NCBI GenBank assembly: GCA_951406725.2
Contig: OX597827.1
Location: 75,950,001-76,014,000 of the forward strand
Reading direction: 5' to 3'
DNA length: 64,000 nt
Source of the DNA: Octopus vulgaris
Lineage: Eukaryota
Below the pieces are notes generated by a model, which was not told the DNA's origin, did no database searches, and saw nothing but the letters and a program-made list of their open reading frames with translations. The first letter of the stretch is position 1. Each line of letters opens with the position of its first letter. The position numbers were made by a program, and so were the translations under genes. Shown here one piece after another: positions 1-64,000 of this stretch.

Positions 1-230
1 TCCTTGTATTGTTGTAGCTTTCAAATGATGCCACGCTGCTGGCTAGGTGGGTAGGCCAACATTCCACCCCACTTGATGGAATGCCAGTCTTTTATACAGC
101 AACTCATTTGCTAGTGGGTGGATCTGAGAAATGTGAAATGAAGTGTTTTGCTCAAGGATGCAATGCACCAGCAGTCTGGGAATTGAGGCCATGATCTTGC
201 AGCGGTGAGTACAACATTCCAATCATTCGT
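1..230 (-). mobile_element. Decayed tRNA-derived SINE fragment
   Basis: 1-60 resembles 41015-41070. 130-230 is the reverse complement of a SINE head/core (gtgtccttgagcaa-like motif), as at 9672-9790. Confidence 0.5.
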
Positions 231-259
231 TCACATACCTCCCACCCCCATATACATGT

Positions 260-462
260 ATCATCATCATCATCATCATTTAGCATCCGCTTTCCATGCT
301 AGCATGGGTTGGACGGTTCAACTGGGGTCTGGGAAGCCAGAAGGCTGCACCAGGCCCAGTCTGATCTGGCAATGTTTCTACAGCTGGATGCCCTTCCTAA
401 CACCAAATGCCCTTCCTAACGCCAAATGCCCTTCCTAACGCCAAACGTATGCCCTTCCTAAC
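260..462 (-). mobile_element. RTE 3'-end short element, with a tandemly reiterated cccttcctaac motif at its truncated end
   Basis: (CAT)n tail followed by tccgctttccatgctagcatgggttggacgg, homologous to the RTE 3' UTR at 63900-64000. gcccttcctaac occurs 4 times at 389-462. Confidence 0.8.
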
Positions 463-489
463 GTATATGTACACAAATATATATACACA

Positions 490-1258
490 TGTCACACTTC
501 TCAAGGACCTGGATACATTCCAGGCCAATGTCTGCAATCGAGTTGTTGACGTAAGTGAGACATTTCCCTCTCCTTACATCATGCAATTCTTTCAAATACT
601 AACTGGGGTGCTACAAGGAGATATGCTTGTACCTTATCTCTGTGCAATTGTACTGGATTATGCAATGCAGCAGAAACAGTGATGAAGACCTTGCAAAGAT
701 CACAAAGAGACCAGCAGTAACCATTACAGGCCTGGACTTCACAGACGATATAACACTCATAACTAACCAAATAGATCAAGCACAAAAGCTGTTCATCAGA
801 GTAAAAACATCAGCTTCAAAAATTGGACTGCATACAAATGTCAAGAACACTGAATACATGTCTTTCAACCAATCAAGTGATGATGCTGAACAGTTTGCTC
901 TGAATGGTTCCAAATTAAATGTTGCTGAAAATTTCAAGTACTTAGGTGGATGGGTGAGCAGTTGAGAAGCAGTCATCAAGATCAGGAAGGCACAAGTATG
1001 GACAGCCAGTCACAAACTAAAGAAGGCCTGGAAATCCAAATTGCCTGGGTAAGTCAAAACGAAGCTGTTCATTGTTACTGTCGCATCAGTGTTATTATAT
1101 GGCAGTGAAACAGGGACGTTGACAAAGAAATTATCAAATGAGCTAAATGGATGCTACACAGCGATGTTATGAATGGCCCTGAATGCTAAATGGTAGCAGC
1201 ATATGACAAATGGATGACTTTTTGAAGACCTGCCAAAAATTAGCAAGAAGATCAGGTA
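490..1258 (+). pseudogene. Degenerate non-LTR retrotransposon reverse transcriptase (RTE-like)
   Basis: Motifs TGVLQGD..PYL..IVLDY, DFTDDI (YADD equivalent), GLHTN..TEYM, FKYLG and LLYGSET, spread over frameshifts and stops. Confidence 0.85.
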
Positions 1259-1852
1259 AAAATGCACCACCTGAACAGGAAGCATTGAAAAATTACTACT
1301 GATTTCATTTCTAACTCTTTCTTAAATGTGACTAATCATGTGACACTGCTATAATAAGAACCTGCTCTGCCCAAATCACTTCTTGTCATAGCTAGACACT
1401 CATCTGCTTGTTTAAAACTCCCTCCTCGGGTTTTGTAGGCTTGCAAGTTGCATGGCACCTCATTAGTGTTGGTAGCATGAGAAAAAGCATTTCAATTAAT
1501 AACAGAAGACAATAGCAGTGATATTTCAAGTATTCATTTCCTACAACTGTTTCGATAATTCTTACATAATATTATAATGACAACCATAGTTATATAATTA
1601 TATAATTTTAATATAATTGTACAGAATGTAAGAATCATATCAAGGATAATATTATCATATTATCACTACATCAAAATTGTCCTTAAATAGAGAAGAACAA
1701 AATAAAATGAAGTAAAAATGAGAAAAAGGAGGAAGAGAAATTCAGAGACAAAGAAGGAAAAAGAAGGAAAAGAATAAATAAAAATAATGAGAGAAAAAGA
1801 AAAAAGAAAGATAAAATTAAAAAATGAAAAATAATAATAATAATAATAATAA

Positions 1853-2258
1853 TCATCATCATCATCATCGTTTAACGTCCGTTTTCCGTGCTAGCATGGG
1901 TTGGACGGTTCAACCAGGGTCTGGGAAACCAGAAGGCTGCACCAGGCTCAAGTCTGATCTGGTAGTGTTTCTACAGCTGGATGCCCTTCCTAACTCCCAC
2001 CACTCCGTGAGTGTAGTGGATGCTTTTTATGTGCCACCAGGACAGGTGCCAGGCAAGGCTGGCAACGGCCACAATCGGATTGGTGTTTTTTACGTGCCAC
2101 CTGCACGGAAGCCAGTCAAGATGGTGCTGGCATCAGCCACATTCGGATGGTGCTTTTTATGTGTCACAGGCGTGGAAGCCAGTTGGGGCGGCGCTGGCAT
2201 TGGCCACGTTCGGATGGTGCTTTTTATGTGCCACCAGCACAGGGATTGCCACAACAAT
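1853..2258 (-). mobile_element. RTE 3' UTR-derived element with (GAT)n tail
   Basis: (CAT)n plus repeated ggtgctttttaYgtgcc modules. Other copies near 10215-10330, 20437-20702, 29720-30150, 40180-40562, 41651-41785, 42893-43193, 59047-59370 and 60666-61085. Confidence 0.85.
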
Positions 2259-2473
2259 TTTAAAAACAACAAAGATATATAAGAAGTATTTTTTGTTCTG
2301 TAGATGGTTACATCATAAAGTTGTATTACACACACACACACTTACACACACACACATACACACGCACACACACATCCATATATATATCAAAAGGATGTGT
2401 TATAATACTATTCTACAGCCATAGCAAAAATCCAATAATACTAATCTGCATATACAAAAACAGCCATTCCAAC

Positions 2474-2542
2474 AATCCATCATCAGCTGCCCCACAGATA
2501 TCATTATAGTTTCAACACCTGAGCAGGACCAGTCAATCCGGC
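2474..2542 (-). ncRNA. Putative rearranged (non-circularly permuted) hammerhead ribozyme, diverged copy
   Basis: Minus strand reads TG-GTC|CTGCTC-aggtgtt-GAA-ACTA-14 nt-GGGCAG-CTGATGA-tggatt. Stem I has 6 bp, stem III has 4 bp and the triplet is GUC. Stem II is poorly paired. Confidence 0.55.
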
Positions 2543-3012
2543 AATGCCAAGTGCATTAAAATAACAAACTAGAGAATTCACAACTTTCAAACACATTTAC
2601 TCAATGTACAACCGTGTCAATAAATAAATTCCATAAGTAAATTACAACCCCTCCTAAATACATAACTAAACAGTGACAACTCTATTAAGTCATAAAAAAT
2701 TATAATCCCTACTGTCTTCCATATCATCATTTAGCGTCCGCTTTCCATGCTAATAAAAGTAAAGCTTAATAACCACATTATTTCAGTCAATCAATAGGCA
2801 GGACTAAACACTAACCTTACAAAAACTACAACAAGAGACATTTAAACCAATGTACATTGTATCAGTTTTAATAGGAAACTGCAATAACTAAATTATATGC
2901 TAAATTGCGATCAATCGTTAAGTCCATATAAATAATAATTCCACCGGTCTTCCATAGATACTACTATAATGAAATACATATATTGTGCATCTGTCTGTAT
3001 ATATATATATAC

Positions 3013-3050
<38 letters not shown>

Positions 3051-3097
3051 CTGTGTATGTGTATATATATATATATATATATGTATGTAACTGTGTA

Positions 3098-3159
<62 letters not shown>

Positions 3160-3748
3160 GCATGTATGTATATATGTATGTATATATGTATGTATATATA
3201 CATATATATGTATAATGGAATTGTCATTAACAAAGTTACAAAAGAGCCGTTAAACCTTTTGACAGTTTATAACAGCCAATACAATCAATAAAGGAAAACA
3301 AATATAATCGTATTTTTTGTGATATTAAGTGGCTAAAATGTCTCTTCTACAAGGAAATTATTACATGGCTTTTGTCCATGTTTCATTATATTACACCAGT
3401 GCCAGAAAGTGCTCAGAGCCCTTGCTATGTTAAAAATCTGTTGAATGTATTACTTGCATATGTTGTTAGTAAGAGTAGAAGTTCACATACAAAGGTTTCA
3501 CAGTCGGCTTTATGTGAGCTAATCACTGAGTTGATCTGATTAAAGAAATAATGGAATAACTGTTGAAAACTTTGATTGGTACCTGATCTTTAGAGTTGGT
3601 CGTATGGCCTTAAACATCATATAGCACCAGCCGGCAACCAATGTACAATTGTGTCGGTAGCCAGCCAGAAAAGAGGTTTTCCTGGGGCTAAAAAAGGTAG
3701 TAACATTGTCCTAATCAGAACTGCCACTTTACATTGGGAAATAGATTT

Positions 3749-3791
<43 letters not shown>

Positions 3792-3793
3792 TG

Positions 3794-3846
<53 letters not shown>

Positions 3847-3949
3847 TATTAATATTAGGGAAGTTATTTCCAAGTACATAGGGGAGAGAAATTCAATTTA
3901 GTGGTACTAAAATGAATTACTGGCTTTATTATATATATATATATATATA

Positions 3950-4353
3950 GGTTTAAGAGACAGAACCACCTTCAAGCAACTCAATCAATACTGAACGAAA
4001 TTATCTATGATAGAGATATATAAGATTGAATTATTTTATCAAAATTAATATCTACAATTCTTATTCTGAATCCTATATCAAATTATATAGACTATGCGCG
4101 TTTCATGACAATATCTATCGGTATTGCTGAAATAGAAGGTCTTGAAATCCAATACCATATCAAATATCAATCCGACTATACTGCCAATCTTCAGGTCTGA
4201 ATTATATAAAACTATTTTACTATTTACATCTAATATAAAGACATGACAATGAAAATTATACAACTAGAAATTTTCTAAATAATTTTTCATTACTATAGTT
4301 TTATATTATCCAGTCCTAAAGATTAGCACTATAGTCGGATTGATATGGTATTG
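3950..4353 (-). mobile_element. Penelope-type non-autonomous element with partial inverted copy and type I hammerhead (4089-4198)
   Basis: Minus strand reads AGAC-CTGAAGA-T-TGGCA...TGTCA-T-GAAA-CGCGCA-TA-GTCT. About 4149-4217 is inverted at about 4294-4353. The element abuts (TA)n. Confidence 0.65.
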
Positions 4354-4392
4354 CAACACACACACAAAGCACACACATACAAGTACACAAAT

Positions 4393-4434
<42 letters not shown>

Positions 4435-4439
<5 letters not shown>

Positions 4440-4770
4440 GTTTCCTTGTCCTGTTATTCTTTATTTGTACTGTTTTTTCTTCATTTGTATTGCTTTTACG
4501 TCCTGTTCTTGTCATTTGTTTTACCCCTCTGCAAAAGAATTTTATTTAATTCCTTTTGCAGAAAGGACTGCTTCGGCCGGGTTGTGTTCTGCCCTTACCT
4601 TTGAAACACGCATTGAGTTGAACCAGGGGCAGCTGATGAAGGGGAATTTTCCTTGTATTGTTTGTCCTGTACTCTGTTTTTTCGTTGTTAAAAAAAGTCC
4701 GTTTCCTTGTTTGATTTTATGTTTTCGTTTCTCGTTGTGTTCTACATTTATTTGTGGTATCCTGTACTCA
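4435..4770 (+). mobile_element. (TA)n-flanked, T-rich small element carrying a hairpin and a rearranged hammerhead
   Basis: Bounded by TA-rich microsatellite on both sides. Hairpin tctgcaaaag...cttttgcaga at about 4528-4562. Confidence 0.6.
4576..4644 (+). ncRNA. Putative rearranged (non-circularly permuted) hammerhead ribozyme
   Basis: Reads TGTGT-T|CTGCCCTT-a-CCTTT-GAA-ACACG-14 nt-AGGGGCAG-CTGATGA-AGGGG. Stem I has 8 bp (4589-96/4625-32), stem II has 5 bp (4640-44/4598-4602) and stem III has 5 bp (4606-10/4583-87). The triplet is GUU. Confidence 0.7.
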
Positions 4771-5129
4771 TATATGCATGTATATATACATATAGATGTA
4801 AGTATGTACATATATGTATGTATATATGCATATGTTTTATTTATTATATTGTTATATATATATATTCTTTTATACTTTTACTTGTTTCAGTCATTTGGCC
4901 GCAGACATGGCAGAAGTTATGGTGCTTGGCTGAGATGTTTGCCACACCCTTCATATTTGCCCAACTTTATGCCTTTGAATTTTCACTTAATTCAGCTTTT
5001 TCAATATTCAGCGCTGAAGAGGATGTAAAAATTCACCTGGTAGAGCTTTTCACCAATAAATAGAAGCAATTCCTTGAGTTGGGAATAATGGATCTGCCCA
5101 CAATATGGCAGAATATACTAGAATGAAAT

Positions 5130-5395
5130 GGGGAGGAAGAGAGGAGACTGCCTTCAGTCATGAATGACCGTGGGATTGCACCTAGAAAGTTACCCTCCAA
5201 TGCATGTGTCGGCAAATTTTTTTTATGGAAGACCAGCAATCACCCATGCATACCAGCCTCCTCTCTTTACACCACCAATGTTATACAAATGAAGGACAAA
5301 GGTCGATACAACTTGGCACCTGTAACATTGCAACTCATTTCTACAGATGAGTGAACTGGAGCAGTGTGAAATAAAGAGTCTTGCTCAAGAAATGA
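5130..5395 (-). mobile_element. SINE (second copy at about 41440-41915, interrupted by an RTE-tail insertion)
   Basis: Both copies share gaccgtgggattgca..tagaaagttaccctcc...caactcattt...gagtgaactggagca..gtcttgctcaag. Confidence 0.7.
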
Positions 5396-6761
5396 AATAA
5401 GAATCATATCATTAATTGAATAAATCACTTTGTGTTTAAAGCTTGTGTCTTGTTTTTACTTAAAAAAACAGACCAGATGCTTTGCCCAACCTGATGCATG
5501 TGTGCACACATGCAAAAGCACACACATACACACACACACACACATGGGACAGACATAAAAAAAATGGGGATTCAGGTGTTTCCTTCCACAACTCTTTTAA
5601 AAGATCTATTTACCTGATTAAGTGAAAATCTAATGTTGCTAGGTCGTGTTATATGAGGACTCCCTTTCTGTTGGCTTGAGCTGATCATTTTTGGAGCTAT
5701 GCTTCATTGACACATTCAAGTCGTTGACAATAAAGTTCTACGGTGATGCTTTTTCTTTGTTCCAATAATTCAAAGTGGACAATACTTATTGTATTTCACT
5801 AAATGCTCAACAGAATCTTCATTAAGTGTGGATCTAGATTGGATGTTGGAACTGGGTTTTCATTTAACTGCTTCTTGTGTTTATTGTTAGCATAGACCAA
5901 TGGTTCTCAACAACAACAACAACAACAACAGTAGCAGCAGCCTTATTTTTTCAAGGAGCATTGCATATCCAGGATGCCATTATTCAATCTATTCCATCAT
6001 TTTATTGGTAGCAGAGTGTGATTTCGAAGGATATTTGGCTGCTAATTTTAGCAGGTTGAACAACCATGCTGAGGGTCCCTCACTGAGTTGTTATTACTGT
6101 TGTTGCTGATTAACCACAGGTCTGCTCTGGCTAAACACACCTACCTAGAATCAATACAGGCCTTCCAGCTGTGACCATCACATTTTATTTTTCAGTTTCG
6201 CTGTACCTAGAATCACATTTTTGTCCAGTATATCCATTTTTAAGAGAGTAGTGTATGATTTGAGGCTGTTTTGTGTACTATTTCTAGCAGAGTAACTAAC
6301 CACCTACAAGCTCCCTAGTTGGCTCGTTATCATTAAATATTTGTCAATGGCCTCAAATCTGATACAACTGCAGTGTCTCTGTTATTCCAACTTTATTGAC
6401 CAATTCACTCACTACCATGGCATCGTTCCATTGGTTCTATAGATGTGAATTCTTGTGTCTGTCTGTGTGTCCATTCCAATACGTCATTTACAAGCAATTT
6501 CAGAATCAATTACTCCTAGGTTAACAACTAAACATTGCTTTTATTCTTTTACTGGTTTCAAACATTTTGGCCATACTGGAGCATAGGCTTCAAGGAAATA
6601 AAGAACATTGACCCTGGTAATTATTCCATCAATCTCTGTCTGTTTAGTGAGTGACTAAGATACTAAGATATGTTCGTGACTTAAAGGGATGCAACATTGA
6701 AACACCAGTTATACCAGCACACACAAACACAAACACATGTGCATATAATATATATATATAG

Positions 6762-6969
6762 TCTTTTATTCTTTTATTTGTTTCAGTCACTTGACTGCGG
6801 CTATGCTGGAGCAATGCCTTTAGTCGAACAAATCGACTCCAGGACTTACTGTTTGTAAGCCTAGTACTTATTCTATCAGTCTTCTTTTGCTGAACCTCTA
6901 AGTTATCGGGACATAAACACACCAACATTGGTTATCAAGTGGGGGGGAGGGACAAACACAGACACACAA

Positions 6970-6990
<21 letters not shown>
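6762..6990 (-). mobile_element. CORE-type tRNA SINE, 3' part
   Basis: Reverse complement of the 47640-47845 segment (ctccagcatggccgcagtcaaatgactgaaacaag). Confidence 0.8.
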
Positions 6991-7044
<54 letters not shown>

Positions 7045-7049
7045 TAAAT

Positions 7050-7280
7050 AATTAGAAAATGGAGAAAACCTCAGATTAAGAAACACATCAATTGGACCAC
7101 ATATATGGCTTATTTTTTAATACAATGAATGACATAACAAAATGGGTGACATACCAAATCTTACAGCCGTTTCTGCATCTGTTGCTATGCGGTGTCTATA
7201 AATAATTGCGAAAATACAATTCTTCATCTTCATAGGACATTCAAATTAAGGCACGGAACTTCATCAGGGTGAAAAACAAG
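7050..7280 (-). mobile_element. Decayed Penelope-type element with degenerate hammerhead and long stem II insert
   Basis: Minus strand has CTGATGA (7261-67), about 87 nt, then GAAA-CGGCTG-TA (7162-73). Stems I and II pair poorly. Confidence 0.35.
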
Positions 7281-7296
7281 AACATCCAAAATAAAC

Positions 7297-7577
7297 AGTT
7301 GAGCAAGAGACCAACAAAACTCCTTGTAACACCAAAGATGAACTGAAGGCAGGGATTATGGCAGCATTTACTAACTTAAACAAGGAGACAATCCAGAAGA
7401 GTTGCAAAAGATTCTGAAGTCATCAGGAAGCTGTAGTTAAAAGCAAAGGTGATTTTATTGAATAAATTTACTCTTTAATATTTCATGATATTTTTATGTA
7501 ATTTTGGTAAATATATATGTTAACATGAGATGTCAGTGTTATTTTCATTTTTAGACCATTCATTCACTGCACCCTGC
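7297..7577 (+). mobile_element. Tc1/mariner-superfamily (maT-like) 3' fragment
   Basis: Homologous to the reverse complement of 35007-35300. Encodes VEQETNKTPCNTKDELKA...GDFIE* followed by a terminal repeat. Confidence 0.7.
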
Positions 7578-7676
7578 ATATACGTAGTCTGATCAATAAG
7601 TATCCAGACTGTTGCCATAGTAACAGCCCGTGTACTTTATGATAAGACCTTGTATGTATATATATATATATATATA

Positions 7677-7977
<301 letters not shown>

Positions 7978-8105
7978 CGACAGACAGACAGAAAGATAGA
8001 GAAAGCGATTGATGTATTTATATATCTATCTATCTAAGCCTTAAACTAATAACATCTTTTTTAAACTATTTGTTTCCTTTTTTTTTTATTTTCCATTGCT
8101 CATTA

Positions 8106-8157
<52 letters not shown>

Positions 8158-8160
8158 ACG

Positions 8161-8192
<32 letters not shown>

Positions 8193-8225
8193 TGTATGTA
8201 TGTGTGTATATAAGTATGTATGTAT

Positions 8226-8821
8226 GCATGCAAGAGACAAGACTACATTGGTTTGGACATGTGATGCATATGAATGAGGACAGCTGCATAAACAAGTGCT
8301 GATCACTAAAAGTGGATGGTATCCGCAGAAGAAGGAGACCCAGGAAGACATGGGATGAAGTGGTAAGGACTGGTCTCAGGATGTTGGGCCTCACGGAAGA
8401 AATGACAATAGTCCGAGATGTCTGGTGATATGAAGTTCTTGAGAAAACCTGCCCACATCAGCGAAACTGAGTTCTAGAAGTGCTGTGTGTCCCACCCACA
8501 CTTAACAAGAAATTCTCTCACACACCCTACCACAACAAACCAAACTACATCTCTTCTCTTCCTCACTTTTCCACTTAATGCACTACGCTTACCTCCCACT
8601 CCCCAATCCTGTCCTCTTGCCCCTGTGCCACTCTATGATTGCTCTCTGCTAGCTTCTGACCTGTGTATTCCACCCACATGCCCTGTCTCATTCTATCATT
8701 TCATATGCCCAGCACTTTGCCACCATCTCTATCCTGCTGTCTCCCACTCTCTGCACCTCCTTCAGGCTGGGTAACCATGTATTTCCTTTGTGGCAGCACA
8801 CCTATTTATGTCTTAATTCCT

Positions 8822-8915
<94 letters not shown>

Positions 8916-9367
8916 CAGCCAGGTAACCTTGTACTTCCTCTACAGCAAGGCACCTGTTTCTCTCTGTCTCACTATAACCTTTCATCATCTGACACAAGAT
9001 CACCTCCTCCACTGGCCCCCTCCCCTCCCAAAATAATTTTTTTTTGTCTTACAAGTACTTGATGACACTGTTAGTGCAGGTGCCACTTAAAAGCACCCTG
9101 TCCACATTGTAAAGTGGTTGCCATTTGGAAGGGCATCCAGCTATAAAAACCTTGCCAAAACTGACCTTGCCTGTGCTTGTGCAACATAAAAAAGCACCAA
9201 GTCCACTCTACTGAGTGGTTGGTGTTAGGAAGGAGATCCAGTTGTAAAAATCCTGCCAAAATAGTTACAGATGCCTGGTGCAAGCTTCTGCCTGGACAGA
9301 TCTTATCAAACCATCCTACCCATGCCAGCATGGAAGGCATGTTAAACAATGATGATGATGATGATGA
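8226..9367 (+). mobile_element. 5'-truncated RTE LINE: ORF C-terminus, long 3' UTR and (GAT)n tail
   Basis: [19 protein letters not shown]...RPRKTWDEVV, then a pyrimidine-rich UTR, the conserved tail and (GAT)n. Confidence 0.8.
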
Positions 9368-9406
9368 TATATATATATGTGTGTGTGTGTGTGTGTATTA
9401 TATATA

Positions 9407-9445
<39 letters not shown>

Positions 9446-9671
9446 GCGTGTGTGTGTGTGAAAGTATAAAAAAAATGAATGCTGACTTAGGTAACCTCAG
9501 CCAAAATCCTTGTGAAAAGTGACTAACAGAGGTAAGTGGAGGTGAGGAAAATTGTTATCCCCTCTATGATTGATCCCAAATACAGAATAAACACGCAGGG
9601 CCCCAGTCCTAAATATGAAAGACAAAATCTCACCAATAACTTGTCCACTGCAACCTGTAGGATGTATTTAT

Positions 9672-9985
9672 GGTGCAATGGCATGTGGCTTAGAGGTTAG
9701 GGCATCCACCCCATCAGCATAAGTTCTTGAGTTTGCTACTTGGCCACACATTGTGTCCTTGAGCAAGTCACTCCATTGTTGCTCCCGTCCACTCGGCTGG
9801 CAAAAATGAGTTACACATGTCACTCAAAAGTTCATCCTTGTCACATTCCATGCCATGCTGAATTTCCCTGAGAACTACGTTAAGGGGACACATGTCTGTG
9901 GGGTGCTGAGCCACTTGCAGGTTAATTTCATGAGCAGGCCGTTCCACTGATTCGATCAACCGGAACCAGCCTTGTTGCAACCAAC
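9672..9985 (+). mobile_element. tRNA-derived SINE (same family as 20040-20421 and 44140-45680)
   Basis: A/B-box-like head, gtgtccttgagcaag core and ctgagaactacgttaaggg segment. Confidence 0.7.
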
Positions 9986-10328
9986 TGAGTGCCAGATCAT
10001 GTGCACAACTGTGTGAGACGCAGGCATGGTTGATTGGCTGAGAAACTTGCTTTTTTGGCCAAAAGGTTTTGGGTTCAGTCCTATGTGTATGGCACTCTAG
10101 GCAAGTTTCTTTTGCTAAGGCCTTGCTTGTAGATTTGCAAGATGAAAGAAACCTGTCAAGTATATGTATGTGTGTGTATATGTGTGTGTATATATATACA
10201 CATATATTCATATATCACTGCCAGATCTGACTGGCCTGGTGCAGCCTTCGGGCTCCCCAGACCCCAGTTGAACCGTCCAACCCATACTAGCATGGAAAAC
10301 GGACGCTAAATGATGATGATGATGATGA

Positions 10329-10403
<75 letters not shown>

Positions 10404-10672
10404 CGTGTATGTATGTGTGTGTGTGTTTGTGCGTGTGTATATATATATGCATGTATGTATGTATATATGTGTACACACACACATATGTATGTGTGTATAT
10501 ATATGTATACAAGATTCTCCAACAGATGACATTATAGAAAACGGACATTAAATGGTGATGATGATGATAATCTTTGTATGTATGTGTATATATATGTGTG
10601 TGTGTGTGTGTAGACATACATCTGTATGTGTATGTATATGTATGAATATATATATAGAATATATATAATGTG

Positions 10673-10706
<34 letters not shown>

Positions 10707-10742
10707 AATGTAGGTTATATATATATATATAAATGTATGTAA

Positions 10743-10828
<86 letters not shown>

Positions 10829-10839
10829 GTAAGTATGTA

Positions 10840-10877
<38 letters not shown>

Positions 10878-11144
10878 AGTGTGATGCCGATAAAACCTAC
10901 AGAGAAGTGTATATCTTTGAGAGAACTGTACATTGTTGTTTTGGAATCATGTTTATGGAAATTTATCTCAGATAAATAATTCCTTCCTGTACATGCAGAA
11001 CTCCACATGAATATGTAGATAGGATATTCAATAAATGCATGAATACACAGCTGACCATATGTAAACCATTCTTTAATAATACGTCAACCATACCCTTTAG
11101 GTATGGACATCAATGTCTGTAGCATACACTCAATAGTGTTCGCT

Positions 11145-11202
11145 AGCTATCTATCTGTGTGTCTGTCTATCTATCTATCTAGCTATCTCATTTTTCATGT
11201 CG

Positions 11203-11270
<68 letters not shown>

Positions 11271-11412
11271 GTCTGTCTGTCTATCTCTCTGACTGTCGGT
11301 CTATCTATCTATCTATCTATCTATCTTTCGATCTCTTTGACTGTCGGTCTATCTATCTATCTATCTATCTATCTATGTATCTATTGACTGTTCAATCTAT
11401 CTGTCCTTCTGC

Positions 11413-11485
<73 letters not shown>

Positions 11486-11682
11486 GATCTCTCTGACTGT
11501 TGGTCTATCTCTCTATCTCTCTATCTATCTATGTATCTATTGATTGGTCGATCTATCTGTCCTTCTATCTATCTATCTATCTATCGATCTATCTATCTAT
11601 CTGTTTGTCTATCTGTCAGTCAGTCTATCTTTCTATCTATCTATCTACCTTTCTATCTATCTATCTATCTATCTATCTCTCT
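11145..11682. repeat. (CTAT)n compound microsatellite
   Basis: Seen directly. Confidence 0.95.
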
Positions 11683-12043
11683 TTCCATGAATCTTCCAAT
11701 TTCTGTGTGAGCATGTGCATGTGTGCATGCATGCGTGCGTGTATGTGTGCATATGTGCATATACTTTTGTACATATGTGTAGTTATGTATACATACATAT
11801 TCACCCATATGCATGCATATATTCATAGGAACTTGATATACAGGAAAAGAAGTGACAAAGGAATATTGAACTAAATTCACCAATAAAGAGTAAATGATAC
11901 AGAAGAGGAGAGGCGAAGAAAGTGATGAAGAAAGACTAAAGGGATGAGTAAAAGAGAGAGAGAGAGAGAGAGAGGGTGAAGGTGGAAAGAAGGAGAATAG
12001 AAGAGACAAAGAGAAGAAATACGAGAGACGAAAAGATTTGTCC

Positions 12044-12096
<53 letters not shown>

Positions 12097-12127
12097 CACA
12101 CATGTGCATGCACACACATATACCTAT

Positions 12128-12167
<40 letters not shown>

Positions 12168-12318
12168 CATAAGGGACTAAAGCCATCTGAATATGGCTAG
12201 GGACAGGGCAGGGTGGTGGGGGTGTTACTGTTGCATTTAGCCCCAGGCGAACATCGACGTCACCAGAAAGGCTCGACACCGTCACGGTGCCCTTAACCTG
12301 CAAAGGGAGGTAATTCCC

Positions 12319-12400
12319 CGATGAAGCGGAAACCACACACGGACCATGGTTTCAAGGTGTATTGCCTATCATCGGCGTGTGGTAGGCCTCCGCTTCCTCG
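12319..12400 (-). ncRNA. Type I hammerhead ribozyme, array copy 1
   Basis: Minus strand reads GAAGCGGAGGCC-tac-CACACG-CCGATGA-T-AGG-caataca-CCT-T-GAA-ACCATGGT-C|CGTGTG-t-GGTTTCCGCTTC. Confidence 0.8.
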
Positions 12401-12678
12401 ACGAATTCTCACTCTGCAGGATTTTCTTATATAGATTTTCAAGCAAAATACATTTGCTGATTTCGAAAATCTGTTCGAAAGCAATAATAATTCTCTAAAA
12501 GGGATATAGACAGTAACTGCTCGATAACATAAGGGACTAAAGCCATCTGAATATGGCTAGGGACAGGGCAGGGTGGTGGGGGTGTTACTGTTGCATTTAG
12601 CCCCAGGCGAACATCGACGTCACCAGAAAGGCTCGACACCGTCACGGTGCCCTTAACCTGCAAAGGGAGGTAATTCCC

Positions 12679-12760
12679 CGATGAAGCGGAAACCACACAC
12701 GGACCATGGTTTCAAGGTGTATTGCCTATCATCGGCGTGTGGTAGGCCTCCGCTTCCTCG
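12679..12760 (-). ncRNA. Type I hammerhead ribozyme, array copy 2
   Basis: Identical to copy 1, offset +360. Confidence 0.8.
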
Positions 12761-13038
12761 ACGAATTCTCACTCTGCAGGATTTTCTTATATAGATTTTC
12801 AAGCAAAATACATTTGCTGATTTCGAAAATCTGTTCGAAAGCAATAATAATTCTCTAAAAGGGATATAGACAGTAACTGCTCGATAACATAAGGGACTAA
12901 AGCCATCTGAATATGGCTAGGGACAGGGCAGGGTGGTGGGGGTGTTACTGTTGCATTTAGCCCCAGGCGAACATCGACGTCACCAGAAAGGCTCGACACC
13001 GTCACGGTGCCCTTAACCTGCAAAGGGAGGTAATTCCC

Positions 13039-13120
13039 CGATGAAGCGGAAACCACACACGGACCATGGTTTCAAGGTGTATTGCCTATCATCGGCGTGT
13101 GGTAGGCCTCCGCTTCCTCG
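13039..13120 (-). ncRNA. Type I hammerhead ribozyme, array copy 3
   Basis: Identical to copy 1, offset +720. Confidence 0.8.
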
Positions 13121-13570
13121 ACGAATTCTCACTCTGCAGGATTTTCTTATATAGATTTTCAAGCAAAATACATTTGCTGATTTCGAAAATCTGTTCGAAA
13201 GCAATAATAATTCTCTAAAAGGGATATAGACAGTAACTGCTCGATAACATAAGGGACTAAAGCCATCTGAATATGGCTAGGGACAGGGCAGGGTGGTGGG
13301 GGTGTTACTGTTGCATTTAGCCCCAGGCGAACATCGACGTCACCAGAAAGGCTCGACACCGTCACGGTGCCCTTAACCTGCAAAGGGAGGTAATTCCCCG
13401 ATGAAGCGTCCCTAGCCATATTCAGATGGCTTTAGTCCCTTATGTTATCGAGCAGTTACTGTCTATATCCCTTTTAGAGAATTATTATTGCTTTCGAACA
13501 GATTTTCGAAATCAGCAAATGTATTTTGCTTGAAAATCTATATAGAAAATCCTGCAGAGTGAGAATTCGT

Positions 13571-13651
13571 CGAGGAACGGAGGCCTACCACACGCCGATG
13601 ATAGGCAATACACCTTGAAACCATGGTCCGTGTGTGGTTTCCGCTTCATCG
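13571..13651 (+). ncRNA. Type I hammerhead ribozyme, inverted arm
   Basis: CCGATGA at 13595-13601, GAAA at 13617-20 and GTC at 13626-28. Predicted cleavage is after 13628. Confidence 0.8.
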
Positions 13652-13841
13652 GGGATTACCTCCCTTTGCAGGTTAAGGGCACCGTGACGGTGTCGAGCCT
13701 TTCTGGTGACGTCGATGTTCGCCTGGGGCTAAATGCAACAGTAACACCCACCACCTGCCCTGTCCCTAGCCATATTCAGATGGCTTTAGTCCCTTATGTT
13801 ATCGAGCAGCTACTGTCTATATCCCTTTAGAGAATTATTAT

Positions 13842-13874
<33 letters not shown>

Positions 13875-13965
13875 GTATGCATATATGTATGTATGTATAT
13901 ATGTATATCACCATCGTCATCAACATCATTTATAATATGATATGTGTTTGTGTGTTTATACATTC

Positions 13966-14016
<51 letters not shown>

Positions 14017-14446
14017 TGTATGCATGTATGTATGTATGTATGAATGTATGTATGTATGTATGTATGTATGTATGCATGTATACATGTATGTATGTATACA
14101 TGCATGCATGCATGTATGTATGTATGTATGCATGTATGGATGGATGGATAGATGGTTGGATGGATGGATGTGTGTGTGTATATATATGTATATGTATATG
14201 TGTGTATATATATATATGTATATGATGGATATAAATATGTTTTTGTGTGTGTATATATATATAAATATATTTACAATTTCAATTGATTAAAATTTATTTT
14301 GGGCTCATCAAAGTGTATAAGCCTGCACTTAAATTACGTATTTATATCCATGTATGAAGATGATGATGATGATGATGATGATGATGATACACACAAATAG
14401 ATATAAATATGTAGCTAATTACAGTGATGAGCCCAGAATAATTTTT

Positions 14447-14709
14447 AATTAGAATAAGAAACGAAATGAGAAAAGCTTCTATGAAGCCATGAAAGTTGAA
14501 AACCCTTTCTATATTTCAGACACAAAGGTCCATTTCCAGAAGAAACATGTGTCTACATAGAACCTCTCATCTGGACAGCAAGATGGCAAGACCTATATGG
14601 ATACATGTTTCTTTGACTGTATCCTTCTGTGCCTGAAATATATGAAGCTTTTTTCAATTTTTGTCTCTGCATTGTTAGAAGCTCTCCTCATTTCAATTAT
14701 TATTCTACT
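14447..14709. repeat. Old imperfect foldback (inverted repeat), probably a decayed Penelope-type element
   Basis: Paired blocks aatgagaaaagcttcta/tagaagctctcctcatt, atatttcagacaca/tgtgcctgaaatat and agaaacatgtgtc/gatacatgtttct. Confidence 0.65.
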
Positions 14710-14773
14710 TTTGTATTACAATGCTTCAAGCAAACTACAACACTTTTCTTAATTTCTTATAGCATCAATGAAA

Positions 14774-14971
14774 ATGTGAAGTATATTTGCCATCTAAATA
14801 TGGCTAACCATTAAGGGTGGATGTTACTGTAGCTTGTAGCCCCAGGAGAACATCTTCTCCAGCTGGCTATCAGTGCCCTATCAGTATTTGCAAAGGGAAG
14901 TCATCCTTCCCATCGTCGACCTACGTGATACACATGGACCTGGGTTTCTGAGTATTATTTACCCATCATCA
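14774..14971 (-). mobile_element. Diverged relative of the 360-bp retrozyme unit with a 5'-truncated hammerhead
   Basis: Shares gccatct.aatatggcta, gttactgt.gc...tagccccagg.gaacatc and tgcaaaggga. Minus strand reads TGATGA-TGGGTA-aataa-TACTCA-GAAA-CCCAGG-TC-CATGTG. Confidence 0.75.
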
Positions 14972-15164
14972 TTCTCGAAAAAGGTAAGAAGGTAAAATCC
15001 TAAAATCCCAATCAAATTAAAATTCTTTGGCTGCTATGGTGGCAACACACATCCTGTGTTGCTATTATTCAGCCTCCTCAACAAAACATACTCCGCTCTA
15101 AGCTTCAGAAATTTTCCAAGCTCGTTATTCAAATTTGCCTAATCATCAAACAGTAAGATAACAA

Positions 15165-15460
15165 AAGAAAGAAAGAGGCCTTGATATTATGTAAATAGAG
15201 GAATTTATCTGTAAATGTAATATGTGACAATTATTCGGTAGCCAAGATAAAACTCTGAGTTTTGGATGCCGAGGGGGAAATCCAAGCCACCATCTCTTCA
15301 GTTATTCGGCCATCAGAAAAACACTATGAAAGGAAAAAAAAGCGTTTTTCCAATAGCCGTATAACTGAAGAGATGGTGGCATGGATTTCCACCTCGGCAT
15401 CTGAAACTCAGAGTTTTATCTTGGCTACTGAATAATTATCACATATTACATTTACTGATA
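15165..15460. mobile_element. Foldback Penelope-type element with a hammerhead in each arm (15241-15310 -, 15356-15425 +)
   Basis: Arms at 15206-15310 and 15356-15460. The plus arm reads ATAA-CTGAAGA-GATG...CATC-t-GAA-ACTCAGAGT-T-TTAT. The right end joins (TA)n. Confidence 0.8.
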
Positions 15461-15511
<51 letters not shown>

Positions 15512-15519
15512 TTTTATTC

Positions 15520-16570
15520 AGAAGTCCTGTAGTAACAGGAAGCTGGCAAAGAATGCAGACCTGACAGATTGGAAACATGCAGTCAGTGACCTGTACCCAA
15601 AACAGCAATGAGATTCAGTTGCTGCATGGGTGTCTGAGCCTTTCCATTAGGGGAGGGCACTGCTCACCTGGAGGCCAGGGAAGTTCTAGAAAAGGTGAAT
15701 CAAAAGTTGCCTGTCTTTCTCTATCTGGTCAGTTTAGGATGTCAGATGAATGCCCATCCTGTGCTTGAAAAGCAAAGAGAATACTTATAAAATCTGGTTG
15801 GAACTTGAATATTTCATGTTGGAATGTGTACACCCTGTTGGATAACAGGAGTGACTGTAGGCCTGAAACATGCATTACACTTGTTGCTCACATGCTGAAC
15901 TGTTATAGCAGTGATGTAGCCCACTTTCAGAGATTCGTGTAGAAGATGATGGTTAGCTTGAAGAAGTAGGAGGTAGATATACCTTTTTTTGGAGTTCAGA
16001 AAAATGTTCAATCCAGTGACCTATGATCTCTGTTGATTTAATAAACAGAGTAGAAGACTCCTTGGATATCCTGAATATTGAGGCAATGGTGCACAAACAC
16101 CAGTCACATTGGACAGGACACCTTGTTAGAATGAATGATAGCAGAATCCCTAAACAAATATTACATAGAGAACTTGTTAGTGGAAAGCAAACCCAGCAGA
16201 AGCCAAGACTGCAATTTAAGGACTGTGTAAAATCCTTGTTAAAGGCCTGTGAAATGCAGGAAGCTGACTGGGAGGGCAATGCTTGTCATTGCTACAGATG
16301 GAGGAAATGGGAAGAGGAGGGAGTCAAGACCTTTGAATGAGCACGAATTCTTCATGAAGAATTTAAGCATGCTGCTCAAATAAGCACTGCTAGTGTCATG
16401 AATGGGGAAATCTTGGTCTGCTATGTTTGCAGTCATGTAGGTTTGTCAAGAGCAGGGCTCCATTAGTCACCAACAGAGTTGCAAGTGTAAAGTATAAGGT
16501 AGTACTGAGCACACTATGTTCCTAAAAGTCAGTAATGGCTTTCCCTGGTCGCAAGGGAACAGCCATCATA
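15520..16570 (+). mobile_element. Internally deleted RTE (BovB-like) LINE
   Basis: AP-endonuclease start (NISCWNVYTLLDN..RPE...YTFF) is fused at about 15995 to the post-RT region (HWTGHLVRMNDSRIPKQIL..EL..GK) and a C-terminal CxxC...SRAGL zinc-finger remnant. Confidence 0.8.
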
Positions 16571-17179
16571 CATATATATACATATATATATGATCTGGCT
16601 AGAAATTGTGATTGTAGATATAAGGATAAATATTATTTTAATTTTTGTTCACAGAACAATATTGTATATAGATGTAGGGTTGTTTTGGAACAGAAAAAAT
16701 ACTTTTACATACAATCAACGGAAATTTTTATTAAAAAGCAGGTCACAAACCACGAGTACACCTTTAGGAATTAGGTTTAACAGTACAAGTCTGAGTAAAC
16801 TAAATTGGAAACTGAAGGATAGTAAGAAATTATATAACATAAATTGAAAAATACTTCGTCATGCTAGATCTTACAAAATTAATGATGCTAGATGCAATTT
16901 AAGTGTAGATGAATTATATCAGATATAAACATCTAAGAAGAAATTACTTATTGAAAAACGTGAGTGTTCTATGTTGTACACACTATTCTAAATATCTGTT
17001 TAGAAAATTTTATTAAGAACGTATATTTGTACTCGTAGGTATCCATTTGTATGTGTGCATATGTACAGTATGATCATATATTTGTATATATATATGTATC
17101 TATTTGTATACATGGGTATATGTTGTTTGTATTTATATCTGACGCTATATATATATGTTCTTATGCATATGTATGTGTT

Positions 17180-17227
<48 letters not shown>

Positions 17228-17535
17228 AAGCCCGTCGTATATATGTATGTATGAAATATACACGGATGGAAAAACCACCACATGAATTTCTTACATGCTA
17301 GAAAGGGCAGTCAAAACTCAAAACCGCAATAAAACATTCTTATATTAAAGCACATTGTTCGTACGCGAGCAAGACATTTGAGTGAATAAAAATTTCAGTT
17401 AACCTTATACCCATGTGTTTCACCATTAATGACCAAATCAATCAAAAAATATATTATTAGCTGATTTATATGTGTACATAAGTGTGTTTGTGCATGAATG
17501 TATTCCTATACTCTCTCTCTCTCTCTCTCTCTCTC

Positions 17536-17599
<64 letters not shown>

Positions 17600-17668
17600 G
17601 TATATATGTATATGTATATATGTATATATATAAGTGTGTGTGTGTCTGTGTGTGTGTCTGTGTTTATA

Positions 17669-17728
<60 letters not shown>

Positions 17729-17846
17729 CACATACATATACACACATAAGTATATATATGTATATTTAATTATGTATTATATATCTACTTATATATGTAT
17801 ATATATAAGTGTGTGTGTGTCTGTGTGTGTGTCTACATGTGTGTGG

Positions 17847-17889
<43 letters not shown>

Positions 17890-18093
17890 GCACTTTGAAA
17901 GGGTCATTTAGCAAATAAAATCATCCATTTTGTTGTGTTTCAATTCCTTTTGTTATTATCAGTTAACTGGTAACTAATTTGCTAATCAATTATTTGATTA
18001 TTTCTCCTGATCAAAAGAACCGATCAATAATCATTGACACACATGAATAAGCAACACAACACCAGCCAAACAAGATTGCATGCACAACCAAAT

Positions 18094-18094
<1 letters not shown>

Positions 18095-18149
<55 letters not shown>

Positions 18150-18239
18150 GTGCTATGCACATATGCCCTACACATGGACACTGACCATGAAACACAAAAG
18201 CTTACACAACAAAACCTCTCCAATTAGGACTACATACAC

Positions 18240-18274
<35 letters not shown>

Positions 18275-18318
18275 CACACACAGAAACACACACACAGAAA
18301 CACACACACAAACACACT

Positions 18319-18414
<96 letters not shown>

Positions 18415-18474
18415 CAAACACACACACTCACACACACAGAAACACACACAGAGAAACACACACACAAACACACT

Positions 18475-18525
<51 letters not shown>

Positions 18526-18624
18526 ACAAACACACACACACTCACACACACTCACACACACACTCAAACACACACACACACTCACACACACTCACACACT
18601 CACACACACACACTCACACACACA

Positions 18625-18703
<79 letters not shown>

Positions 18704-18780
18704 ACACTTACACACACACTCACACACACAGAAACACACACACTCAAAGACATGCCCACTCGCATACACATACATACACA
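18095..18780. repeat. Long interrupted (CA)n microsatellite
   Basis: Seen directly. Confidence 0.95.
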
Positions 18781-19120
18781 ACTGTAATAAACTACCCAGA
18801 GACAATGCAAGCAATAATCTTTAAATACCGAAGTAGCAAGACAGGGAAATCAGAGGAAAACAACAGAACGGATGAGGGTACTGGTCACTGAGAAGGTCCC
18901 TGGCTGTGGAGGAAGAACCCTGAGGAGACATCACAATGATTCTTTTGTCTTTTACTTGTTTCACTCATTGGACTGTGGCCAAGCTGGAACCCCACACTGA
19001 AGGGTTTTAGTTGAGCAAATTGACCCCAATACATATTTTTTTTTATTTAAGTCTGGTACCCATTCTATCAGTTTCTTCTGCCAAATTGCTATGTTACAGG
19101 GGCATAGACAAACTAATACC

Positions 19121-19351
19121 TATTTCTTTATTACCCACAAGGGGCTAACACAGAGAGGACAAACAAGGACAGACATAGGTATTAAGTCGATTACATCGAC
19201 CCCAGTGCGTAACTGGTACTTAATTTATCGACCCCGAAAGGATGAAAGGCAAAGTCGACCTCGGCGGAATTTGAACTCACAACGTAACGCAGACGAAATA
19301 CCGCTAAGCATTTCGCCCGGCGTGCTAACCTTTCTGCCAGCTCGCCGCCTT
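19121..19351 (-). mobile_element. tRNA-derived SINE (Meta-domain-like) with 11-bp TSD, nested in another SINE
   Basis: TSD aaactaatacc at 19110-19120 and 19352-19362. Other copies at 33047-33278, 40683-40900, 46577-46780, 55826-56110 and 59507-59655. Confidence 0.9.
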
Positions 19352-19412
19352 AAACTAATACCAATTGTCAAAGACTCACAGACATGCATACACGCATGCA
19401 CACACACACACA

Positions 19413-19448
<36 letters not shown>

Positions 19449-19800
19449 GACCACCATCATAATCAGCAGCAGCAGCACCTTCATCATTTTTACATTTGCT
19501 TTGCATGGTGGGATAGATAAATGATTTGTACAATAACTGCATCTTACTAAGATAATCAGAGGACCAGGTTTTGTCTTGCTTCCATACTGTACTTTAGTAT
19601 GTTTTTATACACACACACATATGTATGCATGTATGTATGCATGTATGTATGTATCTATATATGTTTGTATGTATGTATGTATGTATGTATGTATGTATGT
19701 ATGTATGTATGCATGTATGTATGTACCTATATATGTTTGTATGTATGTATGTATAAGAATGTTGTACATTGCTTGAAGCATTGTAATATCAAAGACTGTA

Positions 19801-19977
19801 TAAAAAGAGAAAATAGACAGCTTCTGGCAAAGTGGAAAGTTTAATACAACCTTTATATTTCAGACGCAAAGCCCATCTTCAGAAGTTGGGCTTCGCATCT
19901 GAAGTATAAAGATTTTATTAAACTTTCCACATTGCCAGAAGCTGCCTAGTTTCTCACTTTTTACATTCTTCAATAAT

Positions 19978-19983
<6 letters not shown>
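19801..19983. mobile_element. Foldback Penelope-type element with decayed minimal hammerhead (19848-19887 -)
   Basis: Arms at about 19801-19875 and 19887-19963. Minus strand reads CTT-CTGAAGA-TGGGC-tttgc-GTCT-GAA-ATAT-A-AAG. The right end joins (TA)n. Confidence 0.7.
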
Positions 19984-20039
<56 letters not shown>

Positions 20040-20041
<2 letters not shown>

Positions 20042-20421
20042 AAGCACTCCGTCGGTTACGACGACGAGGGTTCCGGTTGATTCTATCAACGGAACAGCCT
20101 GCTCGTGAAATTAACGTGTAAGTGGCTGAGCACTCCACAGACACGTGTACCCTTAACGTAGTTCTTGGGGATATTCAGCGTGACACAGAGAGTGACAAGG
20201 CCGGCCCTTTGAAATACAGGTACAACAGAAACAGGAAGTAAGAGTGAGACAAAGTTGTGGTGAAAGAGTACAGCAGGGATCACCACCATCCCCTGCCGGA
20301 ACCTCATGGAGTTTTAGGTGTTTTCGCTCAATAAACACTCACAATGCCCGGTCTGGGAATCAAAACCACGATCCTACGACCTCGAGTCCGCTGCCCTAAC
20401 CACTGGGCCATTGCGCCTCCA
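20040..20421 (-). mobile_element. Full-length tRNA-derived SINE
   Basis: Minus-strand head ggaggcgcaatggcccagtggttagggcagcggac...gattcccagacc (A/B boxes). A related copy lies at 40950-41258. Confidence 0.85.
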
Positions 20422-20664
20422 CTTATATATATATATTGGCATGTGAAAAACAACATTTAAGCGTGGTCGTTGCCTGTGCCACCAGATTGTCTCCCGTGCC
20501 GGTGGTACGTAAAAGCATCCACTACACTCTCAGAATGGTTGGTGTTAGGAAGGGTATCCAGCTGTAGAAATTTTGCCAGATCAGATTGTGCTTGGTGCAG
20601 CCTCTGGCTCACCAGTCCTCAGTCAAACCGTCCAACCCATGCCAGCATGGAAAGCGGACATTAA

Positions 20665-20702
<38 letters not shown>

Positions 20703-20778
20703 AAACAGTAATAAATGAGTGAAAAAAATATATAGTGTAAAACAAAAAAAAAAATGACCATTCCGAAATACAACAGTA

Positions 20779-21220
20779 TATAATCAAAATAAGCAACAAT
20801 TATATCCGAAGTAAAGTGGTACAATCGTTTCATGATTCTTCATTTTATTAAACACTGTAAGTATAACATCAGTTTTAAAATGTCGAGCAATCTTCAGCCA
20901 CATATAGAATTTTTCCAATAAAACGGACAATGCACATTCTTATCTCTATTTCGTTTGCCAACATTATAAAGAGGGTACATATACAGACAGAGAGGTTGAT
21001 TTCATTCTTAAGAACATGATAGTATTAAATTTACTCTCTGACAGTAGACTGAGAGATAAGAATGTGCATTGTGCGTTTGATTGGAAAATTTCTATAAATG
21101 GCTGAAGATTGCTCAACATTTGAAAACTGATGTTATACTTACAGTGTTTAATAAAATGAAGTAGCATGAAATAATCGTACCACATTACCTTGGATATGCT
21201 TGTTGCTTATTTTGATTATA
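20779..21220. mobile_element. Foldback Penelope-type element with a hammerhead in each arm (20816-20901 -, 21098-21183 +)
   Basis: Arms at 20779-20946 and 21053-21220. The consensus of the two arms is GTGG-CTGAAGA-T-TGCT...AGCA-T-GAAA-CGATCG-TA-CCAC. Confidence 0.75.
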
Positions 21221-21551
21221 ATCACCGCATGGATTTATATGGATAATACCATACAAAATTCTAGTGCCTTTGACTTAAGTACCATATTCATCTGAATCTA
21301 AATTTTGCTGAATATATATATATATTATATTAAATTAGAGATAAAACCACTATTAGGCAAATCAAACAGTGAAAAACATAAGCCAATACATAAAATTAAT
21401 TTAAAAATATAAAAGTTAAAAATAAAAAATTATTTAAATAATTTAAACTTATAAATTTTATATATATATACAAATATATATATATATATATGTATGTATG
21501 TATATTTTTATATTTATATATTATTGTATTTATTAATTAATTAATTAATTT

Positions 21552-21582
<31 letters not shown>

Positions 21583-21740
21583 TATATATCAAAAGTATTA
21601 AAAGTTTAATAAAAGATAAAGAGTAAAACACTACGATCGTTTCATGGCTGTACCAATTCGAATAACAATAATTTAAATTAAATTAAATTAAATTAAATTA
21701 TATATAAATTAAATTATATATATATATATATATAATTGCA

Positions 21741-21906
21741 TCTAAGGAGAGTCATTATGTCAATATTAGCACATGCAGTGATTCAATTGCACTCCTTTAT
21801 TATTAGTCAATCGTTAGTTGGATATTTAACCAATCGACCAATTATAAAGGAGTGGAACTGAAACGGTGCATGCATTAATAATGTTGTCATAATGACTCTC
21901 CCTAGA
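21741..21906. repeat. Imperfect 166-bp palindrome
   Basis: tctaaggagagtcattatg/cataatgactctccctaga and cactcctttat/ataaaggagtg. Confidence 0.8.
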
Positions 21907-22020
21907 AAACATGAATTCACATGAAGAATCTTGCAAACCAGATACGAAAATGAAATATATATATATATACATAAGTATGTATGTATATATCAATACATAT
22001 ACATATATATGTATATGTAT

Positions 22021-22082
<62 letters not shown>

Positions 22083-22094
22083 CCAGATGCCCAC

Positions 22095-22460
22095 CAATGC
22101 CGGAGGAGGGGAGGAAGGGGGAAAGGAGGAGGAGGATGGGGAGGATTGGGAAGAAGCGGGGAAAGAGGAAGAACCAGAGGAGTAAGAGGAAGAGAAAAAG
22201 GAAGAAAAGGAAAACAAGAAGAAGAAGAAGATGATGATGATGATGATGACGATGAAGAAGAAGAAAAAGAAGAAGTAGTAGTAGTAGTAGTAGAAGAAGA
22301 AGAAGAAGAAGAAGAAGAAGAAGAAGAAGAAGAAGAAGAAGAGGGGGAGTGGGGAGGAGAAGGACGGGGAAAGAGGAATTGTGGGAGGAGGTGGGGATGG
22401 GAGGTGGAAGAGGAGGTTGAGGAAGTGATGGAGGAAGAGGTAGTTGAGGGGAGGGGTTAT
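22095..22460. repeat. Purine-rich compound trinucleotide repeat (GGA/GAA/GAT/GTA)
   Basis: Seen directly. Confidence 0.9.
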
Positions 22461-22819
22461 AGACCAACCATTTAAAGAGGGCACAACTGAAATGGTTCTC
22501 AGGTGGGCTGTTAAAGAGCTTGGCATTGAAATATTGAATTGTGAAGAATTTTAGAAGAATGTTAAACGGCATTGTTATCTTTCCATCTACCTTTTTCAAC
22601 TTCTTCCTTTTTTTTTATGCTTTCCATTATCAGCAATCATCACCATTTTATGCCCACATTCAAAGCTTGCTGGATGATTCAACAGGATGTTGTGGATCAG
22701 ATGACAATGTCTTGCTCAAGCATCTCACTCTTAGAATGGCTTCTAGAGCTTGATGCTCTTCCTAAAACCAACAACATTACAAATGGTTCTCATCATCTTG
22801 TTGGTATCTTCTTACATAA

Positions 22820-23330
22820 GGCGGCGAGCTGGCAGAAACGTTAGCACGCCAGGCGAAATGCGTAGCCGTATTTCGTCTGCTGTTACATTCTGAGTTCAAA
22901 TTCCGCCGAGGTCGACTTTGCCTCTCATCCTTTCGAGATCGATAAATTAAGTACCAGTTACGCACTGGGGTCGATGTAATCGACTTAATCCGTTTGTCTG
23001 TCCTTCTTTGTCCCCCCTGTATTTAGCCCCTTGTGAGTAGTAAAGAAATAGGTATTTCGTCTGCCTTTACGTCCAGAGTTCAAATTCCGCCGAGGTCGAC
23101 TTTGCATTTCATCCTTTCGGGGTCAATAAATTAAGTACCAGTTACGCACTGAGGTCGATGTAATCGACTTAATCCGTTTCTCTGTCCTTGTTTGTCCCCT
23201 CTGTATTTAGCCCCTTGTGAGTAGTAAAGAAATAGGTATTTCGTCTGCCTTTACGTCCAGAGTTCAAATTCCGCCGAGGTTGAATTTGCCTTTCATCCTT
23301 TCGAGGTCGATAAATTAGTAAAGAAATACA
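22820..23330 (+). mobile_element. SINE with internal 184-bp tandem reiteration, enclosed by a single 15-bp TSD
   Basis: TSD tatcttcttacataa at 22805-19 and 23331-45. gtatttcgtctg recurs at 22868, 23052 and 23236. Confidence 0.9.
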
Positions 23331-23686
23331 TATCTTCTTACATAATTCCAGTCATTTAAACCAGTCTTGTTCAGCAATGAGACTGCCGCTGCTGGTCATC
23401 TGGCACAATCTTCCCTCATTACAACCAAGAACAGCACCAGAGGGACCTTGAACTTCTTAAACCATAATTATATGGCAGATGACTCATTGTGACAGTCAAG
23501 GTGTCATGTCTGTCTCCAAATATTAAAAAGCACATCTTATGTAGTTTCATTTCATGGATGCATTATCTGCTGTTGCAGTGTTTAAAAAAATGGTGTCTTG
23601 GTCATCTTCCAAATGAAAGGACAAGAAGAGAAAAATATACAAAAAAACAAAAACAAATCAGAAACAAACACACAGAGAGATATACA

Positions 23687-28280
<4,594 letters not shown>

Positions 28281-28281
28281 A

Positions 28282-28680
28282 CTAGCAGTATCGCCCGGCA
28301 TTGCTCGGGTTTGTAAGGGAAATAACTATATAAGCATTTTTAGAGATGTAAAGTATAATAGCCATCTCAATATGGCTAACCACAAAGGGGGAGGGGTGTT
28401 ACTGTAGCTTTTTACGTTCTGAGATTTAATAATAAATTTTTAGAGAGTTACTTCCCTTATATATGCCAAAAATGCATTAAAAATGGGAAAAATTGATGGT
28501 AAATTTTTTTTTATATTGTAGACTCATTGTAGACGTGCGCTAATACCCAGAAGGGCTCGATATGAATCACGACTATAAGATACCCGGTTTTGGTTAAACT
28601 GCACTGCAAAATGTGGGAGTAGTTAGGAATCTAAATCGTAGGAGACAGACAGCACACAACCTCACTTTTATATATAAAGA
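28282..28680 (-). mobile_element. Non-autonomous Helitron
   Basis: Minus strand starts a|TCtttatatataaaag and ends with the hairpin cccgagcaatgccggg followed by CTAG|t. No TSD. Confidence 0.8.
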
Positions 28681-28686
28681 TATATC

Positions 28687-28935
28687 TTTGAAAGAACTTT
28701 TTCTTCACTCATTCCCTTCCGGTCATTTCAATATGTGACCACGTGTGTATCATTGGCGATTTTCTTTCTCCGTCTTGTTTTCCTTGGACTTTTCCTTTCT
28801 CTATGTTTCTGATGAAGAGCTCCGCTCGAAACGTTAAATCCTCCTTCTTTCTTTCCTTTCCTGAACGTCCAATAACACTATACTTGTTCCACATAATCGC
28901 ATTGTTGTGTTTTCTCTTTGTTCATGTTTGGATTA
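28687..28935 (+). mobile_element. Penelope-type short element with minimal hammerhead (28805-28839)
   Basis: Reads GTTT-CTGATGA-A-GAGC-tcc-GCTC-GAA-ACGT-T-AAAT. Homologous to 7677-7871. Confidence 0.75.
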
Positions 28936-28937
28936 TC

Positions 28938-29710
28938 GAAATCGATCAATGGAAATTGCAGATGTGTTACCAGTGCCGGTGGCATGTCGATACTCTACTT
29001 GTGAAGACCCGTTGAGGCAAGTGAGGATCAGAAATGGAAATCGATCAATGGAAATTGCAGATGTGTTACCAGTGCCGGTGGCATGTCGAAACTCTACTTG
29101 TGAAGACCCGTTGAGGCAAGTGAGGATCAGAATGGAAATCGATCAATGGAAATTGCAGATGTGTTACCAGTGCCGGTGGCATGTCGATACTCTACTTGTG
29201 AAGACCCGTTGAGGCAAGTGAGGATCAGAAATGGAAATCGATCAATGGAAATTGCAGATGTGTTACCAGTGCCGGTGGCATGTCGAAACTCTACTTGTGA
29301 AGACCCGTTGAGGCAAGTGAGGATCAGAATGGAAATCGATCAATGGAAATTGCAGATGTGTTACCAGTGCCGGTGGCATGTAAGAGAACCTTCTGTTTCG
29401 CGACCGTTGCCAGCACCGCCCCGTTTCGTGTCCGTTGCCAGCCTCGCCTGGCCCTTGTGCCGGTGGCACATAAAAAGCACCATCCGTTCGTGGCCGTTTG
29501 CCAGCTCTGTCTGGCACCTGTGCGGGTGGCATGTAAAAAGCACCCACTACACTCACGGAGTGGTTGGCGTTAGGAAGGGCATCCAGCCGTAGAAACACTG
29601 CCAGATTTGACTGGGCCTGATGAAGCCTTCTGGCTTCACAGACCCCAGTAGAACCGTCCAACCCATGCTAGCATGGAAAACGGACGCTAAACGACGATGA
29701 TGATGATGAT
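28938..29710 (+). mobile_element. RTE 3' UTR insertion headed by a 99/98-bp tandem array
   Basis: Units start at 28938, 29037, 29135, 29234 and 29332. The sequence continues into the conserved tail and (GAT)n. Confidence 0.85.
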
Positions 29711-29897
29711 GATATATATATCATCATCATCATCATCATCATCGTTTAACGTCTGTTCTCCATGCTAGGATGGGTTGGACGATTCGACCGGGGATCTGGG
29801 AAGCCAGAAGGCTGCACCAGGCTCCAGTCTTATCTGGCAATGTTTCTACAGCTGGATGCCCTTCCTAACGCCAACCACTCCGTGAGTGTAGTGGGTG

Positions 29898-29948
<51 letters not shown>

Positions 29949-30148
29949 CTCTGTCTGGCACCTGTGCGGGTGGCACGTAAAAAGCACCCACAACACTTAC
30001 GGAGTGGTTGGCGTTAGGAAGGGCATCCAGCCGTATAAACACTGCCAGATTTGACTGGGCCTGATGAAGCCTCCTGGCTTCACAGACCCCAGTAGAACCG
30101 TCCAACCCGTGCTAGCATGGAAAACGGACGCTAAACGATGATGATGAT

Positions 30149-30177
<29 letters not shown>

Positions 30178-30180
<3 letters not shown>

Positions 30181-30792
30181 ACATAAGGGACTAAAGCCAT
30201 CTGAATATGGCTAGGGACAGGGCAGGGTGGTGGGGGTGTTACTGTTGCATTTAGCCCCAGGCGAACATCGACGTCACCAGAAAGGCCCGACACCGTCACG
30301 GTGTCCTTAACCTGCAAAGGGAGGTAATTCCCCGATGAAGCGGAAACCACACATGGACCATGGTTTCAAGGTGTATTGCCTATCGTCGGCGTGTGGTAGG
30401 CTTCCGCTTCCTCGACGAATTCTCACTCTGCAGGATATTCATATATAGATTTTCAAGCAAAATACATTTGCTGATTTCGAAAATCTGTTCGAAAGCAATA
30501 ATAATTCTCTAAAAGGGATATAGACAGTAACTGCTCGATAACATAAGGGACTAAAGCCATCTGAATATGGCTAGGGACAGGGCAGGGTGGTGGGGGTGTT
30601 ACTGTTGCATTTGCAGGTTAAGGACACCGTGACGGTGTCGGGCCTTTCTGGTGACGTCGATGTTCGCCTGGGGCTAAATGCAACAGTAACACCCCCACCA
30701 CCCTGCCCTGTCCCTAGCCATATTCAGATGGCTTTAGTCCCTTATGTTATCGAGCAGTTACTGTCTATATCCCTTTTAGAGAATTATTATTG

Positions 30793-30794
<2 letters not shown>
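30178..30794. mobile_element. Second 360-bp retrozyme-like locus: 1.2 direct copies plus an inverted 185-nt arm, in (TA)n
   Basis: About 7 substitutions relative to the 12164 unit (counted by eye). The inversion junction has a TTT overlap at 30610-12. The outer ends match locus 1. Confidence 0.9.
30333..30414 (-). ncRNA. Type I hammerhead ribozyme, locus 2
   Basis: Core is CCGACGA, otherwise as in the array copies. One stem I G-U becomes A-U, and there is one C-A mismatch next to the cleavage site. Confidence 0.7.
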
Positions 30795-30834
<40 letters not shown>

Positions 30835-31168
30835 CTAAATAAGTCTGTCTGTGGGTGTGCGTATATTTCTACATCTATATCTGTATATATATATATATCT
30901 ATGCATGCATATATATGTCTTTGACTCATTTCAGTCATTTGATTGTGGCCATGCTGGAGCATTGCCTCAAAAGGCTATTAGTTGAAGAAATTGACCCCAC
31001 GGCTTATTTTTTGTAAGCTTAGTACTTATTCTATAGATCACATTTGCTGAACTGCTAAATAACAGGGATGTAAACATACCAACACCGGTTGTCAAAGAAT
31101 AGTGGGGACAAACACATAAATATATATATATATATGTATGTATGTATGTATGTATATATATGATATAT

Positions 31169-31213
<45 letters not shown>

Positions 31214-31403
31214 AGGCTTCTTTCAGTTTCCATCTACCAAATCCACTTACGAGGCTTTGCTGGGCCCAAGGCTGTAATATAAAGCTCTGTGGCTGGAAAG
31301 CAATCTTCTTACCACACAGCCACGCCTACACCTATATATATATAATAATAAGAGTAAATAATTCCTATAATGGTTTTTTTAAAAAAAATACCAACAGAAA
31401 GAT

Positions 31404-32010
31404 AGGCGCAGGAGTGGCTGTGTGGTAAGTAGCTTGCTAACCAACCACACGGTTGCAGGTTCAGTCCACTGCGTGGCATCTTGGGCAAGTGTCTTCTGCT
31501 ATAGCCCCGGGCCGACCAATGCCTTGTGAGTGGATTTGGTAGACGGAAACTGAAAGAAGCCTGTCGTATATATGTATATGTGTGTTTGTGTGTCTGTGTT
31601 TGTCCCCCCTAGCATTGCTTGACAACCGATGCTGGTGTGTTTATGTCCCCGTCACTTAGCGGTTCGGCAAAAAGAGACCGATAGAATAAGTACTAAAAGG
31701 TGGTGCTCCAGCATGGCCGCAGTCAAATGACTGAAACAAGTAAAAGAGTAAAAGAGTAAATTATTTACTGGTAGAATTCGGTATGTAAATATAACCGATT
31801 AATGTGTTTGTCCCCCCTAGCATTGCTTGACAACCGATGCTGGTGTGTTTATGTCCCCGTCACTTAGCGGTTCGGCAAAAAGAGACCGATAGAATAAGTA
31901 CTAAAAGGTGGTGCTCCAGCATGGCCGCAGTCAAATGACTGAAACAAGTAAAAGAGTAAAAGAGTAAATTATTTACTGGTAGAATTCGGTATGTAAATAT
32001 AACCGATTAA
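31404..32010 (+). mobile_element. CORE-type tRNA SINE with a 208-bp tandem duplication of its 3' half plus flank
   Basis: Head aggcgcaggagtggctgtgtggtaag...ggttcagtcc. 31595-31802 is repeated at 31803-32010. An opposite-strand copy lies at about 30918-31335. Confidence 0.9.
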
Positions 32011-32045
32011 TGGTAGGAACTTCTGTAAAGTTCAGTATATATATC

Positions 32046-32295
32046 GTATATAAATAAAAAGGCAGGCAACAGATTGCTTGGTCGCATACCGAAAATTTAG
32101 AAATAGCAGTCAAGACTATTTATTTCTATTTTCTACAAGTGGGACTCCACAAACGACATATCCCTGGTGAATTACAGGGATATGTCGTATGTGGAGTCCC
32201 ACTTGTAGAAAATAGAAATAAACAGTCTTGACTGCTATTTCTAAATTTTCGGTATGCGGCCAAGCAACCTGTTGCCTGCCTTTTTATTTATATAC
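32046..32295. repeat. Near-perfect 250-bp palindrome in TA-rich flanks
   Basis: Arms of about 120 bp around ccctg-gtgaatta-caggg, with only a few mismatches. Confidence 0.95.
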
Positions 32296-32323
32296 AATAT
32301 ATATATATGTATGTATATATATA

Positions 32324-32364
<41 letters not shown>

Positions 32365-32645
32365 GTATGTATGTATGTATGTATGTATGTATATATCTAT
32401 GTGTGTGTATCTTTGTGTCTGCGTTTGTCCTCCACTCACCACTTGACAACCGGTGTTGGTGTGTTTATATTCCCATGACCTAGTGGTTCAACCAAAGAGA
32501 CCGATAGAATGCATACCAGGGTTTAAAAAATAAGTACTGGGGTCAATTCATTCAAATAAAAAACTCAAGGTGGTGCTCCAGCATGATCGCAGTCAATTGA
32601 CTCAAACAAGTAATGGAATAAAATAATGTGTGTGTGTGCGTGTGC

Positions 32646-33047
<402 letters not shown>

Positions 33048-33305
33048 AGGCGGCGAGCTGGCAGAAACGTTAGCAAGCCGGGCGAAATGTGTAGCCGTAC
33101 TTTGTCTGCCGCTACATTCTGAGTTCAAATTCCGCCGAGGTCGACTTTGCTTTTCATCCTTTCGGGGTCGATAAATTACATACCAGTTACGTACTGGGGT
33201 CGATGTAATCGACTTAATTTGTTTGTCTGTCCTTGTTTGTCCCCTCTATGTTTAGCCCCTTGTGGGTCATAAAGAAACACATGTATATATATGTATGTGT
33301 AAGTA

Positions 33306-34756
33306 CTCGGTCATCCCATAAATAACGTAGTTTTTTCAATTGCATGAACTAAAAGTTTGAGGGGGACAGGATAAACTACCTGCATCAACTTGCTATAAAA
33401 GCAGGTAGTAATTTTACTTTGTATTTATTCTTAGTGCAAGTTTTGAAGAATGCAGTTCGATTTTAACAGTTACTTTTTCAAAGCTATAATGGAAGTGACA
33501 AAGAAGCTTATCCAGCATATTTTGCTTTATGAGTTCAACAAATTCAACAATGCATCTAAAAGTGCAAGGAATATTAATGCAGAATATGGTGATTGAACAA
33601 TAAGTATAAGCCAGTGTCAACAGTGGTTCCAGAAATTTCGAGCCAGGAACTACAGCCTAGAAGATGAGCCCCGTCCTGGAAGATCTGTAGAACTTGACGA
33701 GGACATCCTGCAAACCTTAGTGGAACGAAATCCCATCGTAACTGTTGAGAAACTAGCAGAGAAGCTTGGATTTGGTCATTCAACCATTTATCAACATCTG
33801 CGTGCCATCAGAGAAGTCAGCAAATTGGGTCAATGGGTTCCTCACAAACTTTCCGAGTTTAATCATGCACAAAGAGTGAATGTGTGCTCTTCTTTGCTGT
33901 CATGTCTCACAAATGAACCTTTTTGGACCGAATAGTGACTGGTGACGAGAAATGGGTTCTCTATATAAATGTCAAGTGCCAAAGATACTGGGTAGCGAAA
34001 GGAGAAACACCGGCACCCCTCGCTAAAGAAGGTTTTCACCCACATAAAGTGTCATCTGTTTGGTGGTATATGAAAGATTTAGTCCACTTTGAACTTTTAA
34101 ACACAAACCAAACGATAACTAAGGAGATCTACTGCGAGCAGCTTGAGTGGCTCAAGTCAACGCTAGAAGAAAAACAACCATCTTTGGTCTCAAGATGAAA
34201 GGTGTTCTTCCATCATGATAATGCTCGGTCACATACAGTGAGGATGGCATTCCAAAGACTGGAGCAGTTTGAATAGGAAATGATGCCCCACACACCATAT
34301 TCGCTGGACATTGCTCCATCTAATTACCATTTAATATGCCATCTTCAAAATTATTTAAGCAGAAAAAAAATATGAATCTTTGGTTTCAAAACAAAAGTTG
34401 TTCTTCCATCAGGATAATGCTCAGACACATACTGTGAGAATAACATTCCAAAGGCTGGAGCAGTTTGAATGTGAAACAATGACCCACCCACCATCTGGTT
34501 ATCATTTATTCCACTCTTCAAAATTACTGGGACGGCAAAAATATAAATTCTGTAGACGAGGTCAGAACAGTACTGGAGGAGTATTTTTCATCATGGACAA
34601 GTGAATTTTGGAAGACGGTCCTTGTGAGTCTCCCAGATGGATGGAAGAGCATTGTAGAAAATGGAGGAGAGTATATTTTAAATTATAAAAGGACTTTGTC
34701 TGTCTTAATTTTGAAAAATAAAAGTATAAAAAAACTTTATTTATGGGATTACCCAA
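33306..34756 (+). mobile_element. Full-length decayed mariner transposon (transposase pseudogene)
   Basis: TA-flanked TIRs ctcggtcatcccataaataa / ttatttatgggattacccaa. Motifs WFQKFR..LEDEPRPGR, WVPHKL, IVTGDEKW, HDNAR.H and PYS.DIAPS.YHL, with frameshifts. Confidence 0.92.
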
Positions 34757-35006
34757 TATATAGCTATATATATATATATAACATATGTATATATGAATAT
34801 GTGTGTGTGTGTATATGTATATATATGTATGTGTGTGTGTGTGTATGTATGTGTGTGTGTATGCGTGTGTGTGTGTGTGTGTATATATTATTGTGATTAA
34901 TAATAAATTGTCGTATGTTCCATCTTCTGTCATTCATTTGCCATATCTGTTTGTTTATATATACACAAACACATACACATATATATGTGTGTGTGTAAAT
35001 ATATAC

Positions 35007-35630
35007 ATGGTTCAGTGAATAAAATGTCTTCTAAATTGCACAAAAATGAAAATAACACTGAAATCTCATTTTAACAGATACCTTAATCAAAATTACATAA
35101 AAATATCTTGAAATACTAAAGAGTAAATTTATTTAATAAAATCGCCATTGGTTTCAACTATGGCCTCCAGACGACTTCAGAATCTCCTGCAACTCTTCTG
35201 GATGGTCTCCTTGTTTAAGTTGGTGAATGCCGCCATAATCCTTACCTTCTGTCCATCTTTGGTGTTACAAGGAGTTTTGTTGGTCTCTCACTCAACTGCA
35301 CCCCACACATAATAATCAAGGGGGTTGCAGTCTGGGGAGTTAGGTGGCCAGGAGTTAGGGGCGATGTGATCACAGAAATTATCTCACAGTCATGACTGGG
35401 TTCTCCTGCTTGTGTGGTATGGTACAGGGTCCTGTTGCTAAATACAGGGTGTTCCAGCAGCCACTCTCTTGACCCAGGGCAGCACTACCACCTCCAGGCA
35501 CTTGATGTAGACCTTAGTGTTCAGTCTGAGGCTGTGTGAGAAGATGGGGCACGACGCCACCATCACTAGTGATCACTCCAAATATCATGATGTTGGTGAG
35601 ATGTTTTATTTTTCTCACTCTCGTTACATT
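35007..35630 (-). mobile_element. Tc1/mariner-superfamily (maT/DD37D-like) transposase 3' fragment
   Basis: Minus strand encodes QQD..P.HT and WPPNSPDCNPLDYYVWGAVE. Confidence 0.75.
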
Positions 35631-35739
35631 TCCTCAGATTGCACTGTTCTCAGGTTGACACCTGAACACACTGAAATGTTCCTATAGGAGCCTCCGGTGT
35701 GAATGCCAAGCCGTACAGCATGTCCTTTTCCAAATTTCT

Positions 35740-36281
35740 GGCAGAATGAATTGTGTGATGGTGCTGTTTTTCTCTCAGCCTCTTCTCCTTATCTCCTCAA
35801 AGATATACATGATCTTGAAAGAGTCCAGAAGCTGGCTACCCGCATGGTTCTTGGTCTCAAGCATTTGTCTTATGAAGAAAGGCTGAAGACGCTCGACCTT
35901 TATTCTCTAGAAAAACGACGACGCCATGGTGATATCATTCTTGCTCACAACATCATAAGCAGAAAGTGTAACCTCTCGAAAGAGCTGTTCTTAACTCCTG
36001 CTCCAGAACGTCGGCTGCGGGGTCACTCCAAAAAGCTCTATCTGCGAAAATTTCATCTCAATCGAAGGAGAGGGGCTTTCTCCGTCCGGGTTGCGGATCC
36101 GTGGAATAAGCTGCTGAACAAGATAGTGAAAATGCCGACGACCGCTCGGTTCAAACTCTCTCTTGACCAGAAATGGCCTGAACTCTTTGAATGAACACCA
36201 CCCTGTACATAACTCCATGTCCCCCAACATGGCCTTGCTTTTTGATTTTTGAGCCAAAAAATTAACTTAACTTAACTTAAC
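35740..36281 (+). mobile_element. 5'-truncated CR1-group LINE
   Basis: SPYLLKDI..LERVQKLATRMV.GLKHLSYEERLK.L.LYSLE.RR..GD...LRGHS.KL...FSVRV..WN.L, with a (TTAAC)n tail. Confidence 0.9.
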
Positions 36282-36655
36282 GAACCCTACGATACTGTGT
36301 AGTCAACAAAATCAGAAACAAACAATGTGCATGTGTGAAATTAAAAATATAAAATGGCAACAATTTACCCATCGCACATTGTATATATGTGTATATGTAC
36401 ATATATATCAGTTTCATGTTGTGACATATATAAATATATTTCATTCTGTCTGTATCCATCTATGTATATGTCTATCAATCTCACTCCCTGCATGTACTGT
36501 ATATGCAATACATTTTTGAGTATGTGGATGTAAATGTATATATAGAAATATATATATATATATATGTATGTATGCATGTATGTATGTATGTATGTATGTA
36601 TGTATGTATGTATGTATGTATGTATGTATGTATGTATGTATTTATGTATGTATAA

Positions 36656-36757
<102 letters not shown>

Positions 36758-36782
36758 GTATATATGTATGTATGTATATACG

Positions 36783-36933
<151 letters not shown>

Positions 36934-37017
36934 TGAAAAATATTAATATGTGGGAAGATATTAATATCTGTGTATATGTGCATACAAATATGTATGTATG
37001 TGTTTCTGTGATTACAT

Positions 37018-37065
<48 letters not shown>

Positions 37066-37067
37066 CA

Positions 37068-37101
<34 letters not shown>

Positions 37102-37244
37102 CATATATTTATATAAATATATGTATATATATATATGTGTATATATATGTGTCTGCGTATGTAATTCACAAATATTTACATATACATATACAAGCATACA
37201 TACATATATATATATACACACACACACACACGCACACACACATA

Positions 37245-37359
<115 letters not shown>

Positions 37360-37675
37360 TGGCATATACGTGAGTTGGTATATGAACGTGCAAGTGTTTC
37401 TGCATATTTCGATACGAGCACATTTTCATGTATCTATAAATCTTTATGAATGTATGCGTAGAGGCAGATATGCAAACATGTAAGGAAGGGTTACATGCGT
37501 ACCGATGCGTGTCTGTTTGTCTTTCGACATATCCACAGCACTGTGCATTCCATAAACACACTGCATGGTTTCTAACTAAAAGCTTGTTTCTTCAGTAATG
37601 TAATTATACATATATTGAATATATGAGAATATTGGTTATTTATGTGTTCATATATATAAGTATATGTATGTGTTG

Positions 37676-37737
<62 letters not shown>

Positions 37738-37943
37738 TATATACACGTATATACAAAGGGATATTTATACATACATATATATGTATATGTATATATGCAT
37801 GCATATATGTTCATAAATATACATACACATGTGTATATATATACATATATATATAAGTACATATACATATAATTTACATTTAGATATAAATAAACATATA
37901 TATATAAGCACACCCACATATATGTGATATGAATATACACATA

Positions 37944-37992
<49 letters not shown>

Positions 37993-38034
37993 GTGTGTAT
38001 ATATATATATATGTAAGTGTATACATATATATAC

Positions 38035-38116
<82 letters not shown>

Positions 38117-38434
38117 GTAGGTATGAATACATCAATAAATATGCATACATACATAAACATACACACCTACACATATACACATATGTGTACGCACGTAGTC
38201 ACCCGCCCACTCTCTCACATATATATCAATCTACATGTAAAAGCAGAAATACTATAAATATGATGCGTAACTTTATCACTGTATACTGGCAGTTGATATA
38301 TATTTATATACAGAGGTATGTGTGTATATACATACATATAAACATCTATAAATGCGAGTGTGCATATCTCTAAGTGTATGTATATATAGCTTATAAATAA
38401 ATTTATATGTGCATCTATTCATTTGTGTGTGTGG

Positions 38435-38466
<32 letters not shown>

Positions 38467-38508
38467 CTATACACACATACACACACACATATATATACAT
38501 ACATACAT

Positions 38509-38601
<93 letters not shown>

Positions 38602-38624
38602 CATATATATATGATGATGATATA

Positions 38625-38732
<108 letters not shown>

Positions 38733-39226
38733 CATATATATATACATATACATATATATATATATATATACATATACACACACACACATATATATATACA
38801 TAGGTGTGTGTGTGTATTGTGTGTGTACGTGTATGTATGTGTGTTTGCATCTATGTGTAATGTGTTTAGAAGGGAAATATCAAAGGCCAGAGAATGGTTT
38901 AAAAAAACAAACATCCTGGGAATACTGACAACCTGGAGCAAATGAGAACAAATTGAATGAAGGATGTTTATAGTTAGTTGAGATAATGTCTGCAAGAGTG
39001 AGTGTGTACGCGTATGAATACACATACACATATACATACATATACGTGTGTGTATAGTTATATATGCATGTTATATATTCAGTTATATAAGCATGTTTAT
39101 ATACATGTGTGTGTGTGTGTGTGTGTATATATATTTTTGTTACATATATATAAATATATATGTGTATATATATACATATATATGTATACATATATATAAA
39201 TATATATACACATCATCAACATACAC

Positions 39227-39262
<36 letters not shown>

Positions 39263-39263
39263 T

Positions 39264-39294
<31 letters not shown>

Positions 39295-39558
39295 CACAAA
39301 CTCACACACACACACACATAAGTATATAAAAATTCATATACTCTTGTACATATGTATATGTATATGCTTGTATATACACATATACTTGTATGTACACACA
39401 TGCACATATATTATATATTATATATATGCATGTATCTATATATGTATTTAAAGTTACATCTGTATGTATCTGTTTATAACTCTATGTATATATATATATA
39501 TGGATATATATATATACATATATGTATATACATAGAGATATAGAGATATGGATATATA

Positions 39559-39589
<31 letters not shown>

Positions 39590-39613
39590 TAAATATATGT
39601 ATACATACATATG

Positions 39614-39692
<79 letters not shown>

Positions 39693-40528
39693 ATGTATGT
39701 ATACATACATATATGTGTGTGTATGTGTTTGTATATACACACACACACACACACACTAACTTAAGACCCACCCTATCGAACGGCTTCTAAGCTAGTATAT
39801 AGCTTTTAAGCTACTGACCCTGAATGGGAAGATCTGCAGACAGATCTCTGACTTGTTTTGGAAAATTTGTTGCAATTGCTTCCTCCAGGGTCATATCCCA
39901 ATGATGACCATATTCTTCGCAAAAAATCGCGAAAACCAATCACAGTAACAAAAACATAAGAATCCAAAATTTCAGGATTGCTGGTCCAGATTCGGCCCAG
40001 AATGTTTGTAATTTATTCATGGAGTTAGCCTTTAGATTATAAAAATTCTTATCATACAAAAAAGTGTGTCACTAAAAGTTATGTAAAAACATCGCCAAAT
40101 ACATTCTCAATGAAAACTTGGGAATCAAAACTTTCAGGACTGTGGGCTTGGATTTGGATAGGAATGTTTTTAATTTATTCACAGATCATTACCAGCGTCG
40201 CCTCGCTGGCACTTGTGCCTGTGCTAGTAGGGTGCCAAGAGCACCATCCGAGCATGAATGTTGCCAGAGCAGCCAACTGGTTTCTGTGCCGGTGGCATGT
40301 AAAAGGGCACCATTCGAGTGTGATCGTTACCAATGTCGCCTGACTGGCCCCTGTGCCGGTGGCACGTAAAAAGCACCCACTACACTCTCAGAGTGGTTGG
40401 CGTTAGGAAGGGCATCCAGCTGTAGAAACTCTGCCAGATCTAGACTTGAGCCTGGTACAGCTATCTGGTTCGCCAGCCCTCAGTCAAAATCATCCAACCC
40501 ATGCTAGCATGGAAAGCGGACGTTAAAC

Positions 40529-40563
<35 letters not shown>

Positions 40564-40949
40564 CAGAGCCAGCCTGATTCCAAAATGGTATATGTTGGGC
40601 TATGGCCTCTAGGAATAAAGTGACACGCTGATGCATTGACATTCACATTAATTATATAATATAATATTATCGTATTATATTAAAGTGGTGAGCTGGCAGA
40701 ATCATTAGCACGCCGGGTGAAATGCTTAGTGGTATTTTGTCTGCCGTTAGGTTTTGAGTTCGAATTCCGCCAAGGTTGACTTTGCTTTTCATACTTTCAG
40801 GCTCAATAAAATTAGTACCAGTTACATACTGGGGTCGATGTGATTGACTTAATCCCTTCGCCCAAAATCTGAGACCTAGTGCTTCCAGTAGAAAGGATTT
40901 ATTAAAGTTGAAAAAGTGTGACACACTCACATTCACATTTATTATATTC

Positions 40950-41258
40950 ACCGTGATCACCGTGACCGACCAGGCTATCAGATGTTGCTACACATCGCTG
41001 GTCACAATGCGCTTCGCATTGTTTTAGCCTTCAAATGACGCCACCCCGCTGGCTAAGCGAGCAGGCCAACAGAAGAAAGAATGAGAGAAAGTTGTGGCGA
41101 AAGAGTACAGCAGGGATCACCACCACCCCCTGCCGGAGCCTCGTGGAGCTTTAGGTGTTTTCGCTCAATAAACACTCACAACACCCGGTCTGGGAATCAA
41201 AACCGCGATCCTACGACCGCGAGTCCGCTACCCTAACCACTGGGCCATTGCGCCTCTA
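40950..41258 (-). mobile_element. tRNA-derived SINE (head shared with 20040-20421, different tail)
   Basis: About 41085-41258 matches about 20245-20421. Confidence 0.85.
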
Positions 41259-43738
41259 CTTATTATATTAGATATGTTTAATTTTGAGGAAATTTTATTT
41301 CAGTTAAAGTTCTACTTTATGTTTTGTTCTGGCCCCTCTCAGACTTTAACTTCTCATCTCCATCCCCTAGCATAAAGCCACCACCTTCTCTAATGTGGCC
41401 CACTCAGCTGAAGGGGATCTTAGCAACATTTCTAGATCTAGTAGGAGGAGGAGACCCCTTTGGTCATGACACAGACCGTGGGATTGCATCTAGAAAGTTA
41501 CCCTCCCAGGCACAAGTCCGGGCAAGGTTGTTTATGGAAGACCAGCAGTCGCCCATTCATACCAGCCTCCCCTCTCCACACCACTAATGTTATCCAAGGG
41601 GAAGGCAAAGGGGCTGATACAGCTTGGCACCAGTGATGTCGCAACTCATTTGGCATCCAGCCGTAGAAACACTGCCAGATCAGACTGGGCCTGATGCAGC
41701 CTTCTGGCTTCACAGACCCCTGTTGAACCGTCCAACCCATGCTAGCATAGAAAACGGACGCTAAATGATGATGATGATGATGATAATGAGTGAACTGGAG
41801 CAATGTCAAATAAAGTGTCTTGCTCAAGAACACAACACGCAGCCCAGTCCGGGATTTGAACTCACAACCTCACGATCGTAAGCTCGACACTCTAACTACT
41901 GAGCCATGTGCCTTCACTGAGAGCTAGCAGTACCATGAAAAAGATCACGTAGTACCCTCGGCAAAGTGGTTGGCATTAGGAAGGGTATTCAGCCATACAA
42001 ACCATACCAAATTGGACATTAGAACACATTGTAGTCACTGGATCTGTTAGATCCTGTCCAATCCATCAAACACATACCAGCATGGAATATGAATCTCATC
42101 CACCTCAACCTTCCCCTCTTAGTAGTGGAAGTTTTTTCGTTCCGTTTTACATTTTTATGTCACTCAAATTACATGGCAACCCCTCAAGTGACAGTGACAG
42201 GAAAAAAGCACCCAGTACACTCTGTAAAGTGGTTGATATTAGAAAAGGCATCCAGCCATAGAAAACATGCCAAATCTCAGTGGCCTTGCAGCTCACCAGA
42301 TCTTGTCAAACCGTCCAACCCATACCAGCATGCTAAGCAGGCTTTCAATGATGATAAAACACCTCTTTAGTTACACCTGTAATTACAGTTGTATTCAAAA
42401 CATAAAAATGCAAAGAAAATTTAAGAAACAAAATTTTGCAGTAGTTGAAAAACAGACCAGAAATAAAAACACCAAATCAACAAAAATATATCCCAGTCAA
42501 ATGTTTTCCATCAAATGTACGTGTTTCAGAAGGCTACCCTTGTCCCTGGAAAAGATTGTATGTGACCTTAAAACTACAGATTTCTTACCTCAGATCAAAG
42601 ACATTCCAGTCACATTAAAACTATCTAATGTGTTTTGTTGTATCTCAGGAAAGTTGATTCATCAATAAGAAACAATTTTACTTTCTTAATATTCATCAAT
42701 TGGTGAACTATTTAAACCAATACTTTGATTAATCATTTATTAAATAATTGATAAGTAGTGTTTTGTTACCATTTGCCATGTCTTTAATGACATGTCCTCT
42801 CTACTCTGTGTCAGTATCAGGTTTGTTTGTCTTCTATGGTTAAATGCAACTGGTGCATTTGTTTATTTTTGGTAGAGTGATGCTCCAAGATACATCATCA
42901 TCATCATTTAGTGTCCACTTTCCATGCTAGCATGGGTTGGACAGTTCAACTGGGGTCTGGGAAGCCAAAAAGCTGTACCTGATCTGGCAATGTTTCTACG
43001 GCTGGATGCCCTTCTTAATGCCAACCACTCCGTGAGTGTAGTGGGTGCTTTTTATGTGCCACCGGCAAACAGCCCCGGTCGGATGGTGCTTTTTATGTGC
43101 CACTGGCACGGGGGCCAGGCGAGGCTGGCAACGGCCACGATCGGATGGTGCTTTTTACATGCCACCAGCACTGGTATCACAGCTGCAATTTCCATATATA
43201 CCACAAAATATATTTCAATACAGAAATTTATGTCAGGAACCTTGCAAACCAAAAACAAAGATGAAATATCAAATATATTATTTTCTTACTTAAAACTGCA
43301 TAGTATTAACTGAATGAGATTTGGCTGCTATTTCTAGCAAGTGGTGGGACCAAGTTGAAGCTCTCCCATTGGCACAAACAATGCAGGTTTTCAACGTATC
43401 TATAAATGTAGGATCTGGGTTTGCACCACTCTGATATTTATACTGGGTCTGTTAGCAATGTCAACAGACAGTGTTATATTTAGGCAGTTTCTTTGATATT
43501 TTCTATCTTTCAATCTTGGTTTGGTGTTATGGTCGTCTGACTGCCTGAATATACCTACTTGCATTTACATTACCAACTTAACTAACAACATTAATAGTAA
43601 CTTAGTTACTTACCTACCTATCTATCCACCAATGTAACAACCTATGGAGTTTCCTATCTATCTATCTATCTATCTATCTGTCTGTCTGTCTGTCTATATA
43701 TTTATCTATCTATCTATCTATTTATCTATCTATCTATC

Positions 43739-43863
<125 letters not shown>

Positions 43864-43883
43864 GTATCGCCATGTTGAATCGT

Positions 43884-44078
43884 TAGCTCCTGCACGCAAT
43901 TTTTTTCTCTCCTTGTTTCTCTCCATGTTTCTTTTCTGTGTATCTTTCTGTTGAAGAGAATAGGCTCCAAACGTAAAAGACTTGTTTTATTTCTATTCCT
44001 GAGCGCCATACTAATACAATTGTTTGTTTGTACTCCACCTGCCTTCGTCTTTTGTTTATTTTCGTAAAGCTTCCCGTT
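43884..44078 (+). mobile_element. Penelope-type short element with degenerate minimal hammerhead (43943-43980)
   Basis: Reads TCTTT-CTGTTGA-A-GAGA-atag-GCTC-CAA-ACGT-A-AAAGA. It shares a downstream tcctgagcg motif with the 7677 family and ends at (TA)n. Confidence 0.55.
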
Positions 44079-44301
44079 ATATATATATATATATATATAT
44101 ATATTTCTTTCTTTCTTTCTTCCTTTCTTTCTTTCTTATTAGTGGTTCGGGTATTCAGCTCATGATCATAAGGATTTGGCTTGAGTTTAATACCTGCCAG
44201 TGTATTGTGTCCTTGAGCAAGATACTTCATTTCCTGTTGCGCCAATCTACTCAGCTGGTGAAACTGAGTAGTACCTGTATTTCAAAGGGCCAGTCTTGCT
44301 A

Positions 44302-45585
44302 AATCTCCCTGATAACTATGCTAAGGGTACCCTCTGAGAATATCCCTGAGAACTACATTAAGGGTACTCCTTGAGAATCTCCCTGAGAACTATGCTAAGG
44401 GTTCACTCTGAAGATCTCCCTGAGAACTACACTAAGGGTACCTCTTGAGAACTATGCTAAGGGTACACTCTGAAGACCTCCCTGAGAACTACACTAAGGG
44501 TACCCTCTGAGAATCTCCTTGAGAACTACGCTAAGGGTACACTGATGATCTCCCTGAGAACTACACTAAGGGTACCCTCTGAGAATCTCCCTGAGAACTA
44601 CACTAAGGGTACCCTTTGAGAATCTCCTTGAGAACTATGCTAAGGGTTCACTCTGAAGATCTCCTTGAGAACTACACTAAGGGTACCCTCTGAGAATCTC
44701 CCTGAGAACTACACTAAGGGTACCTTCTGAGACTCTCCCTGAGAACTACACTAAGGGTACCTCTTGAGAACTATGTTATGGGTACACTCTGAAGATCTCC
44801 CTGAGAACTACGCTAAGGGTACCCTTTGAGAATCTCCTTGAGAACTATGCTAAGGGTACACTCTGAAGACCTCCCTGAGAACTACACTAAGGGTACCCTC
44901 TGAGAATCTCCTTGAGAACTACGCTAAGGGTACACTGATGATCTCCCTGAGAACTACACTAAGGGTACCTCTTGAGAACTATGTTAAGGGTACACTCTGA
45001 AGATCTCCCTGAGAACTACACTAAACTTCATATGCTAAGGGTACCCTCTGAGAATCTCCCTGAGAACTACATTAAGGGTACTCCTTGAGAATCTCCCTGA
45101 GAACTACTAAGGGTACACTCTGAAGATCTCCCTGAGAACTACACTAAGGGTACCTCTTGAGAACTATGCTAAGGGTACTCTCTGAGAATCTCCCTGAGAA
45201 CTACGCTAAGGTACACTGATGATCTCCCTGAGAACTACACTAAGGGTACCCTCTGAGAATCTCCTGAGAACTAACTACCTTCATCTCCTGAGAACTACAC
45301 AAAGGGTACTCTTTGAGAATCTCCTTGACAACTATGCTAAGGGTACACTCTGAAGATCTCCCTGAGAACTACACTAAGGGTACCTTCTGAGAATCTCCCT
45401 GAGAACTACACTACCTTGAGAACTATGCTAAGGGTACACTCTGAAGATCTCCCTGAGAACTACACTAAGGGTACCCTTTGAGAATCTCCTTGAGAACTAC
45501 GCTAAAGGTACACCTGATGATCTCCCTGAGAACTACACTAAGGGTACCCTCTGAGAATCTCCCTGAGAACTACACTAAGGGTACA
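44302..45585 (+). repeat. Minisatellite of about 37 bp expanded inside a SINE (SINE about 44140-45680)
   Basis: Unit gaatctccctgagaactacactaagggtaccctctga with shorter variants, about 35 copies. It matches the single-copy SINE segment at 9860-9890. Confidence 0.95.
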
Positions 45586-45885
45586 TGTCTCAGTGGAATA
45601 CTCAGCCACTTATATGTTAATTTCACGAGCTGGTTGTTCCTTTGATTGGATCAAATGCAACGCTCATCATCGTAACCATCAGAGAAGGGATAAAGGGAAG
45701 AACCTGGACATGTGTGAATCAGGGGTTTGTTGTGAGGTGATGTAATTGGGGATTTCTGTGTTTATATCAAGCAGTTTCTTCCTTCCGGTTACCATTCAAG
45801 TGGACAAAAGATCCCTGGTCACTTATCTGACAAACATTAAGTTGCATGTCATGGAATTTTCTCGGAAGAATACAAATGCGAGAAA

Positions 45886-46255
45886 GGGGAAAGAGAGAGA
45901 GACAGAGACAGAGAAAGAGAGACAGACAGACAGAGAGAGAGAGAGAGACAGGCAGACAGACAGACAGAGAAAGAGAGAGACAGAGAAAGAGAGAGAGACA
46001 GGCAGACAGAGAGAGAGAGACAGACAGACAGACAGAGAAAGAGAGAGACAGAGAGAGAGACAGACAGACAGACAGAGAAAGAGACAGACAGACAGAGAGA
46101 GAGGTAGAGACAGAGAGAGAGAGACAGACAGAGAGACAGACAGACAGACAGAGACAGACAGAGAGAGAGACAGAGAGAGAGGTAGAGACAGAGAGAGACA
46201 GAGACAGAGAGAGACAGAGATAGACAGACAGACAGAACGAGAGAAAGAAAGAATG
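45886..46255. repeat. (GA)n/(GACA)n microsatellite
   Basis: Seen directly. Confidence 0.95.
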
Positions 46256-46782
46256 TGCTTATAATAATATTGGTGGTTCTAGACCCAAAGTGGTTCCCAA
46301 AGTGGGCAGTGGAAAGATCGAGGGGTCATTGAAGAAAAGTGGGGCAAAAATGGGATAAAAACAACAAAATAATGGGATAATTAGGTTAAGTTTTATTTGT
46401 GAAATACTCTTGTTTTGAATTTGTTGCAGAAAGTGATGTATGTTTGGGGGTGGTGGGAGGGACACAAGGAGTATGACCTGAGTGCCAAGGAGGCGGCAAC
46501 TGGGAACCACTGCTCTAGACATTAGTATTGGAAACAATACCATTGGTGTTGGTCGTTAAGGTAATTAGTATTGGTGAAGGCAGCGAGCTGGCAGAAATGT
46601 TAGCACGCTGGGTGAAATGCTTAGTGGTGTTTCGCCTGTCTTTACGTTCTGAGTTCAAATTCCGCCAAGGTTGACTTTGTCTTTCATCCTTTAGGGGTTG
46701 ATAAATTAAGTACCAGTTACATACTGGAGTCGATCTAATCGACTGTCCCCTCTCCAAAAATTTCGGGCCTATTGCCTAGAGT

Positions 46783-47015
46783 ACTCTTTTACTTGTTTCA
46801 ATCATTTGACTGCGGTCATGCTGGAGCACCGCCTTTAGTCAAGAAAATTGGCCCCAGGACTTATTCTTTGGAAGCCTAGTACTTATTCTATCGGTCTCTT
46901 TTGCCGAACCGCTAATTTACGGGTACGTAAACACACCAGCATCAGTTGTCAAGCGATGTTGGTGGGGGACAAACACAGACGCACAAACATATACACACAA
47001 TACATATATATATAC

Positions 47016-47049
<34 letters not shown>

Positions 47050-47212
47050 GATGGGCTTCTTTCAGTTTCCGTCTACCAAATCCACTCACAAGGCTTTGGT
47101 CGGCCCAAGGCTATAGTAGAAGACATATGCCCAAGGTGCCACGCAGTGGGAACGAACCCGGAACCATGTGGTTGGTAAGCAAGCAACTTACCACAAAGCC
47201 ATTCCGGCACCT
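46783..47212 (-). mobile_element. Full-length CORE-type SINE
   Basis: Reverse complement of 47439-47845. Confidence 0.85.
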
Positions 47213-47438
47213 GAAGTAGAAAAGAAAAAGGTAGCTAGTATTGGTGGCTGTTAAAATTGGTTGCTGCATAAGCCTTGTGGGTGAAAGAGGATTGAAGGAA
47301 CTTGTGTGGTGATGAAGTCTGATGGATGGGACCAGTGGCCTTGCCCTTTTATGCTGTATAACACCAGAGGGACTGACTCTGAAATCCGAAGGACAAATCT
47401 CGACACACAGTGTCATACTGATTCTGTTTCAGAAAGAT

Positions 47439-47845
47439 AGGCGCAGGAGTGGCTGTATGTTAAGTAGCTAGCTAACCAACCACATGGTTCCGGGTTCAGT
47501 CCCACTGCGTGGCATCTTGGGCAAGTGTCTTCTGCTATAGCCCCGGGCCGACCAATGCCTTGTGAGTGGATTTGGTAGACTGAAACTGAAAGAAGCCTGT
47601 CGTATATATGTATATGTATATGTGTGTGCGTGTATGATTGTGTTTCTGTGTTTGTCTCCCTAGCATTGCTTGACAACCGATGCTGGTGTGTTTACATCCC
47701 TGTCACTTAGCGGTTCGGCAAAAGAGACCGATAGAATAAGTACTGGGCTTACAAAGAATAAGTCCCAGGGTCGAGTTGCTCGATTAAAGGCGGTGCTCCA
47801 GCATGGCCGCAGTCAAATGACTGAAACAAGTAAAAGAGTAAAGAG
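47439..47845 (+). mobile_element. Full-length CORE-type SINE
   Basis: tRNA-like head, cttgggcaagtgtctt core, internal microsatellite and gtaaaaga tail. Another copy lies at 56119-56593. Confidence 0.9.
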
Positions 47846-49069
47846 AGCATATTAAGAACACAGCTGTCTTTGGAATACTCGACCACTTTAGACTGTAGCT
47901 CAGTAAGAGATAGAAATTGTGTGAAAGCTTGTCGGATGCACTGCTCCTGTAATTCCAAAGTATGGCCAAGTTCCACACAGTGTTCTGTCAATTGTGTTTC
48001 AGAATTGCAGTAACGGAACCAGTGTCTGTGGAATACTAACGGCATATTTCTATGGAGAGATTGTTCCAATGATCCGGACAGCAGGACTACTCAGCATCAA
48101 AATCGAAGTGAGATCAATCTATTTGTGTGTATGTGTGCATTATATAGTATTGTATAGATGCACATATAGTGTGTGTGTGTGTGTGTATATATTTATACAT
48201 GTATGTATATACATATATGAGTGTGAGCGTACTTTAGAAATGTATTTGCATACAAATAGTAACAGTATGTATGGTCGCTGGCATAAGGCTGTGGAGTGTG
48301 TGTATGTTTGTGTGTGTGTGTGTGTGTGGATTGATGCATTTGTCTGCGTATATGTGTGACTAGATGTTTCACTATGCAAATGAATGTGTGTAAGTGTATG
48401 CGTCTACGAATATGACTCTGTATGCATATGTAATTTTATATCATTCAACATATAAGTCACTGTATATATGTATGTAGATTTGCTTAAATACCTATGTTCA
48501 CTGTACATTGAATATTCCCTTGTCTTCCTAGCATGAGTACATATGTGTGTATGTATATATATATATATATATATATGCATGTGTGTGTGTGTGTGTGTAT
48601 CTCAGAGTGTATAGATACTATATACGTATATGCACATATGAATGTATGAAAGTGTGTGAATATATATGTGTATCTCAGAGTGTATAGATACTATATACGT
48701 ATATGCACATATGAATGTATGAAAGTGTGTGAATATATATACATACTATATATATATATATATATATATATGCATATATGTATGTGTGTATGTATGTATG
48801 TATGCCAGATCAGTATCTCTGAATGCAGCTATGTATGTGTAGATATGGATATACTTCTGTATAAGTAGATGTTTATTGCATGTATGCTGATGTGTGTGAG
48901 TGTGTATGTGTGTGTGTGCGTGTGTGTACTTGTGCGTGTGTGTACAGTGTGTGTGCATGTGCATGTGTGTATGTTTGCAGAGATAGATGTCTTATATATA
49001 TATTAGTCTGCATGAAATATATATGGGTCAACATATACATGTTTCTAACTCTTTGTATGTATGTCAGCT

Positions 49070-49105
<36 letters not shown>

Positions 49106-49219
49106 TGTGTGTGTATGTGTGTGCATGTGTGATGATAACAAATATTGATTTAGCTAGAAATGGTCATTTCCAAAGATGTGTGGATATATATATTGCTACA
49201 TATGTGGGTATATGTATAC

Positions 49220-49333
<114 letters not shown>

Positions 49334-49354
49334 GAATATATGCATGGAAGTATG

Positions 49355-49386
<32 letters not shown>

Positions 49387-49566
49387 CATACATACATACA
49401 TGTGTGTGTGTGTGTGTGTGTACATATATGAATAGATGAATGTGTATAGATATATTGATTAATGTAGAGATCTCAGTTTCAGTGAGTGCTTATATCTGCA
49501 TATATATATCTGCATATATATATCTGCATATATATATCTGCATATATATATCTGCATATATATATC

Positions 49567-49613
<47 letters not shown>

Positions 49614-50023
49614 ATATGTATATGTATAGATATACGTACGTTCATATGTGTGTGTGAGTGTGCATGAATAATTTCCTCATAGTATTTCTGTAAATGTATA
49701 AATGTGTATATATGTTGGCATATGTGAGGTAGTACCTATAAATTTATATGTGCTTTTCTCTATTTGACAGTATATATACCTATAAAACTGTGGGCTTTGT
49801 GCATTCCACTCTTTATAACAGAATCCACACACAATATACATATATATATATATATATAAAAATACACACATGCATAAAAATATACATATACATATATACA
49901 TATGTATGTATATGTATGTATGTATGTATGCATGTATGCATGCATGCATGCATGTATGTGCGTATGTATGTGTGTGTGTATGTATGTATGTATGTATGTA
50001 TGCATGCATATATGTATGTATGC

Positions 50024-50086
<63 letters not shown>

Positions 50087-50222
50087 TATGTATATGTATT
50101 TATACATACATGCATACTTATAATTGTGGACATCCAATATTGAACATATATATTGAACAGGTATAATTTCTACCTTTATATGCTTAAATGCATGTATGAT
50201 ATATATTATATATATATCTATA

Positions 50223-51882
50223 CTAGAAGAATTACCCGGCGTTGCCCGAGTTACATACAATTGAAGAATTAGACTTTTCTGTTATATTTTCTCTAATGAA
50301 CTGAAATATCTATGTTTCGAATTTCATCAAAATTGCAGATGAGGGTTATTTCTCTCTTTACACACCCAAACAAAATTGTAATCATGCCACATGTATCCCA
50401 TACTACTGATTTTTATGTGCATATTCCAAAATTCCAGTCTTATTGAACCTGTTAAAAGGATTTTGCTCCTGAAAAATGGAGGTCATGGAGCTCTAAAATG
50501 TGAGAGTTAACGCCCCTATTAGGGGTGGGCATCTTAATGTCAACAAGAGAAGTTGAATTGTTGAGAATCTTTTTATCTTGGGTCTTATATCTATTGTTTG
50601 AATTTCTTTGAAATAGGAAATATATGTTCACTGGGTTTGTAAGAGAGAGCAAAGCTACAGGAAACCAAAAGACGAAGCAGTCAGCTACAGTACCCTAGTC
50701 GTTACCACTCCCAATGTAGTATTCTTCACCATGCAGGTGACAGGCACAGCCGTAAGATGCTTTGCGAATCTATAGCAATTGGAAGGGCATGACCCAACTG
50801 AAATAAACATTAACAACTGTGTGACATGAGGGCTAAGGAGAAACGAAAGTTGGAGTTTGCAAATGACCACTATACTGATACATAACTGGACAGAATAAAT
50901 TTACAATCTGTAAATGTCTTTGAATAACCAGTCACTCATCTGGGAAGGCCTTGAAATTAATGTTACCTTGTGGGGACTATGTGTGACCCAGTGATAATAA
51001 AAAGACTGAAAGGAGGTCTGCAATCAAATAACTTTACTCAACACTTTGCAACTGAATCAGTGGAGGCAAAGATCCTCTCATTTACTTGACAATTTATGCA
51101 CCACATTGCAGAAATCACAGTCTAAGTGTATGTCAAAGCAAACTCTTACACTCTTGTACCATTGAATTACAAAGAATGCTCATCTTCTATGCTCGGATGA
51201 CCCTACAGCTTCCAAGAGTACAACTATTCATCTTTGCTTAGATAAAATGACAAAATTGTGGGTGTTAAGTCCCCATGAAGGGGTCTTTCTAACTTGTAAG
51301 AAGATGAAATTTTATAAATATTACTTCATTTGTATCTAATATCTATGGTTAAAATTTCATCAACAGCAAAAATATATGAATTGTCACAGGGGTTGTGGCC
51401 CTTATGCATAGAATATAATTTCCAAATTTTGTAAAAATCCATTCAGTACTTTTGACTAAGTTTTGGATCATAAAAGAAACAACTAAAATTTGGGAGTTAA
51501 GGCCATTAGGGTGTCTTAGAATCTTCATGTGAAGTGGAAACTTTGAGAATTCTTCTTGATGTGTGTCAATTACCCATAGTTGAAATTTCATCAACATCGA
51601 AAATTTATGAATTTTCATGGGGGATTCTGCCCCCTTTAAGCCATCTGAAATTCAAACCAAACATATTACATTATACCCGCCCTTATGCATTGAATCTAAG
51701 TTTCAAATATCATGAGGATCTATTCAGTAATTTTGGTCCATGAAATTGTATGAAACACACAGCATTACCCTTCTCCCTAGGCTTCGATTTTGTGTTCCAA
51801 ATTTCATTATGATCGGTGCAGCAGTTTTCGAATGTATAAGTAATACACAAACACATAAAGACATTGTCTTTGATATAATAAA
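50223..51882 (-). mobile_element. Helitron-like element
   Basis: The minus-strand 3' end has the hairpin ctcgggcaacgccggg followed by CTAG|t. The far end resembles the terminus of 28282-28680. The far boundary is uncertain. Confidence 0.55.
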
Positions 51883-51934
51883 TATGAATGTACACAAATA
51901 TATACATGTATATATATATGTGTGTGTGTGAGTG

Positions 51935-51985
<51 letters not shown>

Positions 51986-52250
51986 AAGATAAATTGATAG
52001 ATACTACTGAGTGGGCAGGCAAAAATATGAGACACAGCATAGTGCTTTTTTTATGTTGATAAGCCTGGTACTTATTCTATTAGCTTCTTCTTGTGAAACC
52101 AGTAAGTTATGGGGATGTAAATAAACGAACAGCAGTTGTGAAGCAATGATGAGGGTGAAACACAGAAACAAAGTCACACACATACACTTAAATATATACA
52201 TACATATATATACGATTGATTTCTTTAAGTTTCTGTCTACGATATCCACA

Positions 52251-52286
<36 letters not shown>

Positions 52287-52337
52287 TGTATGTATGTATG
52301 TATGTGTGTATGTATGTATGTATGTATGTATATATGT

Positions 52338-52368
<31 letters not shown>

Positions 52369-52916
52369 AAGATAAATTGTGTGGGCAAACAAAAATATGA
52401 GATACTGCCTAGTTTTTTTTGTTTTTTTTTGATAAGCCTGGTACTTATTCTATCAGTTTCTTCTTGTGAAACCAGTAAGTTATGGGGACGTAGATAAACA
52501 AACACCAGTTGTGAGGCAGTGATTTGGGAGAAACACAAAGACACATACACAGACTTACGTATATACATACATATATATACGATTGATTTCTTTCAGTTTC
52601 TGTCTACAAAATCCACTGACAAGGCTTTGGTTGGTCTGAGGCTATAGCAGAAGACAGATGCCAAGTCACCACACAGTGGGACTGAACCCAGGACCATGTG
52701 TTTTGGAACGAAGTTTGTTACTACACAGCCTGCACCTATGTATGTGTGTGTGTGTATGTATGTATGGGTGTATATATGTATGCATGTATATATGTGAATA
52801 TATATGTGTACATATTACATGTACATCTATCTATATATATATATATACATCTACATATATACATGTATACATATACATCTATATGTATAGAAATAAATGT
52901 GTACATATACAGCTAT

Positions 52917-52947
<31 letters not shown>

Positions 52948-53110
52948 TACATAGGTGCAGGTGTGGCTGTGTGGTAACAAACTTTGTTCCAAAACACATG
53001 GTCCTGGGTTTAAATTTAAATTTAAAATAAAAGGGTGAGAAATTGAATATTAATTTGATTAATATGAATTGAAAACCAGTGGTATAGCATATAAGACCAT
53101 AGTGGGTCTT

Positions 53111-54415
53111 CATCATCATCATCATCATCATCATTTAACGTCCACTTTCCATGCTAGCATGGGTTGGATGATTTGACTGAGGTCTGGCAAACCAGACTCC
53201 AATCTGATCTGGCAGAGTTCTACAGCTGGATGCCCTTCCTAACGCCAACCACTCCAAGAGTGTAGTGGGTGCTTTTACATGCCACCAGCACGAGGGCCAG
53301 TTTGGTGGTACTGGCAACGGCCATGTCCAAATGGTGCTTTTTACGTGCCACCTGCACAGGAGCCAGTCCAATGGCACTGGCGACATCCTCGCTTGAATGT
53401 TTCACGTGCCAGCAGCACAAGTGCTAGTAATTCTTGCTCACAACATCATAAGCGGAAAGTGTAACCTCTCAAAAGAGCTGTTCTTCACTCCTGCTCCAGA
53501 GCGTCGGCTGCGGGGTCATTCCGAAAAGCTCTATCTGCGACGTTTTCATCTCAATCGAAGGAAAGGAGCTTTCTCCGTCTGGGTTGTGGGTCCGTGGAAT
53601 AAGCTGCCAGATGAGATGGTGAAGATGACGACGACCGCTTGGTTCAAGGTCTCCCTTGACCTCAAGTGGCCTGAACTCATTACATGAACACCACCCTGTA
53701 TATAACTCCATGTCCCCCTACATGGCCTTGCTCTTTGCTTTTTGAGCCAAAAAATTAACTAACTAACTAAGGCGACGCGGTAACGATCACATTCAAATGG
53801 TGTGTTTATTGTGCCACCGGCACAAAAGCCAGTTTGTTGCTCAGGCAATGATCTCACTCGTATGGTACTCTTAGCGCTCCACTAGCAACGGATGCCGGTC
53901 ACCGAGTTTGATTTCGACTTCGATTTCACTTGCCTCAACTGATCTTCTCAAGCAGAGTTTAGTGTCCAATGAAGAAAAGGCATGCATAAGTAGACTGGTT
54001 ACACCCCTAGCATAGGTCACAATGTAATGGTCACACTTGCGCTTGCCAAGTCTTCTGGAGCACAGCATATTTCCAGAGGTCCCGGTCACTAGTCATTGCC
54101 TCAGTGAGGCCCAATGTTTGAAGGTCATGCTTCACCACCTCATCCCAGGTCTTCCTGGGTCTACCTCTTCCACAGTTCCCTCAACTGCTAGGGTGTGGCA
54201 CTTTTTCACATAGCTATCCACATCCATTCTCGCCACATGATCATACCAGCGCAGTCGTCTCTCTTGCACACCACATCTGATGCTTCTTAGGTTCAACCTT
54301 TCTCTCAGGGTACTAACACTCAGTCGAGTATGCACACTGGCATTACACATCCATCGGAGCATGCTGGTTTCATTCCTTGCGAGCTTACACATATCCTCAG
54401 CAGTTACAGCCCATC
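53111..54415 (-). mobile_element. 5'-truncated RTE LINE (same family as 62290-64000) interrupted by a CR1
   Basis: WAVTAEDM..L.RNE.SMLRWMCN...CGVQERRLRWY.HV.RM, then 3' UTR modules and a (GAT)n tail at 53111. Confidence 0.85.
53430..53770 (+). mobile_element. CR1-group LINE 3' fragment nested in the RTE
   Basis: ILAHNIISGKCNLSKELFFTPAPERRLRGHSEKL..., closely matching 35937-36270, with an (AACT)n tail. Confidence 0.9.
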
Positions 54416-54589
54416 TTCTAGCAAAATGGATGTCCACTGTTAATGGTTCATCCCTCTTATATAATAGTTTAACTTTAATAGTTTCAGTATTAAAGTGAAA
54501 GTATCTGACATTACAATAGAGAGATGTTTTTGTTTCACTTTTAACATGTAATACTGAAATAGTGGAGAAGATATGATATTGCTGTGGGC

Positions 54590-55019
54590 TCGCCCTCGGC
54601 AAGAAGTTAGAAATTTTTTTGTCCATGACACTACATGGACCCTAAGTAAGGCATGTGTAAAAACTGACCATTCCCGAAGCATGAAAACCACTTGTAAATT
54701 TGTGTTTTGCTCATGGCAGCATCCTTGTAAGCTGTTTGAAACATGACAACTGTTTTGGCAACCATGTTCCCCAGAAGAAGACAGAATTTCATGGAAGCCC
54801 GCTGTTCCTTCATTTCAGCCATTACAAAAATCAGCAAACAGGGGAGAAGCACTGCAATGCAAAGATGTACCATGTGACAGTACGACTTTCATGTGACAAT
54901 GACACTTGGCAGACTGATGCCTGAGGATTACACCAAGTGACTTCTAGCAGCAGAAGGCTGAACTACAATGGGCTTGTCCCACAGAGGCCATTTCTAATTA
55001 CCTTTGGGTATCTCCTCAT
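54590..55019 (-). mobile_element. Mariner 5' fragment
   Basis: EQRASMKFC.LLG....T..M...AYKDAAMSKTQIYKWF..F..G, the N-terminal HTH of a mariner transposase. Confidence 0.75.
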
Positions 55020-55084
55020 ATGTATTTTTGTATGTATGTATGTATGTATGTATGTATGTATGTATGAATGTATGTATGTACTAA

Positions 55085-55330
55085 TCATATTTGTCGGGCA
55101 TGTGGAAGAGAGTGTAATTCGGCAGGAGGACTTAAACGACATGCAAAGGTACATGAAGCCCAATTACAACTACAGTCGGCTGTTACTGGTAAAGGTTTTA
55201 GCTGCCAATTTTGTACAAGACATTGTAGATCTTTAGCTGGGCTAAAAAGTCACATTCGATCACAGCACCAGTAACACTTAAGCTTCGTGCAATGGCCATA
55301 CTCGATAACGAGGAGGCAGCCATAATGTAT
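55085..55330 (+). pseudogene. Two-C2H2-zinc-finger C-terminus of an RTE-type LINE ORF with short 3' UTR
   Basis: HICRACGRECNSAGGLKRHAKVH and FSCQFCTRHCRSLAGLKSHIRSQH*. The short 3' UTR resembles that at about 16530-16570. Flanked by (TATG)n. Confidence 0.7.
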
Positions 55331-55764
55331 GTATGTATGTATTATGTATGTATGTATGTGGATGTACATATGTGTGTGAGCATCCTCTGCCTTGACAACC
55401 ATGTGTTGGCTGTAAACAAGTGCCTTTTATTTCCAGTCTTCCATAAAACCAAGTCCAGCCTTGGAGAAATACCATCTTGTAACAGGTGAAGGCTGGCAAG
55501 AGGAAGAGCAGGCAGCTCTAAAACGTCTGCCTCAAGACATTCCATGAATATATGTATGTATTCATTTATACACATATATATCTATGTATCATCCTCTCTC
55601 TCTATCTATCTCTCACAATCTTTCTCTCAATCAGTCTGTCTGTCTCTCATTCTCTCTCTCTCTCTCTCCATATATGGATATATGTATGTACGTATGTATG
55701 TATGTATGTATGTATGTATGTATGTATGTATGTATGTATGTATGTATGTATGTATGTATGTATG

Positions 55765-55824
<60 letters not shown>

Positions 55825-56282
55825 TGTTCTTTATTGCCCACAAAGGGCTAAACATAGAGGGGACAAACAAGGACAGACAAAGGGATTAAGCCAATTACAT
55901 TGACCCCGGTGTGTAACTGGTACTTATTTAATTGACCCCCGAAAGGATGACATGCAAAGTCAGCCTCAGTGGAATTTGAACTCTGAACGTAATGACAGAC
56001 CACGATGCATTTTGCCCGGTGTACTAGCGATTCTGTTTGCTCACCACCCTCGAAATACCATGAACCATTTTGCCCAGCGTGCTAATGAATCTGCCAGTTT
56101 ACCACCCTTATATATATAAGGAGTGGCTGTGTGGTAAGTAGCTTGTTTACCAACCACATGGTTCCGGGTTCAGTCCCACTGCGTGGCACCTTGGGCAAGT
56201 GTCTTCTACTATAGCCTCGGGCCGACCAAAGCCTTGTGAGTGGATTTGGTAGACGGAAACTGAAAGAAGCCCGTTATATATC

Positions 56283-56324
<42 letters not shown>

Positions 56325-56825
56325 TTCATCGGATTCTTTTGATATATATATATATATATATATATGCGTGTGTGTGTTTGTGTGTCTGTGTTTGTCCCCC
56401 TAGCATTGCTTGACAACCGATGCTGGTGTGTTTATGTCCCCGTTACTTAGCGGTTCGGCAAAAGAGGCCGATAGAATAAGTACAGGGCTTACAAAAGAAT
56501 AAGTCCTGGGGTCGAGTTGCTCGATTAAAGGCAGTGCTCCAGCATGGCCGCAGTTGAATGACTGAAACAAGTAAAAGAGTAAAAGAGTAAAAGATATATA
56601 TAACTTTTATACTGACACACATGCATATGCATATGCATATATTATATATATGCATGCATGTATGCATATCCCACTAACGTCTCACGCACACACAAATTTA
56701 TGATTGGGACATGTGTCATAAATCAGAATCTAAAGTGAGTGGTGTGTGTGTGTGTGTGTGTGTGTGCATAAATACACCAAACATATATAAATATATGCAT
56801 ATATCTATTTATCTGTCTGTCTGTA

Positions 56826-56920
<95 letters not shown>

Positions 56921-57489
56921 ATATATAGACATATACATATATACATATATGTCTATATATATATATACATACATATATATATATATACACACACACACAC
57001 ATATATATGTATATATGTGTTTATATATATATTAAATGATGATGATCATCATCATCATGATATATGTATGTATGTATGTATGTGTGTGTGTAGGTAGGTA
57101 TGTATGTATATAAACACACACACACACACAAAAACACACACACACGTACATATATATGCGTATGTGTATGTGTATCTGTGATGCCACATACAAGGGTATA
57201 TATATATATATATATACACACATTTGCATGTATCCCCATGTATGTACATGAAACGCATGTACTTAACTGTGTCAATTCGGAAGCCATGCAAATGCATATA
57301 ATTATGCAGTGGTTTGTCACTGCTGCATGAACGTGCACATGTGAAGTGTTGGTGCGGGCGAGGGTGCACGCAGGCAGTGAGGATTCTGTTGCTGAAACAT
57401 GTGCGATAGAATATGCAGAAAATGCATATGTATATTATGCACATATATGCATTTGCGTGGCTGTGTCTGTGTGTATGTATATGTGTGTG

Positions 57490-57543
<54 letters not shown>

Positions 57544-57591
57544 TGTGTATGTATTCATACATACATGAATATCAATAAATATGTGTGTGTG

Positions 57592-57624
57592 TAGATAGAC
57601 AGATGGACAGACGGACAGATAGAC

Positions 57625-57715
<91 letters not shown>

Positions 57716-57782
57716 CAGAGGGATAGATATATAGATAGATACATAGATACATAGATAGATAGATAGATAGATAGATAAATAA

Positions 57783-57823
<41 letters not shown>

Positions 57824-57824
57824 C

Positions 57825-57863
<39 letters not shown>

Positions 57864-57872
57864 CAAACAGAG

Positions 57873-57925
<53 letters not shown>

Positions 57926-57926
57926 C

Positions 57927-57963
<37 letters not shown>

Positions 57964-57984
57964 CAGATAGACAGACAAACAGAG

Positions 57985-58077
<93 letters not shown>

Positions 58078-58090
58078 GATAGAGAGAGAG
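57592..58090. repeat. (GATA)n microsatellite
   Basis: Seen directly. Confidence 0.95.
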
Positions 58091-58336
58091 ATTAGATACT
58101 ATATATGTATATATGCATATTTATACTTACTCAAATCAATATGCGCACACCTGCAAACACTACACACACATGCATATACACATATATTTGAATATACACA
58201 CATACATATCCTTTTTTTATATCTACACATATATTATGTATGCATACATTTCTATTTCATGTGTATATATGTATATACATGAGTATGTGAGTATATACCT
58301 ACCTACCTATCTATCTATATACATACATACATACAC

Positions 58337-58413
<77 letters not shown>

Positions 58414-58495
58414 CATACATACATACACACATATTTATATATATACATACATAAATACACACATATATACATACATACACACATACATACATACA

Positions 58496-58531
<36 letters not shown>

Positions 58532-60184
58532 TATATGTATATATATATATATTTATATATATACATACATACATACATACACACATATTTATATATATAT
58601 ACATACATATATACACACATATATACATACATACATACATACACACATACATACCAACATACATACACACATACATACATACATACATATATATATGTAT
58701 ATATATATTTATATATATACATACATACATACACACAGATTTATATATATACATACATACACATATATTTATATATATACACACATATATACATACATAC
58801 ATACATACATACATACATACATACATACATACATACATACATACTCACACACACACACACATTATGCGTATATAATAATACAATGTGTAAATGAATATCA
58901 AACAAACGTGTGCATCTCCATCTTTTTTTTTATTCAATTAATATATGTATATTACAAGTATCATTGCAGGTATTAAGATGGAAATATATGTATGCATGTA
59001 CAGGTGTATTTGCATATTTTTGCCCATTTATTTCTACATAGTTCTATCATCATCATCATCATCATCATAATCGTTTAACGTCCGTTTTCCGCGCTAGCAT
59101 GGGTTGGACGGTTCGACCGGGGATCTGGGAAGCCAGGAGGCTGCACCAGGCTCCAATCTTGATCTGGCAGTGTTTCTACAGCTGGATGCCCTTCCTAACG
59201 CCAACCACTCCGTGAATGTAGTGGGTGCTTTTTACGTGCCACCGGCACAGGTGCCAGGGGAGTCTGGCAGCGGCCATGATCGGTTGGTGCTTTTAACGTG
59301 CCACCAGCACGGAAGCCAGTCAAGGCGGCGCTGGCATCGGCCTCGGATGGTGCTTTTTACGTGCCACCGGCAAGAGAATTAAATATATATGTACATGCGT
59401 ATACATTTGCCTATATATATATCCAAGGGTGCTAAGTCGGGACTACATGCTAGATGTGGTGTTAGTTTGATTCCCTCAAGTTCCTGGTCTTTATTATAGG
59501 TTGTCCAAAGGCAGCAAGCTGGCAGAATTGTTAGCACACTGGGCGAAATGCTTAGCGGCATTTCGTCCGTCTGTAAAATCTGAGTTCAAATACCACCGAG
59601 GTAGACTTAGCGTTTCACCCTCTCAAATTTCAGGCCTTGTGCCTTTAGTAGAAAGGCTTCAAGGCTGTTCAAGTGGTATGGGGTCTTGCATTGTCCTGCT
59701 ATAGAAGGGTCTGCTTTTTGTTGGGTGTTTTTGCTACACATTCGCATACACCTGCTCCTGTTGTTGGGAATACAGGAAGGCATCAATGCTTTGACTGTCC
59801 AGAAGGAACTCACGGTGAATTATTCCCTCAAAATTCTACCAGATGCAGAGCATCTCTTTATGTTCAAAACACCCCTGTTTAACAACTGGTTCCAGAAGCT
59901 GGCCCTTACTTAACCACTATTTATGCATATTAGGATCATGGAAAAATATTTCCCTTGGCTTATTACTTGTTCTGATCCATGGCTCACTTTCTGCACTCAT
60001 GACATTTTATGAACCAAGAGGAGGTGGAAGTTCTTTATCTCAAAGAACAATAAATGATATCAGAGGGGGATCAAAGAACTGACAAAAATGGTGGCTTCAG
60101 ACTGTGGAACAGAATGGCCTCTACGGTGAATGCTAGACTGCTTTTTTTGTAACTTGACCAATAAAGTAAATAAGTCACAAAATA

Positions 60185-60370
60185 TTCTTTTCTACTTTAG
60201 GCACAAAGCCTGAAATTTTGGGAGTGGGGGCCAGTTGATTAGATCAACCCCAGTACACAACTGGTGTTTAATCTATCGACCCTGAAAGGATGAAAGGCAA
60301 ATGTAAATACAGACAAAATACCGCTAAACATTTCACCTGGAGTGCTAATATTTCTGCCAGCTCACCACCT
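60185..60370 (-). mobile_element. SINE with 18-bp TSD
   Basis: taaataagtcacaaaata at 60167-84 and 60594-611. Confidence 0.85.
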
Positions 60371-60373
60371 TAA

Positions 60374-60592
60374 CCCTTTAGTATTTAAACCGGCCATATC
60401 CGGCCAAAATAGCTAATCTGTTTTATGTTCAAACTGACCAGATCCAGGCTCTCACACCTACCCTACAATGTTATTCTACATTAAGTAATTACACCATCAA
60501 CATCTTGAAGATATGAGATAATGCATGATTAATTCAAATCAATGGGAATCAATAAGCATTATGTTTGATAGAATAATCTGAACACTAAAGGG
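60374..60592. mobile_element. piggyBac-type MITE
   Basis: TTAA|ccctttagt...actaaaggg|TTAA termini. Confidence 0.85.
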
Positions 60593-61714
60593 TTAAATAA
60601 GTCACAAAATACTGCAAAACTTTTGACTTAATACAAGGCAATCCTACAAACAATTAAAAAATATATCATCATCATCGTCATTTATCGTCTGTTGTCCATG
60701 CTGGCATGGGTTGGACGGTTTGAGCAGAGCTGGCAAGCTGGAAGGCTGCACCAGACTCCAGTCTAATTCAGAATGGTTTCTACAGCTGGATACCCTTCCT
60801 AATGCCAACCACTCCAAGAGTATACTGGGTGCTTTTACATGCCACTGGCACAAGTGCCATTTGCATGACACTGGTATCTGCCACAACTGCAATTTTACTT
60901 GGCTTGATCAATCTTCTTCTCATGCACAACATAATGCCAAAGGTCTCGTTCATTGCCTCCATGAGGCCCTACCCTTGAAAGGGGCTTTTCACATGCCGCC
61001 GGCATCAGGCACTTTTCCTCCATGAAGCCCAACACTTGAAAGGTGCTTGTTATGTGCTACCAGTACGGGTACCAGTTACATGACACTGTGTATCATATTT
61101 AAATTAGATACATTATTGAAAGCCTTTTAAGCTATGGTATAAGCAGAAAAGTAATTCTTATAGATATATCATCATCATCATCATCATCATCATGATTAAC
61201 ATCTGTTTTCCGTACTGGCATGGGTTGGACAGCATAGCAGGTGTTGGCAAGACCAGTGGCCACACCAGGTTCCATAGCCTGTTTTGGCCAGGTTTCTACA
61301 GTTAGATGCCCTTCCTGGTGTCAACCACTTCACAGAGTGTACTGGATGCTTTTCACATGGCACCATTATCATTACTTTTTAAGTGGCACAAACACCAGAG
61401 CTTTTTACGTGACACCAACACCCACGCCAATGCATACAATGTTAAAAAACACACACCTTTATCAGTAGCAGGCAAAAACCATCCAGCAGTGTTGGTGGCA
61501 TTACTAAGTACCTATTACTGCATTTTGAGGCTTCATCAATATATTTTGGGCTTCAATATATTTTTTGGGCTTCCACCGGCAACCTCATGGTGGAACAAAA
61601 TCAGTTACTACTGATATAGTAAAACAATGATGAAAAATTTCTTTTTTCAACACTATACATATCTATAAGAGAGAGAGAGGAGGGGGAGAGAAGGAGAGAG
61701 AGAGAAATAGATAG

Positions 61715-61782
<68 letters not shown>

Positions 61783-61829
61783 GGTGGTGGAGATGTGGAG
61801 ACATTTTGTTTCAACAGAGACAAGATTTT

Positions 61830-62275
61830 TCTGAATGTTCTTCCTATTCTTATTTTCGCAACAACACTTTCAAAACCTCCTCCTCCACTACTGTTTAGGT
61901 CACCTAGGAAACAGAATATATCTACTACCTCTAGTGAGCCTCTGGGGCGTTTGAGAAAATCAATTTCCTATATATCTGTGATCTTTATGGCTCCTGTGCA
62001 TCTTCAACACACCAACACTACTTTCTCTGATAACCACTTCCCCGTGATTCCACTGTACCTTTTGTGTGTCCATGGCTAACACTGGACACACTATAGAATT
62101 CCAGGATTCACTTTTCCTACATACTGAGCAGGGTTGTTTACTTGTCTATTTTCTTGCTTACTAGAACTTTGGTCTTTGTTGAGTTTAATGCCTTTCAATT
62201 CCAGGTTTTTGCTTCCACACCTGGAATTTCTGTTACATATTCCACTATGAGAGCAAGATTATTAGCATATAGTAG
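61830..62275 (-). pseudogene. Older decayed RTE RT fragment (PHD-insert family), head-to-head with 62290-64000
   Basis: Minus strand encodes YANNLAL, KTKVLVS, PCSVCRK, C..C..WTHKR and a decayed F.YLG-like motif. Confidence 0.7.
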
Positions 62276-62289
62276 CATATAGCATATAG

Positions 62290-64000
62290 AGGGTCATAGT
62301 CCAACTAATTAGAGAGAGAGTTAGCCTAGATGAGATGTAGCTTGGTTTTGTGCCTGGCAGAAGCACCACTGATGCCATATTCATGGTTCAACAACTGCAG
62401 GAGAAATACCTAGCCAAAGATAAACACCTATACTTAGCTTTTGTGGACTTGGAGAAAGCTTTTGACAGGGTCCCCCCCGATCCCTTATCTGGTGAGCAAT
62501 GCAGAAACTGGAGATTTACGAATGGTTAATAAGGGCTGTACAAGCCCTCTACAGAGAGGCTAGTAGTAAGGTTAGAATTGGCAATGAGTACAGTGAAGAA
62601 TTCAGGGTAGAATTTGGCGTCCTCCAGGCAATAACGGGGGAATTTAAGACGGGTTGTCCCTGGGAGCTCCTCTATGCTGATGACCTGGCCCTTGTAGCAG
62701 AATCACTACCGGAACTAGAGAAGAAATTTCGTGTGTGGAAGCTATGTTTCAAATCAAAAGGCCTTAGAGTCAATGTAGCAAAGACCAAAGTTATAGTAAG
62801 TAGGAAGGTGAACTCACCACACACCCCTTCAAGTAGGTGGCCCTGCTCGATCTGTAGAAAAGGTGTAGGTAGAAACTCCATAAGATGTACCCAGTGTATG
62901 GATACATAAGAGGTGCAGCAATATCAAAGGAAAATTAAACAAGAAGACAGCTTTCGTGTGCGGCAGATGCACAGGGGCAATAGACACCATTGATACTCAG
63001 AAAACAGATTCCATCACACTCCAAGGGAAGAAGCTAGAACTAGTTGATTGCTTCCGTTACCTAGGTGACCAAGTAAGTAGCAGGGGTGGATGCTCAGAGT
63101 GTGTTACCACTAAAATAAGAATAGCCTGGGCAAAGTTTAGGAAGCTTCTCCCCCTACTGGCGACAAAGGGTCTCTCGCTCAGAGTGAAAGGTAGATTGTA
63201 TGATGCATGTGTGTGAACTGCCATGCTTCATGGCAATGAAACATGGACCATGACTGTGGAGGACATGCGTAGGCTTGAAAGAAATGAAGCTTGCATGATC
63301 CACTGGATGTGTAATGTCAGCGTCCATGCACAACAGAGTGTAAGCGTCCTGAGAGAAATGTTGGGCATAAGAAGCATTGGATGCAGCGTGCAGGAGAGAC
63401 AATTGCGTTGGTACGGTCATGTACTACTGATGGATGAGGAGAGATGTGTGAAGAAGTGCCACTCCCAAACTGTTGAAACGAATCTGGGGTAGAGGTAGAC
63501 CCAGGAAGACATGGGATGAGGTGGTCAAGCATGACCTTCGTACTTTGAGCCTCACAGAGGCTATGACGAAAGACCGAGACCTCTGGAGATATGCTGTGAC
63601 TTCGAAGACCCAACAAATGAAGTGAGTTCATGACTCGCAGGACGGCCTGCTGTGCTAACCTTGGATCATAGAGTGACCTGCTGTTCTTGAGGAGACCTGT
63701 TGAGTCAAGTAAGTCAACATCAAAATAAAAATTCAAATGGAAATTGTAGTTAAGACACCCATGCCGGTAACATGTAAAATGCACCGTCCGAATGCAGCGG
63801 ATACTAGCATCGCCTGACTGGTGTCTGTGTCGGTGACACGTAAAAGCACCAACCGATCGTGGCCGTTTGCCAGCCTGCTCTGGTCCCTGTGCCAGTGGCA
63901 TGTAAAAAACACCCACTACACTCACGGAGTGGTTGGCTTTAGGAAGGGCATCCAGCGGTAGAAACACTGCCAAATCAGACTAGAGCCTGGTAAAGCCTCC
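62290..64000 (+). mobile_element. 5'-truncated RTE LINE: RT pseudogene with PHD-like insert, and 3' UTR running off the window end
   Basis: GFVPGRSTTDAIF..QQLQEKY, AFVDLEKAFDRVP, LLYADDL, GLRVNVAKTK, FRYLG, HGNETW and LRWYGHV, with stops and frameshifts. Confidence 0.92.

Follow-up and report, generated by a model that had tools for sequence, protein, structure and literature searches.

Positions 2474..2542 of a 64,000-nucleotide stretch of the Octopus vulgaris genome (contig OX597827.1; the whole stretch is hereafter the window) carry, on the minus strand, the conserved letters of a hammerhead ribozyme in rearranged order. A first-pass annotation had read them as a diverged member of a family of rearranged hammerheads, shared with a second motif nearby. 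We asked what element the motif belongs to, how its strands pair and whether its RNA could cleave itself.

Two hammerhead-like motifs in the window

Read 5' to 3', the minus-strand motif consists of CTGGT, C17 (2527), CTGCTC, a linker, GGTGTT, GAA-ACTAT, 13 nt, GGGCAG and CTGATGA (Table 1). These coordinates bear out the strand order (block S, block G, then the CUGAnGA block C) and the spacing given by the annotation. The hammerhead core positions C3-A9, G12-A14, A15.1-U16.1 and H17 are all present, of which A15.1-U16.1 and H17 are demanded by the descriptor of the family search.

The window contains two matches, this motif and another at 4588, to a descriptor made of the core plus at least 4/5 pairs in each of stems I and III. 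When the descriptor was run against dinucleotide-shuffled sequence, as the annotation had proposed, 200 shuffles gave a mean of 0.08 and never two motifs, and both motifs can be regarded as real. The GGGCAG-CUGAUGA string said to be shared by them is indeed common to both: GGGCAGCTGATGA occurs exactly 2 times in the window, a count that lies within chance (21/100 shuffles) when up to 2 mismatches are allowed. The flanks of the two motifs show no alignment beyond microsatellite, as had been noted for the 2474 motif and the 4435 element.

Rfam covariance models gave 0 matches at E up to 10 for window 2400-2700, and Rfam hammerhead families of types I-III were absent for the whole window among the 150 of 656 matches listed. 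Minimum-energy single-strand folds were unremarkable (z-scores -1.36 to +1.46) and are uninformative for a pseudoknot. A canonical hammerhead on the opposite strand was rejected, there being, by eye, no CUGAnGA in place in either of the two repeat families, A and B, to which the motifs belong.

The window contains several tandem repeats as well. A 360-bp unit is repeated 3.5 times at 100% identity at 12164-13408, by recent duplication or as an assembly effect; a minisatellite of 37-bp units, in which higher-order periods of 62, 134 and 393 bp are also seen, occupies 44302-45584; and GC-richer tandem units of 67, 63 and 99/197 bp lie at 2021-2240 and 28938-29544. A GGTGGCACATAAAAAGCA-like motif occurs in both the 67- and the 63-bp unit, and these are probably pieces of common interspersed repeats.

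Table 1. Features of the two motifs and of the surrounding element (window coordinates)
Feature	Position	Strand	Basis
3' end, truncated on its 5' side, of a family-B Naiad Penelope-like element of Naiad_Obim type, flanked by (TA)n/(TATG)n microsatellites	2387..2977	-	RT/thumb continuity in longer copies; Naiad_Obim match by eye
Closing-domain remnant (inserted hairpin and P0 5' strand), with a gap of 18 nt between 2565 and 2564	2549..2565	-	pairwise alignments; intact register in family B
Stem II 5' strand, G10.1 at 2548; GGCATT here, GACACC in typical copies	2543..2548	-	pairing tests
P4 5' strand GCCGGAT and non-bulged strand (TGA) of predicted kink-turn	2533..2542	-	family-B pair counts; kink-turn from sequence pattern
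Block S: stem III strand CTGGT and N17 = C (CTGGT-C, 2532-2527; predicted cleavage 3' of N17 at 2527), stem I strand CTGCTC (2526-2521)	2521..2532	-	sequence
Block G: stem II 3' strand GGTGTT, G12-A13-A14, stem III strand ACTAT (GAA-ACTAT, 2513-2506)	2506..2519	-	sequence
Bulged strand of predicted kink-turn (AATGA) and P4 3' strand	2493..2505	-	family-B counts
Stem I 5' strand GGGCAG (2492-2487) and C3-A9 CTGATGA (2486-2480)	2480..2492	-	sequence
Tail after A9, forming the P0 3' strand; lacks 11 nt near 2476/2475 compared with L033	2469..2479	-	pairwise alignment
Second motif, family A1: P0 CCCCT/AGGGG, hairpin 4530-4561, stem II AAAGG/CCTTT, N17 at 4588 (GUU), core 4633-4639	4524..4644	+	separate repeat

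Repeat families carrying the motif

In the octopus genome, a pattern of the shared letters in S-G-C order gave 570 matches versus 0 with a reversed control, and these split into families A and B. A wider pattern, which itself demands the kink-turn letters described below, gave 786 matches versus 10 in controls and added further families. The hammerhead family proposed by the annotation stands in so far as these counts support core blocks rearranged in a non-circular order; its topology does not, the downstream stem II being absent. Nor do the two window motifs form one family, as had been claimed: they belong to separate repeats, family B at 2474 and family A1 at 4588. Counts of motif copies given below refer to a set of 86, obtained from 92 matches by removing five mis-registered duplicates and one match judged to be chance (L128+).

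Family-B copies have a common end about 120 nt past the cut site, adjoining (TA)n, and their 5' truncation points vary. Families C, A3, D and E (loci L121-L150) share the wiring of family B with unrelated letters; family C is large, with a GUC triplet and 16 nt from cut site to GAA, and the other three are smaller.

Family A (window 4435-4780, plus strand; L181, L185, L192, L193 and L195) is a unit of about 0.8 kb with no recognisable ORF, an internal (TA)n and a GUU triplet, the last found in 17/17 copies of A1 and A2. Five of the six loci checked are partial tandems of this unit, the tail running on into the unit start. The family looks like a non-autonomous, retrozyme-like element carrying the motif; an autonomous parent was looked for and not found. 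Short partial-tandem units with no recognisable ORF are likewise a feature of retrozymes in the accounts consulted (PMC11167929, bioRxiv 10.64898/2026.07.22.740005).

Family B is a Naiad Penelope-like element

Longer family-B copies enter a reading frame on the same strand as the motif, with a thumb region and, further upstream, PADKA, YDFSTLYT and GIP. Read frame by frame in the broken copies L101, L107 and L114, this ORF has a DKA motif and an RT whose thumb is terminal at the C-terminus; by eye, no C-terminal endonuclease (no GIY-YIG pattern) lies between thumb and motif in family-B copies. DKA and a C-terminal RT are given as the marks of Naiad Penelope-like elements (PLEs) by Craig et al. 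2021 (PMC8557442). By eye, the typical family-B 3' end is the published Naiad_Obim consensus end and a sister form in L003 and L022 is Naiad_Ovul; the flanks of family-B copies are a (TA)n target. On three tested features, namely DKA with C-terminal RT, match to a published consensus and (TA)n target, we assign family B to the Naiad clade, with which it also shares 5' truncation (PMC8557442). By the same sequence comparisons, window 2387-2977 on the minus strand is a decayed, 5'-truncated 3' end of a Naiad retrotransposon.

PLE-type RT fragments also lie on the strand opposite to the motif, in L009 (~2540-2940, relative +1042 to +1438) and in the upstream flank of L006. An element coded on that strand was rejected: the fragments are not continuous with the element, and the Naiad ORF is on the motif strand.

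In the passages covered of PMC8557442, Naiads are described as lacking a canonical hammerhead; 'HHR_core' is flagged in 10 of them and 'HHR_half_core' in 8, including Naiad_Ovul and Naiad_Esco. Those passages offer no fold for either flag; one is proposed here.

Stem II pairs upstream of the cleavage site

In 70/86 copies the pentanucleotide preceding GAAA forms at least 4/5 pairs with a strand that lies upstream of the cut site at a family-fixed distance; the offset was chosen for each family as the best of 22, an overfit for families D and E, which have one member each. The strand after CUGAnGA, with which the annotation had paired stem II, reaches at least 4/5 pairs in only 2/86. A G-C pair at 10.1-11.1 is found in 64/86 copies. 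For ten hand-picked representatives, which include seven different stem II sequences (among them GACAC/GTGTC, GAAGG/CCTTC, GGGCA/TGCCC, GGCCT/AGGCC and GTGCC/GGCAC), the upstream partner scores 49.5/50 against a permuted mean of 24.8 (0/20000 permutations), and downstream partners are at chance level (7730 and 6410 of 20000); this permutation test ignores relatedness, and the counts for stems I and III are partly built into the descriptor. The upstream GACACC complements GGTGTC in family B, as GAAGG complements CCTTC in family A, and an upstream partner with 5/5 Watson-Crick pairs is present in each of five motifs encountered incidentally in the flanks of loci (L048+, L123-, L130-, L146+ and L098+). 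Between families, stems I, II and III show covariation, stem II solely with its upstream partner.

In the window copy the upstream partner lies at 2548-2543, outside the annotated interval. The annotation had itself named a family consensus lacking stem II pairing as counting against its model, and this is what the copy counts and the permutations give for the downstream topology; a strict type-SGC hammerhead with a bulged nucleotide after A9 is rejected on the same two grounds. Because stem II pairs upstream of the cleavage site and not after CUGAnGA, the chain is predicted to be open between A9 and G10.1, an arrangement that we call split-core.

A proposed closing domain, a fourth helix and a predicted kink-turn

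G10.1 is immediately preceded on its 5' side by a hairpin, and the hairpin in turn by a strand complementary to the tail after A9; we call the helix that this strand and the tail would form P0. In family A, P0 is CCCCT/AGGGG beside a long hairpin and is present in the minimum-energy fold of the window's family-A copy; in family C representatives it reaches at least 8 bp. The P0 of family B is weak, with three pairs in 29-31/36 copies followed by a C·A mismatch in 20/36, and a free duplex-energy test gave no separation from controls (-5.8 versus -7.0 and -6.3 kcal/mol). Among 25 B-like loci, chosen by a pattern that fixes core and tail letters and nothing upstream, 14 have a P0 partner (at least 5/6) immediately upstream of the hairpin, within the 12 nt where it is expected, versus 6.4% of 750 control windows.

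The fourth helix suspected in the annotation emerges as P4, whose strands CGGAT/ATCCG pair in 27-33/36 family-B copies per position and which is seen by eye in other families too. In family B it continues stem III beyond an internal loop with a kink-turn pattern, a 3-nt bulge with tandem G·A/A·G (TGA in 35/36, GA in 32/36), which has no Rfam match. Family A1 and the coral entries described below do not preserve these GA pairs. The pattern leads us to infer a possible kink-turn between stem III and P4 in family B.

The window copy is a decayed member of family B

The annotation had taken the GUC triplet, the C-G to U-G change in stem I and the ACTA/TGGT pairing of stem III as covariation within a conserved structure. 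Set against 35 other family-B copies, the window copy has minority letters at 11 motif positions. Its GUC is unique within family B, C at N17 being found in 0/35 of the others and the family triplet being GUA in 34/38 copies, and the U-G of stem I and the ACTA/TGGT of stem III are minority C-to-T changes within family B. These differences are copy-level decay. In pairwise alignments its closing domain has a gap of 18 nt relative to L040 and L032 and of 22 nt relative to L033. Its pair at 10.1-11.1 is G·U, stem II has four wobble pairs, stem III ends in a mismatch and the closing domain is lost, so that the copy is likely inactive or very slow, though all core letters are kept; the annotation's suspicion that it may be dead seems probable to us as well.

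Split-core motifs in other phyla and relation to known hammerheads

The same wiring can be read in other Naiads. Our readings of File S5 of Craig et al. (PMC8557442) were made by eye among the matches listed and are examples rather than a census. In the entries before Naiad_Aacu and Naiad_Anas (coral-type), an 8-bp P0 is accompanied by a hairpin, P4 has 9 bp, stem III is long, the triplet is GUA and stem I has 6 bp; stem II of the former is GGCTCC/GGAGCC. The entry before Naiad_Mley has a P0 of 10 bp, stem II GGCCCA/TGGGCC and a stem I of just 2 bp, and an unlabelled entry in part 9 has the wiring with AUA. By eye, these four entries, coral and ctenophore consensus ends among them, keep the strand order and the pairing scheme of the octopus motif, although their letters are unrelated to it. 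An intact type-CSG hammerhead, with a continuous C block and a 12-bp outer helix, can be read by eye in front of Naiad-2_Nbra; in PMC10085705, as far as consulted, type CSG is known solely from metagenomes.

The rearranged class of type SGC was published by Eckert et al. 2023 (PMC10085705), where SGC and CSG forms are reported to cleave during transcription. The Naiad motif has in common with these types the reverse cyclic block order, the crossing of stems I-III and the short linker between stems I and II. It also shares with them a fourth helix, located where stems I and II terminate on the outer side, with P4 as the counterpart of helix 'I' (PMC10085705). Two features of type SGC, the 5'-3' order S, G, CUGAnGA and a helix that connects stems I and II at their outer ends, are found here. 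A third, the uninterrupted block C with a stem II strand within 1-2 nt of A9, is confined to 2/86 copies: block C is split at A9/G10.1 and closed by P0 and the hairpin, while PMC10085705, in the parts consulted, assumes that block C is uninterruptible. On sequence features, the motif resembles a type-SGC/CSG hammerhead yet lacks the unbroken C block, which is among the traits that define SGC. The published forms come from metatranscriptomes and metagenomes rather than from the genomes of known organisms and were shown to cleave (PMC10085705); ours is a ribozyme predicted in an animal retrotransposon. The octopus, coral, ctenophore and CSG forms are all variants of a single ring of strands and differ in where it is opened; in the octopus the opening lies inside the core.

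With the type I hammerheads of canonical PLEs and non-LTR retrozymes, the Naiad motif shares its location near the element 3' end; those hammerheads have the canonical CGS order and an unbroken core in the descriptions consulted (PMC11167929, bioRxiv 10.64898/2026.07.22.740005). The closest parallel to the break itself is the CChMVd (+) hammerhead, in which an extra A between A9 and G10.1 is tolerated with a moderate slowdown (PMC1636495). The backbone position is the same, with one nucleotide in a canonical topology there and a chain opening with two helices here. In the literature consulted, including the core variants of PMC3088659, no precedent was found for two helices inserted at A9/G10.1. 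No description of split-core wiring was found in the openly accessible main texts that were searched.

A predicted hammerhead opened at A9/G10.1

The explanation that we favour, and consider fairly probable, is that the locus is a decayed Naiad 3' end whose RNA is a predicted hammerhead opened at A9/G10.1, intact copies likely self-cleaving after GUA about 120 nt before the 3' end. In such a fold, stem III would continue through the kink-turn into P4, bending back to the outer ends of stems I and II, and these two stems would run between the core and the outer junction reached by P4. The tail after A9 would pair 5' of the hairpin abutting G10.1 to form P0; P0 and hairpin would stack at the A9/G10.1 break and hold the broken core strand together. 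That a single added residue at this position already slows CChMVd cleavage counts against an active two-helix insertion.

The likeliest role of the predicted cleavage would be to cut partial-tandem transcripts to unit length. Stems II, III, P4 and P0 would clamp both cleavage products and favour re-ligation, which we propose as the reason why inserted copies are unbroken across the cut site. The partial tandems of family A fit the proposed cycle of cleavage and re-ligation. It is possible, if doubtful, that Naiads from ctenophores to octopus share a hammerhead with the catalytic strand split at A9/G10.1 and a multi-helix junction, outside the six-order scheme, and that this is the missing Naiad ribozyme, making unit-length circles as insertion templates via cleavage and re-ligation.

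The 5' ends of copies abutting (TA)n show no enrichment at the cut site: 5/21 places lie at 0/+1 and 5/21 at -11/-13, where 91 overlapping rows were taken as 21 places and a forward/reverse ratio of 87 to 4 suggests undercounting. Together with the in vitro results for a Poseidon hammerhead given below, this speaks against a strong role of cleavage. Two neighbouring family-B copies (L028 / L062-L079; G000:C1:136493693 and 136494295) start exactly at the predicted cut site after (TA)n, which TA microhomology and local duplication could explain.

Alternatively, a hammerhead-shaped RNA may be kept for another job, such as recognition by the Naiad protein, the start of reverse transcription or 3' end formation, with weak, protein-dependent or no cleavage. 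We think this unlikely. Insertions intact across the cut site, the lack of 5'-end enrichment and the uniform GUU of family A are what it would expect. It also has a parallel in another PLE, Poseidon, for which the portions consulted of PMC11167929 report that insertion in vitro can do without the hammerhead (PAc mutants of the hammerhead insert all the same), that protein is needed to cleave and that no read ends at the site. Against it, CUGAnGA, GAAA and UH are kept with G10.1-C11.1 across families whose helices differ wholly, as expected of selection on catalysis.

That the helices form between two RNA molecules or tandem units, as a domain-swapped dimer, is improbable in our view. Folding within one chain would require three sets of helices that cross one another and a return path that is tight, minimal PLE hammerheads are active as dimers, and most of the family-A loci checked are in partial tandem. 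Linkers of 0-6 nt and the kink-turn-like element nevertheless suit a ring made of one chain, and SGC/CSG hammerheads already published, which are built on this ring, cleave as they are transcribed (PMC10085705).

We see very little chance for the model of the first-pass annotation, in which the motif would be an ordinary type-SGC hammerhead that has one extra nucleotide behind A9 and forms stem II weakly on the downstream side: allowing the inserted nucleotide, family A can pair G-C, G·U, G·U and G-C downstream and family B can form two pairs, but the scarcity of copies reaching 4/5, the failure of family C to pair downstream (0/21) and the chance-level permutations speak against it. That short motifs came together by chance in a repeat that transposition then multiplied is extremely improbable and largely refuted already by the covariation between families: copy number alone is uninformative, Rfam gave no match and minimum-energy folds are unremarkable, but at least five sequence-distinct families in the genome, and the entries from other phyla, keep the core letters with compensated helices.

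Implications of the proposed split-core hammerhead

The window copy itself is just a decayed instance of the split-core family that we propose. If the split-core motif cleaves, it would break the stated rule that the CUGAnGA block is uninterruptible, and non-circularly permuted hammerheads would move from environmental RNA into animal genomes. Cleavage would also overturn the report that Naiads lack a hammerhead, and genome-wide hammerhead counts would be missing a large class. The function of PLE hammerheads would become testable on a clade spread across phyla, and the motif would provide a scaffold with free ends inside the core.

What the first reader, a model, noticed from the sequence alone, without database searches (positions are those of the whole stretch)
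13408..13842. Reproducible insertion architecture: two outward-facing 3' ends offset by about 40 nt, joined by a variable inversion
Seen: loci 12164-13842 and 30178-30794 both start at ATAACATAAGGG after (TA)n and both end at ...AGAGAATTATTATT(GC) before (TA)n. The inverted arm therefore extends about 40 nt beyond the other end. The internal inversion points differ, with 1-nt and 3-nt microhomology. In ribozyme-sense terms both outer ends are 3' ends, and neither coincides with the cleavage site. Established: Penelope-like elements form inverted terminal structures with a short extra tail, and some target microsatellites. Inference: two fixed priming sites on the RNA are used on opposite target strands by a Penelope-type RT/GIY-YIG enzyme supplied in trans.
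Basis: partly seen in the sequence, partly recalled or inferred. Interest (0 to 1): 0.72.

Follow-up and report, generated by a model that had tools for sequence, protein, structure and literature searches.

The report
Retrozyme insertions with Penelope tail signature
Two copies of a 360-base non-coding repeat with a predicted hammerhead ribozyme sit in TA microsatellites as head-to-head arms whose outer ends differ by 41-44 bases, the known footprint of Penelope retrotransposons, which likely supplied the enzyme that pasted them in.

Summary
Observation confirmed. Loci 12164-13842 and 30178-30794 are head-to-head arrays of one 360-nt unit inserted in (TA)n. Both left ends fall at unit position 1, and the right ends at 320 and 317 (offsets 41 and 44 nt). 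The inner junctions differ (1- and 3-nt microhomology). Chance of both ends coinciding is about 5e-4, and adjacent flanks are not shared. The minus strand carries a type I hammerhead motif (U4C core, palindromic loop III) at the tip of a 124-nt hairpin, so both outer ends are 3' ends, 178 and 219-222 nt past the predicted cut. This is an animal non-LTR retrozyme with the published Penelope-like (PLE) layout: inverted truncated copy, 30-40 bp tail on one end, (TA)n target. A second, older family in the window repeats the layout. No genome was held, so the genome-wide end tally was not done and no autonomous partner was found. Modest addition: insertion-level support for PLE mobilisation of a retrozyme.

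The parts
12131..12163 (.). (TA)n target, left of locus 1
   Evidence: 33 nt
12164..13408 (-). Locus 1 long arm: 3.46 identical 360-nt units; RNA-sense 3' end (site A, U1) at 12164
12297..12420 (-). 124-nt hairpin bearing the hammerhead motif at its tip
   Evidence: -61.7 kcal/mol, z -6.9, 0 of 200 shuffles as stable
12333..12382 (-). Predicted type I hammerhead (core CCGAUGA, 3-bp stem II on a U-U pair, palindromic CAUG loop III, GUC site, cut between 12342 and 12341); repeated at 12693-12742 and 13053-13102
   Evidence: own descriptor scan; no Rfam hit
12306..12391 (+). Antisense hammerhead-like motif lacking stem II; probably a by-product of the hairpin
   Evidence: constrained fold 21 kcal/mol above MFE
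13408..13842 (+). Locus 1 inverted arm, 1.23 units, 3' end at U320 (site B)
13588..13637 (+). Predicted hammerhead copy in the inverted arm, pointing outward
   Evidence: core 13595, cut after 13628
13803..13842 (+). Tail of locus 1 (U360 to U320)
13843..13867 (.). (TA)n target, right of locus 1
   Evidence: 25 nt
30152..30177 (.). (TA)n target, left of locus 2
   Evidence: 26 nt
30178..30612 (-). Locus 2 long arm, 1.21 units, 3' end at U1; 7 substitutions against locus 1, two of them in the hammerhead (N7 and stem I)
30610..30794 (+). Locus 2 inverted arm, U141 to U317; shares variants U110 and U127 with its own long arm
30751..30794 (+). Tail of locus 2, 44 nt
30795..30829 (.). (TA)n target, right of locus 2
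   Evidence: 35 nt
14789..14975 (-). Older diverged relative of the unit that keeps a minus-strand hammerhead-like core with a different stem II but not the plus-strand motif

Best explanation
These are two insertions of a non-coding 360-nt repeat with a predicted hammerhead ribozyme (an animal non-LTR retrozyme), each built of two head-to-head arms and likely integrated by a Penelope-like RT/GIY-YIG enzyme inferred to act in trans. Inferred steps: the enzyme nicks both strands of a (TA)n tract. Each 3' OH primes cDNA inside the retrozyme RNA at one of two nearby start sites, A (U1) or B (U317-320), not at the ribozyme cut. Each cDNA runs a variable distance along a multimeric or circular template, and the two cDNAs are joined at their variable inner ends through 1-3 nt of microhomology. 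The 41-44-nt tail is the distance between A and B. Shown: architecture, fixed outer and variable inner ends, (TA)n target, non-coding unit, arms longer than one unit (3 of 4 arms), shared variants within locus 2. Predicted: ribozyme fold and polarity. Inferred from published PLE work: enzyme, priming and joining.
For: Fixed outer ends with P about 5e-4 and not at the best microhomologies. Different inner junctions. Hammerhead motifs point outward in both arms of locus 1. The palindromic short loop III is the PLE-type form (PMC6765202 passage). Tail length and one-sidedness match PLE descriptions (PMC8557442; PMC3846280). The tail equals the interval between two RT starts in vitro, with both strands extended and ribozyme cleavage not needed (PMC11167929). 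The two locus 2 arms share U110 and U127, absent from locus 1, so both arms came from one template variant. The locus 2 inverted arm (U317-360-141) is not present as one contiguous stretch in its long arm (which stops at U75), so it is not a plain copy of what remains there. A second family with hammerhead-like cores (19784-19978 and 14447-14710) has head-to-head arms with the same ~30-nt extension on one arm only in 2 of 2 copies aligned. PLE-type minimal hammerhead stumps lie at 7679-7872 and 28734-28935.
Against: Only 2 loci of this family. No autonomous PLE found: 8 non-repetitive long frames of the window gave only two weak RVT_1 hits below Pfam's cut-off, whose motifs look LINE-like from recall. 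Six frames of the unit gave no credible Pfam hit and 2 of 2 protein searches were empty. Laying 4 runs listed no strand-switch joints and no shared end positions. Site B lies in an ATT-rich stretch, the motif the anole endonuclease cuts, so it may be a cut rather than a start. The tail (41-44 nt) is slightly longer than the 30-40 bp described, and the starts are 178-222 nt from the cut against roughly 85-130 nt in the anole element (my arithmetic from PMC11167929). The hammerhead has a U4C core, no Rfam hit, is not the MFE fold (7.4 kcal/mol above it), and the locus 2 copy failed my descriptor. Cleavage is untested.
Confidence: 0.65

Rival explanations
1. Still PLE-made, but with one priming event. 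The inverted arm arises by fold-back or self-priming, and the tail end is set by GIY-YIG cleavage while the intermediate is resolved.
For: Proposed in PMC8557442 (tail from EN-mediated resolution) and PMC3846280 (self-priming). Site B is ATT-rich. Shared variants between the locus 2 arms fit copying of one arm from the other.
Against: No perfect palindrome at either junction; the locus 2 inverted arm needs sequence missing from the long arm unless the centre was deleted later. The later in vitro study maps the tail to two RT starts.
Confidence: 0.22
2. A non-PLE LINE enzyme made the structure by L1-type twin priming on one multimeric RNA (mechanism recalled, not looked up).
For: RT fragments that look LINE-like lie in the window. 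Twin priming gives head-to-head arms with microhomology joints. PMC7229834 names LINEs as possible helpers.
Against: Twin priming predicts a variable second priming site and a first cDNA ending near it. Here site B is fixed within 3 nt, and the inner ends (U165, U75, U41, U141) are not near A or B. There is no poly(A) or simple-repeat tail of the unit's own.
Confidence: 0.07
3. Assembly or sequencing fold-back artefact, or DNA-level duplication of one locus.
For: The locus 1 inverted arm has 7 nt missing at 6 sites, 5 of them in base runs, which resembles the nanopore errors reported for inverted duplicates (PMC7229812, search listing and abstract start only). The long arm's copies are 100% identical.
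Against: Flanks differ on both sides of each locus and between loci. Inner junctions, arm lengths and 7 substitutions differ between loci. Locus 2 has no indels. The errors affect letters, not the layout.
Confidence: 0.04

Closest known systems
Penelope-like element insertions with inverted pLTR and tail (PMC8557442, PMC3846280; passages read)
   Same: Head-to-head inverted truncated copy, short extension on one end only, microhomology junctions, microsatellite target, hammerhead in the terminal repeat.
   Different: No RT/GIY-YIG ORF; the whole insert is a 360-nt unit in tandem; tail 41-44 rather than 30-40 bp; no measurable TSD.
Poseidon element of Anolis carolinensis, PAc (PMC11167929; parts 1-2 of 4 read, covering the main text)
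   Same: Two adjacent internal RT start sites define the tail; AT-rich target; ends downstream of, not at, the hammerhead cut.
   Different: PAc is autonomous and its starts lie inside the ORF, closer to the cut, in an AC-rich stem-loop. Here the region between A and B folds only weakly (z -0.9).
Metazoan non-LTR retrozymes (PMC7229834, passages and Discussion; bioRxiv 10.64898/2026.07.22.740005, parts 1-3 of 5)
   Same: 150-450 bp tandem unit with a type I hammerhead, non-coding, high copy; PLE proposed as helper; pLTR homology shown in Xenopus.
   Different: The preprint's main text has 0 hits for 'tail', 'junction' and 'inversion'; it argues from co-occurrence and pLTR phylogeny, not from insertion ends. 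The PMC7229834 passages and Discussion I read describe no inverted or tailed insertions.
Non-autonomous Chlamys PLEs such as MRC1 (PMC8557442 passage)
   Same: Non-coding PLE-dependent elements with multicopy head-to-tail insertions.
   Different: Algal, and that clade lacks canonical hammerheads.

Membership tests
Metazoan non-LTR retrozyme | Tandem repeat of about 150-450 bp | tested here: met
   360 nt, 3.5 copies
Metazoan non-LTR retrozyme | Type I hammerhead motif in consecutive units | tested here: met
   Descriptor hit in 4 of 5 full hammerhead regions, 3 of them consecutive; U4C variant, reported as natural with lower activity (PMC3088659 passage); no Rfam hit
Metazoan non-LTR retrozyme | No protein coding | tested here: met
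   Longest frames 90 and 87 aa, no homologue; weak negative for the database searches
Metazoan non-LTR retrozyme | Self-cleavage and circular RNA accumulation | not testable with these tools
   390-nt contigs that return to their start in X16 and X3 fit a circle or a tandem array alike; X3 is RNA only by guess
Metazoan non-LTR retrozyme | Dispersed multicopy family | tested here: met
   1383 contigs of run X1 laid on one unit; 2 young loci plus 1 old relative in 64 kb
Autonomous EN+ Penelope-like element | Single ORF with PLE RT and GIY-YIG endonuclease | tested here: not met
   None in the loci or found in the window
PLE-mobilised insertion (works like) | Inverted truncated copy giving outward-facing 3' ends | tested here: met
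PLE-mobilised insertion (works like) | Short tail on one end only | tested here: met
   41 and 44 unit positions, 2 of 2 loci
PLE-mobilised insertion (works like) | AT-rich or microsatellite target | tested here: met
   4 of 4 ends in (TA)n
PLE-mobilised insertion (works like) | Sequence homology to the pLTR of an autonomous PLE | not testable with these tools
   No genome held; pattern scans of three collections empty
PLE-mobilised insertion (works like) | Target-site duplication or its absence | tested here: inconclusive
   Hidden by (TA)n on both sides
Viroid-like RNA with ribozymes in both polarities | Competent ribozyme on each strand | tested here: inconclusive
   Plus motif has core, stem III and stem I (any hit in 19 of 20000 shuffled units) but no stem II, costs 21 kcal/mol and is absent from the one older relative

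The most novel reading that the evidence does not exclude
The unit is an ambisense retrozyme: it has working hammerheads in both polarities, overlapping in one hairpin as in viroids, so both strands can be cut to unit length and circularised, and a PLE enzyme dimer reverse-transcribes two circles at once into the two arms of each insertion. That would link viroid-like symmetric replication to a genomic animal retroelement.
Probability: 0.07. Interest if true: 0.75.

Novelty: new member of a known kind. Interest (0 to 1): 0.32.

Why it matters
Which enzyme moves animal retrozymes has been argued from co-occurrence and pLTR homology. A retrozyme whose insertions carry the PLE tail and inversion is a more direct footprint. 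It gives a small, young, high-copy substrate with two predicted start sites for testing PLE priming and the circular-template model. The architecture and the two-start mechanism themselves are already published for PLEs.

Tried and rejected
Whole genome: none held, so no genome-wide end tally and no search for an adjacent PLE ORF. Exact-pattern scans found 0 hits in metagenome contigs (2 scans), viral contigs and prokaryote genomes. Rfam: 0 hits at gathering score, 1 chance hit at E 8.1. Sequencing runs: 20 of 24 listed runs hold the unit; no RNA holder listed. I laid 4 of those 20 on one unit: only 10 of 79 loose ends and 20 of 1427 pieces were shown, no strand-switch joint was listed, and contigs drop rare forms, so this is no test. 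Summed depth in X1 rises across U309-330, which would fit site B, but the tool states depth cannot rank parts, so I did not count it. ORF-start idea (an ATG 24 nt before site A, as in a rotifer pLTR): no homologues. Microhomology-determined ends rejected. Segmental duplication rejected. tRNA or Pol III A/B boxes not found. A stem-loop spanning the tail is not significant (38 of 200 shuffles as stable). Literature searches. Searches are the basis for saying I found no description of tailed, inverted retrozyme insertions; subscription papers and all supplements were not seen (the preprint's are closed), and could hold such data.

Full report
Observation. The window is a microsatellite-rich animal-like sequence (it reminds me of octopus repeats; recalled, untested). 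A 360-nt unit U (12164-12523) forms two young insertions. Locus 1 has a 1245-nt arm (3.46 identical units, U1 to U165) and an inverted arm from U41 back through a full unit to U320, ending at 13842. Locus 2 has a 435-nt arm (U1 to U75 of a second unit) and an inverted arm from U141 to U317, ending at 30794. The junctions overlap by 1 and 3 nt. All four ends abut 25-35 nt of (TA)n. The inverted arm thus runs 41 and 44 unit positions past the point where the other arm stops. Random ends would coincide this well with P = 4.5e-4, and the ends avoid the unit's best TA microhomologies. Flanks share only dispersed repeats.

Polarity. Rfam gave nothing. My own descriptor found a type I hammerhead motif on the minus strand of the long arm in 4 of 5 full copies; the locus 2 copy has a stem I mismatch. 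It has a CCGAUGA core (U4C, a natural but weaker variant per a PMC3088659 passage), a 3-bp stem II, a palindromic CAUG loop III and a GUC site. It caps a 124-nt hairpin (z -6.9; the minus strand is 10.7 kcal/mol more stable than the plus). An older relative at 14789-14975 keeps a similar core with a different stem II. Both outer ends are therefore RNA-sense 3' ends, 178 and 219-222 nt past the predicted cut. The unit's frames have no homologues. Run X1 holds many copies (1383 contigs laid), and X16 and X3 each give a 390-nt contig that returns to its start, which fits a circle or a tandem array. This fits a metazoan non-LTR retrozyme.

Mechanism. Fixed outer 3' ends, variable inner ends and microhomology joints are what two target-primed cDNAs meeting in the middle would leave. 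Three of four arms exceed one unit, so the template was multimeric or circular (later local expansion is not excluded). The locus 2 arms share two variants absent from locus 1, so both arms came from one template variant. Published PLE insertions have an inverted 5'-truncated copy and a 30-40 bp tail on one end, and some target (TA)n (PMC8557442, 12 of 19 passages; PMC3846280, 12 of 15 passages; PMC8969392 passages). For the anole PLE, purified protein cut and extended both target strands, began reverse transcription at two adjacent internal sites that bound the tail, and did not need ribozyme cleavage (PMC11167929, parts 1-2 of 4). I take this as the likely mechanism (0.65). The enzyme, priming and joining are inferred, not shown.

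Internal replicate. A self-comparison of the window gave 20 local inverted pairs, of which I examined 11. Three carry hammerhead-like cores facing outward in both arms. One of them (19784-19978) and its relative (14447-14710) share a ~30-nt extension on one arm only, so a second family shows the tail. The other two have no second copy in the window with which to define a tail. Two PLE-type minimal hammerhead stumps also occur. No PLE ORF was found.

Against and unresolved. There are only two loci, and no genome was held. Site B is ATT-rich and could be an endonuclease cut (rival, 0.22). L1-type twin priming fits poorly (0.07). The 7 missing bases in the locus 1 inverted arm look like long-read errors but do not affect the layout (0.04 for artefact).

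Side finding. The plus strand has an overlapping hammerhead-like motif at 12306-12391. Any descriptor hit arose in 19 of 20000 shuffled units, but that control ignores the hairpin, which supplies its stem III. The motif lacks stem II, costs 21 kcal/mol against 7.4 for the minus motif, and is missing from the older relative. I rate it a probable by-product; as the novel case it gets 0.07.

Novelty. The architecture and the two-start mechanism are known for PLEs. PLE mobilisation of animal retrozymes has been proposed (PMC7229834 passages and Discussion; PMC7761336 passages) and supported by pLTR homology (bioRxiv 10.64898/2026.07.22.740005, parts 1-3 of 5). I found no description of tailed, inverted retrozyme insertions, but saw no supplements or subscription papers. 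One earlier scan note describes similar palindromic PLE stumps in another genome (not tested by me). Verdict: real, a new member of a known kind, interest 0.32.

Noticed in passing
window 19784-19978 and 14447-14710: Second, older family of head-to-head palindromes, with hammerhead-like cores in the 19.8-kb copy and the same ~30-nt extension on one arm in both copies.
   Followed up: partly
window 15206-15460 and 20779-21220: Two more palindromes with hammerhead-like cores facing outward in both arms; the first abuts (TA)n.
   Followed up: partly
window 7679-7872 (-) and 28734-28935 (+): Two 79%-identical pLTR-like stumps with a minimal hammerhead and palindromic loop III; the first ends at (TA)n.
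   Followed up: partly
window 12306-12391 (+): Antisense hammerhead-like motif overlapping the minus-strand one; both have the CCGAUGA core.
   Followed up: partly
window 28283-28680: Element whose ends look Helentron/HINE-like (recalled) and which contains about 55 nt similar to U18-75.
   Followed up: no
window 32036-32305: 270-nt palindrome, 94% self-complementary, TA-flanked, no hammerhead core found; MITE or PLE stump.
   Followed up: no
window 13530-13830: Seven missing bases at six sites confined to the locus 1 inverted arm, mostly in base runs; possible long-read error in an inverted repeat.
   Followed up: partly
window 28938-29381, 31595-32012, 22868-23317, 44302-45584: Other tandem arrays: 197-nt and 208-nt units at 100% identity, a 184-nt unit, and a 37-nt-based higher-order minisatellite.
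   Followed up: no
window 603-965 and 62496-62909: Weak RVT_1 fragments below Pfam's cut-off, LINE-like by recalled motifs.
   Followed up: partly
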